NCBI GenBank assembly: GCA_027490575.1
Contig: JAIXXV010000032.1
Location: 13,211-77,210 of the forward strand
Source of the DNA: a bacterium
GTDB taxonomy: Bacteria > Patescibacteriota > Minisyncoccia > Phycocordibacterales > CAIZLB01
Length of the DNA stretch: 64,000 nt
Direction: 5' to 3'
Below, one piece after another: positions 1 to 64,000 of the stretch. The notes beneath the pieces are model-generated. The model was not told the DNA's origin. It saw only the letters and a program-made list of their open reading frames with translations, and searched no databases. A program made the position numbers and the translations under genes. Within the stretch, counting starts at the first letter, position 1, and the number at the start of each line of letters is the position of its first letter.

Positions 1-189
1 TGGCACCTTATCTCCATAAGTGAAATCTTCACCGCCGTTCATATCCGGGTGCTCTAGAGTCTGAAGCACAATATCTGCACCAAACTTATTTATCTTAAAA
101 GGTGAATTTTTAGATGGAGGATTGATAGCTATAGTCAAATCTCCATATTGAATCTTAAAACATTCGTGTCCAAAGTATGTAACAATCAT
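1..189 (-). CDS. MBL-fold metal-dependent hydrolase, N-terminal fragment (runs off window)
   Basis: Minus-strand translation from ATG at 187-189 gives MIVTYFGHECFKIQYGDLTIAINPP..., typical of the UPF0173/beta-lactamase-fold hydrolase N-terminus; truncated by the window edge. Confidence 0.45.
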   Translation of the reverse strand, partial: MIVTYFGHECFKIQYGDLTIAINPPSKNSPFKINKFGADIVLQTLEHPDMNGGEDFTYGDKVP

Positions 190-290
190 ATGCCGACTAT
201 TTTACATTAGTTTTGAAAATGGTGCTAGTTGATGCGTATTTACGCATTCTAGATAAACATACTCAAACTGTAAATCAACTGTACATCAAC

Positions 291-318
291 TGTACATCCC
301 GCCATTTTTATGTATAAT
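291..318 (+). promoter_or_regulatory. putative sigma70-type promoter upstream of rpsA (-35 TGTACA, -10 TATAAT)
   Basis: TATAAT at 313-318 preceded by TG; TGTACA 16 bp upstream; about 95-nt leader to rpsA ATG; overlaps tandem 11-bp direct repeat ATCAACTGTAC x2 (274-295). Confidence 0.4.
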
Positions 319-413
319 ACTGGGACAATCTTTTATTAACCGAAAGTACGTGTAATCCCTGCTGTGCCATTCAGTCAATCCATGCAGAAGCTCGTATTTT
401 CAAAAACTAACAA

Positions 414-1541
414 ATGACAAATACAAAAGATTTGGAAAATGTGTCAGTTTCTAAAGAAGAAATGGCTCAGGCTCCCGTAAACCCAACGTACATGGGTAAA
501 CTATTAGCAGATACAGCCAATCCACCTAGTGTTGGAGACCTTGTAGAGGGTCCGGTTATCGCCATCGACAAAAAAGGTGTATTCATAGACCTGAAGCCGT
601 ATGGTACTGGTATTATCTTCGGAAGAGAGTACATCAACGCCAGAGATATCATCAGAAAGGTAAATGTTGGTGACAATATTGCCGCTAAGGTTGTAGAAAT
701 CAGTAATACTGATGGATACGTAGAACTTTCACTTAAAGAAGCTAAACAAGCCCTTATTTGGAATGAGGCTGAAGACGCTATCAAGTCAAAAGTCACATTT
801 GATATACCTGTACTTGAAGCAAACAAAGGAGGTCTACTACTATCATGGCAAGGTATTCACGGATTCCTTCCAGCATCTCAACTTAAAGCTGATCACTACC
901 CACGTGTAGAAGATGGTGATAAAGACAGAATCCTAGAAGAACTAAAAAAGCTTGTAGGCCAAAAGCTTTCAGTTACTATCATTGGTGCATCTCCAAAAGA
1001 AGGTAAACTTATCTTCTCTGAGAAAAACCCTGAGACTAAGGAGAAAGAACAAGCAGCTGGTAAGTACTCTGTAGGTGATGAAGTTGAAGGTACTGTTACA
1101 GGTGCAGTTGATTTCGGAGTCTTTATCAAGATAGAAGAAGGTCTAGAAGGACTTGTTCACATATCTGAGATAGACTGGGCACTTGTTGAGGACCCTAGAC
1201 TTCTATACAAAGTCGGAGACAAAGTTAAAGTTAAGGTTATAGAAATCAAAGACGGCAAGATATCTCTATCTATCAAGGCTCTAAAGGAAAATCCTTGGAA
1301 AGAAGCTGAGAAGAAATACAAGAAAGACGATATCGTTAAAGGTGTTGTTATCAAATTCAACAAGCACGGTGCACTTGCTAGTATCGAAGAAGGTGTTGCA
1401 GGACTTGTACACGTTTCAGAATTCGGTAGTGATATCAAACTTAGAGAAAAACTAGAGCTAGGAAAGATTTACACATTCAAGATCAATCTATTTGATGCAA
1501 AAGATCAAAAGATGGCGCTTGGGTTTGTCGACAAAAAATAA
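414..1541 (+). CDS. rpsA: 30S ribosomal protein S1 (four S1 domains, short form)
   Basis: 375 aa; repeated S1 OB-fold modules (GxV.G.V..i.dfGvFv.l..g.eGLvHiSEi); plausible promoter upstream. Confidence 0.9.
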   Translation: MTNTKDLENVSVSKEEMAQAPVNPTYMGKLLADTANPPSVGDLVEGPVIAIDKKGVFIDLKPYGTGIIFGREYINARDIIRKVNVGDNIAAKVVEISNTDGYVELSLKEAKQALIWNEAEDAIKSKVTFDIPVLEANKGGLLLSWQGIHGFLPASQLKADHYPRVEDGDKDRILEELKKLVGQKLSVTIIGASPKEGKLIFSEKNPETKEKEQAAGKYSVGDEVEGTVTGAVDFGVFIKIEEGLEGLVHISEIDWALVEDPRLLYKVGDKVKVKVIEIKDGKISLSIKALKENPWKEAEKKYKKDDIVKGVVIKFNKHGALASIEEGVAGLVHVSEFGSDIKLREKLELGKIYTFKINLFDAKDQKMALGFVDKK

Positions 1542-1567
1542 AAATCTTCGCAACTATTTTTAGAGAA

Positions 1568-1600
1568 CAAAACCTCGAAACAATCGGGGTTTTTGTTTTT
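1568..1600 (+). terminator. rho-independent terminator after rpsA
   Basis: Hairpin AAAACCTCG...CGGGGTTTT followed by TTTTGTTTTT. Confidence 0.5.
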
Positions 1601-1664
1601 CCTAATACTAGTAAATGCTATTTGATGGCCATATTTAAGCCCTATCTTGAGCCACATTTTGTAT

Positions 1665-1693
1665 TTGACAAGCCATATAGTGCTGGTATAATA
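1665..1693 (+). promoter_or_regulatory. near-consensus sigma70 promoter TTGACA-17-TATAAT
   Basis: TTGACA at 1665-1670, 17-bp spacer, TATAAT at 1688-1693; drives a roughly 340-nt unit ending at the terminator at 2001-2040. Confidence 0.55.
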
Positions 1694-2000
1694 CTATTCC
1701 AGTACAAGGCGCAAGTTTTGTACAACCTCAACAATTTAGAAGGTGTTCATGTGATCACCTTAGCACCCGAATTGAAAGGCGGGTTTGAACATTATGGCAG
1801 CCATGTTTAACGACGGAAGACCTATTCAAAACGTCTTCCAAGTAAGTCAGAGAGCATTGCTTTCGGAGGAAAGCCTACTTCTTGAAGAAATGAGAGAAGC
1901 ATCACTTGCTGATTTCCATCCAGTTCACGCTGGATTCGCTGGTGCCCTCGCACTAATTCTGGAGGTAGGTGCCGACGACAACGAACTCTGAGCCTCAAAA

Positions 2001-2040
2001 GCTCCCAATAGCCGACTCTCACCCTCGTGGTGGCAGTCGG
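2001..2040 (+). terminator. strong rho-independent terminator
   Basis: AGCCGACT...AGTCGGCT hairpin followed by TTTTTTTA. Confidence 0.65.
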
Positions 2041-2087
2041 CTTTTTTTATTTCCCAAAGATTGCTACTGGTCAGACTCACACTTAAA

Positions 2088-2699
2088 CTAACCCTGATTA
2101 AACTCACCCATTGCCTTTTCCCTACCTTCACTTATACACATGTAAATTGCTTCTGCGACTTTTTTTGATATTTTCTTTATCTCATCAAACTCAGCTGGCT
2201 TGAACTCACCTACTATAAAATCCATGATTTTATCTGAACCTGGCTTTTTGGGTTTACCAGAAGGAGTTGTTGGACATATGCCGACTTTTATTCTGGCAAA
2301 TGCTTCTGTCTTTATAGCTTTTTTTATTGACTCTATACCCCTGTGCCCACCTGATCCTCGATTGAAAAGTATTTTTATCTTTCCAATGGGCATATCTAGG
2401 TCGTCTTGCACGACTATCAGCTTTTCAGCTTTTTTTGCACTTGTCACCAAGGGTGCGACACTGGCACCAGACTTGTTCATATAGGTCTCAGGTAAAACGA
2501 GAGTGACTTTTTCTACACCTGTTTTTGCGTTTTCTGAATCAATCTCATCTTGAGAAATCATTGCCGAATACTTAGAACTTTTTACAAACTCAGGAAACTT
2601 ATACTTTTTTGCAAATTGTTCAACTCCAATACGACCAGCATTATGTCTGGTATTTTTGTACTCTTCACCTGGGTTTCCTAGTCCAACGACAATATACAT
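2088..2699 (-). CDS. pth: peptidyl-tRNA hydrolase
   Basis: N-terminal VVGLGNPG...NTRHNAG motif and overall Pth family length/profile. Confidence 0.9.
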   Translation of the reverse strand: MYIVVGLGNPGEEYKNTRHNAGRIGVEQFAKKYKFPEFVKSSKYSAMISQDEIDSENAKTGVEKVTLVLPETYMNKSGASVAPLVTSAKKAEKLIVVQDDLDMPIGKIKILFNRGSGGHRGIESIKKAIKTEAFARIKVGICPTTPSGKPKKPGSDKIMDFIVGEFKPAEFDEIKKISKKVAEAIYMCISEGREKAMGEFNQG

Positions 2700-2751
2700 A
2701 TTATTTTATTTATATTTTGATTATAACATAAAAGTGTAGTATCATGCTGAT

Positions 2752-3303
2752 ATGAGTTTTTTATCAAGACAATTTAAAGAGTGGCGTTATACGATTTTGC
2801 TTTTCATTGTATTGATATCTATCCGACTATTTGTTGCAGAGCCATTTCTAGTTTATGGAAGTTCTATGGATCCCACGTTTACATCCGGTGATTATCTGGT
2901 GGTTGATGAGATAAGTTACAAGCTAGAAAATCCAAAGAGAGGTGAAGTCATAGTTTTCATACCACCATATGACAACACCAGACATTTTATAAAAAGGATT
3001 ATAGGGCTTCCAGGTGAGACAGTTATAGTTGATGGTTCAGTTATAAAGATTATAAATGACCAGAATCCAAAAGGATTTATCTTGGATGAGCCATATGTAA
3101 AGTTCCAGAGCAATAGAAAATCCACAGTAAAACTCAGCGAAAATGAGTATTATGTGGCTGGTGACAACAGAAATGTCAGCTACGACTCTAGAAGCTGGGG
3201 TGCCTTGCCATCTGAGAATATTACTGGTAGAGCATTATTGAGATTGTATCCTTTCCAAAGTATAGGTATACTCCCTGGAAATGAGCACATTACGGCTGAA
3301 TAA
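2752..3303 (+). CDS. lepB: signal peptidase I
   Basis: N-terminal TM, GSSMDPT (catalytic Ser box), KRIIGLPGE (Lys box), GDNRNVSYDSRSWG box. Confidence 0.85.
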   Translation: MSFLSRQFKEWRYTILLFIVLISIRLFVAEPFLVYGSSMDPTFTSGDYLVVDEISYKLENPKRGEVIVFIPPYDNTRHFIKRIIGLPGETVIVDGSVIKIINDQNPKGFILDEPYVKFQSNRKSTVKLSENEYYVAGDNRNVSYDSRSWGALPSENITGRALLRLYPFQSIGILPGNEHITAE

Positions 3304-3432
3304 GGGCCAAATCCTGCATAATAGCCTTACATAGGCCGCAGACAGCTCAATGCAGGGCCAAGGGTCCAGATTTAGACGCAATATCGGACACAGCATATAG
3401 CTGGATTTAGCATAAATAAATCAAACAAAAAA

Positions 3433-4713
3433 ATGGCTGAGAAGAAAACAAAAAGCAAAACTGACCAAAAAAACATTTTGACTGATAAAAACCCAATTTT
3501 CAAAGGACATGAACATGCAAGCCACACTGCAAAACACTATGGCTTTCACCCATTTGCAGGACTACAGGTAGAAAAACAAGACCTGGTAAAAGCTAAAAAC
3601 TTCAAAGATAGTAAGAAAACCGCCTTCAACGACAAGGACTCTCTTTTGAGTTTTGATAAGTTACTTGAAGAGAAGATTGCCATCATGAGAATGTATGTCG
3701 AGAAACAAATGGCTGACATTCATCAACCACCGATGATTTCATACAGTGGTCCTCTTACTGGAAACCCTCATGCATCTGATAAAACTAAACTCAAGACATT
3801 TAACCTTGATATAGTTGCCAATCCAAAAAGTATTGCCGATGCACTAGTTATCGAAACAGCTTTTGTTATTTTGAAAGAGCAGATTGATGCTGATTCTGAG
3901 TTAATGATTGAGATAAACTCTATTGGAGATAAAGAATCATTCCAAAAATTCACTAAAGACTTGATAGTATTTTCAAAAAAGAGAGCGCCGGATATGCCGA
4001 CTAGCATCAGGCAAGCATTTAAGAAAGACCCTTTTACTTTGTACTCATGTAAAGACGAAGAGTGTCTAGCTATACAAGAAGAGGCTCCAAAGCCCATGAG
4101 CTACCTTTCAGAAGAAAGTCGTGATCATTTTAGAGAAGTACTTGAGTATATTGAGTCATTGTCTATCCCCTACACCATCAATCATTCACTTATAGGCAGT
4201 AGACACTATTCTTCTGGGACAATATTTCAAATCGTGAAAGTTCCGAAAGCAGGCAAAGGTCCAAAAGATGGCAAGATAAAAAGAGAGGTATTGGCTATTG
4301 GCGAAAGATACAACAATGTATCAAAGAAAGCTTGGAACAAAAAAGAAGTTCCTGCTGTTGGTGTAACAATGCTAATAGATGAAAAAGCTATAAAGAATCT
4401 ACCACCAAAAAAGATTATCATTGAAGAGGCAAAGTTTTACTTTATACAGCTTGGTTATGATGCAAAGCTAAAGAGTCTTTCTATTATAGAAATGCTTCGT
4501 GTTGCAAATATCCCTGTTCATCAATCTCTATCTAGAGATAAGATAACGAGCCAGCTTGCTGCCGCGGAGAAACTAAACGTACCGTATATCATCTTGCTTG
4601 GCCAAAAGGAGGCTATAGAAAACAGTGTAACTATTAGACATGTCCAGACTAGAGTACAGGAAACAGTAAAACTCCATGAACTAGTGGATTATATAAAGAA
4701 ATTATTAAAATAA
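3433..4713 (+). CDS. histidyl-tRNA synthetase-like protein (class II HisRS/HisZ family) with retained anticodon-binding domain; catalytic motifs appear degenerate
   Basis: Strong similarity to the HisRS core (IEINSIG, SEESRDHFREVLEYIESLSIPYTINHSLIGSRHYS vs E. coli [42 protein letters not shown]); C-terminal HisRS-type anticodon-binding domain; motif-2 region reads GPLTGNPHASDKTKLKTF instead of GPMFRHERPQKGRYRQF; no RPEGTA loop. Confidence 0.6.
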   Translation: MAEKKTKSKTDQKNILTDKNPIFKGHEHASHTAKHYGFHPFAGLQVEKQDLVKAKNFKDSKKTAFNDKDSLLSFDKLLEEKIAIMRMYVEKQMADIHQPPMISYSGPLTGNPHASDKTKLKTFNLDIVANPKSIADALVIETAFVILKEQIDADSELMIEINSIGDKESFQKFTKDLIVFSKKRAPDMPTSIRQAFKKDPFTLYSCKDEECLAIQEEAPKPMSYLSEESRDHFREVLEYIESLSIPYTINHSLIGSRHYSSGTIFQIVKVPKAGKGPKDGKIKREVLAIGERYNNVSKKAWNKKEVPAVGVTMLIDEKAIKNLPPKKIIIEEAKFYFIQLGYDAKLKSLSIIEMLRVANIPVHQSLSRDKITSQLAAAEKLNVPYIILLGQKEAIENSVTIRHVQTRVQETVKLHELVDYIKKLLK

Positions 4714-4833
4714 TATTAAGAAAGGCTCAAATATACCTAAATATATCTTTACGGCGCATTAGGATTGCTAGAATTGGTAATAATTCTATATGATTTGCAA
4801 GAATTAGCCATTCATGATATATTTTGAAACCAT

Positions 4834-5076
4834 ATGATAAACGTTAATATCCAGAAGAACCCAACAGAAAGTGCTGCTTCTATTTTGAGAAGATTTACTA
4901 AGAAAGTACAAGAGTCAGGTGTACTTAACAGAGTTAGATCTATCAAATACGCAGAGAGAAACCTTTCATACTACAAAAAGAAAAAAGGTGCTCTTGAAAA
5001 GCTTAAAAGACAACTTGAAAGAGAGAACTTGATCAAGCTTGGAAAACTCACAGTTGTTACAAGAAAAGGTAGATAG
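4834..5076 (+). CDS. rpsU: 30S ribosomal protein S21
   Basis: 80 aa basic protein; LRRFTKKVQESGVL...KYAER matches the S21 core (RRFKR..EK.G.L.E.RRR..YEKP). Confidence 0.85.
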   Translation: MINVNIQKNPTESAASILRRFTKKVQESGVLNRVRSIKYAERNLSYYKKKKGALEKLKRQLERENLIKLGKLTVVTRKGR

Positions 5077-5164
5077 TTGGTCACTAGATAACTAAGTTCA
5101 CTTATCTAGTATAAGTGTCTTCAAGCCTTAGTGCTGTCTAAAAGTCATAGTCAAAGTTACAATT

Positions 5165-5569
5165 ATGAATACTTTATACACACAAGACACATTCGAAATA
5201 TCTACAACCGTAAAAAAGGCGCCTAAGATTGATGGCGCTCTTTTTTATAAGTTAAAAAACCATGTTTTAGGTAAGAACTATGACCTGAGTTTTGTTTTTA
5301 TCGGACAAAAGCGTATGAGACACCTGAATAACACTCATAGACGAAAAGATTATGCGACTGATATTTTGAGTTTTACTATTGATAATGAGAACGGAGAAAT
5401 ATTTATTTATCCAAAAAAAGCAGAACAAAAATCAAAAGATTTTGATAAAACTTTTAAAGAATATTTACCTTTTTTATTTATCCACGGGTTAATGCATTTG
5501 AAAGGATTCGAACATGGTAGTATTATGGATAGTGAAGAAGCTCGAGTTAGAAGCTTGTTCAAAGTTTAA
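5165..5569 (+). CDS. ybeY: rRNA maturation endoribonuclease YbeY
   Basis: HGLMHLKGFEH zinc-binding HxxxHxxxxxH motif at the C-terminus; 134 aa. Confidence 0.85.
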   Translation: MNTLYTQDTFEISTTVKKAPKIDGALFYKLKNHVLGKNYDLSFVFIGQKRMRHLNNTHRRKDYATDILSFTIDNENGEIFIYPKKAEQKSKDFDKTFKEYLPFLFIHGLMHLKGFEHGSIMDSEEARVRSLFKV

Positions 5570-5593
5570 ATAATCTTTTCAAGAAATATACAA

Positions 5594-6781
5594 ATGGCAT
5601 TAGGTCGAAATACAGCTGTCGGCATTGACGTAGGAACTCATCAAGTAAAAGTGATCGTCGGTGAATCTGACCCTAAAAATGAAAAATCTATGCCTCGAAT
5701 CATTGGCTCTGGTATCGCAGAATCAAAAGGTATTCGTCATGGATTTGTAACAAACGTTGATGATATTGCAAAGAGTATCAGGACAGCGGTATCTATGGCC
5801 GAGAAATCATGTGGTTCCCCTATCAAAAAAGCCTATATATCAGTAGGTGGTGTAGGACTAGGTGCCATCATATCTTTTGGAAGTGTAGCAACCACCAAAG
5901 CAGACTCAGAGATCACAGAGCTAGATATCAAACGTGCCATAGAGGAGAGCGAAAAGGAGCTACCAAACACATACATACAAAACAGAAAGATTATACATAC
6001 AGTACCGCTCGAGTTTAGAGTAGACGGAAAAAGGATACTGGGCAGACCTGTTGGCCTAAAGGGCGTCAAACTAGAAGTGAAAGTTTTATATATCACATGT
6101 CTATCGCACCACCTCAACGACTTACTATCTGCATTTGACGAAGCAGACATAGAAGTTCTAGACGTCACAGCTTCACCTATAGCAGCAAGTCTTGTCACCC
6201 TAAGTAAAACTCAAAAGATTGCAGGTTGTATACTAGCTAACATTGGCGCTGAGACTACATCTATCATAGTATTTGAAAACAACACACCAGTTTCTATGGA
6301 GGTATTTCAGATAGGTTCAAATGATATAACCAACGACTTGGCATTAGGTCTCAAGATATCAATAGAAGAAGCCGAGGATATAAAGCGAGGTACAGGACGC
6401 ATTGGAGAATTTTCAAAAAGAAAGATTGAGGAAATCATCGTCGCTCGTCTATCAGACATATTTGACCTAATAGAAGATCACCTAAAACGTATAGATAGAA
6501 ACGGCCTACTTCCAGCAGGTATCATCATGACAGGTGGAGGATCAAATATCCACAGTATCGAAGAGTTAGCAAAAGTAACACTTAGACTACCTTCAAAACA
6601 ATCAAGGCTGCGCTTCGAAGGAAACATAAAAAACATGCAAAATGACACTGAATGGGCGGTTTGCTATGGTTTAGCCCTTTTGAACCTTACAGACACTCCA
6701 GGAGACGATTTTAAGCCTTTAAACGAGTTTAAAAAGGTCAGTAGATTCATGATTAGATTCTTTAAGAAGTTTCTACCTTAG
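5594..6781 (+). CDS. ftsA: cell division protein FtsA
   Basis: Actin-like ATPase fold (GIDVGT...; IMTGGGS) and the ftsA-ftsZ gene order. Confidence 0.85.
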   Translation: MALGRNTAVGIDVGTHQVKVIVGESDPKNEKSMPRIIGSGIAESKGIRHGFVTNVDDIAKSIRTAVSMAEKSCGSPIKKAYISVGGVGLGAIISFGSVATTKADSEITELDIKRAIEESEKELPNTYIQNRKIIHTVPLEFRVDGKRILGRPVGLKGVKLEVKVLYITCLSHHLNDLLSAFDEADIEVLDVTASPIAASLVTLSKTQKIAGCILANIGAETTSIIVFENNTPVSMEVFQIGSNDITNDLALGLKISIEEAEDIKRGTGRIGEFSKRKIEEIIVARLSDIFDLIEDHLKRIDRNGLLPAGIIMTGGGSNIHSIEELAKVTLRLPSKQSRLRFEGNIKNMQNDTEWAVCYGLALLNLTDTPGDDFKPLNEFKKVSRFMIRFFKKFLP

Positions 6782-7058
6782 TTACATAGGGCTACTTGTT
6801 GCACCTTGGCATATTTAGACGTCCTTTACATGTCTTTTAAAATACTTATATTTTAGGCAATACTTTGCCATTATTGTCGCCTTTTACATTTAAAATGGTA
6901 GTGGTATTATTGTCTCATATTAACCAGTGCGGTTGATTTGTCTGTTTGACTTTTACATGCTAGAAAAAACTTTATAAATAATTCATTATTTATAAGTATC
7001 ATTGTGTATGACAAGTTTAAGACATTGTCCGTAATTATTTCAGAATTTTATAAATACT

Positions 7059-8315
7059 ATGCCTCAAGTAAAACCAGAAATAGAAACATTCGCTAGAATC
7101 AAAGTCATCGGTATCGGTGGCTCAGGAAAAAACGCAACTAATCACATGATTAATGCGAAAGTTAAAAGTGTAGACTTCTTAGCTATCAATACTGATGCTC
7201 AAGATCTACACCACTCACTTGCAAAGAAAAAAATTCACATTGGAAAAAATCTAACACGAGGACTAGGTGCTGGTATGAATCCTGAAGTAGGTAAAAGAGC
7301 TGCTGAAGAAACAAAAGAAGAGATTCAAGAGGCTTTGAAAAACTCTGACATGGTGTTTGTTGCTGGAGGTCTAGGTGGTGGTACTTGTACTGGTGCTTCC
7401 CCTATCGTAGCAAAGATTGCTAGAGAGATGGGTGCTTTGACTATCGGTGTAGTTACAAAACCTTTCATGTTCGAAGGTCAATCTCGTATGAGACTTGCAG
7501 ACCAAGGCCTAGAAGAACTAAGTAAAGCCGTTGACGCTCTAGTAGTTATCCCTAACGACAAGCTTCTAGCCGCAGTTGGCAAAGACACTACTGCAAAGCA
7601 AGCTTTCAGTATGTGCGATGAGGTTCTTAGACAAGCAGTAGAGGGTATTTCAGACCTTATCACTATGCCTGGTACAGTCGGAAACATTGACTTTGCTGAC
7701 ATCAGAGCGGTCCTAGAGGACGCTGGATCAGCACTTATGGGTATTGGTAGTGCTAGTGGTGAAAAGAGAGCTGAGGAGGCCGCTAAAGCCGCTATCAGTT
7801 CCCCACTTATCGATATTTCTATCCATGGTGCCAAAGGAGTACTATTCTCTATCGCATCTGGAGACGACCTCACTATGTGGGAGATCCAGGAAGCTGCCAA
7901 GATCATTACTGACTCAGTTGATCCAAATGCCAAGATTATCTTCGGTACTGTAAAAGACGAAAAGCTCAAGAAAAATGAAATAAAGATCACTGTTATCGCC
8001 GCCAACTTCCCTGATTCATCAGCTTCTAGGAGATCATTTTCTATGAATCCAACTCAAGTAGTAGAGAGAGAAGAGATTGTTGAACCAAAAAGAGGTATAT
8101 TCAACTCATTTGGAGGAGGTTCATCTTCACAACCAGTACAGCAACAACCTCAGCCAGAACAAGCACCTGCTCCAGCTCCAGTGCACACACCTACTCAAGC
8201 AAGCCCTATAGTGGAGACAAAGCGCACTGAGGCTCCTACACCTATACAGACAGTACAAGATGATGACGACGAATGGGGTGCTGTGCCAGCGTTCCTAAGG
8301 AGAAGTAAGAAGTAG
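7059..8315 (+). CDS. ftsZ: cell division GTPase FtsZ
   Basis: IKVIGIGGSGKNA, GLGAGMNPEVG, GGLGGGTCTGASP tubulin signature; disordered tail ending in the conserved DDDEWGAVPAFLRR peptide. Confidence 0.95.
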   Translation: MPQVKPEIETFARIKVIGIGGSGKNATNHMINAKVKSVDFLAINTDAQDLHHSLAKKKIHIGKNLTRGLGAGMNPEVGKRAAEETKEEIQEALKNSDMVFVAGGLGGGTCTGASPIVAKIAREMGALTIGVVTKPFMFEGQSRMRLADQGLEELSKAVDALVVIPNDKLLAAVGKDTTAKQAFSMCDEVLRQAVEGISDLITMPGTVGNIDFADIRAVLEDAGSALMGIGSASGEKRAEEAAKAAISSPLIDISIHGAKGVLFSIASGDDLTMWEIQEAAKIITDSVDPNAKIIFGTVKDEKLKKNEIKITVIAANFPDSSASRRSFSMNPTQVVEREEIVEPKRGIFNSFGGGSSSQPVQQQPQPEQAPAPAPVHTPTQASPIVETKRTEAPTPIQTVQDDDDEWGAVPAFLRRSKK

Positions 8316-8321
8316 TATTAA

Positions 8322-8410
8322 TAATAACCTTTTTCAAGAGAACAGAGATTTTCTGCTGAAAATCTCTTCTGTTCGTTACAACTACCAAGTCTCTTGAAAA
8401 AGGTTATTAT
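8322..8410 (+). repeat. nested inverted repeat immediately after ftsZ (20-bp outer stem enclosing a 10-bp inner hairpin)
   Basis: Outer AATAACCTTTTTCAAGAG / CTCTTGAAAAAGGTTATT; inner CAGAGATTTTC / GAAAATCTCTTCTG. Confidence 0.45.
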
Positions 8411-8523
8411 TTTATATACAAAAGGAGACAACCGACACTTGCAACTCGCAAGCCTATCTAAAACACTTGTTTATCATTTAATGACAAGAACATTTGAAAC
8501 AACAATATTTACTGAATAAAAAA

Positions 8524-8570
8524 GAAGCTGGTGGGTTTGATTACCCTACCAGCTTTTTGATTTTGATTTT
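8524..8570. terminator. bidirectional rho-independent terminator
   Basis: AGCTGGTGGGT...ACCCTACCAGCT hairpin flanked by an A-run upstream and a T-run downstream; sits between convergent ftsZ and the 8574-8954 ORF. Confidence 0.5.
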
Positions 8571-8573
8571 TGG

Positions 8574-8954
8574 TCAAGTGAAAGAACTTGCTGAGGAGCG
8601 GGATCTTTTGATAAAAACCAGCCTGCTAACAACTTGACCCAAGTACATAGCAGAAAAGGCCAGCATCATCCCTACAAATGAAGATATTGTTCGACTAAAA
8701 GCTATAACAACATCAGAATACGTGTATCCTAACTTGTGATACAAATCAAAAATACCAAGGTCTTTTGTCACCCTCCCGCCTGTCTCCTGCATTATATACA
8801 TGTAGATATACGGGTATCCGATATAGCTTTGGAAAATCCTGTATCCATTGTACCAAAGGCACAAAAATACAAGACAAATAATCACCTTGGCCAAATTGAT
8901 TGTGGTTGCTGTGACAAGTGGTTTATCCTCCATCAGGAATCGATGCTTGCTCAT
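8574..8954 (-). CDS. hypothetical small membrane protein
   Basis: 126-aa ORF with hydrophobic segments; followed by a terminator; no recognisable family. Confidence 0.35.
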   Translation of the reverse strand: MSKHRFLMEDKPLVTATTINLAKVIICLVFLCLWYNGYRIFQSYIGYPYIYMYIMQETGGRVTKDLGIFDLYHKLGYTYSDVVIAFSRTISSFVGMMLAFSAMYLGQVVSRLVFIKRSRSSASSFT

Positions 8955-9162
8955 ATTATATTAATTTTGGTTTTAATTTTGGTTTTTGAATTAGCGTTGT
9001 TTTTTATATTATTGTTTTTATTATTTTACTTGTGCTTGTTTATAGTTGTCTTTGTATGAAAATGTGCATTTAAATATGCATAGGAACAAAGAACAAAACT
9101 GCAATGAGAGTACATCTGTTATGGTACAAAATCAAGTGACGTGGTGACGAAAAAATTATATA

Positions 9163-10143
9163 ATGTGCTTTATGAATTCTTCAGAAAATATTTATGATCT
9201 TATCATTATTGGTGGTGGTCCTGCAGGCGTTGCAGCAGGTGTTTATGCATCTCGTAAAAAGCTTCGCACGCTCTTTTTGACAACAGACTTTTTAGGACAG
9301 AGCTCTGTTTCAGAAGGCATTGAAAACTGGATTGGTACTATCAAGATTAGTGGCACAGATCTATCAAAAGACCTTGAGGCTCATTTGCGTGCCTATGCTG
9401 GCGATATTGTGGATATAAAGACAGGTATATGGGTTAAGGATATCAAAAATCTCTCAGAACCTTCGCCTGCATCTACCCTATTTGAAGTAACAACAAAAGA
9501 CTATTCAGAAAAAGAAAGCTCGTACAAAGGCAAGACGGTACTTATAACCACTGGTAGTACACGTCGAAAACTTCCAGCTAAAAATGCTGATGTATTTGAG
9601 CATAAAGGTCTTACTTATTGTGCAACTTGTGATGGGCCTATCTTCTCTGGACAAGATGTTGCAGTCATCGGTGGAGGTAACGCTGCTTTTGAAAGTGCGG
9701 CTCAACTCGCTGCTTACTGTAAATCAGTGACTATAGTTAACCGTACTGACAAGTTTAGAGCTGACCCTGTTACAGTTGAGAAAGTTTGTGCTATGCCAAA
9801 CATGAAGGTTGTGACAGGTGTAGTTGTCGAAGAAATACTTGGAGATAAGTTTGTCAGTGGTTTTACATACAAAAAAGACGGATCAGATGTACTCGAGACA
9901 CTAGCGGTTACCGGTATCTTTGTGGAGATAGGACTAATACCAAACACTAGTTTCGCAAAGGAGGTAGTAGAGATAGACGCATATGGAAAGATAGCCGTTG
10001 ACCCTCGAACACAACAGACCAAAACAGCTGGCATATGGGCAGCTGGTGACTGTACAGATGGACTTTACCACCAAAACAACATTGCAGCAGGTGATGCAGT
10101 GAAGGCTTTGGAAGATATATATGTGAATTTGTTTACGAGGTAA
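9163..10143 (+). CDS. trxB: thioredoxin-disulfide reductase
   Basis: FAD motif IIGGGPAG, redox CATC motif, NAD(P)H motif VIGGGNAA, C-terminal GIWAAGDC. Confidence 0.9.
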   Translation: MCFMNSSENIYDLIIIGGGPAGVAAGVYASRKKLRTLFLTTDFLGQSSVSEGIENWIGTIKISGTDLSKDLEAHLRAYAGDIVDIKTGIWVKDIKNLSEPSPASTLFEVTTKDYSEKESSYKGKTVLITTGSTRRKLPAKNADVFEHKGLTYCATCDGPIFSGQDVAVIGGGNAAFESAAQLAAYCKSVTIVNRTDKFRADPVTVEKVCAMPNMKVVTGVVVEEILGDKFVSGFTYKKDGSDVLETLAVTGIFVEIGLIPNTSFAKEVVEIDAYGKIAVDPRTQQTKTAGIWAAGDCTDGLYHQNNIAAGDAVKALEDIYVNLFTR

Positions 10144-10361
10144 TTTCAGCACTTCAGAAACTTTAAAAAACAATCTTTATTTTATTTGACACCCCTTTGT
10201 CAAAATGGTTTTATATATCACAGAAACGACTGTCGGGTCGCTAGCGATATGGTATAAAAAGTGGTCTGGCTTTCAGTCAGCTCTCTTAGGGTAGCAATTT
10301 CCCTACCTATCAGGATCATTCAAAAACATAGGGGCCGACAACCCTTAGGAGGATAATAATC

Positions 10362-11222
10362 ATGCAAAGCGAATTAGAAAAACAAGTAGAAGGAGCAGAA
10401 GATGGTGCAGAAAAAGACGAAATCGACTCGAGCATCTCGAGTGAGGTAGTTACCACGACAACAACAGCGCAAGGTGTCAAGCTTACCGAGCGAGAGCTCA
10501 GGATGCTGTTTGTCAGGACAAATCTGATTGACGACCTTGTCATGAGTATCGCAGGGAAAGTCCCTAAGAATGAAAAGGATGCCGGCCGGATCAAGAAACT
10601 CATTATTGCGACTCCTGCACAAATCTTGATCTTTGTTATCATTATGATACTGGCAATATTCACAATTTCGTCAGCGAAACATCTTGATCAACTATTCACA
10701 GGGACTGTGTCCAGTGCACTACTCAGTGTATCAGCAATCATGCTAGTTTTTTCCATCATCTTCACGTTGATTTCTGCGATTCGATGGTGGTATGACTACA
10801 AAAAAGAGCAGATTGACGGTTTGAAGAAGGTTGAACTCTTCATCGAGCACTTCCTCGATTCAATCATCCCAATAGAACGAGTCGATCAGGATAAAGTAAT
10901 CCATGAACTAGATGAGTTCGTCTTGGAAAGACTAACAAAAGTCTATCTTCATCTGCAAGCATATGTGGAATATTGCTCTATAAATCACATGATTTCTGTG
11001 TACGGTGTTCCGGAAAATTACGCTGAGTACGAAGAAGAGTGTGAAGTCATGTTTGATATTGCAATTAAAATTGGATGGAGCGTTGGAAATATTAGCCATT
11101 CAAGAGGTCGAATTGCAGGTGCTATCAAACGTCGAATCGATGAACTTGGAGGAGACGGTCTCTGGTCTAATACCTACTACCAGAGATGTGTTCATGGGCA
11201 CACTTGGATATTCCCAACATAA
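10362..11222 (+). CDS. hypothetical membrane protein (2 predicted TM helices), GC-richer than surroundings
   Basis: 286-aa ORF with a good AGGAGG RBS; two long hydrophobic helices; no family recognised. Confidence 0.5.
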   Translation: MQSELEKQVEGAEDGAEKDEIDSSISSEVVTTTTTAQGVKLTERELRMLFVRTNLIDDLVMSIAGKVPKNEKDAGRIKKLIIATPAQILIFVIIMILAIFTISSAKHLDQLFTGTVSSALLSVSAIMLVFSIIFTLISAIRWWYDYKKEQIDGLKKVELFIEHFLDSIIPIERVDQDKVIHELDEFVLERLTKVYLHLQAYVEYCSINHMISVYGVPENYAEYEEECEVMFDIAIKIGWSVGNISHSRGRIAGAIKRRIDELGGDGLWSNTYYQRCVHGHTWIFPT

Positions 11223-11260
11223 GTACATGGTATAACCCGGTTTGTTTGATGATCCAGTAT

Positions 11261-11291
11261 GCGCTCCGCCTGAAAATGGCGGAGCGTTTTA
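11261..11291 (+). terminator. rho-independent terminator
   Basis: GCGCTCCGCC-TGAAAAT-GGCGGAGCG followed by TTTT. Confidence 0.65.
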
Positions 11292-11448
11292 ATTATTTAC
11301 CTATTTACTTATAGTACAAAAATGCTTTAATCTACCTAGATTTTGGTTGTCGGACCATATCTCCAAACACGTAGCATGGAGTAACGGCCGAAAACCGTTG
11401 TTTCCTGGACCCGAAAAGTCCCGTTAATTTGGCACATTCAAAATACAA

Positions 11449-12249
11449 ATGAGGGGCCGACACTTCTCGCACTCAAATACAATGAAACTCAGTGAAATCA
11501 ACTACCGCTTTACAGTCGAACCTGTATTGAGACTAATCCAATCCATGATGAAAAATGGCAATTACATCACTCCACAGAGCTCAAGCAGAACTCTGTCGAT
11601 GATGTTTTGGCTAAATTCGTCCATACGAAACGAGCTGATGCAATGGACTTTCAAAATTGGTCCATCGTGGCCAGAAGATCCAAATCCTCTAAAATCAATT
11701 ACAGGCGCAATGATTGCATTCATCATTGCATTAGCAGCAGGAGTGGCGCAGTACTTATTTCCAAATTTAGTACCATTTTTGATCATTTTCTTGCCCTCAG
11801 CAGTACTGTGTATTTACTGGACCACACTGTCTTTAGCCGCTGTGGTAGTCAGAATCAAAAAAGCATGCTTTCTTACTGACTTTATCAACATAGTTGGTAC
11901 AATACCGCTAATAAGGAGGCAGCATCTCATAAACCCTGGACATCGTGAAAGTAGCTATGATTACCTTGTCGTGGTGATGCTTTTGCAACAACTCATGAGT
12001 GTTTCCAAAAAGGTCAAAGGTAATACTGAAGACCCGAAGCTAAAAGATGAAGAGAAAAGGCTATATGACTCAGCCTTCAAACTTGGTGTACTAGGAGATG
12101 ACATCTCGGCCGTATACACGTTGGTATATCGGTTGATTGAGGAAAAGGAGCAAGGTAAACCTATAGGATCGGGTCAAAATAGCGGCGGAGATGGAGACGG
12201 CTTTCCAGAACCTGACCCAGACGCACTCCCGACAAGCGTCCTTGGTTAA
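11449..12249 (+). CDS. hypothetical multi-pass membrane protein (alternative start at 11482)
   Basis: 266-aa ORF with several hydrophobic helices; shares a 5' leader motif GAGGGGCCGACA with the preceding gene; C-terminal Gly/Asp-rich tail. Confidence 0.45.
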   Translation: MRGRHFSHSNTMKLSEINYRFTVEPVLRLIQSMMKNGNYITPQSSSRTLSMMFWLNSSIRNELMQWTFKIGPSWPEDPNPLKSITGAMIAFIIALAAGVAQYLFPNLVPFLIIFLPSAVLCIYWTTLSLAAVVVRIKKACFLTDFINIVGTIPLIRRQHLINPGHRESSYDYLVVVMLLQQLMSVSKKVKGNTEDPKLKDEEKRLYDSAFKLGVLGDDISAVYTLVYRLIEEKEQGKPIGSGQNSGGDGDGFPEPDPDALPTSVLG

Positions 12250-12383
12250 AGAGACAACGGAAGAGCGCCTGAGAAATCTGAGTAATAGAACGAGATTCTA
12301 GGACTGTGACCACTGTACCTGATAGCAAAGGTATGGTGGTTTTTTATTTGTAAATTATTAGCACCACCCACCTTTTGCACCCA

Positions 12384-12468
12384 ATTCTTAATCCTTAATT
12401 CTTAATTTGCCGGTTCTGTTAATTCTGCGGGCAATTGTCAATTGCTAATTACTAATTACTAATTGCTC
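12384..12468. repeat. 7-nt periodic low-complexity array (TAATTNN/CAGNTAN family)
   Basis: aattcttaatccttaattcttaat...caattgtcaattgctaattactaattactaattgc; heptad phase CAA/TAA/CAG on the minus strand. Confidence 0.6.
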
Positions 12469-13832
12469 ACCTCCAACTTCCTCGCAACCCATTTAGTCAA
12501 AGGCGGTTGTATCACCAGAGTCATAATTATCACCCACATACCTATTGAGATAAGCATTTCAGGGTTACCAATATCGTATTTTGTCAAAAGACCACTGTAT
12601 GCAACTTGCACAAGAAGTACTGCTGGGATAACGCCAGTCTCTCGGACCCATGACATGAAGAGAAGCTCGCGAGTGTTAAGATCAATCTTCTTTGAAAAGA
12701 AACCGAGTGATAGAAATACTGAGGCAGGACGCACGATGAACATAAAGACAAGTCCGGCGAGTATTCCAAACCAAGCGTATTGTAGTAGCATTTGCACATT
12801 GACCAATGCTCCTAGGAGTATAAAGATACTTGGCTTTGCAATCCCCTCCACCAGCTGATTGAAAAATGTTTCTGTCTTGTGCACTTTTTCGTTCAATACA
12901 ACTAGAAGCCCTGCGATGAATGATGCTAAGTAACCACTTCCGCCAAACAGTACCGCAAATGCATATGCCATAATAGGGATAGCGATGAAGAAACCGATGT
13001 CGGCGTGGCACTCCGCACGCATTACCCTTTGTCTAACAAAAAATCGGATTGCAAAGAATCCGATAATACCAACTATTGACCCTACTACTAGCTCTTTTGA
13101 TAGGAAAATCATTGATTCCATAGAGACTAGTGCGCTAATACCTTGTGACATGTGCGTAAAAGCCCCTGCTCTTTCTACATACGTGATAAATGCCAATGTG
13201 ACCAAAGTACCAACCACGTCCGTCAATGCACTTTCTGAAACCAAGATGTCTTTGATACGGTCTTTCTTGAGCTTAAGCTCTTTGAACACAGGGATGATGG
13301 CTGCTGGATCAGTCGATGCAAGTATTGCCCCCAAAAGTAGTGCTAGCGACACGGACATTGTCATACCTGTCACTGTGCCGAGGACCGATAGACCTTGTGC
13401 CATAAAGAGAGTAGATGCCACAAGTCCGATGAAAGATAGTAGTACGGTAGGTAAAACTATTTTTCTAAATGATGAAAACGATATCTCCAAGCCTCCACCA
13501 AAAAGTATATATACCGCTGATATAGTAACTATCATGTTTAGAGCTGCGCTGTTTTCTATAAGTGGTTCCAACAAGTTGTGCATACTTAAACCTATAAACA
13601 AGGCAACTAGAAACGATGGAAATATTGTCCCCCTAGAGAGCGAGTGACAGATGGTACCCAGAAGAAACATTCCTCCTATCAAAAACAGTGGGGTTATACC
13701 CCCTACATGATCCACAGGAATCATTTCCGAATACTGTACAAACAATGCATTGAATATTGCAAAAACCGTAACACTGGTCAAAAGTATAAATGATGATGAA
13801 TGTCTCTTAAGCTTGCTTAGTTTGGCTATCAT
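12459..13832 (-). CDS. cation:proton antiporter (CPA1/NhaP-type Na+/H+ exchanger)
   Basis: 457 aa, 10-12 TM segments; ILASTDPAA motif (TDP signature of CPA1). Confidence 0.7.
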   Translation of the reverse strand: MIAKLSKLKRHSSSFILLTSVTVFAIFNALFVQYSEMIPVDHVGGITPLFLIGGMFLLGTICHSLSRGTIFPSFLVALFIGLSMHNLLEPLIENSAALNMIVTISAVYILFGGGLEISFSSFRKIVLPTVLLSFIGLVASTLFMAQGLSVLGTVTGMTMSVSLALLLGAILASTDPAAIIPVFKELKLKKDRIKDILVSESALTDVVGTLVTLAFITYVERAGAFTHMSQGISALVSMESMIFLSKELVVGSIVGIIGFFAIRFFVRQRVMRAECHADIGFFIAIPIMAYAFAVLFGGSGYLASFIAGLLVVLNEKVHKTETFFNQLVEGIAKPSIFILLGALVNVQMLLQYAWFGILAGLVFMFIVRPASVFLSLGFFSKKIDLNTRELLFMSWVRETGVIPAVLLVQVAYSGLLTKYDIGNPEMLISIGMWVIIMTLVIQPPLTKWVARKLEVSN

Positions 13833-14024
13833 ATTGGTGATTAATTTTTAATATATCTTTTCTAAAAAATCAAAAAACCACATGGCGCGCGGCTTTTGTA
13901 TCTGAGGAGAAAATGATCGATGAGCTGATTTGAGATCAGACCACCAACTTTCTCAAACTGAGTTCTAAACCTTTTAGTTACATCAGTACTCAAGTCGTGG
14001 AGGCTATAATTATATTGATTCTTG

Positions 14025-14042
14025 TGGGCGGTAGAGGATTCG
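14025..14042 (-). repeat. 18-nt duplicate of the tRNA-Val 3' end (tRNA fragment / att-like repeat)
   Basis: TGGGCGGTAGAGGATTCG is identical to 14181-14198 (the 3' end of tRNA-Val on the minus strand), then diverges. Confidence 0.55.
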
Positions 14043-14180
14043 GTCCTTACAGGACCAGTACAGGTTTCCTATTTTCTCAAAGCTCGACAAATCTCGCTTT
14101 TCAAAAATATAGGATAACCTTTTCGAATCCTCCAGAAGCGATGCTTCTGCCGCCTATAACCGTACTTCGTACGATCACTG

Positions 14181-14253
14181 TGGGCGGTAGAGGATTCGAA
14201 CCTCTGACATCAACAACGTCAATGTTGCGCTCTACCAACTGAGCTAACCGCCC
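14181..14253 (-). tRNA. tRNA-Val (anticodon GAC)
   Basis: Manual cloverleaf: GGGCGGT/ACCGCCC acceptor, GCTC/GAGC D-stem, CAACA-TTGACGT-TGTTG anticodon arm, AGAGG-TTCGAAT-CCTCT T-arm; 73 nt, no encoded CCA. Confidence 0.85.
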
Positions 14254-14361
14254 ATGCCCTGTTTTTGTCTAGTTTTACAGCTTTATATCTTACCTTTCAG
14301 TAAATATATCGACTAGTAATTTTTAACAAAACGCATTTTTTAGTGTAGCAAATACACGTAA

Positions 14362-15195
14362 TTATTTCAACATAAATTGACACATTATTGCCATATGATC
14401 TGAAACATTACCTACAACCTTTGCTTTGTCTAGGTAAAACCTATTTCCTGAGAACATACAGTCTACCACTAGCATTAACCCGCCTGCTCTATGCAAGGTT
14501 TTATCAATTGTGGTTTTACAATCTTTTGGAACATTGTCGTTAAGGATACTGGACAAGCTATCGTACAGACACTTCCCTCTTGGTGAATTCAGGTCACCGC
14601 AAAGTATCGTGTTTTCTAAATCTTTTTTTGATAAAAAGTTTATAAGATTTTCATAATGACGCATTTGTTCACCTGTAACCCCCCCTTTACCAGACCAAGT
14701 AAAGTGAATATTTGCTATTGAAAAAGACGTTTCCCTTTCCTTCCCATTTACTACAAAATTTGCCAAAGTTAAATTTCTTCGATAAGTTTCCGAGTGTTTA
14801 TTTTTGTCATGGTAAACAATCTCTTTATCTGGAAAATCTCCATAGGAAAAAATCTCACTTGAGCCTATTTTGTGTTTTGAAAGTATCAATGTCCCTGATT
14901 TTGAGAAATCATACTTTTCTAAAGCACCTTTTTCTTCATTTACTACTATTTCATAATGATTCATCAGCTTACTATAAAGAAAATCACCTGTAGGCGTCAT
15001 GGTCTTTTCCTTGTAAGGTAAAATGGTTGCCGGCGAAAATAAATGGTGATGCATATTCAAGGAATGAGAGAGGTAATCTATATCTTTCTCAAAGACCTCC
15101 TGTAGACAAGCAACGTCTGGGTTTTGCTCTTTTATGAAAGGTATAAATTTGTCAAAATGCTTATCCAGTTCAATGTTTAATGTTATAACTTTCAT
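14362..15195 (-). CDS. endonuclease/exonuclease/phosphatase (EEP) family protein
   Basis: DVACLQEV, GDLN and SDHMAI motifs characteristic of the EEP (DNase I-like) fold. Confidence 0.7.
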   Translation of the reverse strand: MKVITLNIELDKHFDKFIPFIKEQNPDVACLQEVFEKDIDYLSHSLNMHHHLFSPATILPYKEKTMTPTGDFLYSKLMNHYEIVVNEEKGALEKYDFSKSGTLILSKHKIGSSEIFSYGDFPDKEIVYHDKNKHSETYRRNLTLANFVVNGKERETSFSIANIHFTWSGKGGVTGEQMRHYENLINFLSKKDLENTILCGDLNSPRGKCLYDSLSSILNDNVPKDCKTTIDKTLHRAGGLMLVVDCMFSGNRFYLDKAKVVGNVSDHMAIMCQFMLK

Positions 15196-15322
15196 AGATT
15201 TATGATTACTAATATATCATAAGTCAGAAAATCACCTTACCTTTATATATTTTGCTTTTTTTAACAAAAATGTTATATTGTTGACCACGCAATGGCTGTA
15301 TAGTACAGCTTGAGCAAACCAT

Positions 15323-15371
15323 GGCCCTATCGTCTAACCTGTTTAGAATATAGCGGACACGGCCTTTTCAA
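15323..15371 (+). pseudogene. degenerate partial copy of the tRNA-Glu 5' half
   Basis: GGCCCTATCGTCTAAC...GGACACGGCCTTTTCAA matches the acceptor/D/anticodon arms of the downstream tRNA-Glu but has a 16-nt insertion in the D-loop and lacks the T-arm. Confidence 0.5.
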
Positions 15372-15403
15372 TGAAAAGGTAGGTTTGGTAAAAAACAATA
15401 TAT

Positions 15404-15475
15404 GGCCCTATCGTCTAACGGTTAGGACACGGCCTTTTCAAGGCTGTAATCGGAGTTCGATTCTCCGTAGGGTCA
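15404..15475 (+). tRNA. tRNA-Glu (anticodon UUC)
   Basis: Manual cloverleaf: GGCCCTA/TAGGGTC acceptor, CGGCC-TTTTCAA-GGCTG anticodon arm, CGGAG-TTCGATT-CTCCG T-arm; 72 nt. Confidence 0.85.
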
Positions 15476-15684
15476 CAGATTTTAACGAACAAAGTGAGTA
15501 TAAAATCGTGATGCAGGGGTACTTCATATTTTCGAGCTTGCAATGAAAATATGTTAGTACCAGCTGCGCACAGATTTTAACGAAACAGTTCTCAAGCATA
15601 TAAATCTTTTTTTGCTTACATAGCTATCACAATCATAAGTAAAAAGGGGTTGAAAATCAGATTATTTGATATACTTACTTCTAT

Positions 15685-16128
15685 ATGGAAACCAAAAAAG
15701 TAGGAGCTGGTTTTGGAATAATGATACTCCGAGACAATAAAGTATTACTCGGACAAAGACACATTGACCCCGAGAAAGCTGACAGTGAATTAAACGGCGA
15801 AGGCACGTGGACTATGCCCGGAGGAAAACTAGAGTTTGGAGAAAGCTTCGAGGAAGGAGCAGTGAGAGAAGTTCAAGAAGAGACGGGTATAGATTTAGAC
15901 ATAAAGGATGTAAAGGTTATTAGTCTTTCCAATGATATGGTTCCGACTGCTCATTTTGTAACTATCGGTCTTTTGTGTTTAAACTGCCCACAAGATCCGA
16001 AAGTAATGGAACCTGACGAAATAACCCAGTGGAACTGGTTTGACTTAGAAAATCTTCCTGAACCACTTTTCGAGCCAAGTAGAAAGATTATTCAAAATTA
16101 TTTGAGCGGTGTGTTTTATAATGGTTAA
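15685..16128 (+). CDS. NUDIX hydrolase
   Basis: Nudix box GGKLEFGESFEEGAVREVQEETGI (Gx5Ex7REUxEExGU). Confidence 0.8.
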   Translation: METKKVGAGFGIMILRDNKVLLGQRHIDPEKADSELNGEGTWTMPGGKLEFGESFEEGAVREVQEETGIDLDIKDVKVISLSNDMVPTAHFVTIGLLCLNCPQDPKVMEPDEITQWNWFDLENLPEPLFEPSRKIIQNYLSGVFYNG

Positions 16129-16218
16129 TGTTGACTACATCTTTTTATAATTGTAACATCTTCGGCAGAACCCAGAGTTCCAAATACAAACCTCAAAACA
16201 TGAAAGGAAACGACATAG

Positions 16219-16860
16219 ATGAACATTTCAGAAGAGATTTCAATTAGGGTCAACAGAAACTTGACAGATCGCCTTGGCGGCCTGGAAAGCCAACTGGTTG
16301 AAACAATGAGTAAGGAGAGGGTAAAAATGGCCAAAAGGCAAATGCTTTCAAAGTACACAGCTGCCATTGCAGTCAATTTCACCGATTGGATAGGAAAAAC
16401 CTACCCGTGGACAAGAAGCCTTGAAGCTCAGTTGGCGCTCATGGATCTTCTTAACCAAGAGCAGACTAATGATCGAATCGGGGCGCTGCACAGGCTTGCT
16501 AAACAATGCCAAGCAATGCCACAGGAAGAGCATTTTGCCGTCGTTGAAGAAAAAGTTTCTGCTGTTCGCCACCTACTCACGAACATCAAGACAGTAGGTA
16601 TTAGTGGTTTAGCCGTAATAGCAATACTTGAAAATGCATCTGAGGTTTTTATGCCCACACTTGAAAGTTGGGCTATATCACTTGGTTGCATCGACTTTGA
16701 GTATTTTGAAGTGAAGGAAAAGCCAAACGGCAAACATGCTAGTTCCCTGCTAAATGGTCTAGAAATCGAATTGTCTCGGAATTATCGCAACTTGGACCAA
16801 CTTCTCAGTACTGCAGAAGCTCACAGTCTCAAGCTATTATCCAGCATCTTCAGTATCTAG
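16219..16860 (+). CDS. hypothetical protein (GC-richer ORF)
   Basis: 213-aa ORF followed by a terminator at 16893-16927; no family recognised. Confidence 0.45.
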   Translation: MNISEEISIRVNRNLTDRLGGLESQLVETMSKERVKMAKRQMLSKYTAAIAVNFTDWIGKTYPWTRSLEAQLALMDLLNQEQTNDRIGALHRLAKQCQAMPQEEHFAVVEEKVSAVRHLLTNIKTVGISGLAVIAILENASEVFMPTLESWAISLGCIDFEYFEVKEKPNGKHASSLLNGLEIELSRNYRNLDQLLSTAEAHSLKLLSSIFSI

Positions 16861-16892
16861 ATTGTGGCCAAAGTCCTGTTTATCGTACCCCT

Positions 16893-16927
16893 ACCCTGCC
16901 ACTTCACGGTGCGCAGGGCTTTTATAT
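16893..16927 (+). terminator. rho-independent terminator
   Basis: CCCTGC...GCAGGG hairpin followed by CTTTTATAT. Confidence 0.5.
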
Positions 16928-16943
16928 AAAGAAGCAACATGCA

Positions 16944-17237
16944 TTAGGCCTTGGACATATACTCAGTATTAAATATTTCTAGCATTTCAGACTCAGTAAA
17001 ATCTTCTTGTTTGTAACAATCATCGTGGTTCTCATTTGCGAAAGCCAGAGTATATTTTCCATCATCTTGTTTTTTCACACCATACAAACTTATAGCACCG
17101 TACTCTATTGAGTGAATGATTTGAGACATAGTACCAATCAACTCTTCCTTATCCTCCTGATACTCATGATCATGAAAATGATACATAAGCAGCGCTTTGT
17201 CGATTGGTGGGTTTTCACCTTGGTGTGGATTTTCCAT
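16944..17237 (-). CDS. hypothetical small acidic protein
   Basis: 97-aa ORF; His/Asp/Glu-rich; no family recognised. Confidence 0.35.
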   Translation of the reverse strand: MENPHQGENPPIDKALLMYHFHDHEYQEDKEELIGTMSQIIHSIEYGAISLYGVKKQDDGKYTLAFANENHDDCYKQEDFTESEMLEIFNTEYMSKA

Positions 17238-17296
17238 TTGTTTTGATTATAACATTATCTGACAACTACTACACGTTAACATATATCTGCTACTTG

Positions 17297-17974
17297 CTAA
17301 CACCCTCCCCACAACCCAACTCCCGCACTCTTTGCAACTCCCTCAGCCGTCCTAAACACATTTTGCATCTTTGTATCTGGCTTATATGCCTTAGCACGAG
17401 CGTAACCACCCTCAACTAGTTTTAGGTTTACAAAACCGACATCAACGTACTCACCTGTCACATTATCTTTTTCGACTACATAAACATAACGAAGCAGTCT
17501 TCCAAAACGGTCCTTGTCGCTGACATCTTTTTCTAACCTAACTACTTTTCCAAAAACCAACTCTTCGTTTTTCAACTTCGCATTCAGACCATAGCACTGT
17601 ACCTCCTCAGTCGGATGCGCCGTCTCAGGTGCATCGATACCGATATATCGAACCTTCCACTCACCTTCTCTGTTTCGTACCTCTACAGTGTCACCATCGA
17701 CAATCCTAGTCACTAGATATTGCCCTGCTTGAAGTTGATTTAAAGTATTTTGAACAAATGATTCGTCCAAGACGCGCACATTTGGAGTATCTACTTCTGT
17801 GCCTTTATTATTCTCCGCTTCAGAATCATTAAGCTGTGTTGATTGATTTAGAGATTTATTTCCAATATTAAAATTTTCAGAAAGTATGTTGTTCGCAAGG
17901 ATGTCATAACCAAAAAACACCAAAAGTAAGGCGACTATCAAATACAGTATTTTTTTGGTGTTTTTAGAGCTCAT
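17297..17974 (-). CDS. thermonuclease (staphylococcal/micrococcal nuclease, SNase) homolog, membrane-anchored/secreted
   Basis: VTRIVDGDTVEV...VRYIGIDAPET...GRLLRYVYV SNase core motifs; N-terminal hydrophobic anchor MSSKNTKKILYLIVALLLVFF; start chosen at the internal ATG. Confidence 0.75.
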   Translation of the reverse strand: MSSKNTKKILYLIVALLLVFFGYDILANNILSENFNIGNKSLNQSTQLNDSEAENNKGTEVDTPNVRVLDESFVQNTLNQLQAGQYLVTRIVDGDTVEVRNREGEWKVRYIGIDAPETAHPTEEVQCYGLNAKLKNEELVFGKVVRLEKDVSDKDRFGRLLRYVYVVEKDNVTGEYVDVGFVNLKLVEGGYARAKAYKPDTKMQNVFRTAEGVAKSAGVGLWGGC

Positions 17975-18086
17975 TATGTTTAGTGAAGGTATTATATTAT
18001 AATCAGACCAGAACATGAAACTCGGTCAGGTAAAAAACAGTTAAAAAAACCGACATATTAGTACAAATCATTAACTACACAAAATC

Positions 18087-18443
18087 ATGCCACTACCTAT
18101 GCCAAATGCTGTTCCTGAACCAGGATACTACTATCACTACAAACATGACGCAGAGGGTTCTGTAGACAACTACGCCTACTATGTTGTTGGAGTCGGATTC
18201 CACACTGAGGATGATCCACGTGAAGGAGAGGCTCATTTCTTGATTTACCAACCTCTTTATCCTGCCGCTGTCTATACAGCATCTACAGAACTTGGACTAC
18301 CTTGCTTTGACGCTCGGCCACTGAGTATGTGGATGGAATCTGTTGAGTACAAAGGTCAAACATTGCCAAGATTTAGCAAAATCACTGACCCAGCAGTGCT
18401 GTCACAGTTGGAAGCAAAGCGTGCGGAGATGTATGGTGTTTAG
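18087..18443 (+). CDS. DUF1653 domain protein
   Basis: GYYYHYK...YYVVGVGFHTE...LIYQPLY...RPLSMWMESVE...LPRF matches the DUF1653 pattern. Confidence 0.6.
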   Translation: MPLPMPNAVPEPGYYYHYKHDAEGSVDNYAYYVVGVGFHTEDDPREGEAHFLIYQPLYPAAVYTASTELGLPCFDARPLSMWMESVEYKGQTLPRFSKITDPAVLSQLEAKRAEMYGV

Positions 18444-18487
18444 TTGTATTGAATGATTAAGAAGCTCTATTATTAAATATTGAAACG

Positions 18488-18976
18488 ATGACACCAGAAA
18501 TAAAAAGCAGGAAAGATTACCTCAAAAAGCTCAACTATTTAAACAAGGAAAAAATCTGCGGATTTTGTAATATTAAAAAAGAATTTATCATTAAAGAGTT
18601 CAAAAATTGGATATGGGTATTTAGTGAGTTTCCGTACTGGAAGTACAATACGATTATCATCTCAAAAAAGCATAAGACCAATTTTTCAGAACTAACATCT
18701 AGAGAAGTATCTGAATTAAAAGATATTTTTGTATTTGCTGAAAATAGTTACAAAAAAGCAGATATAGTAAAAGACGATTCTACTTGGGGAATGGATATAT
18801 TGTGGAGACAAAGAGCAAAGACCAATGGTTACGAGACAAGGTCACATATTCATATACATTTATGCCCACAACCCGAAGGCAGGTTTAATCCTATTCTAGA
18901 CAACAAATCACATAAAATAAAGCCAGAACTACTAATTAGCGCTGCAAAAACATTGAGAACAAAGCAGATAAAGTAG
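18488..18976 (+). CDS. HIT-family (histidine triad) hydrolase-like protein
   Basis: N-terminal C-x2-C (CGFC) and C-terminal histidine triad SHIHIHL; AT-rich codon usage. Confidence 0.55.
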   Translation: MTPEIKSRKDYLKKLNYLNKEKICGFCNIKKEFIIKEFKNWIWVFSEFPYWKYNTIIISKKHKTNFSELTSREVSELKDIFVFAENSYKKADIVKDDSTWGMDILWRQRAKTNGYETRSHIHIHLCPQPEGRFNPILDNKSHKIKPELLISAAKTLRTKQIK

Positions 18977-18978
18977 AC

Positions 18979-19509
18979 CTAAACCAAACTCCCCCACCTC
19001 TCCACATGACACGTATACCCACCTGGATTCTTCTGTAGGTAGTCTTGGTGATAATCCTCAGCTGACCAAAACTTTTTAAATGGTTCTAGTGTAGTGACGA
19101 CTGGATCTTTCCAAAGACCACTTTCATTTACAATCTTTATCATTTTTTCAGCATCTTGTTTTTCTTCTTCATCTTGATAGAAAATTGCGGATCTGTATGA
19201 AGAACCGATATCATTTCCCTGACGATTGACCGTAGTTGGATTATGAATTCTGAAGAAATAATCAAGTATTTTTAAATAACTCGTAACTGCTGGGTCGTAT
19301 GTTATTTCCATTGCCTCAGCGTGCGATTCTGCAGAATCGTGTCGCGCAATGTCCATTGAAGCGCGACCGTGACGCTCGTATGTAGGATTATCATTTTGTC
19401 CACCACTATAACCTACCTCAGAATCAATCACACCTTCTTGCTTTCTAAATAGCTCTTCCATTCCCCAGAAACATCCACCTGCAATATATGCTTTTTTATA
19501 GTTGTTCAT
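18979..19509 (-). CDS. msrA: peptide methionine sulfoxide reductase MsrA
   Basis: GGCFWG active-site motif at the N-terminus; family length. Confidence 0.9.
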
Positions 19510-19545
19510 AATTACTAATTGTTAACTACCAATTGATAATTGCTA
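19510..19545. repeat. 7-nt periodic array abutting the msrA start codon
   Basis: Minus strand reads CAATTAT CAATTGG TAGTTAA CAATTAG TAATT-ATG; fills the entire msrB-msrA intergenic spacer; no Shine-Dalgarno. Confidence 0.55.
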
Positions 19546-19947
19546 TTCCTCCTTTTTAAAATCCAAAGAAATACTATTGATACAGTACCTATCACACACT
19601 CCGCCACTTGCTTTCACGGGACCATCTGGAAAAACATGACCTAGGTGTGCTCCGCATTTTTTACACAAAACCTCAGTCCTTCTCATACCATGCGTATCAT
19701 CTGGCACCAAAGTCACAGCTTCTACATCAGCAGGGTCTGTAAATGATGGCCATCCCGAACCACTGTCAAACTTTGTATTCGAAGAAAAAAGCTCAGTACC
19801 GCATACGGCACAGTGATACATACCGTTACCTTTCTCATTTACATGTTTCCCTACAAAAGGCGCCTCGGTTCCTTTTTCAAATGCGACTTTGTATAGTTCC
19901 GGATTTTTTTCTTTTAATTCCTCATGATTAGTGTTGGTGTTATTCAT
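19543..19947 (-). CDS. msrB: peptide methionine sulfoxide reductase MsrB
   Basis: Two CxxC zinc motifs (CAVCGTELF; [12 protein letters not shown]) and the SelR core. Confidence 0.9.
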
Positions 19948-20050
19948 GTACTAATTATACTCCTATTGATCGAAATTGTTATTAAGTAATAAATATGGCA
20001 TTATGTTTTATCTAAATAAATTGGCTTTTGCCGTAGCCTGTAAGCACCAA

Positions 20051-21379
20051 ATGACTAAAAACAAGGATAAATTGAGAATATTATCAATAGAAACCAGCTG
20101 TGACGAGACAGCAGTTTCAATAATAGACGCTGAAGGAGGTGTTGATACACCTGTTTTCAAAGTTCTTGGAAATGCACTCTACTCACAAATAGACTTACAT
20201 GCCGAATACGGTGGTGTATTCCCGATGCTTGCCAAAAGAGAGCATGGTAAAAATCTGGTTCCACTACTTGATCAAGCAGTTGATATTGCTTTAAAATCAG
20301 CTGACATAACTGACAGTACTGCACAATCCACAGAATCACAAAACTCATTCACAAACCTCACCGAGCAAACTACTCTCATCACAAGCATCCTAGAGAAAGA
20401 GCAAGGTCTATCAGAGACTCTACTAAAATACCTTGAAGAAAATATAAATAAATTATCAAGTTTAAATATAGATTATATTGCGGTAACAAAAGGACCAGGG
20501 CTTGAACCCGCTCTTTGGGTAGGTATTAGTTTTGCAAAAGCACTTTCTATAGCTGTGCAAAAACCATTGATACCTATAAATCACATGGAAGGTCATATTG
20601 TTTCTGTTTTGACTGACGATACTCTGAACGGAGCCCCTAGCGACTCGGTAGAGCACAGAGTAAACTTCCCCGCTCTCGCATTACTAATCTCTGGTGGCCA
20701 CACCGAGCTAGTAGAATGCAAAAACTGGAATGAATACAAGATAATCGGACACACTGTGGATGATGCTATAGGTGAAGCCTTCGACAAAGTAGCTAGACTC
20801 ATCGGTATACCATATCCCGGTGGACCAGTCATATCAAAGCTTGCAAAGGAAAGTCGAGATCAAGACACAACTGCTGAATACGAAAGAACTCATGGAAACA
20901 GACCATGGTCACTCCCTCGACCAATGATACATAGTAAGGATTTAAACTTTTCGTTTTCAGGTATCAAGACCGCTGTTCTATACGCTGTTAGGGAAAAAAC
21001 AGCACAATCAAAGGGTGCAGAACTATCGGACACTGACAAAAAAACATTAGCAGAAGAATTTGAAAATGCTGTAACTGAAGTTATTATCAAAAAAACTGAA
21101 AGGGCCATTGAACAAACTCACTCCGAAACACTCATAGTGGGTGGCGGTGTTATTGCAAATACATACATACGAAATGAACTGAAAAAAATGATTTCAGAAA
21201 AGTTCTCACATGTATCACTTTTGATACCGACCCTTGATATGACAACAGATAACTCAGTCATGATTGGAGTTGCTGGGTATTTGAAAGCTATTTCTAAACC
21301 TGAAAACATCATCCTGCCTGGTGATATAGAAAAACTCACTGCACTTGGTGCCAAAGGTAGTCTTGGACTAGAAGAATAA
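20051..21379 (+). CDS. tsaD: tRNA N6-adenosine threonylcarbamoyltransferase TsaD (Kae1/YgjD family) with insertions
   Basis: LRILSIETSCDETAVSI N-terminus, metal-binding His pair region; start taken at MTKNKDKL (the ORF track begins 25 codons earlier at 19976). Confidence 0.8.
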   Translation: MTKNKDKLRILSIETSCDETAVSIIDAEGGVDTPVFKVLGNALYSQIDLHAEYGGVFPMLAKREHGKNLVPLLDQAVDIALKSADITDSTAQSTESQNSFTNLTEQTTLITSILEKEQGLSETLLKYLEENINKLSSLNIDYIAVTKGPGLEPALWVGISFAKALSIAVQKPLIPINHMEGHIVSVLTDDTLNGAPSDSVEHRVNFPALALLISGGHTELVECKNWNEYKIIGHTVDDAIGEAFDKVARLIGIPYPGGPVISKLAKESRDQDTTAEYERTHGNRPWSLPRPMIHSKDLNFSFSGIKTAVLYAVREKTAQSKGAELSDTDKKTLAEEFENAVTEVIIKKTERAIEQTHSETLIVGGGVIANTYIRNELKKMISEKFSHVSLLIPTLDMTTDNSVMIGVAGYLKAISKPENIILPGDIEKLTALGAKGSLGLEE

Positions 21380-21429
21380 TCCGACTTGCGTTCAATCACA
21401 CCGTGAGTTTTCAGGTGGGATTTTCTAAT

Positions 21430-21771
21430 CTACATCACAAACTCAATACTCAAAGTACAAGTATCTCCTTGTTGCAAACCTTCAGCTCTCCGTATTTTCG
21501 CATTTATAGGTAAAATGTATTCTGTGACACCTTTAGTATTTAAAGTCTTAGTCGGAAATACTGATGATGACCATGTCGACTTTCCCACCAAAACATTTAC
21601 CTTTACAGTACCAAAATCTCTACCAACTTTCTTTATCTCTTTTCTACGATTGTTAATGATCTCCGAATACCCGCTCGGCAAAGTCACAAAATGCCAACTC
21701 GCCGATTCACTCGGATATATCCATATTTGAGCTGTGAATGGTTTTAACTTCACTTTCACATATTTTGCCAC
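21430..21771 (-). CDS. DUF1905-like small protein
   Basis: 113 aa; W.FV.LP...VKVNVLVGKSTW.SSVFP....GVTEYILPIN...GD pattern. Confidence 0.45.
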   Translation of the reverse strand: MAKYVKVKLKPFTAQIWIYPSESASWHFVTLPSGYSEIINNRRKEIKKVGRDFGTVKVNVLVGKSTWSSSVFPTKTLNTKGVTEYILPINAKIRRAEGLQQGDTCTLSIEFVM

Positions 21772-22009
21772 ATATTCTATTAATTATGTAATAAATCTAT
21801 CTATTTACAAATATATGTATTAATGATATAATATAGGCACTTTTGGTTTAGTTAAAAGCTTCCCTTTTGTCTAAAGGTGAGCTCATAAGCCCAAGGTATT
21901 GTTCATTGAAAAGTATAAGGTGGCGCATTAGTCATCTTTACCAAAAAACAAAAAAGAAAGGATTAGAAAAGTGAAATCATTAAGGCAACTAAGTGTTGAG
22001 GTGAAAAAA

Positions 22010-23038
22010 ATGGGCCGTGAACTCAGAGTGGTCACCCACGACGGCATGAGCCATCCAGATGAAGCATTTGTACTCGCCATGATCAAGTGGCTCTGTATCA
22101 ATGTTTTGAATGTCAAATACAAATTCAAACGCACACGGGATCCAGGCCTCATAAATGCTGCGGACATTGCAATCGATGTCGGCAACGTTTATGACCCTGA
22201 GCATTTCCGGTACGATCATCACGGTCCAGAAGGTGCTGGAAGGCGTCCTGAAAAGGCAGGTCACCAAGGAATCAGCTACTCTTCTTTCGGGATCTTTTGG
22301 AAAGATCATGGTCTAGAATTCGTATCAGGTGTCGTAAAAAAGCTTACTGATTACGAAATTCCAACATGGATACTTGAAAAAGCCGTTGGAGAAGTCGACA
22401 GAAATCTGGTTGAAGGGACATGCGCCTTAGATACCGGAGAAGCGAAGGTCAGGTCAAACAACATCAGAGTACCTTCGTTGCATTCAGCTTTTTCAGTAAT
22501 AAACCCGACGTGGATTGAGGCTTCCGGAAAAGATGCACGTGACAACGCGCTCTGGAACTCTCTTCCTATGATGGGTGACATACTGATTGGCTACATCATG
22601 AGGTCGGTCGAACATCACTACTCCGAAAGCTACGTGATGCAAGGAATCAATTCATGTCGTGACGGGATCTTGGTACTCAAAACACCGACCCAGGCATGGA
22701 GAAGACTTGTCAACAAATCAAGACGAGGGAATGAAATCCTTACTGTGGTTCAGCCACAGATGGATGACGCTCAAACTTGGTGTGTTCATGCGGTAGAGGA
22801 TGGAGAAGGTACTCTGAGGATTCGCTTTCCTGAAGAGTGGGGTGGTCTGGAGCAAGATAGCTTGCGTAGTGTCACTGGTAACGAAAAAGTAACCTTTGTA
22901 CACACAGCGGGTTTTATCGCTGCAGCTGAAGACAAACAAAGCGCGATTATGTTAGCAAAGCTGGGTATCGCCAAGTATCAAAAAGAAGACGAATACGAAG
23001 GGGCAGGTTTGGATTCAGAAACTGCTACCGTAAACTAA
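22010..23038 (+). CDS. MYG1-family (UPF0160) metal-dependent hydrolase/exonuclease
   Basis: VVTHDGMSHPDEAFV...IDVGNVYDPEHFRYDHHG matches the MYG1 signature (THxGxFHADEA...DVGG.YDP...RYDHHQ); start at MGRELRV with a GAGGTG RBS. Confidence 0.7.
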   Translation: MGRELRVVTHDGMSHPDEAFVLAMIKWLCINVLNVKYKFKRTRDPGLINAADIAIDVGNVYDPEHFRYDHHGPEGAGRRPEKAGHQGISYSSFGIFWKDHGLEFVSGVVKKLTDYEIPTWILEKAVGEVDRNLVEGTCALDTGEAKVRSNNIRVPSLHSAFSVINPTWIEASGKDARDNALWNSLPMMGDILIGYIMRSVEHHYSESYVMQGINSCRDGILVLKTPTQAWRRLVNKSRRGNEILTVVQPQMDDAQTWCVHAVEDGEGTLRIRFPEEWGGLEQDSLRSVTGNEKVTFVHTAGFIAAAEDKQSAIMLAKLGIAKYQKEDEYEGAGLDSETATVN

Positions 23039-23070
23039 CAATCTCACTGACATAAGTCAGTCGAGGTCGT

Positions 23071-23105
23071 AGGGCTCCCCCAGTGGGAGCCCTATATTTT
23101 TTTAT
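23071..23105 (+). terminator. rho-independent terminator
   Basis: AGGGCTCCC-CCAGT-GGGAGCCCT followed by ATATTTTTTT. Confidence 0.65.
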
Positions 23106-23134
23106 ATAAAACTTGCTTAAATAGATAGATGCAT

Positions 23135-23172
23135 AAATAAAAACCCACCGGCGAAACAAGTCGCTCGGTGGG
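23135..23172 (-). terminator. rho-independent terminator (minus strand) for the 23252-23878 ORF
   Basis: Minus strand CCCACCGAGCGACTTGTTTCGCCGGTGGG followed by TTTTTATTT. Confidence 0.6.
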
Positions 23173-23251
23173 CACACTAACTTGTTGATACACTTGTGGA
23201 CAGACAAATGCATGCAAGCAGGTAGCAAAGCTAACGAGACTGGCCAACTCT

Positions 23252-23878
23252 TCAAGGTACAGGATTCGCAAGTACAGTTAAGAGCCAAATTAGACCCACA
23301 ACACTAGCGAGGACAGAACCTACTGTAAGTACGAGTACCCATCTGAACCTTGAAGATTTGCTTTCCTTCATCTCCAATATCAAGGATTTTCTTTTCACCA
23401 GTCTTTCAGCAAGAAGCTTGCAAAAAGTATCCATCAGCTTTGTTCCACTGCCTGCCAATCTCAACTCTTCAGATGTTGGCTTAGGTACCTTGATTGAATC
23501 ATTGAAAAATGTCCAATCTTTTGAGAAGAGATGAGAATGAGAGTAAAGCCTGATCAAACTCGACAACCTCGGCACATCCCCCCAAGTAAGATTGTTCCAA
23601 AAAGAAGCAATGTGACTTGAATGCATGCTTCCTGGACCGAAAGGATCGGTGACCATATCAACAATCTTCTCGTAGACATAGTCAAAACTCGAATTCATCG
23701 TGCGAGGGATTTCCTGATCTGGATTGAATGGTCTTTTCTTACCCCTACGACCCAGTACTCTTCTTATCGCATTGTTACGACGACGTAACTTTTCCCTTCG
23801 TCTCGCTTCCTCTTTCTTTGCCAGTTTTCTTTGTTCCGACACCGCCTTTTCACTGTGCTTAATTCCACTAAGATTCAT
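23252..23878 (-). CDS. hypothetical protein with a highly basic N-terminus and a C-terminal TM helix
   Basis: 208-aa ORF; RRREKLRRRNNAIRR basic stretch; C-terminal hydrophobic helix. Confidence 0.45.
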   Translation of the reverse strand: MNLSGIKHSEKAVSEQRKLAKKEEARRREKLRRRNNAIRRVLGRRGKKRPFNPDQEIPRTMNSSFDYVYEKIVDMVTDPFGPGSMHSSHIASFWNNLTWGDVPRLSSLIRLYSHSHLFSKDWTFFNDSIKVPKPTSEELRLAGSGTKLMDTFCKLLAERLVKRKSLILEMKESKSSRFRWVLVLTVGSVLASVVGLIWLLTVLANPVP

Positions 23879-24082
23879 AAACAGCCTCCTTTTTTATTGG
23901 TTTAGTTTTGACTTGAGAATGAGCTATACCGACGGACATGTGTAGCCGAGGTAACTGTATTTTCCTGACTACATATTACATAATATCTAGACATTATCAA
24001 TGTGTCCGCTATCTACTAACGGCACCCCTACTCCTACTATCTGCAAACTGACAACCCCTTAAAAATCTGATAATATCTACCT

Positions 24083-26560
24083 ATGACCAATAATACAAAT
24101 AGTGGTGGTCCTGGTTTTGAACATAACCAAGAGCCTGCCACTCAAAACAATCCTAAAAACAATATCCGAGACACAGACAAGCCTATTTACAAAGAGCCTA
24201 ATATCCCTGCGCCACTACTCTCACCTTACAACCCTGCATTATCAGAACCTGTTGCCATATCTATCAACGAGAAAAGTGGACTTGCTAATCCTGATAAATG
24301 CATAGAGCTTGGACTGACATCAACAGACGCACCGCACTACTCCATAGTACTTCCCCCACCAAATGTTACAGGCACACTTCACTTAGGACATGGTCTGATG
24401 GCGACTCTACAAGATATCAGTATTCGTTTTGAGCGTATGCGTGGCAAGCAGGCACTTTGGATACCAGGTACCGACCACGCTGCCATTGCTACTCAATCAA
24501 AAGTAGAAAAAGATATTTCAAAGAAAGAAGGTAAAAGCCGTTATGACCTTGGTCGCGATGAGATGCTTAAGCGCATAGACGCATTTGCAACTGAAAGTCA
24601 TGACACTATAGTCACTCAGATAAAGAGAATGGGTGCATCTTTGGATTGGTCACGAGAAGCATTTACACTCGATGAAGCTCGTAACAAAGCAGTGAGAACA
24701 GTTTTCAAAAAAATGTACGACGATGGTTTGATATATCAAGGATCGCGCATAGTAAACTGGGACCCAAAAGGACAGACTACGATTTCTGATGATGAGATTG
24801 TGCATGAAGAGAGGAAAGCAAAGCTATACACATTTAAATACAGCAAAGATTTCCCTATCTCTATCTCAACGACTAGACCTGAGACAAAGGTTGGAGATAC
24901 AGCAGTAGCAGTACACCCAGAAGATGAAAGATATGCAGAGTATGTTGGTAAAACATATGACCTAGATTTTTGTGGGTCAAAGATTTCTGTAAAGATTATT
25001 GCTGATCATGCAGTTGAAAAAGACTTCGGTACAGGTGCTCTCGGAGTAACACCTGCCCACAGTATGGTTGACTGGGAAATGTCTCGTAGACATGACTTGC
25101 CAGTTGTACAGGTCATAGATGAAAAGGCTCGAATGATTGTTTCTCAAGACTCCCCTCTCTATGACAAAGAAAAAAATATCGGTATGAAGACTACTGATGC
25201 ACGCGAAAAGGTCGTCGAGTGGTTACGTGAGCAAGGTCTTCTAGAAAAAGAAGAAGATATTATACAAAGAATCGGTACAGCAGAGAGAACAGGTGGTATC
25301 ATCGAGCCTCTTCCGAAGAAACAATGGTGGGTAGCTGTTACAAAACCATTTACAATCAAACACTCAAATATCAGTGGTGTACAAAGCGGTCAACAAACAA
25401 CTCTAAAAGAGATAATGCAAAAAGCTGTTTCAGAAGGACAGATTGCTATTATGCCCGAGCATTACAATAAGACTTATTTCCACTGGATAGATAACCTCAA
25501 CGACTGGTGTATTTCTAGACAGATTTGGTATGGGCATAGGATACCTGTTTGGTACAAGATGGGTTCAAGCGACCAAAGTTCAGGTGCGATTTCTAGCTCA
25601 GCAAAAAGCGAAGTGTACTGCGATGTTCTATCACCTACCGAAGCTGGTCTACCTGATGCTGACATGTATGTACAAGATGAAGACACCCTAGACACTTGGT
25701 TCTCATCTGGTCTTTGGACTTTCTCGACGCTTGGATGGCCAGACAACATTGACGCTAAAACTGGAGAAACAATGGCTGGCTCTGACCTTTCTCGTTTTCA
25801 CCCTACAAACCTGCTTATCACTGGACCTGACATACTTTTCTTCTGGGTTGCACGAATGATCTTGATGACAGGATACGCACTTGGTGAAATACCATTTTCA
25901 AAAGTATACCTAAACGGTATCGTTCGAGATATCAAGGGTCAAAAGATGAGTAAGTCACTTGGAAACGGTGGAGACCCGGTAGAGATATCTGAAAAGTACG
26001 GCGCGGATGCACTTCGTATGTTCTACGCTATGAGTACAGCGCCAGGAACTGATTCTAGGCTAGATGAAAACAAGATAAAGGGCTTTAAGCATTTTGCAAA
26101 TAAGATTTGGAATATCGTAAGGTTCGTGCTGACTGCAACAGAAAACCATACATATGATAAAAGCTTCAGTGGATGGACAGAAAAAGACTCAGTACTGCGC
26201 GCAGAGAGAGATGATATTTTCAAAGCTGTAACCAGAGAGATAGAAGAGAGCAAATACCACCTAGCATCTGAAAAAGTTTATCAATATACATGGAGTACCC
26301 TTGCTGATGTAATACTTGAGGATAGCAAGTTCGTATTCGCAGGTAATGACGAGGAGGCAAAATTATCTCGAGCAAAGTTTCTACTTGAGACAATCAGACT
26401 TATCACGATAGTCGCGCACCCTTTCATGCCACATGTCACTGAAGAAGTTTGGTCATTGTTAACCACAGGTAAAAGTCTAATAGAGCGAGTACAAAACGAT
26501 ACTTCACATGCTACAATAAATCCAAGCGATCTATTGATGGCACAAAAATGGCCTTTTTAA
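24083..26560 (+). CDS. valS: valyl-tRNA synthetase (compact form with an about 80-aa N-terminal extension)
   Basis: PPPNVTGTLHLGHGL (HIGH), KMSKSLGN (KMSKS), ValRS-type editing and anticodon regions. Confidence 0.9.
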   Translation: MTNNTNSGGPGFEHNQEPATQNNPKNNIRDTDKPIYKEPNIPAPLLSPYNPALSEPVAISINEKSGLANPDKCIELGLTSTDAPHYSIVLPPPNVTGTLHLGHGLMATLQDISIRFERMRGKQALWIPGTDHAAIATQSKVEKDISKKEGKSRYDLGRDEMLKRIDAFATESHDTIVTQIKRMGASLDWSREAFTLDEARNKAVRTVFKKMYDDGLIYQGSRIVNWDPKGQTTISDDEIVHEERKAKLYTFKYSKDFPISISTTRPETKVGDTAVAVHPEDERYAEYVGKTYDLDFCGSKISVKIIADHAVEKDFGTGALGVTPAHSMVDWEMSRRHDLPVVQVIDEKARMIVSQDSPLYDKEKNIGMKTTDAREKVVEWLREQGLLEKEEDIIQRIGTAERTGGIIEPLPKKQWWVAVTKPFTIKHSNISGVQSGQQTTLKEIMQKAVSEGQIAIMPEHYNKTYFHWIDNLNDWCISRQIWYGHRIPVWYKMGSSDQSSGAISSSAKSEVYCDVLSPTEAGLPDADMYVQDEDTLDTWFSSGLWTFSTLGWPDNIDAKTGETMAGSDLSRFHPTNLLITGPDILFFWVARMILMTGYALGEIPFSKVYLNGIVRDIKGQKMSKSLGNGGDPVEISEKYGADALRMFYAMSTAPGTDSRLDENKIKGFKHFANKIWNIVRFVLTATENHTYDKSFSGWTEKDSVLRAERDDIFKAVTREIEESKYHLASEKVYQYTWSTLADVILEDSKFVFAGNDEEAKLSRAKFLLETIRLITIVAHPFMPHVTEEVWSLLTTGKSLIERVQNDTSHATINPSDLLMAQKWPF

Positions 26561-27333
26561 GCACACTAAATAATCTAGCATCGACACCGGTTGAGAGTCT
26601 GATAAGTACTCCTAGTATTTTTAGCCTGGAAGTTTTCGGTATTGCACTTATAGGAGGACTCCTACCCGCACTGGTATGGCTTTGGTTCTGGATGCATGAA
26701 AGTCATGACCACCATGAGCCAAAAAGCGTGCTTTGGAGTGTATTCATACTTGGCATGGCCAGTGTTTTTTTAGTACTACCAATACAAGCACTTTTGTCTA
26801 GGTATATGGACTTACCAATGGTGCCCGATAACTCATTCAGCATTATACTTTGGGCTGGTATTGAAGAAATTATAAAATACTCAGTTGCATTTGCTGCAGC
26901 ACTTAGATTTAAACCTGATGTATTTGATGAGCCTATAGACGCATTTGTCTATTTGATGACGGCGGCACTTGGCTTTGCTGCTATGGAAAATATACTTTTC
27001 TTGATTGGGCCACTACTACAAGGCGAGACAATCCTGACTATCATGACAGGTAATATGCGCTTTATGGGTGCCAACTTATTGCATGTTGCTTCATCAGGTG
27101 CACTGTCTATATTTATAGCCTATGGATATTACAAATCAAAAACTGCTCAACTTGGATACTTGATATCAGGACTTGCTGCGGCTACTCTATTGCATGCATT
27201 GTTTAATTTTCTTATAATACTATTAACAGAAATACAAAAGGAAATGATCTTTGTTGCATTCTCATACGTTTGGGTCACTCTGATCATTCTGATTCTGGCA
27301 CTTGAAAAGGTGAAAAAGATAAAACAATTTTAG
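26548..27333 (+). CDS. PrsW-family intramembrane metalloprotease
   Basis: Multi-TM protein; EExxK (GIEEIIKY) and FxxxH (LHALFNF) motifs; 13-nt overlap with valS. Confidence 0.65.
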   Translation: MAFLSTLNNLASTPVESLISTPSIFSLEVFGIALIGGLLPALVWLWFWMHESHDHHEPKSVLWSVFILGMASVFLVLPIQALLSRYMDLPMVPDNSFSIILWAGIEEIIKYSVAFAAALRFKPDVFDEPIDAFVYLMTAALGFAAMENILFLIGPLLQGETILTIMTGNMRFMGANLLHVASSGALSIFIAYGYYKSKTAQLGYLISGLAAATLLHALFNFLIILLTEIQKEMIFVAFSYVWVTLIILILALEKVKKIKQF

Positions 27334-27334
27334 T

Positions 27335-27391
27335 CAGTTAGCAGGTATCAGATGACAGATATCAGTTGTCAGATAGCAGGTATCAGTTAGG
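27335..27391 (+). repeat. 7-nt periodic CAGNNNN array (8 units)
   Basis: CAGTTAG CAGGTAT CAGATGA CAGATAT CAGTTGT CAGATAG CAGGTAT CAGTTAG directly after the prsW stop, about 55 nt upstream of the hsp20 ATG. Confidence 0.65.
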
Positions 27392-27447
27392 GGCAAAAAA
27401 AGGCGGGCAAATTAATAATTAGTAACTTCAAGCATTAAGCAAAAACC

Positions 27448-27933
27448 ATGAAAAAAAGATCATTTTTTGAAAGACTGACAGGTAGTGTAAATCTCGATGA
27501 TGACGATTTCATCTTGGACGAAGATGCAGAGGCTAGCGAACCAAAAGAGATCCGTCGAACAATACAACCAGGCGCGTCTTCATGGATGGATGAGCAGGCT
27601 GGTGAAGGTGAGCTTTCTGTAGATGTGTACCAAACTCCTGATGAAATAATTGTAAAAGCCCTTATACCTGGTGTTAGAAAAGATGATGTTGATATATCTA
27701 TATCTCGAGACTCTATAACTATTCGCGGTAGCAGAAAAGAAGAAAAAACTATCTCAGACGATAACTACATTGTTCAAGAGCTATATTGGGGAGCATTTTC
27801 AAGAACTGTTAGACTTCCCCATGAAGTAGACATCGAGCACTCAGATGCTACTGAAAGCCAAGGGGTGCTTACGATAAAACTTCCTCGAGTAGACAAGGAC
27901 AGACAAGCGAAGCTTAGGGTGAAGTCTGTTTAG
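27448..27933 (+). CDS. Hsp20/alpha-crystallin family small heat-shock protein
   Basis: Alpha-crystallin domain (DVYQTPDEIIVKALIPGV...AFSRTVRLP...GVLTIKLPR). Confidence 0.85.
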   Translation: MKKRSFFERLTGSVNLDDDDFILDEDAEASEPKEIRRTIQPGASSWMDEQAGEGELSVDVYQTPDEIIVKALIPGVRKDDVDISISRDSITIRGSRKEEKTISDDNYIVQELYWGAFSRTVRLPHEVDIEHSDATESQGVLTIKLPRVDKDRQAKLRVKSV

Positions 27934-27980
27934 GTTTAGGGTTGATGTTGAGCTCTTTGGATAAGTTAAATATATACACA

Positions 27981-28010
27981 AGAAAAAAGACCCTAAACGG
28001 GTCTTTTTTA
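27981..28010. terminator. bidirectional rho-independent terminator
   Basis: AAAAAAGACCC-TAAAC-GGGTCTTTTTT between convergent hsp20 and rpsP. Confidence 0.7.
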
Positions 28011-28029
28011 CATCTCTTTATATCTTTGA

Positions 28030-28332
28030 CTATGCAGCTACCGCTTCTTCTTTCTTTGCAACAGTCTTCTTTGGAAGTACGTTTTTCTTTTTAGCATCTA
28101 GAACCTTGCTAGTAACTAGTAGGTTGTGAGCAGTATCAGAAACTTGGGCTCCTTTTGAAATCCAATGCTTAATCCTATCAGCTTTTATAATAGTACCATC
28201 CTTTCTAAAGTTGTGAGAACCTAGGATCTCAAGAAACTTACCGCTTTTTGTAGAGTTTTGAGATTCAGTCAAAACAAGTCTAAAAGACGGCTCGTTTTTC
28301 TTCCCTACTCTTTGTAGTCGTATTTTTAACAT
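28030..28332 (-). CDS. rpsP: 30S ribosomal protein S16
   Basis: MLKIRLQRVGKKNEPSFRLVLTESQ...IKHWISKGAQVSDT matches S16; start at the ATG (the ORF track extends to an upstream TTG). Confidence 0.85.
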   Translation of the reverse strand: MLKIRLQRVGKKNEPSFRLVLTESQNSTKSGKFLEILGSHNFRKDGTIIKADRIKHWISKGAQVSDTAHNLLVTSKVLDAKKKNVLPKKTVAKKEEAVAA

Positions 28333-28448
28333 AAGTGGCTTAGATAGTATCAAAAAAGCCCCTAAGCGTCAATGACCATTATGAAATTGGCCTGTTTTCT
28401 GGTAGCATATACACAATAAACGCCCGATAAACATAAAATCAATACAAT

Positions 28449-30569
28449 ATGAACAATAAAAGAATAGGTACAATATCCCTAAACTCCAAGGGAAAAGGCT
28501 TCGTCGAGATAGAGGGTCAGGAGCTAGATATACCGGTAGAGCCTAGGGACATATCTACAGCGCTTCCAAGCGACACAGTTGAGATAGAGCTATACAGCGG
28601 TTTTAGAGGCGCTGAATACGGCAAAGTACTTCGGGTGATAGAGCGCAAGAAAACCCAGTACGTAGGGACGATCATAAAGGGTGAAAATACGTCTTGGTAC
28701 AACCAGGACCCTGAAAGCTATGCCGACCTAAAAGATGTTTTGGTTTTGGCACCAGATGACAAGAGGGCTAATATAATCATTAAGATAGATCAAGATGGTT
28801 TCGAAGACGAATCTCATGACAAAGACATCGCGCTTACGGGTGCTGGCGCAGTCATAAACAATGTCACCAAGCACGAGATACGTGAGAGCTTTAAAGCTAT
28901 AGCAAAAATAGACCTTGAGACATGGTCAGATAGAGATGGTCGAGTTCCTCATGGATACATCACTAGGGTTATTGGAGAAAAAGGCGAAAACAATGCCGAA
29001 ATGGAGTCTATAGTACTAGAAAGAGGTTTTGATACGACTTTCTCATCAGAGGTTATCAGAGAGGCCGAGGAAGCTGCCAAGGACTATAGTTCTCTATCCC
29101 CTTCTGCAGAAGAGCTGTCTTCGAGAAGAGACATGCGAGGAGTATTCACATGTACTATCGACCCATTTGATGCAAAAGACTTCGACGATGCTCTTTCCAT
29201 AAGAGTTCTTTCTGACTCAGAGAAAAAGGCTTGGTCTGACGAGACGAAGAGTTATAGTGGTACGGACTTACCTGAGGCTCATTTTGAAATAGGTATACAC
29301 ATCGCTGACGTTGCACACTATGTACGTCCCGGGACTGCACTTGATATGGAAGCAAGACGTAGAGCTTTTTCTGTGTACTTAGTAGATAGAACTATCCCTA
29401 TGCTTCCATCAGTACTTTCAAATGGTATGTGTAGTCTAAACCCGCATGAGGATAGATTCGCATTTTCTACTATTTTCCTGATGACAAAAGACGGGCGTAT
29501 TTTGGACAAATGGTTTGGGCGGACAATCATTTACTCAGATAGACGTTTTTCATACGAAGAGGCCCAAGATGTTTTAAATGGCAAACTAGAAAGTGAATAT
29601 GCACAGCAGATAAAAGATTTTGACCATATTGCAAAGATAATGCAAAAGCAAAGAAAAGATAAAGGTTCTATCGACTTTGAGACAACTGAGATAAAGTTCA
29701 AACTAGACGAGCAAGGTCGCCCTATAGCTGTATACAAAAAAGAAAGACTTGATGCTCACAGACTTGTAGAAGAATACATGCTCTTGGCCAACAGAGAAGT
29801 TGCCGAGTATATCTCAAAGAAAAATAAAGAAATAAAAACTGAAAAAGCTGGAGTATACCGTGTCCACAATTCACCAGACTTTGAAAGACTTACTGACCTT
29901 GGTATCTTTGTGAGAGCACTAGGATTTGAATTTCATCCAACCAAAAACATTACCCCTAAGGACGTACAGAAGCTTCTCAGTGACGTTGAAGGTTCGCCTG
30001 CCGAAGCCGTCATCAAAGTAGCAACTCTACGCTCTATGGCAAAGGCCACTTATGCTACTTCCAACACTGGTCACTTTGGACTAGCTTTTGATTTCTACAC
30101 CCAGTTCACTTCACCTATCAGACGTTACCCTGACTTGATGGTTCACCGTATTCTTGCCCTGCTACTAGAAGGTAAAGTTGTACCGCACCAGATGGCTATA
30201 ACACTTGAAAAGATATGTCTCGACTCATCAAAACGTGAAGTAGAGGCCGCCGATGCAGAACGCGCATCTGTAAAGTACAAACAAGTAGAGTTTATGATGA
30301 ATAAGATTGGTCAGACTTTCGAAGCAACAGTTTCTGGTATCTCTGATTGGGGTATGTATGTTGAGGAGCCTGAGTCAAAAGCAGAAGGTCTCATAAGACT
30401 TAAGGACCTAAAACCTGACGACTTCTACAGCGTAGATCAAAAGAACTACAAGATCATTGGTCAAAATACTAAAAAGGAATTCAATATTGGTGACAAGATA
30501 ACTGTAAAATTAGTTAGTGCTGACTTGGATGCGAAGATGTTGGATTTTCAGGTTGTGACTCAAAGCTAA
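28449..30569 (+). CDS. rnr: ribonuclease R (RNB-family 3'-5' exoribonuclease)
   Basis: N-terminal OB folds, RNB catalytic domain (TIDPFDAKDFDDALS), C-terminal S1 domain. Confidence 0.9.
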   Translation: MNNKRIGTISLNSKGKGFVEIEGQELDIPVEPRDISTALPSDTVEIELYSGFRGAEYGKVLRVIERKKTQYVGTIIKGENTSWYNQDPESYADLKDVLVLAPDDKRANIIIKIDQDGFEDESHDKDIALTGAGAVINNVTKHEIRESFKAIAKIDLETWSDRDGRVPHGYITRVIGEKGENNAEMESIVLERGFDTTFSSEVIREAEEAAKDYSSLSPSAEELSSRRDMRGVFTCTIDPFDAKDFDDALSIRVLSDSEKKAWSDETKSYSGTDLPEAHFEIGIHIADVAHYVRPGTALDMEARRRAFSVYLVDRTIPMLPSVLSNGMCSLNPHEDRFAFSTIFLMTKDGRILDKWFGRTIIYSDRRFSYEEAQDVLNGKLESEYAQQIKDFDHIAKIMQKQRKDKGSIDFETTEIKFKLDEQGRPIAVYKKERLDAHRLVEEYMLLANREVAEYISKKNKEIKTEKAGVYRVHNSPDFERLTDLGIFVRALGFEFHPTKNITPKDVQKLLSDVEGSPAEAVIKVATLRSMAKATYATSNTGHFGLAFDFYTQFTSPIRRYPDLMVHRILALLLEGKVVPHQMAITLEKICLDSSKREVEAADAERASVKYKQVEFMMNKIGQTFEATVSGISDWGMYVEEPESKAEGLIRLKDLKPDDFYSVDQKNYKIIGQNTKKEFNIGDKITVKLVSADLDAKMLDFQVVTQS

Positions 30570-30730
30570 TATTTTCCAAGAAGAGATACTAGCTTGACGA
30601 TTTTATGCCGTTGAGTATTATGTAGGTGTAAAGCTAGTATATTTTGATTGGGGCGAAGAGCAGAAAATCGGCTCGGCTGCCAGCGACTCATTCATGAGTT
30701 ATGCGATGGAGGAATTGCCGACCTCCCACC

Positions 30731-31015
30731 TCAATCAATCTGTATTAGCTTTTTGAATTTCCTACGTGTATATTTTATATCGACAATCATTGCAGTTACA
30801 GCGCTGTTTATTCCATTTACTTCGATTACCACACCTACGTACCTGTCATTCACTCTAGACACCAGTATAAACCTTCTTTTGGCTAGGTCTTTTAAACTTT
30901 TTTTATCACTTATATATATTTCACTACAATTGTTTAATGTGTTTTGAATATTGTTAATTAAATATTCATGTACAACATGTTTACACATAATATGATTCAG
31001 TGTTCTACCAGACAT
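30731..31015 (-). CDS. hypothetical small ORF in an AT-rich spacer (weak RelE/ParE-like C-terminal pattern)
   Basis: 94-aa ORF; ...RFILVSRVNDRYVGVVIEVNGINSAVTAMIVDIKYTRRKF; no RBS; overlapped by an antisense ORF of similar size. Confidence 0.2.
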   Translation of the reverse strand: MSGRTLNHIMCKHVVHEYLINNIQNTLNNCSEIYISDKKSLKDLAKRRFILVSRVNDRYVGVVIEVNGINSAVTAMIVDIKYTRRKFKKLIQID

Positions 31016-31252
31016 GTATAAACTATGCCTTTTAATTTTAAACTTTAATTACACTGGTTGACAACTCAAACTCACTATCATTTTCTTTACACATCAAAAA
31101 ATACTACCGCCATGTGTATTAAGAAAACTTGAAGGAAATATAAATAAAAAAGCAGATACTAGAGGATCCAACAGACTGGAGCCTATTGTTTCTTAGTATC
31201 CGCCTTGGGCGAGGGTTGTTAGTGTTGGGATGACTGCTCCACCTATGTGGAT

Positions 31253-31666
31253 TTAGATCCGTTGCAGAACTGACTTGGATGTTACTTTACCAGCTAATCC
31301 GAGAGAGAACCAGCGGTCAATTTTCAACGCCGCCTCGTGAGTGTCGCATTTTTCCATCACGGCAACGAAATCAAGTTGGTTACCACGGCACCTACATGCA
31401 TGGTTGTGACAGACCCAGCGATTCCTGGAGAGAGTCACTTTAAATACGTTTCCGCTATCGCCTGGGTGAATAGGACAAGGACCAACCAGACTACTGCCAT
31501 TGCGAGTTGGCTGCATTTTTGATTTGAAGCCGTAGTATCCCAACAACCTCTCTAGGGATACAGCGGCCTTAACCGCTTTAAGATCAATAGATATTCTCTT
31601 CATATACAGAACGAACAATTTGAGTTTATTGGGTATCTGCACTTTACAGACACTTCCACTACTCAT
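31253..31666 (-). CDS. standalone CHC2-type zinc-finger protein (DnaG-primase-like zinc-binding domain only)
   Basis: GPCPIHPGDSGNVFKV...WVCHNHACRCRGNQLDFV matches zf-CHC2 (CPFH...C.GCg..Gd.i.Fv); ATGA overlap with the upstream NUDIX gene; GC about 50%. Confidence 0.65.
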   Translation of the reverse strand: MSSGSVCKVQIPNKLKLFVLYMKRISIDLKAVKAAVSLERLLGYYGFKSKMQPTRNGSSLVGPCPIHPGDSGNVFKVTLSRNRWVCHNHACRCRGNQLDFVAVMEKCDTHEAALKIDRWFSLGLAGKVTSKSVLQRI

Positions 31667-32151
31667 ATTACCAGACCGTTGGCTTTATGTAAATTTGACA
31701 CCGGAGAAATGGATTGAAGGATTAACTCTTTATGTGATGGAATTAATCCGTCAGGAAGGTTGTTTAAGTTGAAAAATTCCGCTTCGATTATTTCCTTAGG
31801 ATCAAGCAATTGTGTTCCACCGGTGAGCCGTGCAACGAATGTAATCTCCAGACGCAATTTAAAGCCACTTTTAATTCGTAGTAATCGCTCCACATGAACC
31901 TCGTACCCAGTTTCTTCCTTTAACTCTCGTTGGACAGTCTGTTCTATTGTTTCGCCGGAAATTGCATACCCACTCGGTAACCCCCAAGAACCGGATTTCC
32001 AAAAACGGTGCCTTAAAAGTAAAATCCGACCATCATTATCAAACACCACTGCCGATGTACCTAAAATAAATTTTGAATGGAAAATCCAAAGTATTCTCCA
32101 CTGAAGATATCCTCCCATTTTTCTCCAAAAAGTTGCTAGTGTTGAATACAT
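31663..32151 (-). CDS. NUDIX hydrolase
   Basis: Nudix box GLPSGYAISGETIEQTVQRELKEETGY. Confidence 0.75.
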   Translation of the reverse strand: MYSTLATFWRKMGGYLQWRILWIFHSKFILGTSAVVFDNDGRILLLRHRFWKSGSWGLPSGYAISGETIEQTVQRELKEETGYEVHVERLLRIKSGFKLRLEITFVARLTGGTQLLDPKEIIEAEFFNLNNLPDGLIPSHKELILQSISPVSNLHKANGLVI

Positions 32152-32160
32152 GGTGGTAAT

Positions 32161-34515
32161 TTATTTAGCAACCGCCACCGCCTCATCAAAAGCTATAGAC
32201 AACAACTTAGAGTATCCCTCACCTCCCATCGTCACTCCGTATATAACACCAGCACGTGACATTGTCTCTCTATTGTGAGTTATAAGTATAAGCTGTGAAT
32301 GTTTAGACAAAGCCTCAATCATATCTCCATACTTTCTAGAGTTAGCCTCGTCGAGCGCTGCGTCTGTTTCATCTAGTATTACAAATGGTGGTGGATTTAC
32401 CTGTGACATTGCAAAGAGTAGTGCAATAGATGTTAGCGCTCGTTCACCTCCTGAGAGCATTGTAAGTCCCTTTATGCGTTTATGTGGCAAAGAAACATTG
32501 ATCTCAATACCTTCTTCGGCCGGTTCGTCACCATCTAGCTCTTCAGCAAGAGCAACTGACAAGTCACCACTGTCATCCTCCAGGTCACCCTTCTTTTTCT
32601 TTCGCTTTATTTCTTTTATGAGTTTAAGCTCGGCTGTACCACCTCCAAACATTAGTCCAAAAAACTTTCCAAACTCTTTATTGATTTTAGAAATACCATC
32701 CTTGAAAAGTTCACTGAGTTTTTGATTTAACTCATCTATCAGAAGTTTCAATGATTCTGAAGAAGTTATCAAATCTTGTAGCTCTTTCGCCAAGAAAATA
32801 TCCCTTTCCTCCGCATCTTTGTATTCTCGAACTATATCGTCGCCTCCACCGCCACCCATTTCCTCAAGTCTGATCTTTGATTTTTCCACAGCACGTCTTC
32901 TATCCACTTGGGCATGTCTATCTTCGACAACAGAGAAGTCAACTTCGGCGTTTTCATAATCCACAGCGTCTCTACCAACAAGCATGTGCGCCTCTTGTAT
33001 TTCACTTTTAAATTCTTCCTCCTCAACTCGAAGTCTTTCTTCTTTGGCCTTTACGGTCTCTATATGAGAATGTAACTCATTTTGCTTGGACATTATCACA
33101 AGTACAGCCTTTTCACTTTCAACATTCTTATCACGTTCTTTGTCTATATCCACTTTTATCTGTGTATATCTTTCTGATTGCTTTAATTCTTCTTCAGAAA
33201 ATGTTCTGAGTTTTTCCTCAAGAGTTTTCATTTCCTCGGATATGCGCTTTATCTCAGCTTCCTCTGTCTCAGTGCTGTTTTGCGGCTTCTCAACGTGATC
33301 TGATTCTTTGTGATAATTTACAAAACTACTAATACGCTCATGAATATCTTGGATAGATTGTTTTACGTAAGCCAATCTTTGTTCTGGAGATGCATTTGCA
33401 TGATCACCAATGCCGTCTATGGCTTCCAGAGCAACAGTTGCTTTGACGTCTATATCTTTTTGAATGAGCTCCACATCTTTCAAGTAGACTTGCTTAGTAC
33501 TTTGCACATCAATGTGGTTTTCTGACTCCTTTATCTTTTTATCTATAACTCTTTTTAGATATGAAATCTCACCTTCTAGTCGCCCTATCTCCCTGGTGCA
33601 AGAGTCTTTCTTGGCTCTAGTATCTCGCATCTCTTGCTCAAGTGACAAGAGTCCAGACATACTACTGCTTTGCCCTAGGTTGGCCTTTGCTTCATCCAGT
33701 ATAGACTTGTGGTGAACTAGCTCTTGGTGCAACTTTTCTAGCTCTTCTTGCGGAGCTTTCTTTTCATTTGACAGTCTAGCTTTCTCCATTTTTATATAAT
33801 GATTTTCACGAGCAAAATACTCTTTGTACATACCAACCAACTCTTGGCGCAAAACCACAGCCTTTTCAATCTTCTCCACCTGCTTCTTCAAAAATTTTAT
33901 ATGTGGTGCGATCTCACGCCTAAGTGACTCAATCTCTTTGATGTGATTACCCGTTTTCTCTAGCTTCTTTTCACTTTCTTGTTTTTTGTATTGATACACC
34001 TTTAGACCTAGTGCATCCTCTATCATCTCTCGCCTATCTTTTGGTTGAGCTGACAAAAGTCTATCAGCTTCACCTTGCGAAATGATATGGTGACCAGACG
34101 AGCCTATATTGGCATAAGCCAAAAGCTCCACGACATCTTTTAGTCGCACAAGCGTGCCGTTTATAAAATACTCATTAACACCATCTCTATGGACCACACG
34201 CTCTATAGAAATCTCATCGAAGTCCATGTTGAACATCCGGTTCGTATTATCGAAAACAACTTTCACTGACGCCCTGTTTGCACGCGCACTGTCCTTACCT
34301 CCGTTGAAGATAAGATCCTCGCCTTTTTTCCCTCTCATAGACTTGAGTGATTGCTCACCAAGCACAAAACGAAAAGACTCCGCCACATTTGACTTACCCG
34401 AGCCGTTTGGACCAACAATAGATGTTATAGGAGAAGTGAAGGTCAAAGATCCCTTTTTTGAAAATGATTTGAATCCGTTTATTTCTAGGGATTTTAGACG
34501 TGAGACGAAGGACAT
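32161..34515 (-). CDS. smc: SMC-family chromosome partition ATPase (short form, about 785 aa)
   Basis: N-terminal Walker A (GPNGSGKSN) after MSFVSRLKSLEINGFKSF; long coiled coils; C-terminal signature LSGGERALTSIALLFA and Walker B ILDETDAALD. Confidence 0.8.
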   Translation of the reverse strand: MSFVSRLKSLEINGFKSFSKKGSLTFTSPITSIVGPNGSGKSNVAESFRFVLGEQSLKSMRGKKGEDLIFNGGKDSARANRASVKVVFDNTNRMFNMDFDEISIERVVHRDGVNEYFINGTLVRLKDVVELLAYANIGSSGHHIISQGEADRLLSAQPKDRREMIEDALGLKVYQYKKQESEKKLEKTGNHIKEIESLRREIAPHIKFLKKQVEKIEKAVVLRQELVGMYKEYFARENHYIKMEKARLSNEKKAPQEELEKLHQELVHHKSILDEAKANLGQSSSMSGLLSLEQEMRDTRAKKDSCTREIGRLEGEISYLKRVIDKKIKESENHIDVQSTKQVYLKDVELIQKDIDVKATVALEAIDGIGDHANASPEQRLAYVKQSIQDIHERISSFVNYHKESDHVEKPQNSTETEEAEIKRISEEMKTLEEKLRTFSEEELKQSERYTQIKVDIDKERDKNVESEKAVLVIMSKQNELHSHIETVKAKEERLRVEEEEFKSEIQEAHMLVGRDAVDYENAEVDFSVVEDRHAQVDRRRAVEKSKIRLEEMGGGGGDDIVREYKDAEERDIFLAKELQDLITSSESLKLLIDELNQKLSELFKDGISKINKEFGKFFGLMFGGGTAELKLIKEIKRKKKKGDLEDDSGDLSVALAEELDGDEPAEEGIEINVSLPHKRIKGLTMLSGGERALTSIALLFAMSQVNPPPFVILDETDAALDEANSRKYGDMIEALSKHSQLILITHNRETMSRAGVIYGVTMGGEGYSKLLSIAFDEAVAVAK

Positions 34516-34520
34516 GGTTT

Positions 34521-34575
34521 TACAGTTATCAGTTAGCAATTAACAGTTAAAGAATTAAGAAATCAATAGTTAATC
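34521..34575. repeat. 7-nt periodic CAGNTAN-family array in the smc 5' leader
   Basis: CAGTTAT CAGTTAG CAATTAA CAGTTAA AGAATTA AGAAATC on the plus strand, adjoining the smc start codon region. Confidence 0.6.
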
Positions 34576-34655
34576 CAATGTTGATTGTTGGCTATATTTT
34601 AGCATCTTTGAAGGAGGATACAAAGGAGGGTTTGCGCTAATTTAAAAGTTAATGA

Positions 34656-35348
34656 CTACACCTCCCATCCCTTCAACTGTATAGCCTTCTGCGCCGCATC
34701 TTGTTCAGCCTCTTGTTTAGATTTACCCTCACCTGTTGTCACTAAGTCATCTTTCAAGTAAACACCAACTGTAAAAACTTTGTTGTGGTCTGGACCGATT
34801 TCTTTGATGATTTTATAAGATGGTGTTATAGCTGTTTTTTCTTGAGCTAATTCTTGGAAAAAACTTTTTGAGTCTATGAACTTTCTCTCAGCAATCATAT
34901 CGTCTGTAAGATCAAATAGCTGGCTGGCAACGAAGTCACGAGCTTTGTCATAACCACTGTCTATATATATGGCACCAATGATAGCCTCGAAAGCATTTGC
35001 AAGTATAAACTGCCTAGCGCGTCCCGTATCTTTTGCCTCACCTTTTGAAAGCATCATGAAAGAGTTCACGCCAAGCTTTTCAGCTGCAGTTGCCAATGTA
35101 TTTGAGTTAACCAGAGCCGATCTGTACGCAGTCAAATCACCTTCTGGCTTATCAGGGTACTTGTTGTATAGATAATCAGTGATGACGAGTTCGAGTACAG
35201 CATCACCCAAAAACTCCAGACGCTCATTGTGCTCCAGCTTTGTGTTTTTATTTTCGTTTAGATATGAACGATGGATAAATGCTTGCCTAAGCAAGTCTTT
35301 ATTGTTGAATTCTATAGCTATACTTTTTTCGAATATATTGAAATCCAT
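34656..35348 (-). CDS. rnc: ribonuclease III
   Basis: ERLEFLGDAVLELVITDYLY RNase III signature plus a C-terminal dsRBD. Confidence 0.9.
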   Translation of the reverse strand: MDFNIFEKSIAIEFNNKDLLRQAFIHRSYLNENKNTKLEHNERLEFLGDAVLELVITDYLYNKYPDKPEGDLTAYRSALVNSNTLATAAEKLGVNSFMMLSKGEAKDTGRARQFILANAFEAIIGAIYIDSGYDKARDFVASQLFDLTDDMIAERKFIDSKSFFQELAQEKTAITPSYKIIKEIGPDHNKVFTVGVYLKDDLVTTGEGKSKQEAEQDAAQKAIQLKGWEV

Positions 35349-35398
35349 TTTGTTAATTCGTATTTATATTTTTGTTTGTTTTTGTCTTTTGTCGGGCC

Positions 35399-35446
35399 AA
35401 CTGTTAACTGCTATCTGATATCTGTCATCTGACACCTGTTAAGCTA
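35399..35446. repeat. 7-nt periodic array (CAG phase on the minus strand)
   Basis: Plus strand CTGTTAA CTGCTAT CTGATAT CTGTCAT CTGACAC CTGTTAA between the nusB-nudix stop and rnc. Confidence 0.6.
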
Positions 35447-36362
35447 CCACGTTCTGTTTTTTAAGCAATATCTGTACCGCCTTCGTAACTATTGGCAAAA
35501 TGTCATTATAAAAATTGAGCGTTAGTAGATCTTTTGCATTAAACCACCTTGCATCTGTTAGTCCTCCACTGGTTCCAAGTGTAAGCGGTATAAAGTCGGA
35601 CTTTGCCAGGTAGTAACAAACTTGCTTTCGAATCTTGCCATCTTCTGGATGAGATGCAATGTACTCATTGTTAGCCAACTCTTCCTCTATCTCAATATCT
35701 ATACCCATCTCCTCCTTAATCTCACGCATGATGCCATCTTTCATATCTTCGTCACCTTCTAATTTACCTTTTGATAGAGTCCAGTGCCCAAAAACATCAT
35801 GAACTAGAGCGAACTGCATCTCACCATCGTGCATGGCATATACCACAGCACCTCCTAGTTTTTGTATTGGCATTTCTTCATAAGGAACTTCCTTTTTCTC
35901 CTTTTTTTGCTTTTTTGTAGAAACCTCCTCCTTTCCTGGCTCGCCCATCTCTTTGTAGACAGCACCGAGTACTCCGTTTACGAACTTGCCGGATGTTTCC
36001 CCTCCGAAAGACTTCGCCAGCTCAATAGCCTCGTTGATGGCCACTTTAGCTGGTACCTCCTTCCTATCGCCAAAAATTAGCTCAAAAAGGCCTATTCTGA
36101 GCACATTTCGATCAACTATCGCAATCTTGGGTATTGGCCACTCAGGAGCTGCTTTTTCAATGATTAGGTCTATTTCAGGGTTCTTTTTAACCACACCATC
36201 TACAATGTTTTTAATAAACGAAAAATCGCCCATACCAGGAGCGAATTCTTCAACATTTCTTTGAACAATTTCACCAACAACAGCAGAGTCTGAAATACCT
36301 CGAAAGTCTCTTTCGAAAAGTGATTGTAGTGCTATTGATCGTGAAAGGTGCCTATTTGCCAT
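35439..36362 (-). CDS. nusB: NusB (transcription antitermination factor) fused to a C-terminal NUDIX hydrolase domain
   Basis: N-terminal about 140 aa NusB (KVAINEAIELAKSFGGETSGKFVNGVLGAV, near-identical to the E. coli NusB core), a Lys/Glu-rich linker, then Nudix box GHWTLSKGKLEGDEDMKDGIMREIKEEMGI. Confidence 0.8.
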   Translation of the reverse strand: MANRHLSRSIALQSLFERDFRGISDSAVVGEIVQRNVEEFAPGMGDFSFIKNIVDGVVKKNPEIDLIIEKAAPEWPIPKIAIVDRNVLRIGLFELIFGDRKEVPAKVAINEAIELAKSFGGETSGKFVNGVLGAVYKEMGEPGKEEVSTKKQKKEKKEVPYEEMPIQKLGGAVVYAMHDGEMQFALVHDVFGHWTLSKGKLEGDEDMKDGIMREIKEEMGIDIEIEEELANNEYIASHPEDGKIRKQVCYYLAKSDFIPLTLGTSGGLTDARWFNAKDLLTLNFYNDILPIVTKAVQILLKKQNVVA

Positions 36363-36447
36363 ATCAAAGATATATTTTTGTAACCAACCGAATATACTTT
36401 TAGTATATATTAAGTCGTATTGTTTATCAACCGTCTATATCAACCGC

Positions 36448-36678
36448 TTACTTTGTCTTTGTAGTCTTTTTAGCTTTACTTGTGACTTCTGCTTTGTCAG
36501 CTTTAGCTTGAATACCTAGAATATCTTTCCCTTTGTAAAAACCACAATGAGAACATGCGAGGTGTTTCTTCTTCGGCTGACCACATTTTTCACATAGGAT
36601 AAAGCCTACTCCAGAAAGGGCGTGGTGACTTCTTCGGTTCCGAGTGTGACCTCGGGTATGTCGCATTTGATTTACCAT
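36448..36678 (-). CDS. rpmF: 50S ribosomal protein L32
   Basis: TRGHTRNRRSHHAL...CEKCGQPKKKHLACSHCGFY zinc-ribbon L32 pattern. Confidence 0.85.
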   Translation of the reverse strand: MVNQMRHTRGHTRNRRSHHALSGVGFILCEKCGQPKKKHLACSHCGFYKGKDILGIQAKADKAEVTSKAKKTTKTK

Positions 36679-36783
36679 AGATGACTATTATACTGATTTT
36701 AAGAAGGTTTGCAACAGGGCCAATGCGCTTGGTATTACGCGCGCATTTCCACGAGTTTTTCAGCGTACTTAGGAGTATTTGCA

Positions 36784-36817
36784 TAAAAAAAGGCTCTCCG
36801 GTACTGGACCGGGAGCC
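36784..36817 (-). terminator. rho-independent terminator (minus strand)
   Basis: Minus strand GGCTCCCGG-TCCAGTA-CCGGAGAGCC followed by TTTTTTTAT. Confidence 0.6.
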
Positions 36818-36898
36818 TAGGGGTTGATTAGGGCGAAATTCAATCATTATTTGTGAGACTTGGCTCAATGATTGGTTTCTATGTTCTTAGAAAAACTA

Positions 36899-37087
36899 TC
36901 AGCTTGCTCGGCCAGGCCTGCGACGAATGTGCCCGCCTGGGTTATCACGTTCGTCCAGGTAGTGAACCACCCTGTCGTGCTCGTTTCTTGGTGTACGCGG
37001 CCGCTTGTGGCCGTTTCTTGGATTCCGCTTTAACTGACGTCCTTGTGCCATACGATTTCCTTTTTTTTCGATTTTATGTGTGACCAT
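36899..37087 (-). CDS. hypothetical small Arg-rich basic protein (62 aa) in a GC-rich (about 58%) segment; alternatively part of a structured RNA
   Basis: AGGAG RBS 6 nt upstream of the ATG at 37087, 27 nt after the rnhB stop; MVTHKIEKKGNRMAQGRQLKRNPRNGHKRPRTPRNEHDR...; codon usage atypical for this genome. Confidence 0.3.
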   Translation of the reverse strand: MVTHKIEKKGNRMAQGRQLKRNPRNGHKRPRTPRNEHDRVVHYLDERDNPGGHIRRRPGRAS

Positions 37088-37114
37088 TGTCGACTCCTGC
37101 TACCAAGCAGAAAT

Positions 37115-37888
37115 TTAGATGGATTTACGTATATTACGACAATAACTCTCTCTATGCAAGTCAGATAATCCATGTTGTGATATAAGGCGCCGGTGAGACT
37201 CCGTACCGTACCCTTTGTGCTTTTCAAAGCCATATTTTCCGTATTCTGGATTATTCGCACATTTGGCCATATTTAGATCCCTTTTCACCTTTGCATAGAT
37301 AGAAGCAAATGATATGACCATCTCTTTTTCATCACCTTTTGTAAATGTTTCCTGGTTTTCGAAATCCGCCGGAGCTTTCAGTCCACCGTCGAGTAAAATG
37401 CAATATTCAGATTCAGTTGATCCAGTATCTCTCATGTGTTTTTGAAGACCGTCACCGATGCAACTTTTTATACACATACTTATACCTTGGTTATCAATTT
37501 GCCTAGCTGTTTTTGATAGGTAAATGAAACTTGCAGAGGAGCCTAGCTCTGCGTCCTTAAAAAATCTTGACCAAGATTCCCTCAGCGCTGATGAAAGTTT
37601 TTTTGAATCTTTTTCATACACATATGAGAGTTTATGCTTTTTAAGATTCTCTTTGTTTTTCTTTAAAAATTCTTTATATGAATTTGAGACATTCTTCACA
37701 AAGGGCATGAAGCAGATACCTACACCTACTGGACCTGCCAGAGGCCCTCTTCCTACCTCATCTATACCTACGAGCCACTTTGGTTTATGACTTTTCAGTG
37801 TGTTTTTTGGTGTACTTTTTCTCGCCCGTATTTGCACAGGTTTTTGCGCAGGTCTTTTCACGATCATTTGTTTAGCCATTAGTGTCAT
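37115..37888 (-). CDS. rnhB: ribonuclease HII
   Basis: GIDEVGRGPLAGPV catalytic N-terminus and the RNase HII fold pattern. Confidence 0.85.
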   Translation of the reverse strand: MTLMAKQMIVKRPAQKPVQIRARKSTPKNTLKSHKPKWLVGIDEVGRGPLAGPVGVGICFMPFVKNVSNSYKEFLKKNKENLKKHKLSYVYEKDSKKLSSALRESWSRFFKDAELGSSASFIYLSKTARQIDNQGISMCIKSCIGDGLQKHMRDTGSTESEYCILLDGGLKAPADFENQETFTKGDEKEMVISFASIYAKVKRDLNMAKCANNPEYGKYGFEKHKGYGTESHRRLISQHGLSDLHRESYCRNIRKSI

Positions 37889-37962
37889 TATTTACCCATT
37901 ATACAACACACAAACCTTATCCACTTCTTTATGTTTCTTAATAAAAATTTTATAATAGCTTC

Positions 37963-40900
37963 ATGACTTCTAAGGACCCTATCGTTCCCGACAATGAAAC
38001 AGCAAAAAAGAGATTTGTGCACTTGCACACTCACACTCACTATAGTCTACTCCAAGCACTACCAAAGATCCCGGATTTGATAAAAAAAGCAAAAGAGTCA
38101 GGTATGGACGCATTGGCAATCACTGACAATGGAAACATGTATGCAACTATCGAGTTCGTAAAAGAAGTTGATGGGAAAGATATCAAACCAATCATCGGTG
38201 TAGACTTTTTCGTGGCAGTCAGAACAAGACATGACAAAGAGCCTCGCATAGACAATCGTAGTAAAAAACTTTTATTGTTGGCAAAAGATTCTGTTGGTTA
38301 TCAAAGTCTAAAGATGCTTGTGACTCGTTCAAACTTTGAAGGTTTCTATTATCGTCCACGTATTGATAAGGAACTTATAGAAGAGTACAAAGATGGTGTG
38401 ATTGCTATCATGCCGTCTTTCGGTGGTGAAGTCGCGTCTTTAGCTAGCACAGGTAACATAGATGAAGCCAAGAAAGTATTAGAATATTATAAAGAAGTAT
38501 ATGGTTCATCAAAAGACCCTAAAGAGAGTAACCTATTCATAGAAATCACAAAACATGATGATGTGGAAGATCATAAAGTGACTATGGAACGCATGATAGA
38601 GATTGCGAGAGACTGTGATGTACCTATAGTTGCTGCTCATAACATTTTCTATACAAATCCTGACGATAAAAAAGCACGTACGACCCTACTCTCAGTTCAG
38701 AAAAGCTTTTCAAGTGGCCCGGTTGAAGATGCTGAGGGAGATTTTTCATTTCAAAGTACAGATCAAATGCTTGAGCATTTCAAAGACTTACCTGAAGCTA
38801 TAGAAAACACTGGTATCATAGCTGACAGATGCAACCTTGAGATACCACTTGGAAACTGGGTTTTTCCAAAACTAGAAGTAAGTGATCATCATAAAAATTC
38901 TGAAAAACCATATGATGAGGAGTTGCGCGAAGTTGTATATAAAGGATTCGCCAGAAGAAAAGTAGAAAAAACTGAAGAAGTTATAAAGAGAGTTGAATAC
39001 GAATTGGAAGTTATACGAAATAAAGGTTATGCACCTTACTTCTTGGTGGTAGCCGACCTTCTAAGGTATGCAAAAGAAAATGGCATACTCTCAAATATTA
39101 GAGGATCTGTATCTGGTTCGATGGTGACTTACCTTTCTGGTATTACAAATATTGACCCTATTGAGTACGAAATACCATTTGAAAGATTCCTAAACCCCGA
39201 TCGTCCATCAGCTCCCGATATCGATATGGACTATGCCGATAACCGTAGAGATGAGATGGTGGAATACACAAGACAAAAATACGGTAGAGACAAAGTGGCA
39301 CAGATTGGAACTTTCGGTACGATGGCAGCCCGCGGATCAGTTAGAGATGTGACACGTGCACTTGGCTTTCCTATCTCACTTGGAGATCAAGTCGCCAAAC
39401 TTATACCTATGGGTAAGCAAGGTTTTCCTATGACTATAGAGTTAGCGCTTGCGACAGTTCCAGAGCTAGCTGACTTGTACAAAGAAAATGCTGATGTAAA
39501 GCAAGTGATAGACATGGCAAAAAAGATTGAAGGTTGTGCAAGACATATCTCTATCCACGCAGCAGGTGTAGTTATTTCCCCAACTGATATCACTGACTAT
39601 ACACCTTTGCAATACGACCCTAAAGGTGAGATGAAAATCATTACTCAATACGATATGTACTCTATCGAGGATGCAGGTCTTTTGAAGTTTGACTTCCTCG
39701 GCTTGAAAAACCTCTCTATCATCGCCGATGCCATAGAGATTGCCGAGGCTCGTAACAAAGATAAAAACTTGCACATTGATATAGACACGATACCTCTCGA
39801 TGATGTTAAGACTTTTGAAATGCTTCAGCGTGGTGAGACGGAAGACTTGTTCCAATTAAACGGCGATGGTATGACACGTTTCCTAAAAGAGCTAAAACCC
39901 AACTCTATCCACGACATCAATGCGATGGTGGCACTATATCGTCCCGGACCACTTCAGTTCATCCCAGACTATATCGAGAGAAAGCATGATCCGAAAAAGA
40001 TTCCTGACATGGACCCTGATGTTTATGAAATCTTGAAGAAAACTTTTGGTGTACTAGTGTATCAAGATGACCTTTTGATGATGGCGCACAAGCTAGCTGG
40101 ATATAGTTGGGGCGAAGTAGATAAGTTCCGTAAAGCTGTAGGAAAGAAGATTCCAGAGGAAATGGCAAAGCAGAGAGAGAAGTTTATCCAGGGCTGTATA
40201 GAACACAGTGGTTGGGACAAAAAGCGTGCAGAGGAAGTGTGGGTAAAGATAGAACCATTTGCATCATACGGTTTCAACAAAGCTCACTCTGTATCATACG
40301 GACGAGTTGCGTATATCACGGCATATCTAAAAGCCAACTATCCCGCTGAGTATATGAGTGCTGTACTTACTCATGAATCAGGTGACGTTGAAAAGATTGC
40401 AGTATCTGTACAGGATTGTAAAAGAATGAAGATAGAGGTATTGCCTCCAAATGTAAATGAGAGTTATGGAAACTTTGGTGTGGTCGAAGATAAGATAATA
40501 CGTTTTGGACTATACAGTGTGAAAAACTCTGGTGAAGGCATAGCGGATGCGATTATCGCTGAGCGTAAGAAAAATGGAAAATATAAAACTCTTGAAGATT
40601 TTCTAAAGAGAGTTAAGGACCGAAACCTCAACAAGAAGTCTATGGAATCTTTGATCAAGGCTGGTGCTTTTGATGAGTTTGGAGACAGAGGAATCCTACT
40701 TGCCAACCTCCCTGACCTTCTCGAATACAACAAGGAACTTGCAAAGATGCCAGAAAACCAAGATTCACTCTTTGGCGCATTTGGCATGGATGACTCCGAC
40801 GGCTTGAGTACAGATGCAAATCATCTAAAACTTCAAGATGCACAGCCCGCCGATCCTACAGAAAAACTTCTTTGGGAAAAAGAGCTTCTCGGTTTGTACA

Positions 40901-41517
40901 TCTCAGGTCACCCTCTCGACAAACATCGCGCAACTTTGGACCAGCGTGAGCACAACATCGCTCGAGTAAAGCGAATGATTATGGAAGACGCTGAAGCCTT
41001 TGAGGCAAAGCAACAACGCGATGCTGAAAAAGCAGCTTTCCGACTGGCTCAAATGATACAGTATCGAAAAGAGCGAGGTCTACCTATAGAAGACATGGAC
41101 ATTGATGCAAGTGATGATGGAAAGTTGGCAGCGAGCGCTGGTAACAACGGTGTTGCGGAGGCAAACGGATCGGCGGAAAAAGGTAATGAACCAAAACCAA
41201 CAAAACCTGCTAAAAAAATGACACGTGAAGAAATACGAAAACAACAAGAAGCATCTCGTCCGAAAGAAAGAGTCTTGGTTATTGCAGGTATCATTGAATC
41301 AGTAAAAGAAATCCCTACCAAAAAAGATCCTACTCAAAAAATGATGTTCCTAAACGTCGCCGACTTCACTGGTTCTATAGAAGTAGTGGTCTTTCCAAAA
41401 TCATATGAACTCCATAAAGCCATGTTAAAACCTGATGCATGTGTAGCCATAAAAGGCAGGACTTCTAGTAGAAATGGTACACCGAGTTTGATGTTGGAGA
41501 ATATTAAGGTTTTGTAA
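37963..41517 (+). CDS. dnaE: DNA polymerase III alpha subunit (DnaE-type)
   Basis: N-terminal PHP domain (FVHLHTHTHYSLL), Pol3 alpha core, C-terminal OB domain; about 1184 aa with a low-complexity insertion near the C-terminus. Confidence 0.9.
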   Translation: MTSKDPIVPDNETAKKRFVHLHTHTHYSLLQALPKIPDLIKKAKESGMDALAITDNGNMYATIEFVKEVDGKDIKPIIGVDFFVAVRTRHDKEPRIDNRSKKLLLLAKDSVGYQSLKMLVTRSNFEGFYYRPRIDKELIEEYKDGVIAIMPSFGGEVASLASTGNIDEAKKVLEYYKEVYGSSKDPKESNLFIEITKHDDVEDHKVTMERMIEIARDCDVPIVAAHNIFYTNPDDKKARTTLLSVQKSFSSGPVEDAEGDFSFQSTDQMLEHFKDLPEAIENTGIIADRCNLEIPLGNWVFPKLEVSDHHKNSEKPYDEELREVVYKGFARRKVEKTEEVIKRVEYELEVIRNKGYAPYFLVVADLLRYAKENGILSNIRGSVSGSMVTYLSGITNIDPIEYEIPFERFLNPDRPSAPDIDMDYADNRRDEMVEYTRQKYGRDKVAQIGTFGTMAARGSVRDVTRALGFPISLGDQVAKLIPMGKQGFPMTIELALATVPELADLYKENADVKQVIDMAKKIEGCARHISIHAAGVVISPTDITDYTPLQYDPKGEMKIITQYDMYSIEDAGLLKFDFLGLKNLSIIADAIEIAEARNKDKNLHIDIDTIPLDDVKTFEMLQRGETEDLFQLNGDGMTRFLKELKPNSIHDINAMVALYRPGPLQFIPDYIERKHDPKKIPDMDPDVYEILKKTFGVLVYQDDLLMMAHKLAGYSWGEVDKFRKAVGKKIPEEMAKQREKFIQGCIEHSGWDKKRAEEVWVKIEPFASYGFNKAHSVSYGRVAYITAYLKANYPAEYMSAVLTHESGDVEKIAVSVQDCKRMKIEVLPPNVNESYGNFGVVEDKIIRFGLYSVKNSGEGIADAIIAERKKNGKYKTLEDFLKRVKDRNLNKKSMESLIKAGAFDEFGDRGILLANLPDLLEYNKELAKMPENQDSLFGAFGMDDSDGLSTDANHLKLQDAQPADPTEKLLWEKELLGLYISGHPLDKHRATLDQREHNIARVKRMIMEDAEAFEAKQQRDAEKAAFRLAQMIQYRKERGLPIEDMDIDASDDGKLAASAGNNGVAEANGSAEKGNEPKPTKPAKKMTREEIRKQQEASRPKERVLVIAGIIESVKEIPTKKDPTQKMMFLNVADFTGSIEVVVFPKSYELHKAMLKPDACVAIKGRTSSRNGTPSLMLENIKVL

Positions 41518-41563
41518 TGAAAACACCCTCCCAAAACCCCAAAAATCTGCTATCATAGACACC

Positions 41564-43405
41564 ATGAATAAAGATAACCAAGAAGCGCAAAGCGCTCAAA
41601 ACATAGAACATATTCGCCATTCCCTAGCCCACCTATTGGCGACGGCGACCTTGGAAATCTTTCCTGACACTCTTTTGACTATAGGCCCTGCCGTGGACGA
41701 TGGATTCTACTATGATATGGATTTTCAAAAACCTCTTGTTGAGAGTGACCTAAAAAGTATAGAGGAAAAGATGGGGGATATTTTGAAACAATGGTCTAAA
41801 CTACCCGATGGAGAAAGAGGTTTCAGACACAAGGAGGTTTCAGTCGATGAGGCTCGAGCACTTTTTGCCAACAACCATTACAAGCTAGAGCTTATAGAAG
41901 ACATCGCCAAAAAAGGTGAAGCTATCACTTTATATACATGTGGTCACAGTATAGATACTTCTGCGCAACCAACGCATCCTAAAAATCACATTCCCGAATT
42001 TACAGACTTATGCCGTGGAGGACATGTTGAAGACTTGTCAGAGATTGATCCAAAATCATTTAAGCTAACTCGTATTGCAGGAGCATACTGGCGAGGTGAT
42101 GAAAAGAACAAGATGTTAACTAGAGTTTACGGTATTGCTTTTGGAAGTAAAGACGAACTTCAAGCGTATATAACTCAACAAGAAGAAGCTAAAAAGAGAG
42201 ATCATAGAAAACTCGGACGCGAACTAAAACTTTTCACTATATCTGATCTTGTAGGATCTGGCCTTCCCCTTTTCCAACCAAAAGGTACAGTGCTCAGAAA
42301 AGCACTTGAGGATTATCTATGGGAACTACATGAACCTAGAGGCTACAGCAGAGTATGGACACCTCACCTTGCAAAAGCTGACCTATATATGACATCAGGT
42401 CACGGTATGCACTATCTTGCGGATATGTTCTCAGTACATGGTGGTACTAGTAAAGAAGACTTCTATGTAAAACCTATGAACTGTCCTCACCACATGCAGT
42501 TGTTTGCTGACAATCAGTTTTCATACAGAGATATGCCTGTAAGATACTTCGAACCTGCTACAGTATATAGAGACGAAAAAACGGGACAACTAGGAGGTCT
42601 TACTCGTGTGCGTTCAATCACCCAAGACGATGGCCACCTTTTCTGCAGAGTATCTCAACTTCACGAAGAAGCGTCTAGTATAGTTGATATCATTAAAACT
42701 TTTTATGGGACTATGGGAATGCTCGATGGTTACAAAGTCCGTCTATCACTACGAGGCGACGACAAAGAAAACTATTTAGGGAGCGATGCGGTTTGGGAAA
42801 CAGCTGAAAACGCACTGACTGAAGTATGTAAAAGCAAAGACCTTCCTTATTTCGAAGGTAAAGGTGAGGCGGCTTTCTACGGACCAAAGCTAGACTTCAT
42901 GTTCAAAGATGCTATCGGCCGTGAGCACCAACTGGCAACTGTACAGTGTGATTTCAACTTACCTGAGAGGTTCGATTTGTCATTTGTTAACGAGAAAGGC
43001 GAAAAAGAAAGACCTGTCGTTATCCACCGAGCAATATCAGGTTCACTAGAGAGATTCTTAGGAGTAATGATAGAGCACTTTGCAGGAGCATTCCCACTTT
43101 GGATGTCACCCGTTCAAACAAAAGTCGTACCTATTGGCGAAAGACAATTTGAGTATGCACAAGAAGTTCAACAGCAACTGCGTGCGAAAGGTATCAGATC
43201 AGAAGTAGATCTGTCTGGAGACTCATTAGGTAAAAAAATCCGTAATGCAAAAACTGAAAAAATTCCATATGTACTCGTACTAGGAGACAAAGAGGTTGAA
43301 ACAAAAACTGTGACTATCGAAAGTAGAACTGGCAATGAAGGTGCTGTTTCTGTTGAAGACTTTTTGGTGAGATTGAAGAGTGAGATTGATGGCAGGGAGT
43401 TATAA
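41564..43405 (+). CDS. thrS: threonyl-tRNA synthetase (lacks the N-terminal TGS domain)
   Basis: Editing-domain HxxxH (HSLAHLL), class II motifs (FRDE..., TRVRSITQDDGHLF, GGLGRE-like) and a C-terminal anticodon-binding domain. Confidence 0.9.
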   Translation: MNKDNQEAQSAQNIEHIRHSLAHLLATATLEIFPDTLLTIGPAVDDGFYYDMDFQKPLVESDLKSIEEKMGDILKQWSKLPDGERGFRHKEVSVDEARALFANNHYKLELIEDIAKKGEAITLYTCGHSIDTSAQPTHPKNHIPEFTDLCRGGHVEDLSEIDPKSFKLTRIAGAYWRGDEKNKMLTRVYGIAFGSKDELQAYITQQEEAKKRDHRKLGRELKLFTISDLVGSGLPLFQPKGTVLRKALEDYLWELHEPRGYSRVWTPHLAKADLYMTSGHGMHYLADMFSVHGGTSKEDFYVKPMNCPHHMQLFADNQFSYRDMPVRYFEPATVYRDEKTGQLGGLTRVRSITQDDGHLFCRVSQLHEEASSIVDIIKTFYGTMGMLDGYKVRLSLRGDDKENYLGSDAVWETAENALTEVCKSKDLPYFEGKGEAAFYGPKLDFMFKDAIGREHQLATVQCDFNLPERFDLSFVNEKGEKERPVVIHRAISGSLERFLGVMIEHFAGAFPLWMSPVQTKVVPIGERQFEYAQEVQQQLRAKGIRSEVDLSGDSLGKKIRNAKTEKIPYVLVLGDKEVETKTVTIESRTGNEGAVSVEDFLVRLKSEIDGREL

Positions 43406-43488
43406 TTAGGAACTAACAATTGAAAATTGTCGATTGACACAAAGTCTGTCCGTGATAAAATACAATCACAATGGACTACAAAATGTAG

Positions 43489-43926
43489 TCAGTCGAGGAA
43501 GCCATCTCTAGTAAATAGAGATGGCTTTCGATCTTTTAGGGCTGCTATTATAAGGTTCTTGATATTTTTAAAGTCTAGGTTTGAAATCCTACTTATATTA
43601 TTAACTTGCCTAAGAAATCTCTTTGAGCTCATCATCTTAATCTGTGATATCAGAACAGTATAAGGTTTATTATCAATGTGAATCCTGTAATCAAATATTC
43701 CGAGATTAGTTTTTGAGGACAAAGGTAAAACCCAAGCCATATTTTTGCTAAACTTCCTAAGGATTAATATCGGCCACTCAAAGTTTTGATTTTTTCCATC
43801 TTGTTCATGGCCAACATTCAAACCAATGGAAGACCACCAAATTTCTCTTTCTCTAAAAAAAATCAGGGAGTCATCTCTCTGATTAATTACTGACTTTAAA
43901 TCACCCCAATCTGAAAAATCCTTCAT
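43489..43926 (-). CDS. MazF/PemK-family type II toxin (mRNA interferase), no adjacent antitoxin
   Basis: REREIWWSSIGLNVGHEQDGKNQNF...AWVLPLSSK matches the PemK/MazF core (GDIWxVDFDPxxGxEQxGxRP...VVxPxTS); 24-aa N-terminal extension. Confidence 0.65.
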   Translation of the reverse strand: MKDFSDWGDLKSVINQRDDSLIFFREREIWWSSIGLNVGHEQDGKNQNFEWPILILRKFSKNMAWVLPLSSKTNLGIFDYRIHIDNKPYTVLISQIKMMSSKRFLRQVNNISRISNLDFKNIKNLIIAALKDRKPSLFTRDGFLD

Positions 43927-43983
43927 GTATACAATTTAGCACTTAAACACTTAAGAAATATTAAATTTTTTATAAATTAAACA

Positions 43984-44727
43984 TTGATGTATAGTTACAG
44001 GACCAAAGCAATGACACCCTTAAACCTCGACATATCATGGAAAAACCCTCTCTCTGCCGAACTACAAAAGCCCTATTTCATAGATCTTATGAAAGTTGTA
44101 GATGACCTGTACGAACAAAACCCAGACAGTGTATTCCCCTCCCACCAAAACCTATTTAAGGCTTTTGAGGAGTGCTCATTTGATAATGTGAAAGTGGTAA
44201 TACTTGGCCAAGACCCATATCACCGCACTGACAGCAAAGGAGCGCCTCAGGCAACAGGTCTAGCATTTGCTGTGCCCTGCGACCAAAAGCTACCGCCATC
44301 TCTTAAGAATATCTTTAAGGAAATTTCATCTGACTTGTGCATAGACACTAGCGACAACACCAAAAACCAGACTAATGGTGACCTAACTCGCTGGGCAAAG
44401 CAAGGGGTGCTTTTGCTAAACTCCACACTGGCTGTCGAGCATGCGAAGCCTGGTTCACATTATGGATATGGTTGGGAAACATTTACAGACTCAGTCATAA
44501 AAGTACTTTCAGACCAAAGAGAAAACTTAGTCTTTATGCTTTGGGGAAATTATGCAAGGGAAAAGTCACAGCTTATAGACAAAACAAAGCACCTAGTCCT
44601 AGAGTCATCTCATCCATCTCCTTTCTCGGCACATAACAAGATAGATGGATTTATCGGATGCAAGCATTTCAGTAAAGCAAATGATTATCTGGTACAGCAC
44701 GGCAAGCGAATTATAGACTGGCGCTAG
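43984..44727 (+). CDS. ung: uracil-DNA glycosylase (family 1)
   Basis: VVILGQDPYH motif, LLLN, HPSP(F) C-terminal motif. Confidence 0.9.
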   Translation: MMYSYRTKAMTPLNLDISWKNPLSAELQKPYFIDLMKVVDDLYEQNPDSVFPSHQNLFKAFEECSFDNVKVVILGQDPYHRTDSKGAPQATGLAFAVPCDQKLPPSLKNIFKEISSDLCIDTSDNTKNQTNGDLTRWAKQGVLLLNSTLAVEHAKPGSHYGYGWETFTDSVIKVLSDQRENLVFMLWGNYAREKSQLIDKTKHLVLESSHPSPFSAHNKIDGFIGCKHFSKANDYLVQHGKRIIDWR

Positions 44728-44764
44728 AACAAAACACGAATCACTACACGCACAAAAAGACCGC

Positions 44765-44798
44765 ACACAAGGCGCGGTCTTTTGTTTGAAAATTGTAG
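44765..44798. terminator. bidirectional rho-independent terminator
   Basis: AAAAAGACCGC-ACACAAGGC-GCGGTCTTTTGTTTG between convergent ung and the surface-protein gene. Confidence 0.6.
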
Positions 44799-44817
44799 AT
44801 ATTTTCTCAGCAGATTA

Positions 44818-46161
44818 TTAACCGATAATCCCCTTTTTCAACATGTTTTGTCTTTTGAATTCAGCAATTCTATTGTCGATACTTGGTTTGTTGTATTTGT
44901 AGAATGCATAACCAGCGATCGAACTCCACAGTATCATTGCCAATGTTATAACTATCATCTTTGGACCAAAGTCTATACCTGTTGCAGGTACTTGGTTTAG
45001 GAATACTCCAGATACAGGTACACCAGTTACAGGTGTTTGATCTCTGATAACTGTTACGTTAGAAGCTACAGTGTTTGCAAAGATGGTTGTAGCACAAGTA
45101 GCGCTTACACTTTGACCATTTACAAATGCAGTAACACTCGCTGTCTTGTATCCAGGTATGTTGTAAGATCTAGTTAACTGAGCAGAATTTCCGAAAAGTC
45201 CATCAGTTCCTGACCAGTTGTATGAAGTTGCACCCCAGATATTTCCATTTACATACATAGTCCATGTAACGTTTTGGTTTATGAATGCAGTTGCAGGTGT
45301 AGCTACACAGTAAGCTCCGATAGGATTTACAGGTGGTACATAAGTGTCTTGTATAAGAACATTACATGATCTAGTGATTGATTGATTACCAGATGTGATA
45401 GTTACATAAGCTGTCTTGTATCCAAGTGATGCAAATCTTCCCGTAAATGATTGACCTGATGCACTTATACCATCACTTCCTGACCATACGTATGTGTAGT
45501 TTCCAGAACCTCCAGAAGCAGTTGCCATGAAAGTTAGGTTTTGATTAACAAATGCAGTTGAAGGACTAATGATACAGTTACCATTTAGAGTAGGTTCGGA
45601 AGGAGTGTTTGTATTTGAACCACCGCCACCTAGTACAACTAGACTGATGTTGTTGTTGTTTACAGGGTTAAATGTGTTTGAGTTGTTGTTTGTTGCACTA
45701 GCTGTACTGTTGTTTGTGTTAGTGTTTGTATTTCTGTTGGTATTTGTGTTTGTATTAGTATTTGAAGTATATACATACGAAAGCTGAGGGGCAGGTGTAA
45801 ATCCAAAACCTCCTCCACCACCTACATTGTTGTAGACATATCTTTGAGCTGGGGCCGCAACGAATCCTCCACCTACACGGTTTTGAACAGGTTGTACGTA
45901 TCTTTGCGTAGGGGCTGAAAATACAGGGTTTGAATATGTTGTATTCAATCTATATCCTGAAGAAGGACTTGAGTATACAGGGTTAGAGTAAGTTGTATTC
46001 AATCTATACCCAGAACCCGTTGTTCCAACACCTGACAAGCCAGAGCTTGTTTTAGATGCAAAAGTAACTCCTGGAAACAGCGTCACAGAAGAGACCAAAA
46101 TGGCTAGAAATATGAATTTCCCCGCTTTTTGTAGACTTTTTATATTTGTAATTGTTTTCAT
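44818..46161 (-). CDS. secreted repetitive surface protein with a C-terminal VPATG-type sorting-like signal
   Basis: Signal peptide; SGYRLNTTYSNPV x2; (TN)n run; two repeated beta-rich modules (SGGSGNYTYVWSGSDG/GYKTA); C-terminal PVSGVFLNQVPATG + TM + basic tail. Confidence 0.6.
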   Translation of the reverse strand: MKTITNIKSLQKAGKFIFLAILVSSVTLFPGVTFASKTSSGLSGVGTTGSGYRLNTTYSNPVYSSPSSGYRLNTTYSNPVFSAPTQRYVQPVQNRVGGGFVAAPAQRYVYNNVGGGGGFGFTPAPQLSYVYTSNTNTNTNTNRNTNTNTNNSTASATNNNSNTFNPVNNNNISLVVLGGGGSNTNTPSEPTLNGNCIISPSTAFVNQNLTFMATASGGSGNYTYVWSGSDGISASGQSFTGRFASLGYKTAYVTITSGNQSITRSCNVLIQDTYVPPVNPIGAYCVATPATAFINQNVTWTMYVNGNIWGATSYNWSGTDGLFGNSAQLTRSYNIPGYKTASVTAFVNGQSVSATCATTIFANTVASNVTVIRDQTPVTGVPVSGVFLNQVPATGIDFGPKMIVITLAMILWSSIAGYAFYKYNKPSIDNRIAEFKRQNMLKKGIIG

Positions 46162-46250
46162 AATGTCAAAACTATATATTATATTTAAATAAAGTCAAGT
46201 AAAAAGGCCGACGTCCTGGGACGCCGACCTTGTTGCTCTTTTTGTTTTTT

Positions 46251-46781
46251 TCACCTTCGTGCATCGGGAGGTGGTTGGTAGAGCGAACCAACCGTCCTGC
46301 CTGCCTGTGGAATCATCTGCGGAGGTCCATTTTGACCCTGAAGGTCACCGGGTGCGTAGATCATGCCAGTGGCATGATCCATGAACCATGGTTTGGAATC
46401 GTCCAGTGTCACCTTACTTTCGCGAGGAGCTCCGTGGGTCCTTTGGAACTCACGGAGTTGCTCGTCGTTGAAGTGATGGACGGTGCCGTCGTCCATAGTG
46501 ACGGTGTGTGTACGCGTAGCATAGCCGAGCAGACGTCTACCGTCTGGCATAGCCTGGCCGACATGATTGTCGGCTGAGCCTTGGACCACTTGTCCATGGC
46601 CCCACTGGTGATTTGGAGGTTGACCTCCGTTTTCTACAGTTTGACCATTGAATGCCATGGGCGCTTGACCCATAACCACCCCAGGTTGTTGGACAACTTG
46701 GCGCCGCTGTGGAACAGCAATGCAAGAGACGAAGCTGATCATGGTGACCAGTGCCAATACTAACAATTTCACTTTTTTCAT
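46251..46781 (-). CDS. hypothetical secreted/lipoprotein, GC-rich
   Basis: Signal peptide MKKVKLLVLALVTMISFVSC; Gly/Gln/Pro-rich mature part; start taken at the internal ATG. Confidence 0.45.
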   Translation of the reverse strand: MKKVKLLVLALVTMISFVSCIAVPQRRQVVQQPGVVMGQAPMAFNGQTVENGGQPPNHQWGHGQVVQGSADNHVGQAMPDGRRLLGYATRTHTVTMDDGTVHHFNDEQLREFQRTHGAPRESKVTLDDSKPWFMDHATGMIYAPGDLQGQNGPPQMIPQAGRTVGSLYQPPPDARR

Positions 46782-46975
46782 GATAATGAACGATTTTAGG
46801 GTTTGCTGAATGTACACTTTCGGTGCTTTACCGTGTGTAGTTGACTAGTATAATAGTATATTATGTCATATTTGTCAATAGTAATAATTGACTTTTATTA
46901 AAAATAGTGATATTAATATAAGCAGACAGATTCATTCTGAAATACCCTCAACCCAAAAATCCAAGACAAAACGAG

Positions 46976-47728
46976 ATGTCAGAAAACATGAAAAGCGCGT
47001 TCCTTACATACATCATGCTAGGTTTTACCAGCTTGATGGCCCAATACAACATCATAGTAGACGCAAGTCTGCAGATGGCCACCCTCTTCCAGGATGGCAA
47101 AATAGTTCAAGGTTTTGCCGAAATACCCATTGCCACCGGCATGCTAGGGCACGAGACCCCGGAGGGTACATGGAGTGTGCTGTCAGCTAAAGCCAGCGAC
47201 CGATCCAACAAATTTGGAGTGAATATGCCTTACTGCTTCAGAACCAACGCGATTGGTGGTGGTATCTGCATGCATGAAGGGCCGGTTTATCCAGGAGCAG
47301 CATCACACGGGTGCATTCGTATTCGTCACGACTTCGCCAAAAATCTTTTTGATAAAGTTGGCGATAACTGGAAATCTATGAAGATTGTAGTGGTTGGGTC
47401 AATTAAGGATTACATCAAGACAAGACTTGGTGGACTGGTGAGCTTTGACAAAGACGGTAGACCTGTAAAGTTTATCAGGGATTCGTCAGGTAGGCTTCCA
47501 GATGAGTTCCTAAAAGCTCTACATGACGGAAGAGTTACGCTCTTCTGCGAGAATAAAAGTGGTACGATTTCATTTGACCAAAATCAATGGTTCATATCGC
47601 TTGAATTTTGGCAAGACAAGAGGTTAAAAGGAGTGACTCTATCAGAGCTACAATCAAGATTTGGCCAAAGGGTTAACCTCACTGAGAACCAAATCAAAGA
47701 ACTTCACAGGAGAGTTGAAAGGTATTAG
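46976..47728 (+). CDS. L,D-transpeptidase (YkuD domain) family protein
   Basis: GHETPEGTW...GGGICMHEGPVYPGAASHGCIRIRHD matches the L,D-TPase catalytic H...SHGC(I/V)R motif. Confidence 0.75.
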   Translation: MSENMKSAFLTYIMLGFTSLMAQYNIIVDASLQMATLFQDGKIVQGFAEIPIATGMLGHETPEGTWSVLSAKASDRSNKFGVNMPYCFRTNAIGGGICMHEGPVYPGAASHGCIRIRHDFAKNLFDKVGDNWKSMKIVVVGSIKDYIKTRLGGLVSFDKDGRPVKFIRDSSGRLPDEFLKALHDGRVTLFCENKSGTISFDQNQWFISLEFWQDKRLKGVTLSELQSRFGQRVNLTENQIKELHRRVERY

Positions 47729-47748
47729 TTACCAAATCAACCCTCAGA

Positions 47749-47778
47749 GGCGCCGCCCAAAAGGTGGCGCTTTTTTTA
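47749..47778 (+). terminator. rho-independent terminator
   Basis: GGCGCCGCC-CAAAA-GGTGGCGC followed by TTTTTTTAAT. Confidence 0.6.
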
Positions 47779-47903
47779 ATGCACTGATTTTTATCTCGTA
47801 CGATTTATATAAAAAACCTATTGATAAATATAAAAAACCGCCCACTCCACGAATGGAGCAGACGGGCTTTGAGGGTATCTAAAGTCCTCACACCTAGAGA
47901 CAA

Positions 47904-48356
47904 CTACCAGAACCCTGGCTGGCACCCGCCACCAATACCACTACGGTCTGGATTCTGGTTGTAGATGTACTGCAGCTGGCCATAAGGATTCTGTGACCCG
48001 ATATGCGGTATAGGTCCACCACCGTGTAGATAGATAGGGTGACCAGATCTGGAGAATCCTCCGAATACCTGACCGCCTCCCCATCCACCAAAGCCTTGGT
48101 TGAAACCTTGGTTGATCCAAGGGTCAGCACAAGCACCGACAGGTGCAAGGCCTACACCGTCAAAGACAGGAAACCCGTCATCACAGATGACTGCACCTCC
48201 TCCGAAGCCATCGTCTAGAACGAGACAACTCGGCAAAGCCAAGCTACACACCAAAGCCATCAAGACAAGCTTGATTGCCTTTAGGAAGCGCACTGACCGC
48301 GAGACCAAGGGTAGCCGAGCTCCAGTGACAACACAACTGACTGATTTGTTTTTCAT
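47904..48356 (-). CDS. hypothetical Gly-rich lipoprotein, GC-rich
   Basis: Signal peptide ending LALPSC (lipobox-like); GFGGGA/GGWGGG repeats; own minus-strand terminator at 47831-47867. Confidence 0.4.
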   Translation of the reverse strand: MKNKSVSCVVTGARLPLVSRSVRFLKAIKLVLMALVCSLALPSCLVLDDGFGGGAVICDDGFPVFDGVGLAPVGACADPWINQGFNQGFGGWGGGQVFGGFSRSGHPIYLHGGGPIPHIGSQNPYGQLQYIYNQNPDRSGIGGGCQPGFW

Positions 48357-48581
48357 ACTGACAACCCGCCTTTCAACCGGGTTCGAGCAAGGTTTTTTAG
48401 ACCCACTCTTTTGGTTTGGTTTTTGATTTCGATTTGATACCAATGTCTGACATTTTCACGCCAAATAAAGTTGGTATATTTCAAGCGAACACTGCCCCTA
48501 AAGAAGAATGCTCGTAACTAACCTGTAAAAATATTGCATTAGTTGAGACTAACTGTCAACCCCAACTTAGCCTGACACCGA

Positions 48582-48863
48582 TTATTTAAAACCGCCCATC
48601 ACAGCACCCTCCTCTTTCAATATCTCAATCTTCTTTTCCTTTCCCCTATTGTACCCGCCCGCCTTACCATCCGACCTGACAACTCTATGACACGGTACAG
48701 CAGTATTGTAGTTTTTGTTTAATATATTTCCCACAGCACGAAAAGCATTTGGACTTCCAGCACGAAGAGCCACCTCTTTATAAGTCAAAGTCTTGCCTTT
48801 TGGTATGGACCTGACAGCATCGTATACGCTTTCAGAAAAAGTTTTTATTGTTTGAGACTTCAT
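48582..48863 (-). CDS. MGMT-family DNA-binding domain protein (O6-alkylguanine-DNA alkyltransferase C-terminal domain only, PCHR motif)
   Basis: 93 aa; SIPKGKTLTYKEVA...PCHRVV canonical active-site motif. Confidence 0.75.
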   Translation of the reverse strand: MKSQTIKTFSESVYDAVRSIPKGKTLTYKEVALRAGSPNAFRAVGNILNKNYNTAVPCHRVVRSDGKAGGYNRGKEKKIEILKEEGAVMGGFK

Positions 48864-48979
48864 CGTTATTATTTTTTATAAAATTATCTCATTGTTTCGC
48901 GAGGGTTTGGCACAGCCCGCCCTTTTTTCTCTCACATACAGTCATCCTTTTTTTCTTTCGCCTTTTTTCTTTCGCTCAT

Positions 48980-49726
48980 TTACCCCCTAGTCCCAACATA
49001 ATCCGCCTCCACCACATATCTATCATTCTTTGTTCCAAAACTATCACATGTCGATATGGTTAGCATATTTCTTGTTGTATCAAACTTTATCAAAGCTTCG
49101 TTTTTGTCTACCTTATTAACACTTTTTACTTTGTATACAAAAGTAGTACTACCTGATTGCAAAAGTATCTCGTCGCCAGCTCTCACTTTGTGGAGCTCAT
49201 TGAAAACCCTATATGCTTGGTTTTGCACAACTCTAAAACCAGTACTATGCCCGAAGATAAACATATTACCTTTTCCTATAGACCCTGATCCAGGATATCG
49301 CACAGCTCCCTTTTTAAGCTCATTATCAAGTACGGTAATACTAGTTGAGCTAGGATTTTTTACTATAGTGTTTATATCAAGTGAAGGTACTATCAATCTA
49401 TCTGGCACAATGATTTTTCCGTCACCAATACCTGGGCCACTTGTTCCACCAGAACTATTGGCGTCTGAAGATTGAGCAGATGGATTTGTTGAGTTTAGTA
49501 TTCCCAAGGCTGAATGACCCGGTCTATCACCCGCCAAAGGCTCCTGTCCTGAAGTAGGATTATTGAAAAGAGTGTCTACGATGCCGCCATCGGAGCTTTG
49601 TCTAAGTTCACTCGGCAATAAGCCTGTGACAGCCAATAACAAAGCCGATCCTAAAAATACCATGGCAAAAAAACCGATAAATCGGACCTCATTAGTTGAA
49701 AATATATTTTTGAACCATTTTTCCAT
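48980..49726 (-). CDS. sortase (class A/E-like transpeptidase)
   Basis: N-terminal TM anchor; GAVRYPGSGSIGKGNMFIFGHST (His region), LTISTCD (TLxTC catalytic Cys), C-terminal Arg; start at MEKWFKN. Confidence 0.75.
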   Translation of the reverse strand: MEKWFKNIFSTNEVRFIGFFAMVFLGSALLLAVTGLLPSELRQSSDGGIVDTLFNNPTSGQEPLAGDRPGHSALGILNSTNPSAQSSDANSSGGTSGPGIGDGKIIVPDRLIVPSLDINTIVKNPSSTSITVLDNELKKGAVRYPGSGSIGKGNMFIFGHSTGFRVVQNQAYRVFNELHKVRAGDEILLQSGSTTFVYKVKSVNKVDKNEALIKFDTTRNMLTISTCDSFGTKNDRYVVEADYVGTRG

Positions 49727-49873
49727 ATTATTTATATGTATTTTATATGAGCTATGTTTATACAAGTATTTTAAACAAGCGTTTATAAGAGTATTATAGC
49801 CCAACCTTTACCTGTATTATAGCCCGAATCCCAAAGATTGACAATATATCTATATATGATATAATTTATTTAT

Positions 49874-51127
49874 ATGAAAAACTTTATTAAAATCATTATC
49901 ATAGTAGCAATACTGGTTATACTGGTATTTCTAAGTGTTGGTATAGTGCGTATTGTACCTAGAGTAGTGTCTTCCCTAGCCTCAGCTACGGTGTCACTTG
50001 GCTCATTTTTTACTGGTGGTTCAGACAGCAATGCCACTTCAACTTCAAGTAGTGGTAACAGTACTAACAATAATGGTACTCAAACATCTACATCTACAAG
50101 TGGAAATGGTTTTGTAGTGATTAATGGAACATCAACAAATTCTAGCAATGAAGATGATAGATCATTGGTCAATATACTTAGACCAAACAATACTTCAGGG
50201 CAACCTACTCAAGGTTCAAACAATTCAAACACTTCGAATGTAAAGAACTCTGTAAACAATTCTGCAAACGCAGGTACAGGCAACGTCTCTTATGTTGCAA
50301 ATACATGTACTAACGGTCGTGTATCTGATCTTGCCGTGAGAGTGCTTTCTCGTGGTGTTATGAACAAGGCTACAGGTCAATACATAGAGACCAACTCATT
50401 TACATCAGCTGACACTGTCATCGTAAAGTTTATAGCTGAAAACAGAGGAAGCTGTCCTACGGGCACATGGAGTCTAAGAGTAGACATGCCATCACAAAAC
50501 ACAGCTGATAGAGTTAGAAATATAGTAAACGTAGCTAGTCTTCCTGCTGGTTCTACAGTAACAGGTGAAGTTAACTTCACTACACCTGTAGTTGGAAATT
50601 CAAATGTAACTCTAACAGTAACTGATAACTCAGGTAGAGATTCAAATCTTTCAAACAATACAGTACCGACTTCGATTACGACTATTGCTACTAACACAGG
50701 TACAAATCCTGGAACACCTATCACAGGTGATGGAAGACCTGACCTGGCAGTGCGAATACTTAGAATGGGTACACTTGGATTCAATAACCAATTCGTCCCT
50801 ATCGCAAATACTTCATCTAACTTCGGCGGTAACTTCAGAGTTGGTGAAAGAGTTGCAGTACAATTTGAAGTCATTAACCAAGGACAAACACCTACTGGTG
50901 CATGGACATGGAGAGCTGACTCTGTAGCATTTCAAAATGGAAGCTATACAAACAATCAGTATGAAAATTCAATCCCTGCAGGAGGCAGACTTGTATACAC
51001 TATTGGATTTGATAGTCAGACTATAGGTACAAACAATATCTCTGTCACAGCAGATCATTTGAACCAAGTAAATGAGTTCAATGAATCAAACAATATCGCT
51101 GGTGTTAGTTTCAATGTTGGATACTAA
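49874..51127 (+). CDS. membrane-anchored surface protein with two CARDB-like domains
   Basis: N-terminal TM; Ser/Thr/Asn-rich linker; two modules starting (R)PDLAVR and ending E.NE.NN, the CARDB hallmark. Confidence 0.55.
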   Translation: MKNFIKIIIIVAILVILVFLSVGIVRIVPRVVSSLASATVSLGSFFTGGSDSNATSTSSSGNSTNNNGTQTSTSTSGNGFVVINGTSTNSSNEDDRSLVNILRPNNTSGQPTQGSNNSNTSNVKNSVNNSANAGTGNVSYVANTCTNGRVSDLAVRVLSRGVMNKATGQYIETNSFTSADTVIVKFIAENRGSCPTGTWSLRVDMPSQNTADRVRNIVNVASLPAGSTVTGEVNFTTPVVGNSNVTLTVTDNSGRDSNLSNNTVPTSITTIATNTGTNPGTPITGDGRPDLAVRILRMGTLGFNNQFVPIANTSSNFGGNFRVGERVAVQFEVINQGQTPTGAWTWRADSVAFQNGSYTNNQYENSIPAGGRLVYTIGFDSQTIGTNNISVTADHLNQVNEFNESNNIAGVSFNVGY

Positions 51128-51193
51128 TTTACAGGTAAACATCTTCTCCATAAGTACGGCGCTATAAAAATCCAATATCTTACATAAAAAATA

Positions 51194-51232
51194 AGTAAAC
51201 CTCAGTAGAAATACTGGGGGTTTACTTTTTTG
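51194..51232 (+). terminator. rho-independent terminator
   Basis: GTAAACC...GGGGGTTTAC followed by TTTTTTG. Confidence 0.5.
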
Positions 51233-51416
51233 TATCTGTATGACAACATTATGTTCAGAAAGCGACTGAAAAGTTGCAATCTCTGAGCATAGCCTTATGG
51301 GCCGTATCCTCAGGGGTATAGCTTAAATGGTCAAATGTTCTGTTAAAAGTTCAACAAATTCAACAAAAATCAAACCGAGCGAAAGCTCACGGCCTTTAGA
51401 AAGGGGCCTTTAGTAT

Positions 51417-52052
51417 ATGAGCAATGACAATGTTACTGGTATTGATTGTACAAATTGTGCTAAGGCCAAGCTAGCCGCTTGGTTTATGCAACAGTGGATA
51501 AACGAACATGTAGGTCACTACATCTCGTGTGATCCAATGCAACTTGAAGGCAGGGTTTGGTGGCAACAACTGTCATCGAAGACAGCAATCATTTCGTTTA
51601 TAATTCTTGTGGCATTTTGTTTAGTGACCGCATTTATTGGACCCGAGGAGACTGAAAAGCTGCGCTTTTTGGTAACTTACGGATTGTTCGTATTGTGCTT
51701 GCTAGCAGTGTCATTCATCGGCAACCTTGCCTTCATGACCTCTCAAGAACACATTGCAATGACATTGGCTTGGATGAAACACTTCAAGCACCTGTCTAAG
51801 ACCAGGGCATACTTGTTCTTGGTCCAACAAATGAAAGTACCGAAAGCGAATAGGCAACCGGGTTTCTGCAGGGAAACTCAGAACAAGTTCGAAGAACGGT
51901 TGCGTGCTGAGTTAGCCGATCTTGCAGGCAGATCCAGAAAAGGTAAACCAGGTTCAGCTGGACCATGCCACAAAACAAGCAAAGAGTTCAGGCACAAGCG
52001 AGAGGCCGCTGAAGCATTCGGTATTGTGGCGCGCTCTACTGGTACACCCTGA
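51417..52052 (+). CDS. hypothetical membrane protein (2 TM), GC-richer
   Basis: 211-aa ORF; CxxC at the N-terminus, two hydrophobic helices, basic C-terminal tail; own terminator. Confidence 0.4.
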   Translation: MSNDNVTGIDCTNCAKAKLAAWFMQQWINEHVGHYISCDPMQLEGRVWWQQLSSKTAIISFIILVAFCLVTAFIGPEETEKLRFLVTYGLFVLCLLAVSFIGNLAFMTSQEHIAMTLAWMKHFKHLSKTRAYLFLVQQMKVPKANRQPGFCRETQNKFEERLRAELADLAGRSRKGKPGSAGPCHKTSKEFRHKREAAEAFGIVARSTGTP

Positions 52053-52068
52053 GTAAGTAATGGTACGA

Positions 52069-52101
52069 CATGCCGTGTGGAAAACCCACACGGCATTTTT
52101 A
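52069..52101 (+). terminator. rho-independent terminator
   Basis: CATGCCGTGTGG-AAAA-CCCACACGGCAT followed by TTTTT. Confidence 0.65.
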
Positions 52102-52179
52102 TGTATTTAAAACTTGTGTATAAATAGTATTTTTAGTGGTGCAACATTATTACACAACTATGCCAGTCTATGGATCAAA

Positions 52180-54363
52180 CTAGAAATCAATATTAGCCAT
52201 CTTGGCATTTGTTTGGATGAATGTTTTTCTTGAAGGAACGTCATTACCCATCAACACTTCGATGATTTTGTCAGCATCAACCGCATCTTCAACAGTAACC
52301 TGCTTCAATACTCTCTGTTTGATGTCCATAGTAGTTTCTCCAAGCTCTTCGGCATTCATTTCTCCAAGACCCTTGTAACGTTGGATATGAATCTTTGATG
52401 ATTTTACCTTTTCCTTATCACCTTTACCTTTTTTCTTTGCAGAAGTTTCTCCTTCCTCACCCTCTTCTTCTGATTCTTCTTCGTCACCTTCATTTTCACC
52501 AGACCCATCCTCCACTTCTTGGACCTCACTGATATCTACTCCCTCCTTTTTCAAGAAAGTATTTTTTTCATCATCGTTGTAGAAATAGTGAACCTCTTTA
52601 CCTTTCTTAACCTTGTACAAAGGTGGTTGAGCAATATATACAAAACCTCCGTCGATAAGTGGTCTGAAATATCTGTACATCAAAGTAAGGATAAGTGTAC
52701 GAATGTGTGCACCGTCAACGTCGGCATCGGTTGCTATGATGATCTTGTGGTATCGAAGTCTCGATATATCAAATGTGTCACCAATAGCAGTACCAAGTGC
52801 GATGACTAAGTTTCGGATCTGCTCTGAAGCAAGCATCTTGTCGAGTCTGGCTCTCTCGATGTTTAGGATCTTACCTCGCAAAGGCAAGACCGCTTGAGTA
52901 CGTCTGTCACGTCCCATCTTTGCTGTACCACCCGCTGAGTCTCCCTCCACTATGAAGAGCTCTGACTCCTCTGCTCGTTTACTTTGGCAGTCTGCGAGCT
53001 TACCAGGGAGTGTCATGCCTTCTAGTGCACCCTTTCTAAGAACTGAGTCCTTTGCAGCTTTAGCAGCCTTTCTAGCTCTTAGGGCAAGAAGTCCTTTGTT
53101 AATGATAGCCTTAGCATCGTCTGGATTCTCCTCCATGAACTCACTAAATGCTTCTGCGAATACAGACGCTGTAGCAGCTTGTGCCTCAGTCGATCCAAGC
53201 TTGGCTTTTGTCTGACCTTCGAATTGGATTTCAGGTAGTTTTACAGAAACAACAGCAACCAAGCCTTCCAGTACGTCTTCACCCGCTAGGTTATCTTCTG
53301 ACTCTTTTATCAGATTATTTTTCTTTGCGTACTGGTTGATAGTACGAGTAAGTGCTGTACGAAAACCTGCTATATGAGTACCCCCCTCTGAGTTGTATGT
53401 ATTGTTGGCGAATGCAACTATCTTTGTATTGATATCGTCTACATACTGAAGTGCTACCTCTACAAACACACTAGCGTTTCGAGCTTGATTGGCATCAGCA
53501 GAACCTTTCTCAAGTACGTACTCTTTGTCTGTATGGAAAATGTTTTTATGGACCGCCTTTTGAGTTCGGTTATAAAAAGCCACAAGCGATCGTAGTCCTC
53601 CTTCAAAGAAGAATGTCATAGACGGAACATCAAGACCTGCTTCTTTTACAAAATATGCATCGTCTTCTTTTGGATCCAAAATCTTTTCTATAGCTTTTGC
53701 ATCATATCCACGTGCATCAACGACGTTTATCTCAACACCTCTCACAAGGTACGCTTGCTGTCGCAGGTGGTTAACAATCTTACTCCAGTCAAAGTTTATA
53801 CCTTCTTTGAAAATCTCAACGTCTGGCTTAAACATCACAACTGTTCCATGTCTCTTTGATGTACCAATCTTCTTAGTAGGAGCTTTAGGCTTACCTATAT
53901 TGTACTCTTGCATGTGAAGACCTCCGTCTTGGTGAACTACAACTTTTGTATGCACTGACAAAGCATTTACAACCGATGCACCTACACCGTGAAGACCTCC
54001 AGAAACCTTGTATGCATTGTTATCGAACTTACCTCCGGCGTGAAGAACGGTCATGATTGTCTCCAGTGCAGAAACTTTTGTCTTTGGGTGAATACCTACG
54101 GGAATACCGTTACCATTGTCAGCAACACGAACATAACCATCCGGCAAAAGCGCTACCTCTATATGACTACATCTACCTGCCATAGCCTCATCTCTGGCAT
54201 TGTCAAAAATCTCCCAGATCAAGTGGTGAAGACCCTCAGGACCTGTTGTACCAATGTACATACCAGGACGCTTTCGTACGGGTTCTAGGCCCTCTAGGAC
54301 CGTGATCGACGATGCGTCATATACGTCCTCTTTCTTTGTTTTTTTGGTTTCTTCTTTTGCCAT
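52180..54363 (-). CDS. gyrB: DNA gyrase subunit B
   Basis: GHKL ATPase N-terminus (LEGLEPVRKRPGMYIGTT...LHHLIWEIFDNARDE), TOPRIM (EGDSAGG), PLRGKILN; acidic insertion near the C-terminus. Confidence 0.95.
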   Translation of the reverse strand: MAKEETKKTKKEDVYDASSITVLEGLEPVRKRPGMYIGTTGPEGLHHLIWEIFDNARDEAMAGRCSHIEVALLPDGYVRVADNGNGIPVGIHPKTKVSALETIMTVLHAGGKFDNNAYKVSGGLHGVGASVVNALSVHTKVVVHQDGGLHMQEYNIGKPKAPTKKIGTSKRHGTVVMFKPDVEIFKEGINFDWSKIVNHLRQQAYLVRGVEINVVDARGYDAKAIEKILDPKEDDAYFVKEAGLDVPSMTFFFEGGLRSLVAFYNRTQKAVHKNIFHTDKEYVLEKGSADANQARNASVFVEVALQYVDDINTKIVAFANNTYNSEGGTHIAGFRTALTRTINQYAKKNNLIKESEDNLAGEDVLEGLVAVVSVKLPEIQFEGQTKAKLGSTEAQAATASVFAEAFSEFMEENPDDAKAIINKGLLALRARKAAKAAKDSVLRKGALEGMTLPGKLADCQSKRAEESELFIVEGDSAGGTAKMGRDRRTQAVLPLRGKILNIERARLDKMLASEQIRNLVIALGTAIGDTFDISRLRYHKIIIATDADVDGAHIRTLILTLMYRYFRPLIDGGFVYIAQPPLYKVKKGKEVHYFYNDDEKNTFLKKEGVDISEVQEVEDGSGENEGDEEESEEEGEEGETSAKKKGKGDKEKVKSSKIHIQRYKGLGEMNAEELGETTMDIKQRVLKQVTVEDAVDADKIIEVLMGNDVPSRKTFIQTNAKMANIDF

Positions 54364-54516
54364 TGATTTGAAAGTTTTCTTGAAAGTGTTGATAATTTAT
54401 ACCGTTATATTATAACAGATTGCGGACATTTGGTGGTTATTGACATGATGGTGGTTTGTTGTACTATGTCGTAGGTTCTCAATAATGTTCCTAAAAATCT
54501 AACCCGGGAGGTATTT

Positions 54517-55074
54517 ATGCCGATTAATACGAATTATAGAGTTTATGACAGTTTTTCTCAAGGTGACAGGAGGTTGTTCTCAATGATATTAAGGTTTTGT
54601 CTGGAAATACAAAACAATCTGATTGAAAAGTCTAAGTCTGGTAAGGAAATTCCTAGCTGGGAGTGTCACACAATGGCAAGATTGGTCCACCTAGCCTATC
54701 CTTCTACAATTGTTACCGATGGAAGAATGGTCGGCTTCAAAAGGATTGAAATGTTTTCAAAGCCTGGCGAACCTGAGGGTGAACTTGTACCGAGTATGTC
54801 AGCTGAATTCTCTGTACCAAGAACGACATTGAGAATGTTTACATGTGCTCACTCTTGGTTAAAAACACCGGATGGGAACATTATTGATGTCTATCCATGC
54901 GGTATCTATGCAATAGGACCTATAATGGTTACCGCCGACGATACTTACGGACATTTTGGTGCAAACCAGTACCAAGAGCTTGCTGAAGCAAAAGGCCAGT
55001 TCGATGAAGAGGGATCCCTTAGCACAGCAAAGAAATTGCTAGAAATTGCAGGGATTACTTATCCAGTCGTCTGA
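54517..55074 (+). CDS. hypothetical protein (possible Cys/His/Asp transglutaminase-like fold)
   Basis: 185 aa; CHTMARLVH ... CAHSWLKTPDGNIIDV arrangement loosely resembles transglutaminase-like Cys...HxW...D; own promoter and terminator. Confidence 0.35.
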   Translation: MPINTNYRVYDSFSQGDRRLFSMILRFCLEIQNNLIEKSKSGKEIPSWECHTMARLVHLAYPSTIVTDGRMVGFKRIEMFSKPGEPEGELVPSMSAEFSVPRTTLRMFTCAHSWLKTPDGNIIDVYPCGIYAIGPIMVTADDTYGHFGANQYQELAEAKGQFDEEGSLSTAKKLLEIAGITYPVV

Positions 55075-55110
55075 TAGCATTCCTAAGTATACAGCCCCGA
55101 TGAGCAAATC

Positions 55111-55141
55111 GGCCGCACTCCACCCGGAGTGCGGTTTTTTA
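55111..55141 (+). terminator. rho-independent terminator
   Basis: CCGCACTCC-ACCC-GGAGTGCGG followed by TTTTTT. Confidence 0.7.
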
Positions 55142-55329
55142 ATTCAGTATTTTTAAAATTGTTACTGGTATCGGGACTCAAGATGATGCAAAAGACCTTT
55201 GGTTCACAGGTCAATACAAAACATACCTCTTTTAGAAAATCATGCTAAAATAACAATTGCTAGATCTTTTCACTAAAACATTCTCAGTAGAATACAAAAT
55301 AAACATCGAAACAAAAGGAGGACTAAATA

Positions 55330-55992
55330 ATGAAATCAAAAAAGTACCCTTATTTGATCACACAGGCACAACAATGCATTGTATTCATGGCAATCCCGAA
55401 AAGCCGTGAAGGTGGCAGTCTAACTGAAATCGATCAAAATAGATTGCAGGCTGTTACCAGAAGGGTTGTTGCAGACATCCTAATTCGGACAGTTTTAGGG
55501 ACTGACAGCTACGCATTGCGCAAAAATCTGCTCATGAGGCAATCACGGATAGTCGATACCTGCGGCGGACCGGATATCAGCACCACCTGCGGCATCGTTT
55601 GCATGGAGGTTGCAAAATCAGAATCCCAAATATTTCAATTTGAACCTTGCGGTGAAGGTCTGAGTGATAACCCTGAACATTTTGCTGCACTTGAAGAGTT
55701 TATCAAAGGCTGCTTTTCAACCGGGTCGATTGCTGAAGGGTCACTAGCTATGTTTACATGGATCCCCGTCAAAATGCGAACAGAAGAGCGAGGTACACTG
55801 ACAGATGGTATCTACAGCTATCCAGTACACAGCTTTCTCAAGGAAGTCTTCCCTGACGCAAGCAAAGGCATGGATTTCATTAAGCTGATGAGGCTCTGTT
55901 ACGCTGATGACCCGCATGCGATAGTCGTCTACCCAGACACAGAGCGAGTAGCATTGATGACAGAGTTTACCACCGAAAGGCTTTCATACTGA
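55330..55992 (+). CDS. hypothetical protein, GC-richer
   Basis: 220-aa ORF with an AAGGAGG RBS; Cys-rich; no family recognised. Confidence 0.45.
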   Translation: MKSKKYPYLITQAQQCIVFMAIPKSREGGSLTEIDQNRLQAVTRRVVADILIRTVLGTDSYALRKNLLMRQSRIVDTCGGPDISTTCGIVCMEVAKSESQIFQFEPCGEGLSDNPEHFAALEEFIKGCFSTGSIAEGSLAMFTWIPVKMRTEERGTLTDGIYSYPVHSFLKEVFPDASKGMDFIKLMRLCYADDPHAIVVYPDTERVALMTEFTTERLSY

Positions 55993-56008
55993 TTTCAATC
56001 TACCCCTT

Positions 56009-56042
56009 GCCGGTCACCAATCACACGGTGACCGGCTTTTTA
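56009..56042 (+). terminator. rho-independent terminator
   Basis: GCCGGTCACC-AATCACAC-GGTGACCGGC followed by TTTTTA. Confidence 0.7.
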
Positions 56043-56119
56043 TTTTATTTTTATTTTATCTAGAACATGTAGTCCTGCATATAGACGGGTGCATTCTGCG
56101 CACATTTATAAGAATAAGA

Positions 56120-56920
56120 CTAGGCCTTAGTCGCCTCAATACACATAAACAATGGGATCTCCTTTCTTGCCAAATCTTCTATCTTTGCCTTTGGGCCACT
56201 TTGACTCTTTTTATGTGATGACCATTCTTCAAGCTTTGTTATTGAAAAGCCGTTCTTTGTAAGCCATTTTACAAAAACCTGTAGAGGTCTGTGATATGAC
56301 ACTGTGTATTGTTTTAAGTCTTTCTTGTGAGAAGGCACGCTTGGATTCATATCTATCTTTATCATTCCTTCACTTAGATATCTGTATACTACCCTGCCTT
56401 GTTTGCCGATATTTGGATCATCGCCCACTCTTTTGCTTTCATTGAAATACCAATCAGAACTTTGGGGTATGCGAAACGATGGATGGTTTAGAACCAAAAC
56501 AAGTCTTCCACCTTTAGCTAATACACGTGAAGTTTCTTTAAAAACAATATCAAGCTCTTGGATATTTTGAGCAGCTAGTATGCAAATTGCCACATCCATT
56601 GAGCCTGTTGCGATCTTTGATAGATCATGAGCTGGAGAAACTAAAAATCTAGCGTTCTTGTGATTCATCTTTATGGACTGCTCTTTTGCCATAGATACCA
56701 ACTCAGATGATATATCTAACCCTACCAGACTTTTAACCTCAGGTGCGAATTGCATACTAAAAAAACCTTGTCCACAGGCAATATCTAACAATGACTGATT
56801 CTTGTTCAGAGAAAGTATCCTCTTTAGATTCGGAAGGATTACCTTGTTTTGATAAGAGTCCTCATCTTTTAAATACTGATCGTACCAATTCGCTACACCA
56901 CCCCATGAAGTTTTTGACAT
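56120..56920 (-). CDS. class I SAM-dependent methyltransferase
   Basis: Motif I LLDIACGQGFF, motif post-II/III (AICILA; LAKGGRLVLV). Confidence 0.7.
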   Translation of the reverse strand: MSKTSWGGVANWYDQYLKDEDSYQNKVILPNLKRILSLNKNQSLLDIACGQGFFSMQFAPEVKSLVGLDISSELVSMAKEQSIKMNHKNARFLVSPAHDLSKIATGSMDVAICILAAQNIQELDIVFKETSRVLAKGGRLVLVLNHPSFRIPQSSDWYFNESKRVGDDPNIGKQGRVVYRYLSEGMIKIDMNPSVPSHKKDLKQYTVSYHRPLQVFVKWLTKNGFSITKLEEWSSHKKSQSGPKAKIEDLARKEIPLFMCIEATKA

Positions 56921-56966
56921 TAATTCTTAATTGCTATCTGATAACTGTTATCTGCTACCTGTAACC
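56921..56966. repeat. 7-nt periodic array abutting the methyltransferase start codon
   Basis: Minus strand ACAGGTA GCAGATA ACAGTTA TCAGATA GCAATTA AGAATTA-ATG; no Shine-Dalgarno. Confidence 0.6.
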
Positions 56967-56972
56967 GTTTTG

Positions 56973-57422
56973 TTATTTTACTGCGTTGACTGCTTTGTTT
57001 GCTACTTTCTTGGCAACCTTAGTAGCCTTTTTTACTGTCTTCTTGGCAACTTTAGAACCTACAGAAAGTTCTTTTTTAATATTTTTCCAGTGACTCTTAA
57101 GCTCATTTGCAATAGACTGAACCTCAGTTGTATCAATGTTTTTAACATTTTGATAACGAGTCATAACGGCATCTACAGCTTTGTTGTACAAGTCTTCATT
57201 CACCTCCTTTAGAGATTCTACTTTTTGAAGAACCTCGCCCTTAGCTTTTAGGGCCCATCCTTTTACTTGTTTTATCTTCTTTTGAGCTGGTTTGTTGCCG
57301 TGTATAAAGTAAGCACCTGCAATAGCTGCAGCGGCAAGTCCCCCTAGTATTGCTAGACCGTGACCAGAACCATTATCTGAAGCTTTTGCTGTCTTGTTTG
57401 TTTTTGAATTATTTTTTGGCAT
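56973..57422 (-). CDS. YtxH-like membrane-anchored coiled-coil protein
   Basis: GLAILGGLAAAAIAGAYF TM followed by a Lys-rich coiled coil; resembles the YtxH/general stress family. Confidence 0.4.
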   Translation of the reverse strand: MPKNNSKTNKTAKASDNGSGHGLAILGGLAAAAIAGAYFIHGNKPAQKKIKQVKGWALKAKGEVLQKVESLKEVNEDLYNKAVDAVMTRYQNVKNIDTTEVQSIANELKSHWKNIKKELSVGSKVAKKTVKKATKVAKKVANKAVNAVK

Positions 57423-57499
57423 ATGTTTATTTGTTTATGAGTTTATTATATCACATATAAAAAGCATACACCGCAAACTCCCACTATCAGACCGACACA

Positions 57500-57799
57500 T
57501 TAATCCTCCTTCTTTTTCCGAGCCTTCTTGTAAACTGCTTGTCCGAAAAGAAATGCTGATATCCATTTACCAAGACCTGAAACCTTTTGACCTTCCTCCT
57601 TTATACGCGTCCTGAGGTTTTCGATATCGTCTGCCACTTTTTCACTTTCTAACTCTATTCTTTTTACAATACGACTCATTGATCTGGCAACTTTAGCTAC
57701 GTAAAACAAGACTATTGCTAAAATAATAGCCATTACCACAAATCCAATCGATGCAATGAAGAAAAATATGTCTGCTTGTATAATATTTGATGTATTCAT
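57500..57799 (-). CDS. DUF948-like small membrane protein
   Basis: 99 aa; N-terminal TM then coiled coil, basic tail. Confidence 0.4.
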   Translation of the reverse strand: MNTSNIIQADIFFFIASIGFVVMAIILAIVLFYVAKVARSMSRIVKRIELESEKVADDIENLRTRIKEEGQKVSGLGKWISAFLFGQAVYKKARKKKED

Positions 57800-57841
57800 T
57801 TTATAATTTTAAATGATGTTTATAGATACTAACTATCTGTA

Positions 57842-58609
57842 CTATAGGTTGAATATACGTCTGAAAAAAGATCCTTTACTCTCCGGATGAGCGCCGTGTA
57901 AGTTGGGTTCTGGATGACCTTTTTTTGTTATCATAAGTACAAATAAAACCACCATAGCCAAGTAAAGCGCAAGTATCAATGGATCAGCTACCACAAAAGA
58001 TGTAGGTAAGAAAAATACTAGAAATAGCCAACTAAGATTGCCTGGTAGCTCAAGGTTGTGTAGCCTCCTAGTAATCATTGACATCATCATAAGCGTAACT
58101 GGCGCAAGTATAAATGGGATGGTTGTGATAAAGAGCCCTTCTTGGTCTGACTCAATAGCCGTAGTGATTGCTTCCCAAAGATTTGGAGAAAGTACAGATA
58201 TAGCAACAGCTCCTATGACGAGCGATAGATAGCCGACACTAAAGAAAAACAGAAAACCTAATATGAAGTCCTTTCTGCGAAGTCTACCGGCAAAAAGACC
58301 TTCGTGCTTTGCCACATGAGCGATTTTGCTCTTAGATACGCCTTCGATATGCCTAGTATCAACACGCCCTGATTCACTTGGTACACTGGATGCACTAGGT
58401 GTACCAGGCATACTTAGCGGTGGCAAGAAATCATTTTGAGCAACTAGGTCTTGATGGATATTTTTGTGCTGTCTCCTAACCTCATTGAATCCGTCCGTAA
58501 TATCTGCTTCTGAAAAACCAGCTCTTAGAAGCATCTGCTTTATATGCTCAGGAGATGTTGAATGCTCTAACTTTAGTCTTATAAAAGAAACTATTCCTTG
58601 TTCAGTCAT
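57842..58609 (-). CDS. DUF805-family membrane protein with an N-terminal soluble domain
   Basis: RRLHNLELPGNLSWLFLVFF...TM helices match the DUF805 (RRLHD.g.sgww) pattern. Confidence 0.5.
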   Translation of the reverse strand: MTEQGIVSFIRLKLEHSTSPEHIKQMLLRAGFSEADITDGFNEVRRQHKNIHQDLVAQNDFLPPLSMPGTPSASSVPSESGRVDTRHIEGVSKSKIAHVAKHEGLFAGRLRRKDFILGFLFFFSVGYLSLVIGAVAISVLSPNLWEAITTAIESDQEGLFITTIPFILAPVTLMMMSMITRRLHNLELPGNLSWLFLVFFLPTSFVVADPLILALYLAMVVLFVLMITKKGHPEPNLHGAHPESKGSFFRRIFNL

Positions 58610-58645
58610 GTAAAAATTATATCACAGAAAAATTATTCAACTACA

Positions 58646-59173
58646 CTAAACAATACTTAGGATGTGATTAAAGTGCTTTTCTGAAACTGGTTGTATGGAA
58701 AGTCTGCTACCTTTTTGACAAACAATCATATCTTTCAACACAGGATCCATTTTTAAATGTTTTAAACTTATCGGCTTGTTAAACTTTTTGACGAACTTAA
58801 AATCAACCAGTACCCAAATTGGCACAAAATTATTTCCATCTTTTTCTGCTTGCTTTTTAAGCTTAAGTGACCTGGGATCAAAGTGCTCATCTTTTGCATC
58901 AAGAGCACTTGGGTCACCGTACGGTGAAGATGCAACCTTTGCCAAGCCATATATACCGGTGGGGTTATCTATATATTTTGAGTTTGAATGATAAAACAAA
59001 GCCAAATCACCAATCTTCATGCTATCCCTCATAAAGTTTCTTGCTTGAAAATTTCTAACACCTGTCCACGGAGAAACACTTTCTCTTTTTAGGTCGTCTA
59101 TTGAAAAGCAATCTGCCTCTGACTTTATCAGCCAAAATGATTTTGCAGGGGTTTTACTCATCTTTTCTACCAT
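58646..59173 (-). CDS. EVE (PUA-like) domain protein
   Basis: FWLIKSEADCFSIDDL...WTGVRNFQARNFMRDSMKIGDLALFYHS matches the EVE domain. Confidence 0.7.
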   Translation of the reverse strand: MVEKMSKTPAKSFWLIKSEADCFSIDDLKRESVSPWTGVRNFQARNFMRDSMKIGDLALFYHSNSKYIDNPTGIYGLAKVASSPYGDPSALDAKDEHFDPRSLKLKKQAEKDGNNFVPIWVLVDFKFVKKFNKPISLKHLKMDPVLKDMIVCQKGSRLSIQPVSEKHFNHILSIV

Positions 59174-59188
59174 TCTTTATCGTCCTTA

Positions 59189-60058
59189 TTATTTAGTTAA
59201 TAGGGTAAATTCAGTAACTGAGATGTTTGATCCGCTTACCGCATAGCTTACCGCTGCATTATAAGTAGAACGTCCGTCCGTGTATGTAACCACAGCTCTG
59301 TTTGTACCATCGAATCTAATACTTGCTATTGTGAATGGAGAAGCAGATTTTACTGGAGACAAAGAATTAATGTTTTGCTTTATAAATGCATTAAACAACT
59401 CTCTTGCTGTAGGCGCTCTTGATGGTTGATTTGTAGTAGTGTCAACCGGTCTGTTCTGAATAGGATTAGCAGTTACAGCACTAGGGAAAGCTGATCTGTT
59501 ATTTTCATCAACAACAACTTCAGCTTCAGGTATAGTACTCATTGAATAAAAATAATATCCTACTCCAGCTAATGCAAGAATGACGAATATAGAAATAATA
59601 GTCCACCATACCTTGGCCATACTGTGAGGAGTGGTACTAACATGGGTATTAGTATGAGTAACTGGAGTGAATGCAGAAACTGAAGGCGTGGAATTTGAAA
59701 AAGTAGTACTTGTTACTGAAGGCTGTGGCTTGAGAGCCGAATAGCTAGATGCAGGTTTTGGTGAGTCTTGAACAGGTGTTTGAACTGGTGATTGAACAGA
59801 TGTAACTGGTATATGTTGAGGTGCAACACGAGAAGAAGATGTATTCATACCGATAAATGCAGGTGTTGTTTCTACAGTCGCTTTGTCATTGTGATCTGCC
59901 ACAGGCATAGCACCTGGTAAAACCACATCGCTCTTAGTAACTGGTTCGTGAGAAAACCCAGTAGATTGCCCTTGGTTCTGTATAGTATTAATTTGACCCA
60001 GACCAGTTGTATTACCAGCTAAATTTCCGTCTTGTTTAGGTATTAAATTATCATTCAT
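59189..60058 (-). CDS. hypothetical single-pass membrane protein, Ser/Thr/Pro/Val-rich
   Basis: 289-aa ORF; central TM helix WWTIISIFVILALAGVGYYF; low-complexity N-terminus. Confidence 0.4.
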   Translation of the reverse strand: MNDNLIPKQDGNLAGNTTGLGQINTIQNQGQSTGFSHEPVTKSDVVLPGAMPVADHNDKATVETTPAFIGMNTSSSRVAPQHIPVTSVQSPVQTPVQDSPKPASSYSALKPQPSVTSTTFSNSTPSVSAFTPVTHTNTHVSTTPHSMAKVWWTIISIFVILALAGVGYYFYSMSTIPEAEVVVDENNRSAFPSAVTANPIQNRPVDTTTNQPSRAPTARELFNAFIKQNINSLSPVKSASPFTIASIRFDGTNRAVVTYTDGRSTYNAAVSYAVSGSNISVTEFTLLTK

Positions 60059-60080
60059 GATACGACAATTGTAACATAAA

Positions 60081-60656
60081 CTATAATTTACGTATAACCG
60101 CTTTAACTACAGCAGCAATTTTGAGGTCATACTCAGGGTATATATTTTTAAATTTTTTATTTGCCGGTTCAAGGTATATCTGACCTTTTTTATCTCTCCT
60201 AAAATACTTCATCGTCCAACCTCCGTCGACTTCTGCGATTACAATATCTCCCACCTTTGCATTTTCAGTTCTCTCAACAAGAACAAGGTCACCTTCAGCT
60301 ATGTGAGCTTCTATCATTGATTCCCCTTTCACTTCGAGCATATACGTTGAGCCTTTTGTACCTTCCAAAAGGAGCTCGTCTATAGAAGTAGAATCAAGTA
60401 CATCTTCTTCTGCCACTGTTGGCATACCAGCTTCTACTAGTCCAAGTAAAGGAATCTCATTTGAAAGCTTTTGGGGTGTAAGCTTGCCCCTCGAGTCCTT
60501 GTTGAATACACCTTCCTCTACAAGTTTGTTAATGAGTTTATAGACAGCATTTTTGGACTTGAATCCAAGCATATCCATAATCTCATTATACCCAGGCACA
60601 CGCCTATTGGTCTTATAGAAATTAAGTATTTTTTGTTTGTAATCTTGGTAAGTCAT
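60081..60656 (-). CDS. lexA: LexA repressor
   Basis: N-terminal winged HTH; S24 peptidase domain with an Ala-Gly-like cleavage region (VEAGMPT), GESM catalytic Ser and a downstream Lys. Confidence 0.85.
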   Translation of the reverse strand: MTYQDYKQKILNFYKTNRRVPGYNEIMDMLGFKSKNAVYKLINKLVEEGVFNKDSRGKLTPQKLSNEIPLLGLVEAGMPTVAEEDVLDSTSIDELLLEGTKGSTYMLEVKGESMIEAHIAEGDLVLVERTENAKVGDIVIAEVDGGWTMKYFRRDKKGQIYLEPANKKFKNIYPEYDLKIAAVVKAVIRKL

Positions 60657-60662
60657 TTTTTG

Positions 60663-60755
60663 CAGTTATCAGGTGGTGGTTAGCAGATATCAGGTATCAG
60701 ATGACAGATATCAGGTATCAGGTATCAGGTATCAGATGACAGATATCAGGTATCC
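60663..60755 (+). repeat. 7-nt periodic CAGNNNN array (13 units) in the lexA leader
   Basis: CAGTTAT CAGGTGG TGGTTAG CAGATAT CAGGTAT CAGATGA CAGATAT CAGGTAT CAGGTAT CAGGTAT CAGATGA CAGATAT CAGGTAT, beginning 7 nt upstream of the lexA ATG. Confidence 0.7.
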
Positions 60756-61037
60756 ATTAAATGCTAATGCTTAGATGCTGGAGTCTATTAAAACATGAAT
60801 GAGGCGAGTGAGAATGTTCTAGCTAATGAAGCCTCACTTTCAAGTCTTCTCAATTGTAGCATGAGGTTCTTATGCTTTCGAGATTCCTTTTCATATGATT
60901 CTCCTTTTATGATTTTAAAATCTATTCTTTTGTTGATTGAGTTAAGCTCTCTTCTTATTGCAAACATAATTGTCATTTTTCTCATGGTATTTATTTTGTT
61001 ATTTTTTAATGTTCTTTGTCTTTCCTTGTATGTTTAT

Positions 61038-61066
61038 ATAATAGGTGAACTATAGTTCACTGTCAA
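61038..61066 (-). promoter_or_regulatory. consensus promoter TTGACA-17-TATTAT (minus strand) with a GAAC-N4-GTTC LexA/Cheo-type box in the spacer
   Basis: Minus strand TTTGACA-GTGAACTATAGTTCACC-TATTAT; the 16-bp perfect palindrome GTGAACTATAGTTCAC (61045-61060) fits the Gram-positive SOS box GAAC-N4-GTTC. Confidence 0.55.
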
Positions 61067-61100
61067 ACATTTAGTATAAAAATACTGTGGATAAGTCTTA

Positions 61101-61147
61101 AACAGATAACAGTTGGTAATTATCAGGTGACAGTTAGCAGTTAGGTG
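61101..61147 (+). repeat. 7-nt periodic CAGNNNN array
   Basis: CAGATAA CAGTTGG TAATTAT CAGGTGA CAGTTAG CAGTTAG overlapping the helicase stop codon region. Confidence 0.55.
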
Positions 61148-62610
61148 CTTATCAAAAAATCAACAACTCTCTGGTCTACTTGTATATCTCTTCTCGTTAT
61201 AGGTTTGGTGAGCTGAATCCCCTCGAGACTTCTAACGCGACTTAGCGCCACATAAGCTTGTCCATGTGCAAAAGTCCCCTTTCCAAAATCTATGATTGCA
61301 TTATCGAACGTTTTACCTTGACTCTTGTGTATAGTAACTGCCCAAGCAAGTTTTACCGGTATTTGTATGTACTTTCCAACAACCTCAGAAGAAACTCTGT
61401 TTTGCTTTGAGTCAAATTCATATCTAACTGATTCCCAACTTTCACTTTCAACTTCCTCGGTCTTGCCATTACGAAGTTGTACATTGATGGAAGTTGAGTT
61501 TAGCTTTTTTACAATACCAAGATCTCCATTGACCCATCTGCCCATAGGATCATTTCTAAGCATCATGACTTGTGCGCCAACTTTCAGCACCAGAGCTTCA
61601 GGCGCTGGTGTAGTTTTTCTATCAAAAGCTCCTTGTACATGACCTTTGTATGTTTTAGCGGCACCATATATTTCAGTTAGCTTTTTGTTATTGATTACCT
61701 CAGCTGATGCATTGGTAGAAACTAGATATATGGCATCACTTGGCATTTTTTTCTTTTTATTTAAACTGCTTTTGCCTGCATTTTTTGAATGAGCGCCAGA
61801 CTTAGTTTTTCCACCAATCCCCTCACTACTATCATTGTCCATATCAATCACTAGCTCATAATCACCTCCGAATTGATAGTCAGACTCTGATTGAAATCCA
61901 CCTGAATCTGACACGGAGTCTTGATTGAAATTTTGTGAAAAATCTAGACAGCACACTGAATTGATTTTATAAAGATCATTTTCATCCATACGACCTGTAC
62001 GAATCCTATCAAGGATAGAGACGAACTCAGTATCACTTTGTCTATAAACTTCTGTAAGCTCAGCTATCTGGAAATTGCCCTTGGGATATGACTTTGAATC
62101 AAAAAAGTATGGGCTCTGATAATGATCTATGAAGACGTACTGTTCATGTGGAGCAACTACCGGAGGCAACTGAAACATGTCTCCAATAGCCACCATTTGT
62201 ACACCACCAAAAAACTCACCAGGCTTTGGACCGTTGAGTCTAAGGAATCTCTCAACACAATCAAAAAGATCTGCACGGACCATAGATATTTCATCTATTA
62301 CAAGTGTGTCTAGCTTTTTGTAAAGCTTAGATAAGGTCTCATCTGAGATAATGCTTATATCTCTATCTATCACACCTATCTTAAACTTAAAGAAGCTGTG
62401 TATGGTCTGACCTTTGATATTTAGTGCTGCTATGCCTGTGGGTGCAACTACGGCTATGTTTTTCTTGGTGGTATCTCGAAAATGTTGCAGCAAAGTAGAT
62501 TTACCAGTACCAGCTCTACCAGTAATGAATATGTTTTGGCTAGAATTTTCAAGCAAATCTAATATATCTTTTGACTCGTCAGATAATTTCATATCTGAAT
62601 AATACTCCAA
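61141..62610 (-). CDS. PIF1/RecD-like superfamily 1 DNA helicase
   Basis: Walker A ITGRAGTGKSTLL, Walker B LVIDEISMV, C-terminal AVTIHKSQG...AYVALSRV (motifs V/VI of the Pif1/RecD/TraA clade); Asp/Ser-rich insertion. Confidence 0.8.
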   Translation of the reverse strand: MEYYSDMKLSDESKDILDLLENSSQNIFITGRAGTGKSTLLQHFRDTTKKNIAVVAPTGIAALNIKGQTIHSFFKFKIGVIDRDISIISDETLSKLYKKLDTLVIDEISMVRADLFDCVERFLRLNGPKPGEFFGGVQMVAIGDMFQLPPVVAPHEQYVFIDHYQSPYFFDSKSYPKGNFQIAELTEVYRQSDTEFVSILDRIRTGRMDENDLYKINSVCCLDFSQNFNQDSVSDSGGFQSESDYQFGGDYELVIDMDNDSSEGIGGKTKSGAHSKNAGKSSLNKKKKMPSDAIYLVSTNASAEVINNKKLTEIYGAAKTYKGHVQGAFDRKTTPAPEALVLKVGAQVMMLRNDPMGRWVNGDLGIVKKLNSTSINVQLRNGKTEEVESESWESVRYEFDSKQNRVSSEVVGKYIQIPVKLAWAVTIHKSQGKTFDNAIIDFGKGTFAHGQAYVALSRVRSLEGIQLTKPITRRDIQVDQRVVDFLIST

Positions 62611-62615
62611 TCAAT

Positions 62616-63764
62616 CTAACCCTGCATCTTCTTTTTTGTCTTTTGTTGTTGCATTAGTTTAAATGCAGTAGCTATGTCTGAAACAGAGGCTTGTGCATTG
62701 GCACTAGATGATACAGTTGACGCATCAGACGCATTTGAGAAAGACACGAGTCTCTGATTTCCAAATGAGTAATATTTATGGAATACAAGTGCACCCAGTA
62801 AACTACTTAGCATTAAGCCCGTAAGCAAGATTGCGCTTTTTACGCCAGGAGTTACTCCTGTTGCAGGAACTTGGTTTAGGAATACACCCGAGACCGGCTG
62901 TCCAGAAACACCAGAAGTGTACTGGTACGTAGGTTGAACATAAGTATAAGTAGTCGGTTGTGTATATACAGGTTGTGTATATGTTTGTTGGTAGTTGTAG
63001 TCGTAAGGATAATAGTATTGATTTGGATTTTGATATTGCCAATTCCAAGTTTGATTTTGCCAAGTATTGTTCCAACTACTATTATTCCAGCCATTATTCC
63101 ATGTATTGTTCCAATTATTATTCCAGTTGTTATTTGTTCCATAACCAACTTGTACAAATAAACTTGCACAAGAAGTATTATTAAATGATGAGCAAATTGT
63201 GTAAGACATTGTACCTAATTGATTACCTGTAACTGTTATCTGGCTACCACTTATATAAGCACTAGCAATACTTGAGTTATTGTTATTTGAAATAAAATAT
63301 CCTCCGCCAGTACCTGAGATATTTACAGATTGAGTTTGCCCCACATTCAGAGTAAGACTTGTCTGACTTAAGCTTATGGTTTGATTATTCCATGTTCCAC
63401 CTGTCACATTGACCTGAAGCGTTGCACAAGGAGCCATAGACGCTTGCGAACATATAGTTAGACTTGATGTTCCTTGAGATAGACCTTGAACTTGCACTAG
63501 TCCACTTGATGATCCTGCACTTACCACGGTACTGTTTGAGTTTGCTGATACGTAGTAGTTACCTGATCCACCTGACACATTTACAGTAACTGTTTGACCT
63601 GAGTTTATATTTATAAATGACTGACTAAGATATATTGGTCCGTAGTAAGGGGTTGACTGTGCACTAGCAAAACCACCTGGCACCAAAAAAGATAGTGCAG
63701 ATAGGCATACTGAAACTGCGAAAATGGTGCTTTTTATAGCTATTTTTTTAGATATATTTGTCAT
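62616..63764 (-). CDS. secreted surface protein with Ig-like repeats, an Asn/Trp-rich repeat region and a C-terminal VPATG-type signal
   Basis: Signal peptide; two homologous beta-rich modules; (WNN)n tract; C-terminal GVSGQPVSGVFLNQVPATG + TM helix + about 50-aa tail. Confidence 0.6.
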   Translation of the reverse strand: MTNISKKIAIKSTIFAVSVCLSALSFLVPGGFASAQSTPYYGPIYLSQSFININSGQTVTVNVSGGSGNYYVSANSNSTVVSAGSSSGLVQVQGLSQGTSSLTICSQASMAPCATLQVNVTGGTWNNQTISLSQTSLTLNVGQTQSVNISGTGGGYFISNNNNSSIASAYISGSQITVTGNQLGTMSYTICSSFNNTSCASLFVQVGYGTNNNWNNNWNNTWNNGWNNSSWNNTWQNQTWNWQYQNPNQYYYPYDYNYQQTYTQPVYTQPTTYTYVQPTYQYTSGVSGQPVSGVFLNQVPATGVTPGVKSAILLTGLMLSSLLGALVFHKYYSFGNQRLVSFSNASDASTVSSSANAQASVSDIATAFKLMQQQKTKKKMQG

Positions 63765-63891
63765 AATGAGCCTATAGTACGCTTATTATTTATAATTTCA
63801 AGTAAAAAACACCGTATTTAATCGGTGCTTTTTACTTAATTTAGACCCAATAAACCATTTACACGGAGATCTGTGGAGGAAATGATTGAGC

Positions 63892-64000
63892 TTATATCTC
63901 AAATACTACTTGCTCTTTTGGATATCTAACTTTTGCATACTTTGCTGATTCATCACTTTCGTCTCTATAACCTAAAGCAATAACTACTTTAGACTTTAGA
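63892..64000 (-). CDS. C-terminal fragment of a nitroreductase-like protein (runs off window)
   Basis: Minus-strand frame ends ...LGYRDESDESAKYAKVRYPKEQVVFEI*, resembling nitroreductase-family C-termini (LGYP.E...R...eevv); terminator-like hairpin at 63807-63835. Confidence 0.35.
   Translation of the reverse strand, partial: LKSKVVIALGYRDESDESAKYAKVRYPKEQVVFEI

Follow-up and report, generated by a model that had tools for sequence, protein, structure and literature searches.

The lexA operon and its heptad array

The window, i.e. the whole 64-kb stretch of DNA that was analysed, comes from a MAG of Patescibacteria (Paceibacterota/Parcubacteria), an ultrasmall bacterium of the candidate phyla radiation. 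The array flagged for study lies next to a gene for a LexA-like protein. Read along the minus strand past the gene for a PIF1-like helicase, the region consists of a first array (61101-61147), a DnaA box, a promoter, a conserved 65-aa ORF, the flagged array, six bases and the lexA ATG (Table 1). The small ORF is a real gene; in a comparison with four relatives the codon differences are nearly all synonymous (3-16 synonymous and 0-1 non-synonymous). The promoter holds in its spacer the palindrome GTGAACTATAGTTCAC, a LexA-box-like sequence; GAAC-N4-GTTC is the LexA box of the Gram-positive type. The flagged array is an intercistronic spacer within an SOS-type operon, downstream of the GAAC-N4-GTTC promoter. 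An earlier note on this DNA, made from the sequence alone, had placed the array in the lexA leader; it does adjoin lexA but is located between the small ORF and lexA rather than next to the promoter. A replication origin near the perfect DnaA box was considered and rejected, this box being the only perfect one in 64 kb and boxes with one mismatch occurring at chance level.

The flagged array begins with CAGTTAT CAGGTGG TGGTTAG and continues with ten unbroken units of the types CAGATAT, CAGGTAT and CAGATGA. It is the longest in the window, yet the 13 units initially ascribed to it are reached only by counting two degenerate units, while ten (60684-60753) are uninterrupted. According to Tandem Repeats Finder, a block of 35 nt (five units) is present twice in this array with 97% identity. 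Two short-read contigs end within the array, which is only suggestive of length heterogeneity.

Heptad arrays in the window

Arrays of 7-nt units occur at eight loci of the window. Inspection of the sequence at each locus agreed, in coordinates and in sequence, with the earlier description, that of an intergenic family scattered over the window and keeping strictly to a 7-nt period. All eight loci are outside ORFs, and period 7 is reported by Tandem Repeats Finder (at 12383, 12440, 27334, 34522 and 60684), by regular expressions and by a lag-7 self-similarity scan of the window, which agrees with the other two. The earlier note had asked for a comparison of its heptad expression, (CAG[AGT]T[AG][TGA]){3,}, with shuffled sequence. 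This expression matches five times in the window (Table 1), as compared to no match in 200 dinucleotide-preserving shuffles. A looser expression, ([CT]A[GA]NT[AG]N){3,}, finds all eight loci and no others (11 strand-hits versus a shuffle mean of 0.2). The heptad arrays are real and well beyond chance. They are also not an artefact of one assembly, because four independent assemblies are 100% identical across 24656-45348. Contigs of GCA_027484805.1 and of several Logan assemblies match the window with 100% identity.

Table 1. Heptad arrays of the window and accompanying features of the lexA operon. The last column gives the matches of (CAG[AGT]T[AG][TGA]){3,} with their strand
Feature	Position	Strand and type	Context	Match
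Two AATT-core sub-arrays (AATTCTT x3; CAATTGY/TAATTAC x5)	12384..12468	.	between convergent genes, 3' of an intrinsic-terminator-like hairpin	
AATT-core array, CAATTAG-type, 5 units	19510..19545	(-)	whole spacer of two co-directional genes; adjoins ATG 19509	
Eight-unit heptad array	27335..27391	(+); CAG-type on sense (+)	1 nt past PrsW stop; 57 nt 5' of HSP20 start	27335-27390 (+)
Heptad array	34521..34575	(+); TAACTG-type on sense (-)	just 5' of smc start (ATG 34515, public gene call)	
Heptad array	35397..35446	(-); CAG-type on sense	right after nusB-NUDIX stop (35439); 50 nt 5' of rnc start	35397-35438 (-)
Heptad array	56921..56966	(-); CAG-type on mRNA sense	adjoins methyltransferase ATG (start 56920)	56934-56961 (-)
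LexA-like gene, 191 aa, Peptidase_S24 domain	60081..60656	(-)	close relatives named 'repressor LexA' in sources	
Longest heptad array	60663..60755	(+) CAG-type; sense (-) strand TAYCTGA-type	stops 6 nt ahead of lexA ATG	60684-60753 (+)
Conserved 65-aa ORF	60788..60985	(-)	shares a transcription unit with lexA, on its 5' side; 12-16 synonymous vs 0-1 non-synonymous codon differences	
Sigma-70-like promoter TTGACA-17-TATTAT, 11/12 matches	61038..61066	(-)	palindrome GTGAACTATAGTTCAC in its 17-nt spacer	
Perfect DnaA box TTATCCACA	61086-61094			
Heptad array, 6 units	61101..61147	(+)	between PIF1-like helicase stop and DnaA box + promoter of small-ORF/lexA operon	61124-61144 (+)

A profile of 47 units consists of C (85%), A (96%), G (89%), D, T (89%), A (77%) or G (23%), and D (C never), giving the consensus C-A-G-D-T-R-D. 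The consensus claimed earlier, CAG-D-T-R-K, is close and differs in the last position. The arrays are mosaics of approximately 20 unit variants, among them CAGGTAT (seven copies), CAGTTAG and CAGATAT (five each) and CAGTTAT (three). Clean CAG-type arrays are found at only five of the eight loci, the others being of the AATT-core type or degenerate. The arrays at 12384-12468 and 19510-19545 are made of AATT-core units (CAATTAG / AATTACT); at 34521-34575 the array degenerates beyond four units and its tail also uses AATT-core units, AAGAATT being a further example of this type. We grouped AATT-core units with CAG units because the two are mixed within single arrays (the 56921 array, for example, ends CAGATAG CAATTAA GAATTA) and interchange at orthologous sites in a sister species.

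As had been noted, the arrays reside mostly in spacers of co-directional genes (seven of eight) and occur in either orientation. On the sense strand the units are CAG-type at four loci (19510, 27335, 35397 and 56921) and CTG- or TAACTG-type at three (34521, 60663 and 61101), the remaining array being the one between convergent genes. Orientation with respect to the chromosome is mixed even within a few kb. Four arrays stop 0-6 nt short of a start codon; those at 27335 and 35397 adjoin the upstream stop codon and are 50-57 nt away from the next start.

Array turnover between strains and sister species

For lineages with a LexA identity of at least 90%, we compared the small-ORF/lexA spacer. It is 131 nt long in the window, 79 nt in L005 and L006, 67 nt in L091, 45 nt in L008 and 38 nt in L090. 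The spacers of L008 and L090 differ in length by exactly one unit (7 nt). Lineages L005, L008 and L090 have the same spacer 3' end, ATAACTG CCAACTG TAAA ATG, and a reshuffled 5' part. Overall, the copy number at this site ranges from about 5 to 13 units, and L092 has a non-repetitive 72-nt spacer with no array. On the evidence of this lineage, the array at the lexA site is dispensable. Among contigs carrying the window's own proteins, L001-L004 (100% identical) and L094 (beginning inside the array) carry no information on strain variation. Copy number is polymorphic in unit-size steps between conserved flanks, the property by which a slippage-driven VNTR is recognized.

A sister species with approximately 82% DNA identity to the window is represented by a 771,708-bp JGI contig. 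In the PrsW/HSP20 and nusB/rnc spacers both species have arrays, made of CAG-type units in the window and of AAGAATT in the sister species. The array at rnc/smc is a 66-nt insertion present in the window only. Near the methyltransferase gene, the sister array exceeds that of the window by 8 nt (about one unit), its 3' end being conserved. At three orthologous sites around lexA the two species have kept the presence and orientation of the array, but not the sequence, order or number of its units. Three lineages retain the array that immediately precedes the DnaA box and promoter of lexA. Taken together, close relatives have conserved flanking genes but arrays whose copy number, unit order and unit type change fast.

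Period 7 in Paceibacteria and IMG/VR contigs

The self-similarity scan used on the window was extended to 82 loci of Paceibacteria, which total 1.27 Mb (107.5 kb of it assigned as intergenic by crude ORF calls). The 80 loci retrieved with the RNase III protein of the window all derive from Patescibacteria MAGs (Paceibacterota, Parcubacteria, Kaiserbacteria, Nomurabacteria and similar). Across the 82 loci, 53 intergenic arrays were found at lag 7, as compared to 5, 3, 3, 1, 1 and 1 at lags 4, 5, 6, 8, 9 and 12, respectively; at least one array is present in 26 loci. The arrays are thus not confined to the window, being present at orthologous sites in the sister species and, with the same period, in many other Paceibacteria. 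Their units vary between species and partly between loci (TAGGTAT, CAGCTAY, AAGCTAG, CAAGTAT, CAGTTTA, GTAGTAC, ATACTAT), and many different units occur together in single genomes. The special feature of the clade as a whole is period 7, not one sequence.

Many Paceibacteria, and in one instance the sister species, have inverted pairs of arrays sharing one spacer (L005 1219-1391, L018, L028, L035, L058, L062, L078 and L081). Such pairs form long imperfect hairpins, with z values of -5 to -10. Frequently they surround a GC-rich terminator-like stem and leave 2-9 nt to the following ATG. The arrays of the window, in contrast, are mostly solitary. In IMG/VR, 64 contigs contain at least five CAGNTAN units; the arrays inspected there are all homogeneous, CAGTTAT being the commonest unit.

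RNA structure and translation context

Sense-strand RNA of the lexA spacer folds with z = -1.24, and the values for the arrays at 27334 and 35349 are -0.56 and -0.57, respectively. The short spacers at 56921 and 19510 form small hairpins (z about -3.6). RNA structure was rejected as the purpose of the window arrays, the long ones having sense z values of only -0.6 to -1.2 and small hairpins being found at 56921 and 19510 only. The arrays are direct 7-nt repeats without repeat/spacer alternation, and the long ones fold weakly; as stated in the earlier note, they are neither CRISPR-like nor REP-like. An Rfam search of the window returned two tRNAs and no known RNA family at the arrays.

A strong Shine-Dalgarno (SD) 5-mer precedes about 11% of the window genes; clade-wide it is found before about 5%, a value equal to the intragenic background. 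No SD-like motif is present before the four genes whose start adjoins an array, and the same is true of about 89% of the window genes. A TATAAT-like box lies 6-10 nt 5' of the ATG in many genes. Whether species with arrays differ from others in SD usage was examined, and no difference was seen, all loci being equally SD-poor. Stop codons occur in all three sense frames in five of the six array-bearing co-directional spacers and in two frames in the sixth, the 52-nt methyltransferase spacer. Stops in all frames were discarded as a defining property; they are not distinctive for AT-rich spacers.

In the window, and likewise in L039, inverted arrays around rnc suggested autoregulation by RNase III. 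This idea was rejected, as arrays are present in 8 of 93 rnc-adjacent spacers compared with 30 of 653 other spacers, a difference that is not significant (p = 0.12).

Comparison with described repeats

HutP- and TRAP-type RNA sites consist of NAG triplets that are placed at fixed spacing and read by an oligomeric protein. We rejected this type of site for the window arrays, in which the mRNA carries CAG at four sites but CTG at three others, and which number about 5 to 13 copies at one and the same site. REP, BIME and REPIN elements are imperfect palindromes of 20-40 nt that form a stable hairpin and are linked to a RAYT transposase, whereas the long arrays of the window are direct repeats with the weak folding described above. 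STRR are dispersed intergenic tandem heptamers of heterocystous cyanobacteria, with units that vary by lineage. Heptanucleotide STRR sequences were reportedly described in cyanobacteria by Mazel et al. in 1990, the canonical units being CCCCAGT, TTGGTCA and CAACAGT. The window arrays share with STRR the dispersed intergenic location, the tandem heptamers and the differences in units between lineages. They are set apart by phylum and apparently by units. STRR are also used for fingerprinting (PMC5088731).

The earlier note knew of no described element with a 7-nt period. This is not the case, as TAACTGA heptamer direct repeats have already been published (MacGregor 2015, PMC4679880). That survey reported 169 TAACTGA sets in Cand. 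Maribeggiatoa, mostly just 5' of start codons lacking a ribosome-binding site, and further repeats in Thiomargarita, 15 Cyanobacteria and 5 Bacteroidetes, hosts including Microcystis, 'Nostoc azollae', Cyanothece and Flexibacter. Microcystis has mixed heptamers within arrays and mixed orientation to genes, Cyanothece 8801/8802 show strain indels in 7-nt steps, and BOGUAY has 'split' TAACTGA sets with mixed related heptamers (PMC4679880). Heptanucleotides are in excess among long simple sequence repeats of bacteria (PMC4692102). They are the commonest such repeats according to Mrazek 2007, which, as summarized in PMC4679880, also gives a polymerase-slippage rationale. Literature on heptad repeats in Patescibacteria was searched for as well, and no report was found.

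TAACTGA is CAGTTAT read on the opposite strand in another register, and the window units are this word or its one- or two-base variants (CAGTTAT, TATCTGA, TACCTGA and TAACTGY). In common with the TAACTGA repeats, the window arrays are intergenic, consist of two or more tandem 7-nt units and often end a few nt before an SD-less start. They mix heptamers within arrays and orientations to genes, as in Microcystis, and show indels in 7-nt steps between close strains, as in Cyanothece 8801/8802. The differences concern the host, a member of a phylum off the PMC4679880 list, the AATT-core units (CAATTAG, AAGAATT) within the repertoire, and the identity of the units. The window contains 15 TAACTGA/TCAGTTA words, all of them single, and no tandem pair of exact TAACTGA, so strict unit identity does not hold. 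Nor is a 'forward' preference like that of BOGUAY clear in the window. Forward arrays (TAACTGA on the mRNA) precede lexA and smc and lie downstream of PIF1, while those at 19510, 27335, 35397 and 56921 are reverse. Since the defining features other than unit identity and orientation are shared, we classify the window arrays as the same kind of element as the TAACTGA heptamer repeats, closest to the mixed Microcystis type and in a new host phylum.

Two more systems are close in particular aspects. Prokaryotic VNTRs resemble the arrays in their head-to-tail repeats, unit-step copy changes between strains, block duplication and assembly breaks within the array; classic VNTRs differ in being pure repeats rather than heterogeneous mosaics. 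Classic contingency loci switch surface or restriction genes on and off from within promoters or reading frames, whereas the window arrays lie between housekeeping cistrons, where frame is irrelevant. In Nostoc PCC 7120, contiguous heptamer repeats occur near start codons or promoters of recF/recO, and their deletion altered reporter output (bioRxiv 10.1101/2022.06.06.494920). As in the window, those arrays adjoin or overlap the starts of SOS- or DNA-repair-linked genes with a poor SD. However, the Nostoc units are different (TTTTGAA, GACYAAT), as is the organism, and the effect was seen in reporter constructs only.

Origin and possible role of the arrays

The arrays are probably a slippage-driven, hypervariable heptanucleotide family, akin to microsatellites or VNTRs, whose role would not go beyond that of a spacer that is tolerated or can be tuned, with any function being putative. 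This view is favored by the fast length change, the 35-nt duplication, the turnover in the sister species, the array loss in L092 and the lack of a strand rule. Weak folding, the clade-wide period 7, the scarcity of SD sites, stops in most frames and the slippage rationale in the literature point in the same direction. Arrays would lengthen and shorten through slipped-strand mispairing and unequal exchange, in steps of 7 nt or multiples thereof; the one-unit difference between two strains and the duplicated 35-nt block may exemplify such events. Spacers would retain them, as changes at such places do no harm. In a nearly SD-free genome, the arrays would represent weakly structured spacer RNA with stops in most or all frames. 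At most, they may set the distance from cistron to cistron and tune it through length changes, and would not be read as a fixed-length, strand-specific signal. The results on position, orientation and structure do not fit a strand-specific reader of defined length and are compatible with a tolerated or tunable spacer. The earlier note had named a platform for a repeat-reading protein, a standby element and an insulator as candidate roles. A reader specific for sequence or length is made less likely by mixed orientation, hypervariable copy number, unit replacement in the sister species and the existence of an array-less lineage.

Several observations touch on how such a family might spread and whether it is neutral. 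Unrelated loci of one genome share a unit repertoire, and the new 66-nt array at rnc/smc is made of family-type units; both speak against pure independent slippage. In view of these two observations, locus-to-locus copying, a sequence-dependent mutational bias or selection of units is needed. A streamlined genome of approximately 0.8 Mb with about 88% coding density is expected to purge useless DNA, which does not agree with a view of the arrays as such. The kept presence and orientation around lexA, along with arrays adjoining starts at 0-6 nt, are a hint of some function.

One such function could be in translation initiation. The array would stand in for the SD site as an initiation or standby platform, bound by S1 or by a Csp-, CsrA-, HutP- or TRAP-like adaptor reading NAG or CTG triplets every 7 nt, much as MacGregor proposed for the TAACTGA repeats (PMC4679880). 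The four arrays that stop just before SD-less genes, the SD-poor genome and clade, the position of most BOGUAY sets just 5' of starts without a ribosome-binding site (PMC4679880) and the changed reporter expression after heptamer deletion in Nostoc (bioRxiv 10.1101/2022.06.06.494920) would all be accommodated. However, four CAG-type and three CTG-type arrays on mRNA do not amount to a single RNA motif, two arrays adjoin the upstream stop far from the next start, copy number varies from about 5 to 13 at one site with one lineage having no array, and most SD-less genes of the window manage without one. We regard a translation platform as unlikely.

A broader idea, which we hold to be speculative and marginally less probable again, is that period-7 arrays are an actively maintained, clade-wide intergenic 'punctuation' in SD-free Paceibacteria, with a possible convergent counterpart in Cyanobacteria, Bacteroidetes and Beggiatoaceae. 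A process working in 7-nt steps, or a co-evolving heptad-reading factor, would write arrays between cistrons. The arrays would then set or tune the re-initiation distance, and inverted pairs would fold into long hairpins of the RNase III or terminator type, ending right ahead of the following start codon. If this were true, the arrays would be a gene-expression device and not junk microsatellites.

Alternatively, double-stranded DNA might be what is recognized. A repeat-reading protein (nucleoid-associated, insulator, or related to replication or primase) would bind each heptad regardless of the direction of transcription. Orientation independent of both transcription and chromosome direction, the single repertoire of units common to all loci of a genome and the retention, in three lineages, of the array preceding the DnaA box and lexA promoter are all in line with this. 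Against it, the units differ between loci and, at orthologous sites, between sister species; single genomes of the clade contain many different units; array length is unconstrained and the array is sometimes absent; and no candidate protein was found. Such a platform seems quite improbable.

Doubtful to a somewhat greater degree is a role of the arrays as hairpins in polycistronic RNA, where inverted pairs would form long imperfect stems acting as terminators, stabilizers or RNase III sites that free the downstream cistron. The inverted pairs of the sister species and other Paceibacteria, with their low z values and their location near terminator-like hairpins just ahead of an ATG, are what this model would predict, and in the window rnc lies between inversely oriented arrays (34521 and 35397). 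Yet the window arrays are mostly solitary and weakly folded, no array inverted to the flagged one lies within 3.7 kb of it, and the enrichment next to rnc is not significant.

TIGR arrays, which occur in Parcubacteria, consist of dual-spacer units of about 36 nt beside Nop-domain Tas genes. The view that the arrays are remnants or cargo of MITE-, REP- or REPIN-like small mobile elements, or else serve as guide-RNA arrays of the CRISPR or TIGR kind, would agree with the 66-nt presence/absence at rnc/smc, with dispersed intergenic loci having species-specific units and with the known TIGR systems of Parcubacteria, but is very improbable, given that terminal inverted repeats, target duplications and a constant length are lacking, that Rfam recognizes only the two tRNAs in the window, and that a guide array, which we rejected, is at odds with a 7-nt period without spacers, 5-13 units, eight dispersed sites and housekeeping genes at the flanks that were scanned.

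Significance

That a few bacterial lineages possess heptanucleotide tandem repeats has long been noticed as an oddity. The heptamer family described here, in a Patescibacteria genome of approximately 0.8 Mb, extends their range to a phylum that was off the 2015 survey list (PMC4679880). The intergenic DNA of many Paceibacteria, where period 7 is roughly ten times as frequent as other periods, extends it likewise. A possibly informative correlation gains strength as well, in that rare use of Shine-Dalgarno sites is common to Cyanobacteria, Bacteroidetes and now also Paceibacteria. On the practical side, the arrays break short-read assemblies and are possible strain markers. With small gene-dense genomes and many strains, Paceibacteria are good material for studying array turnover and for phylogenetic profiling in search of a co-occurring factor.

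Inverted array pairs in related genomes

We found spacers that hold two period-7 arrays inverted relative to each other, both in the sister species and elsewhere among the Paceibacteria. Such pairs are predicted to form imperfect hairpins of 30-40 bp (z of -5 to -10), often surround a GC-rich terminator-like stem and stop 2-9 nt short of the next start codon. Their units vary from species to species.

The L008 locus, from another lineage, codes for the same LexA protein as the sister-species locus L005 and yet has a different upstream neighbourhood, where (AAGAATT)x4 and inverted AATTCTT-type arrays lie ~90 nt apart. This difference shows that array-bearing spacers undergo rearrangement.

At least five perfect CAGNTAN units were present in each of 64 putative viral contigs from IMG/VR (L095-L158), some giant-virus MAGs among them. 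CAGTTAT (=TAACTGA) is by far the most frequent unit in these contigs, whose arrays are homogeneous, whereas those of the window are mosaic.

Features of the window and of related loci (L018-L081, Paceibacteria)
Feature	Position	Strand	Remark
Inverted array pair	L018 17104-17219
Inverted array pair	L028 8554-8656
Inverted array pair	L035 5090-5259
Inverted array pair	L058 7527-7621
Inverted array pair	L062 2411-2509
Inverted array pair	L078 1053-1156
Inverted array pair	L081 8636-8778
Inverted array pair	L005 1219-1391		sister species
(AAGAATT)x4 array	L008 1-35		perfect
AATTCTT-type array	L008 about 120-150		inverted
Terminator-like hairpin	about 12300-12345		intrinsic type; GACCACTGTACC...GGTATGGTGGT then TTTTTTATTT
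NusB-NUDIX fusion	35439-36362	-	307 aa; NUDIX hydrolase domain C-terminal
Tandem repeat	45703-45764		in ORF 44818-46161 (-)
Tandem repeat	63065-63134		in ORF 62616-63764 (-)
65-aa ORF	60788-60985	-	MRKMTIMFAIRRELNSINKRIDFKIIKGESYEKESRKHKNLMLQLRRLESEASLARTFSLASFMF; same operon as lexA, upstream of it
86-aa ORF	60795-61055	+
lexA operon promoter	61038-61066	-	near-consensus, TTGACA-17-TATTAT
DnaA box	61086-61094	-	TTATCCACA; sole perfect one in the 64-kb window

Gene starts and other features of the window

Across the whole window, a Shine-Dalgarno motif precedes ~11% of gene starts, the background in 80 Paceibacteria loci (L009-L088) being ~5%. Many gene starts in both sets have a TATAAT-like box 6-10 nt upstream of the ATG, which suggests that leaderless or short-leader mRNAs may be widespread in them.

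The terminator-like hairpin lies 3' of gene 11449-12249, directly ahead of the AATT-core arrays. The NusB-NUDIX fusion is shared with the sister species. The in-ORF repeats, whose periods are 12, 18 and 24 nt, probably encode repetitive peptide segments of surface-type proteins.

Control region of the lexA operon

The 65-aa ORF differs from its relatives by 0-1 non-synonymous and 3-16 synonymous codon changes, and therefore encodes a small protein under strong constraint. The public pipeline assigned no Pfam family to its L005 orthologue; an SOS-related role is possible. The 86-aa ORF is probably spurious.

The perfect DnaA box, located ~20 nt upstream of the -35 hexamer, is also kept in L005 and L008. 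Since boxes with one mismatch occur elsewhere in the window at chance level, this box probably has a regulatory role and does not mark oriC.

The promoter spacer holds a LexA-box-like palindrome, GTGAACTATAGTTCAC (GAAC-N4-GTTC). Its position within a promoter kept in three lineages implies that this Patescibacteria genome would have SOS control with autoregulation.

Follow-up and report, generated by a model that had tools for sequence, protein, structure and literature searches.

Autoregulation by LexA is textbook knowledge, and in Pseudomonas lexA and sulA form an operon. For the Patescibacteria, Sánchez-Osuna, Barbé, and Erill reportedly described in 2017 (Environ Microbiol 19:3465) a small SOS regulon centered on lexA and translesion polymerases. 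SOS division inhibitors that are not homologous to one another adjoin lexA in several phyla; examples are B. subtilis YneA, S. aureus SosA, M. tuberculosis ChiZ, and C. glutamicum DivS, and the C-terminal end of SosA has been implicated in its turnover (PMC6851548). In E. coli, uvrB and recN are co-regulated by DnaA and LexA (PMC6015884, PMC8203912). The sda promoter, from B. subtilis, is DnaA controlled (PMC10730256); it carries DnaA boxes, and Sda reports replication stress (PMC10730256, PMC8203912).

We compared these systems with a locus at positions 60081-61094 on the minus strand of a 64-kb stretch of bacterial DNA (the window). The locus is very probably a two-gene SOS operon, a gene for a small protein followed by lexA, with a LexA operator in the spacer of a sigma-70 promoter and a DnaA box upstream. 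It shares with the Gram-positive (Cheo/DinR-type) SOS system a palindromic GAAC-N4-GTTC core that overlaps the lexA promoter, as well as a repressor with an S24 self-cleaving domain. However, the flanks of the two boxes differ (GTGAAC…GTTCAC in the window, CGAAC…GTTCG in the Gram-positive type), the operator sits exactly in the −35/−10 spacer, and lexA is the second gene of the operon rather than the first. With the Patescibacteria LexA regulon, the locus has in common the superphylum and the repressor. Operators and autoregulation of this kind are known, and Sánchez-Osuna et al. (2017) probably already reported them for this superphylum. What appear to be new are the small first cistron and the DnaA box; papers citing that study (PMC8565304, PMC7739468) mention neither an upstream small ORF nor a DnaA box. 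The E. coli uvrB and recN genes (PMC6015884) resemble the locus in that DnaA and LexA boxes occur in one SOS promoter region, whereas here the target is the lexA operon itself and a single DnaA box stands in a fixed helical phase 5' of the −35 hexamer, with class-wide conservation.

From 61066 down to 61038 on the minus strand, the sequence reads TTGACA, the 17-nt spacer GTGAACTATAGTTCACC, and TATTAT. The −35 hexamer TTGACA (61061..61066, minus strand) and the −10 hexamer TATTAT (61038..61043, minus strand) were identified from the sequence and by a consensus promoter scan, in which the site scored 11/12 and was the top site of 59900-61400. The near-perfect sigma70 promoter with a palindromic spacer that the initial annotation had described is thus confirmed in both sequence and coordinates. 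The spacer is filled by a perfect 16-bp palindrome, GTGAACTATAGTTCAC (GTGAAC-TATA-GTTCAC, 61045..61060), which a palindrome search and its conservation mark as a LexA operator. Going by the position of the −10 hexamer, transcription should start near 61031, which would leave an A-rich 5' untranslated region of about 46 nt (60986..61031, minus strand) that is predicted to be unstructured (folding MFE, 0 kcal/mol). By window statistics, the motif is unremarkable. GAAC-N4-GTTC occurs once in the 64 kb against 0.82 expected, and 16-bp palindromes occur three times against 1.3 expected; neither count is significant. Promoters scoring at least 11/12 number 8, with 2.35 expected. Another 16-bp palindrome, GTGAAGTTAACTTCAC at 50565, was set aside; it is within a 417-aa ORF. 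We judge the motif at 61045..61060 to be real because it is conserved across relatives.

This conservation was evident at several depths. Among close and related loci (within L001-L015), the arrangement TTGACA-GTGAAC-N4-GTTCAC-C-TAT(T/A)(A/C)T was kept in 14 of 14, and the N4 segment was the sole variable part of the box (TATA, TGTA, TATG, TGTG, or CATG). GTDB species representatives supplied 28 Patescibacteria lexA loci (L016-L042 and L049); in 24 of them, an exact GAAC-N4-GTTC lies between −35-like and −10-like elements, and the remaining four carry a box with one mismatch or a GTAC variant. When metagenomes were scanned for GTGAAC-N4-GTTCAC with a −10 element behind it, at least 120 loci were returned; lexA or the small-ORF–lexA operon lies behind the box in 98 of the 113 matches listed that have enough downstream sequence. 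Promoter-embedded GTGAAC-N4-GTTCAC precedes lexA in about 150 of the Patescibacteria loci compared, with invariant half-sites and a variable spacer. In relatives, the −35 element is TTGACA or TTGCAG, abutting the box or 1 nt away, and the −10 element in the matching position is TATACT or TATAAT. Comparison shows that the LexA operator is conserved, and LexA is predicted to bind it. On the strength of this conservation, the earlier proposal that the palindrome is a LexA-type operator in the lexA promoter, in the classic autoregulatory layout, is supported.

The window contains a single LexA box; therefore, the evidence for a regulon was drawn from related organisms. There, a Y-family polymerase gene carries the box either alone or behind a lexA paralogue. 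Y-family (IMS) polymerase genes stand directly behind the box in two of the metagenome matches listed (L107 and L135), a Y-family polymerase follows many of the lexA copies without a small ORF, and one locus (L017) has operons of both kinds, small-ORF–lexA and lexA-paralogue/polymerase. The initial annotation held that a palindrome not enriched before other damage genes would speak against an operator; the polymerase genes of related organisms do carry the box. Among the fetched loci, no recA, uvrA, uvrB, or ruvB motif was detected. Further boxes in 395 kb of Patescibacteria flanks occur at chance level, apart from one lexA-paralogue/polymerase operon. In other metagenome matches, a GIY-YIG gene is inserted between the box and the small ORF (L203) or the box precedes N6-methylase-like genes (L156 and L106) or a phage terminase small subunit gene (L157); a few more have high GC and look random.

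The second gene of the operon (60081..60656, minus strand) encodes 191 aa and was assigned to lexA through TIGR00498, Peptidase_S24, and a structural relative. The protein scores 115.9 bits against the NCBIfam equivalog TIGR00498 (cutoff, 110.95) over residues 13-191 and matches Peptidase_S24 (PF00717) with E = 1.1e-25; its match to PF01726 is weak when taken alone (E = 0.029). The closest solved structure is Thermotoga LexA 3K2Z, which aligns over residues 12-191. Across the family alignment of 27 sequences, neither the Ala76-Gly77 cleavage site nor Ser113 and Lys150 vary. By its sequence, the product is a genuine LexA, for which RecA-stimulated self-cleavage is predicted from the Ala-Gly site and the Ser/Lys dyad. 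Its homologues assign the organism to the Patescibacteria and, within them, to the class Paceibacteria ("Parcubacteria").

The first gene of the operon (60788..60985, minus strand) encodes a conserved, basic 65-residue protein. It lies where the initial annotation had placed a 65-codon ORF, and the positions given there for an 86-codon antisense ORF (60795..61055, plus strand) and for lexA were likewise correct. Eleven close homologues are 63-100% identical to the protein and nearly constant in length, and they show little or no variation in the C-terminal half, L-x-LESEAS-x-ARTF…ASF-x-F. Compared with the near-complete relative L014, the ORF shows 13 synonymous and 2 non-synonymous differences, for a dN/dS of 0.03; compared with L015, pN is 0.08 and pS is 0.80. 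A profile search (E <= 1e-3; clusters at 50% identity) yielded 308 cluster representatives of the family. Its members are typically 58-70 residues long and carry the signature E-L-x2-L-N-x2-I-D-x-K-I-x-G-x2-Y-x2-E-A-x-R-H-K-x-L, followed by a basic stretch and an aromatic/hydrophobic tail. AlphaFold2 models the protein as a two-helix hairpin (pLDDT 90), and structure matches to this fold are generic hairpins. The protein is hydrophilic (mean net charge, +8) and lacks any transmembrane-like segment (the top 19-residue hydropathy does not exceed 1.07). Searches of Pfam, NCBIfam, and PDB sequences with the protein and 43 family members gave no match, and the family members that have been named, from Taylorbacteria, Parcubacteria, and Paceibacterota, are all called "hypothetical protein."

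The small gene is directly 5' of lexA in every locus long enough to show it. Even family members that share just 33-37% identity with the window protein lie directly 5' of an S24/lexA gene, whereas their other neighbors differ. The small ORF occurs with one LexA clade only and is absent from the lexA–polymerase paralogues. In relatives, the distance from the small-ORF stop to the lexA start is usually −4 to +20 bp, which suggests translational coupling. The 65-codon ORF has no Shine-Dalgarno (SD) site, but this is no argument against it because only 9 of 54 window genes have an SD-like motif; in many window genes, a −10-like hexamer precedes the ATG by 7-10 nt, and these genes look leaderless. 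Judged from its substitution pattern and homologues, the 65-codon ORF is a real gene under strong purifying selection. The small SOS-controlled protein that had been suspected between the promoter and lexA therefore gains support from an ORF that is conserved and selected, its SOS control being predicted from the operator.

We propose the following model for the locus. Because the LexA operator sits exactly in the promoter spacer, LexA bound between the −35 and −10 hexamers would occlude RNA polymerase. Upon DNA damage, RecA-stimulated self-cleavage of LexA would derepress the promoter, and the small protein and new LexA would then be made from one mRNA. DnaA bound at TTATCCACA, which is centered about 55-60 bp 5' of the predicted start, would add an input on replication status. 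The small protein might be a checkpoint effector that works through protein-protein contact and inhibits cell division or replication initiation, and its aromatic/hydrophobic C-terminal tail might serve as a partner-, membrane-, or protease-recognition element. This role in an SOS/replication-stress checkpoint is put forward tentatively, as possible rather than probable. We suggest it because SOS division inhibitors recur beside lexA, because the gene is associated with a DnaA box, and because a hydrophobic C-terminal tail protrudes from the protein. The complete picture, in which the lexA operon throughout the Paceibacteria is headed by a helical-hairpin checkpoint effector of a new kind and its promoter integrates LexA and DnaA, is somewhat doubtful as a whole. 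Such an effector would act in ultra-small bacteria with reduced genomes and would be analogous but unrelated to SulA, SosA, and Sda.

The likeness to known inhibitors is one of arrangement. Like the division inhibitors adjoining lexA, the small protein is small and lineage specific, is encoded beside lexA, and is predicted to be under LexA-box control. Its gene differs in being co-directional with and upstream of lexA, and the protein differs in having no transmembrane segment, no LysM domain, and no sequence similarity to them; Pfam and NCBIfam gave no match that would indicate homology to SulA, YneA, SosA, ChiZ, or DivS. B. subtilis Sda (PF08970) is also a small helical hairpin. However, Sda is an acidic protein directed at sporulation kinases, enzymes that one would not expect in Paceibacteria, whereas the small protein is basic. 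Homology to Sda was rejected, with an hhalign probability of 1.8% and no PF08970 match among family members.

The main rival to a checkpoint effector is that the small protein is a LexA accessory factor, acting as a co-repressor or as a modulator of self-cleavage. Parallels exist in phage GIL01 gp7, which acts with the host LexA, and in Acinetobacter DdrR, which acts with UmuDAb. The strict adjacency to lexA, with a gap that is usually −4 to +20 bp, suggests stoichiometric co-production, and the tight coupling to lexA fits an accessory factor as well as it fits an effector. The restriction of the small gene to one LexA clade, to the exclusion of the lexA–polymerase paralogues, also points this way, and so strongly basic a protein would suit contact with DNA. 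Against this, the Pfam and PDB searches revealed no homology to gp7 or DdrR, and LexA relatives without the small gene share the operator. Because these relatives use the same operator, an accessory factor is not needed for operator recognition. On balance, we regard an accessory factor as rather unlikely and retain the checkpoint effector as the working proposal.

Next to the promoter is a second conserved element, which the initial annotation had not noted. The putative DnaA box TTATCCACA (61086..61094, minus strand) lies 19 bp 5' of the −35 hexamer and was recognized as an exact 9-mer and by comparative conservation. It is the only perfect copy in the window. DnaA-box matches of all kinds number 5 in the window against 3.6 expected, which is the chance level, and none of the others lies beside a promoter. 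Of 35 GTDB and related loci, 18 have the exact DnaA 9-mer TTATNCACA in the same orientation, starting 19-37 bp 5' of the GAAC core; 22 of the 35 have the small ORF, and 16 of these 22 carry the 9-mer. Its background frequency is 0.097 per kb. Among the metagenome matches listed, a DnaA box is present at 52 of 67 small-ORF promoters but at 2 of 30 direct lexA promoters (Fisher p = 2e-11), and 56 of 60 boxes in these matches are perfect copies of TTATCCACA. By position, the boxes form two classes that are offset by about 10 bp, or one helical turn; the box in the window is of the less common class, which lies farther from the promoter. Their sole variable base is position 5 (C, G, A, or T), which is the degenerate position of the DnaA-box consensus. 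The comparison shows a conserved DnaA box 5' of the −35 hexamer, and DnaA presumably binds it.

It is unlikely that TTATCCACA is instead the target of another factor or a lineage-specific, UP-like promoter element. Such a reading would account for the presence of one 9-mer where DnaA usually acts through several boxes, but it leaves unexplained the exact match to the universal high-affinity DnaA box, with variation confined to the N position of the consensus. A general promoter element would also be expected at other promoters, and TTATCCACA occurs once in the window, where none of the remaining DnaA-box matches adjoins a promoter. Finally, the presence of TTATCCACA separates two classes of LexA-controlled promoter. 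A DnaA box therefore remains the preferred interpretation of this element.

The initial annotation had noted that the promoter lies some 390 bp from the lexA ATG; measured from the −10 hexamer, the distance is 382 bp. Where the small ORF is missing (13 loci), the distance between the box core and the lexA ATG is 21-76 bp and mostly about 27 bp, which implies a leaderless lexA there. In loci with the small ORF, the box is 231-441 bp from lexA and 27-196 bp from the small-ORF ATG. We attribute the long distance in the window to an extra first cistron, because the box is near lexA in the loci that have no small ORF.

In the window, 131 bp (60657-60787) separate the small ORF from lexA, which leaves room for the two genes to be separate units here, with the box serving the small gene only and lexA having its own promoter. 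A 9/12 extended −10 candidate inside the small ORF (60881..60853) could provide one, and many genes of this genome look leaderless, with a promoter right before the ATG. However, there is no acceptable −10 element at 6-10 nt before the lexA ATG, and the candidate at 60881..60853 is not conserved in L001 or L002. Separate units would also leave lexA without a nearby LexA box, whereas every relative without the small gene has such a box near lexA, and the gap in most relatives is too short for a promoter. We consider this division quite improbable and treat the two genes as one operon.

Much of the 131-bp gap is occupied by a tandem repeat of a CTGATAY-like heptad (60659..60749, minus strand), which was found with TRF and a repeat scan. 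The array has 13 units, three of them degenerate; TRF reported 10.1 copies at 60684-60754. Among strains whose small proteins are 98-100% identical, the gap measures 38, 45, 67, 79, or 131 bp, and five short-read assemblies break off within the array. L001, L002, and L015 have no such array, and among all fetched loci, arrays of this heptad type occur in the close clade of the window only. Four other intergenic sites in the window have heptad arrays, with mixed orientation relative to transcription, so that arrays of at least 4 units number 5 against 0.17 expected. A second, short stretch of 6 units lies between the stop codon of a Pif1-like helicase gene and the DnaA box (61099..61140, minus strand), and its length and sequence differ among close strains. 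The 13-unit array that the initial annotation had counted into the lexA leader is thus present as described, but it is not specific to lexA. It is a lineage-specific, slippage-prone, and strain-variable repeat that occurs genome-wide and here widened the intergenic spacer, rather than a dedicated regulatory leader, although it may alter the coupling between the small ORF and lexA. Cyanobacterial STRR sequences are degenerate 7-bp tandem arrays that are confined to intergenic regions and vary in copy number. The arrays of the window are alike in these respects, but their unit is YTGATAN-like and the phylum is unrelated; the likeness noted is one of form.

The initial annotation had also read the region between the promoter and lexA as a long structured 5' leader that might harbor a small SOS-induced peptide or an antisense pair of the tisB/istR kind, which would amount to a toxic hydrophobic peptide with an antisense partner. 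The locus does share with the tisB/istR-1 type I toxin-antitoxin system a LexA box 5' of a short ORF, and the 86-codon hydrophobic frame (60795..61055) is indeed open on the plus strand. However, the 375-nt stretch from the promoter to lexA folds no better than its shuffles (z = +0.77), the heptad region gives a z of −1.4, and the 5' untranslated region is the unstructured one described above. An Rfam search over the window detected two tRNAs only, with no family at the leader. The antisense frame is open (87-94 codons) in near-identical strains only, and stop codons break it in L002, L015, and the majority of other relatives; the sole plus-strand promoter-like site at the locus is weak (9/12). 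Because the sense frame has the low dN/dS of 0.03, the antisense ORF is best seen as a by-product of the coding strand. In contrast to tisB/istR-1, the locus has no hydrophobic toxin and no conserved antisense partner, and its short ORF is predicted to be co-transcribed with lexA. We rejected a pair of this type because the hydrophobic ORF is not conserved and the sense protein is basic (net charge, +8) and has no transmembrane segment; neither the structured leader nor the peptide pair withstood the comparison, and together they are a highly improbable account of the region. To a reading of the palindrome as the intrinsic terminator hairpin of the upstream Pif1-like helicase gene, and not as an operator, we give almost no credence: a terminator scan flags 61060..61045 for its 6-bp stem and T-containing tail, and the palindrome lies 75-95 bp past the helicase stop codon, but the stem is invariant over the roughly 150 loci compared, with no compensatory changes while the loop varies, it is always followed by a −10 hexamer and never by a T-run, and the element stays with the small ORF and lexA while the upstream gene varies (MscL/VTT, RadC, or PG_binding).

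Taken together, these results describe an unannotated protein family that is tied to lexA throughout a large uncultured bacterial class. The DnaA box, fixed at the LexA-repressed promoters of the small-ORF operons, suggests that the status of the replication initiator and DNA damage are read together. The locus is also a case in which a "long leader" proved to be a missed small gene, in a genome largely without Shine-Dalgarno sites. To our knowledge, cell-cycle control in CPR bacteria is essentially unknown, and the small-ORF–lexA operon offers a concrete, testable entry point to it.

In the window, lexA (60081..60656, minus strand) is preceded in its operon by the 65-codon ORF (60788..60985). 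In the window strain, an extended -10-type promoter candidate lies within the small ORF (60853-60881, minus strand; TCGAAA-N17-TACAAT preceded by TG), and an independent lexA transcript could arise from it; this candidate was not conserved in either of the related loci compared, L001 and L002. The stretch separating the small ORF from lexA at L001 contains, at 4222-4275, a perfect 14-bp inverted repeat (CTATTTAATTCTGA…TCAGAATTAAATAG) with a T-run after it. This repeat is a candidate internal attenuator or terminator and could keep expression of the small gene above that of lexA. At another related locus, L015, lexA was called as two ORFs of 91 and 86 amino acids (3237-3811), reflecting either a frameshift or pseudogene or else an assembly error.

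Synteny 3' of lexA is conserved between the window (57842-60058) and L001, L002, L014, L015, and L100. The gene order after lexA is an unannotated 286- to 374-amino-acid protein containing a hydrophobic segment, an EVE-domain protein, and DUF805; on the upstream side, close-clade loci share a Pif1-like helicase gene as the conserved neighbor. The window also encodes, on the minus strand, a 382-amino-acid protein (62616-63764) with a signal-like N terminus, an Asn/Trp-rich repeat (NNNWNNNWNNTWNNGWNN…), and weak Ig/pilus-N-like matches, which is probably a surface protein.

Degenerate 7-bp tandem arrays with the unit YTGNNNN (e.g., CTGATAC, CTGATAT, or CTGTCAT) were found in the window at 27331-27386, 34519-34546, 35401-35442, 56931-56965, and 60659-60749 and also at 61099-61140. 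Arrays of at least four units numbered 5, versus 0.17 expected. They occupy intergenic spacers between codirectional genes, in mixed orientation relative to transcription; near-identical strains vary in copy number, and short-read assemblies are interrupted there. Cyanobacterial STRR heptamers are similar in form. Arrays of the window type were found only within its close clade.

Among the 54 long ORFs of the whole window, a Shine-Dalgarno-like motif precedes only 9, and many have a TATAAT-like hexamer ending 7 to 10 nt 5' of the ATG. Because of these hexamers, our results suggest that leaderless mRNAs are widespread in this genome.

Promoter-embedded LexA boxes also precede other genes. In the metagenome scan, the same box lay 5' of an N6-methylase/Eco57I-like gene at L156 (box at approximately 3282-3304, minus strand), where a TTATCCACA box, the 9-mer read as a DnaA box, is also present, and at L106 (box at 9723-9745), and 5' of a phage terminase small subunit gene at L157 (box at 400-422). 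At positions 10435-12420 (minus strand) of the patescibacterial lexA locus L017, a second lexA paralogue (198 amino acids) is followed by a Y-family polymerase and has its own promoter with an embedded box, TTGACA-TTAGAACAAACGTTCTAC-TATACT. Because the flanks of this box read TAGAAC instead of GTGAAC, the sequence suggests that one genome harbors two LexA specificities. The boxes at L156, L106, and L157 may place genes for restriction-modification or phage functions in CPR bacteria under SOS control.
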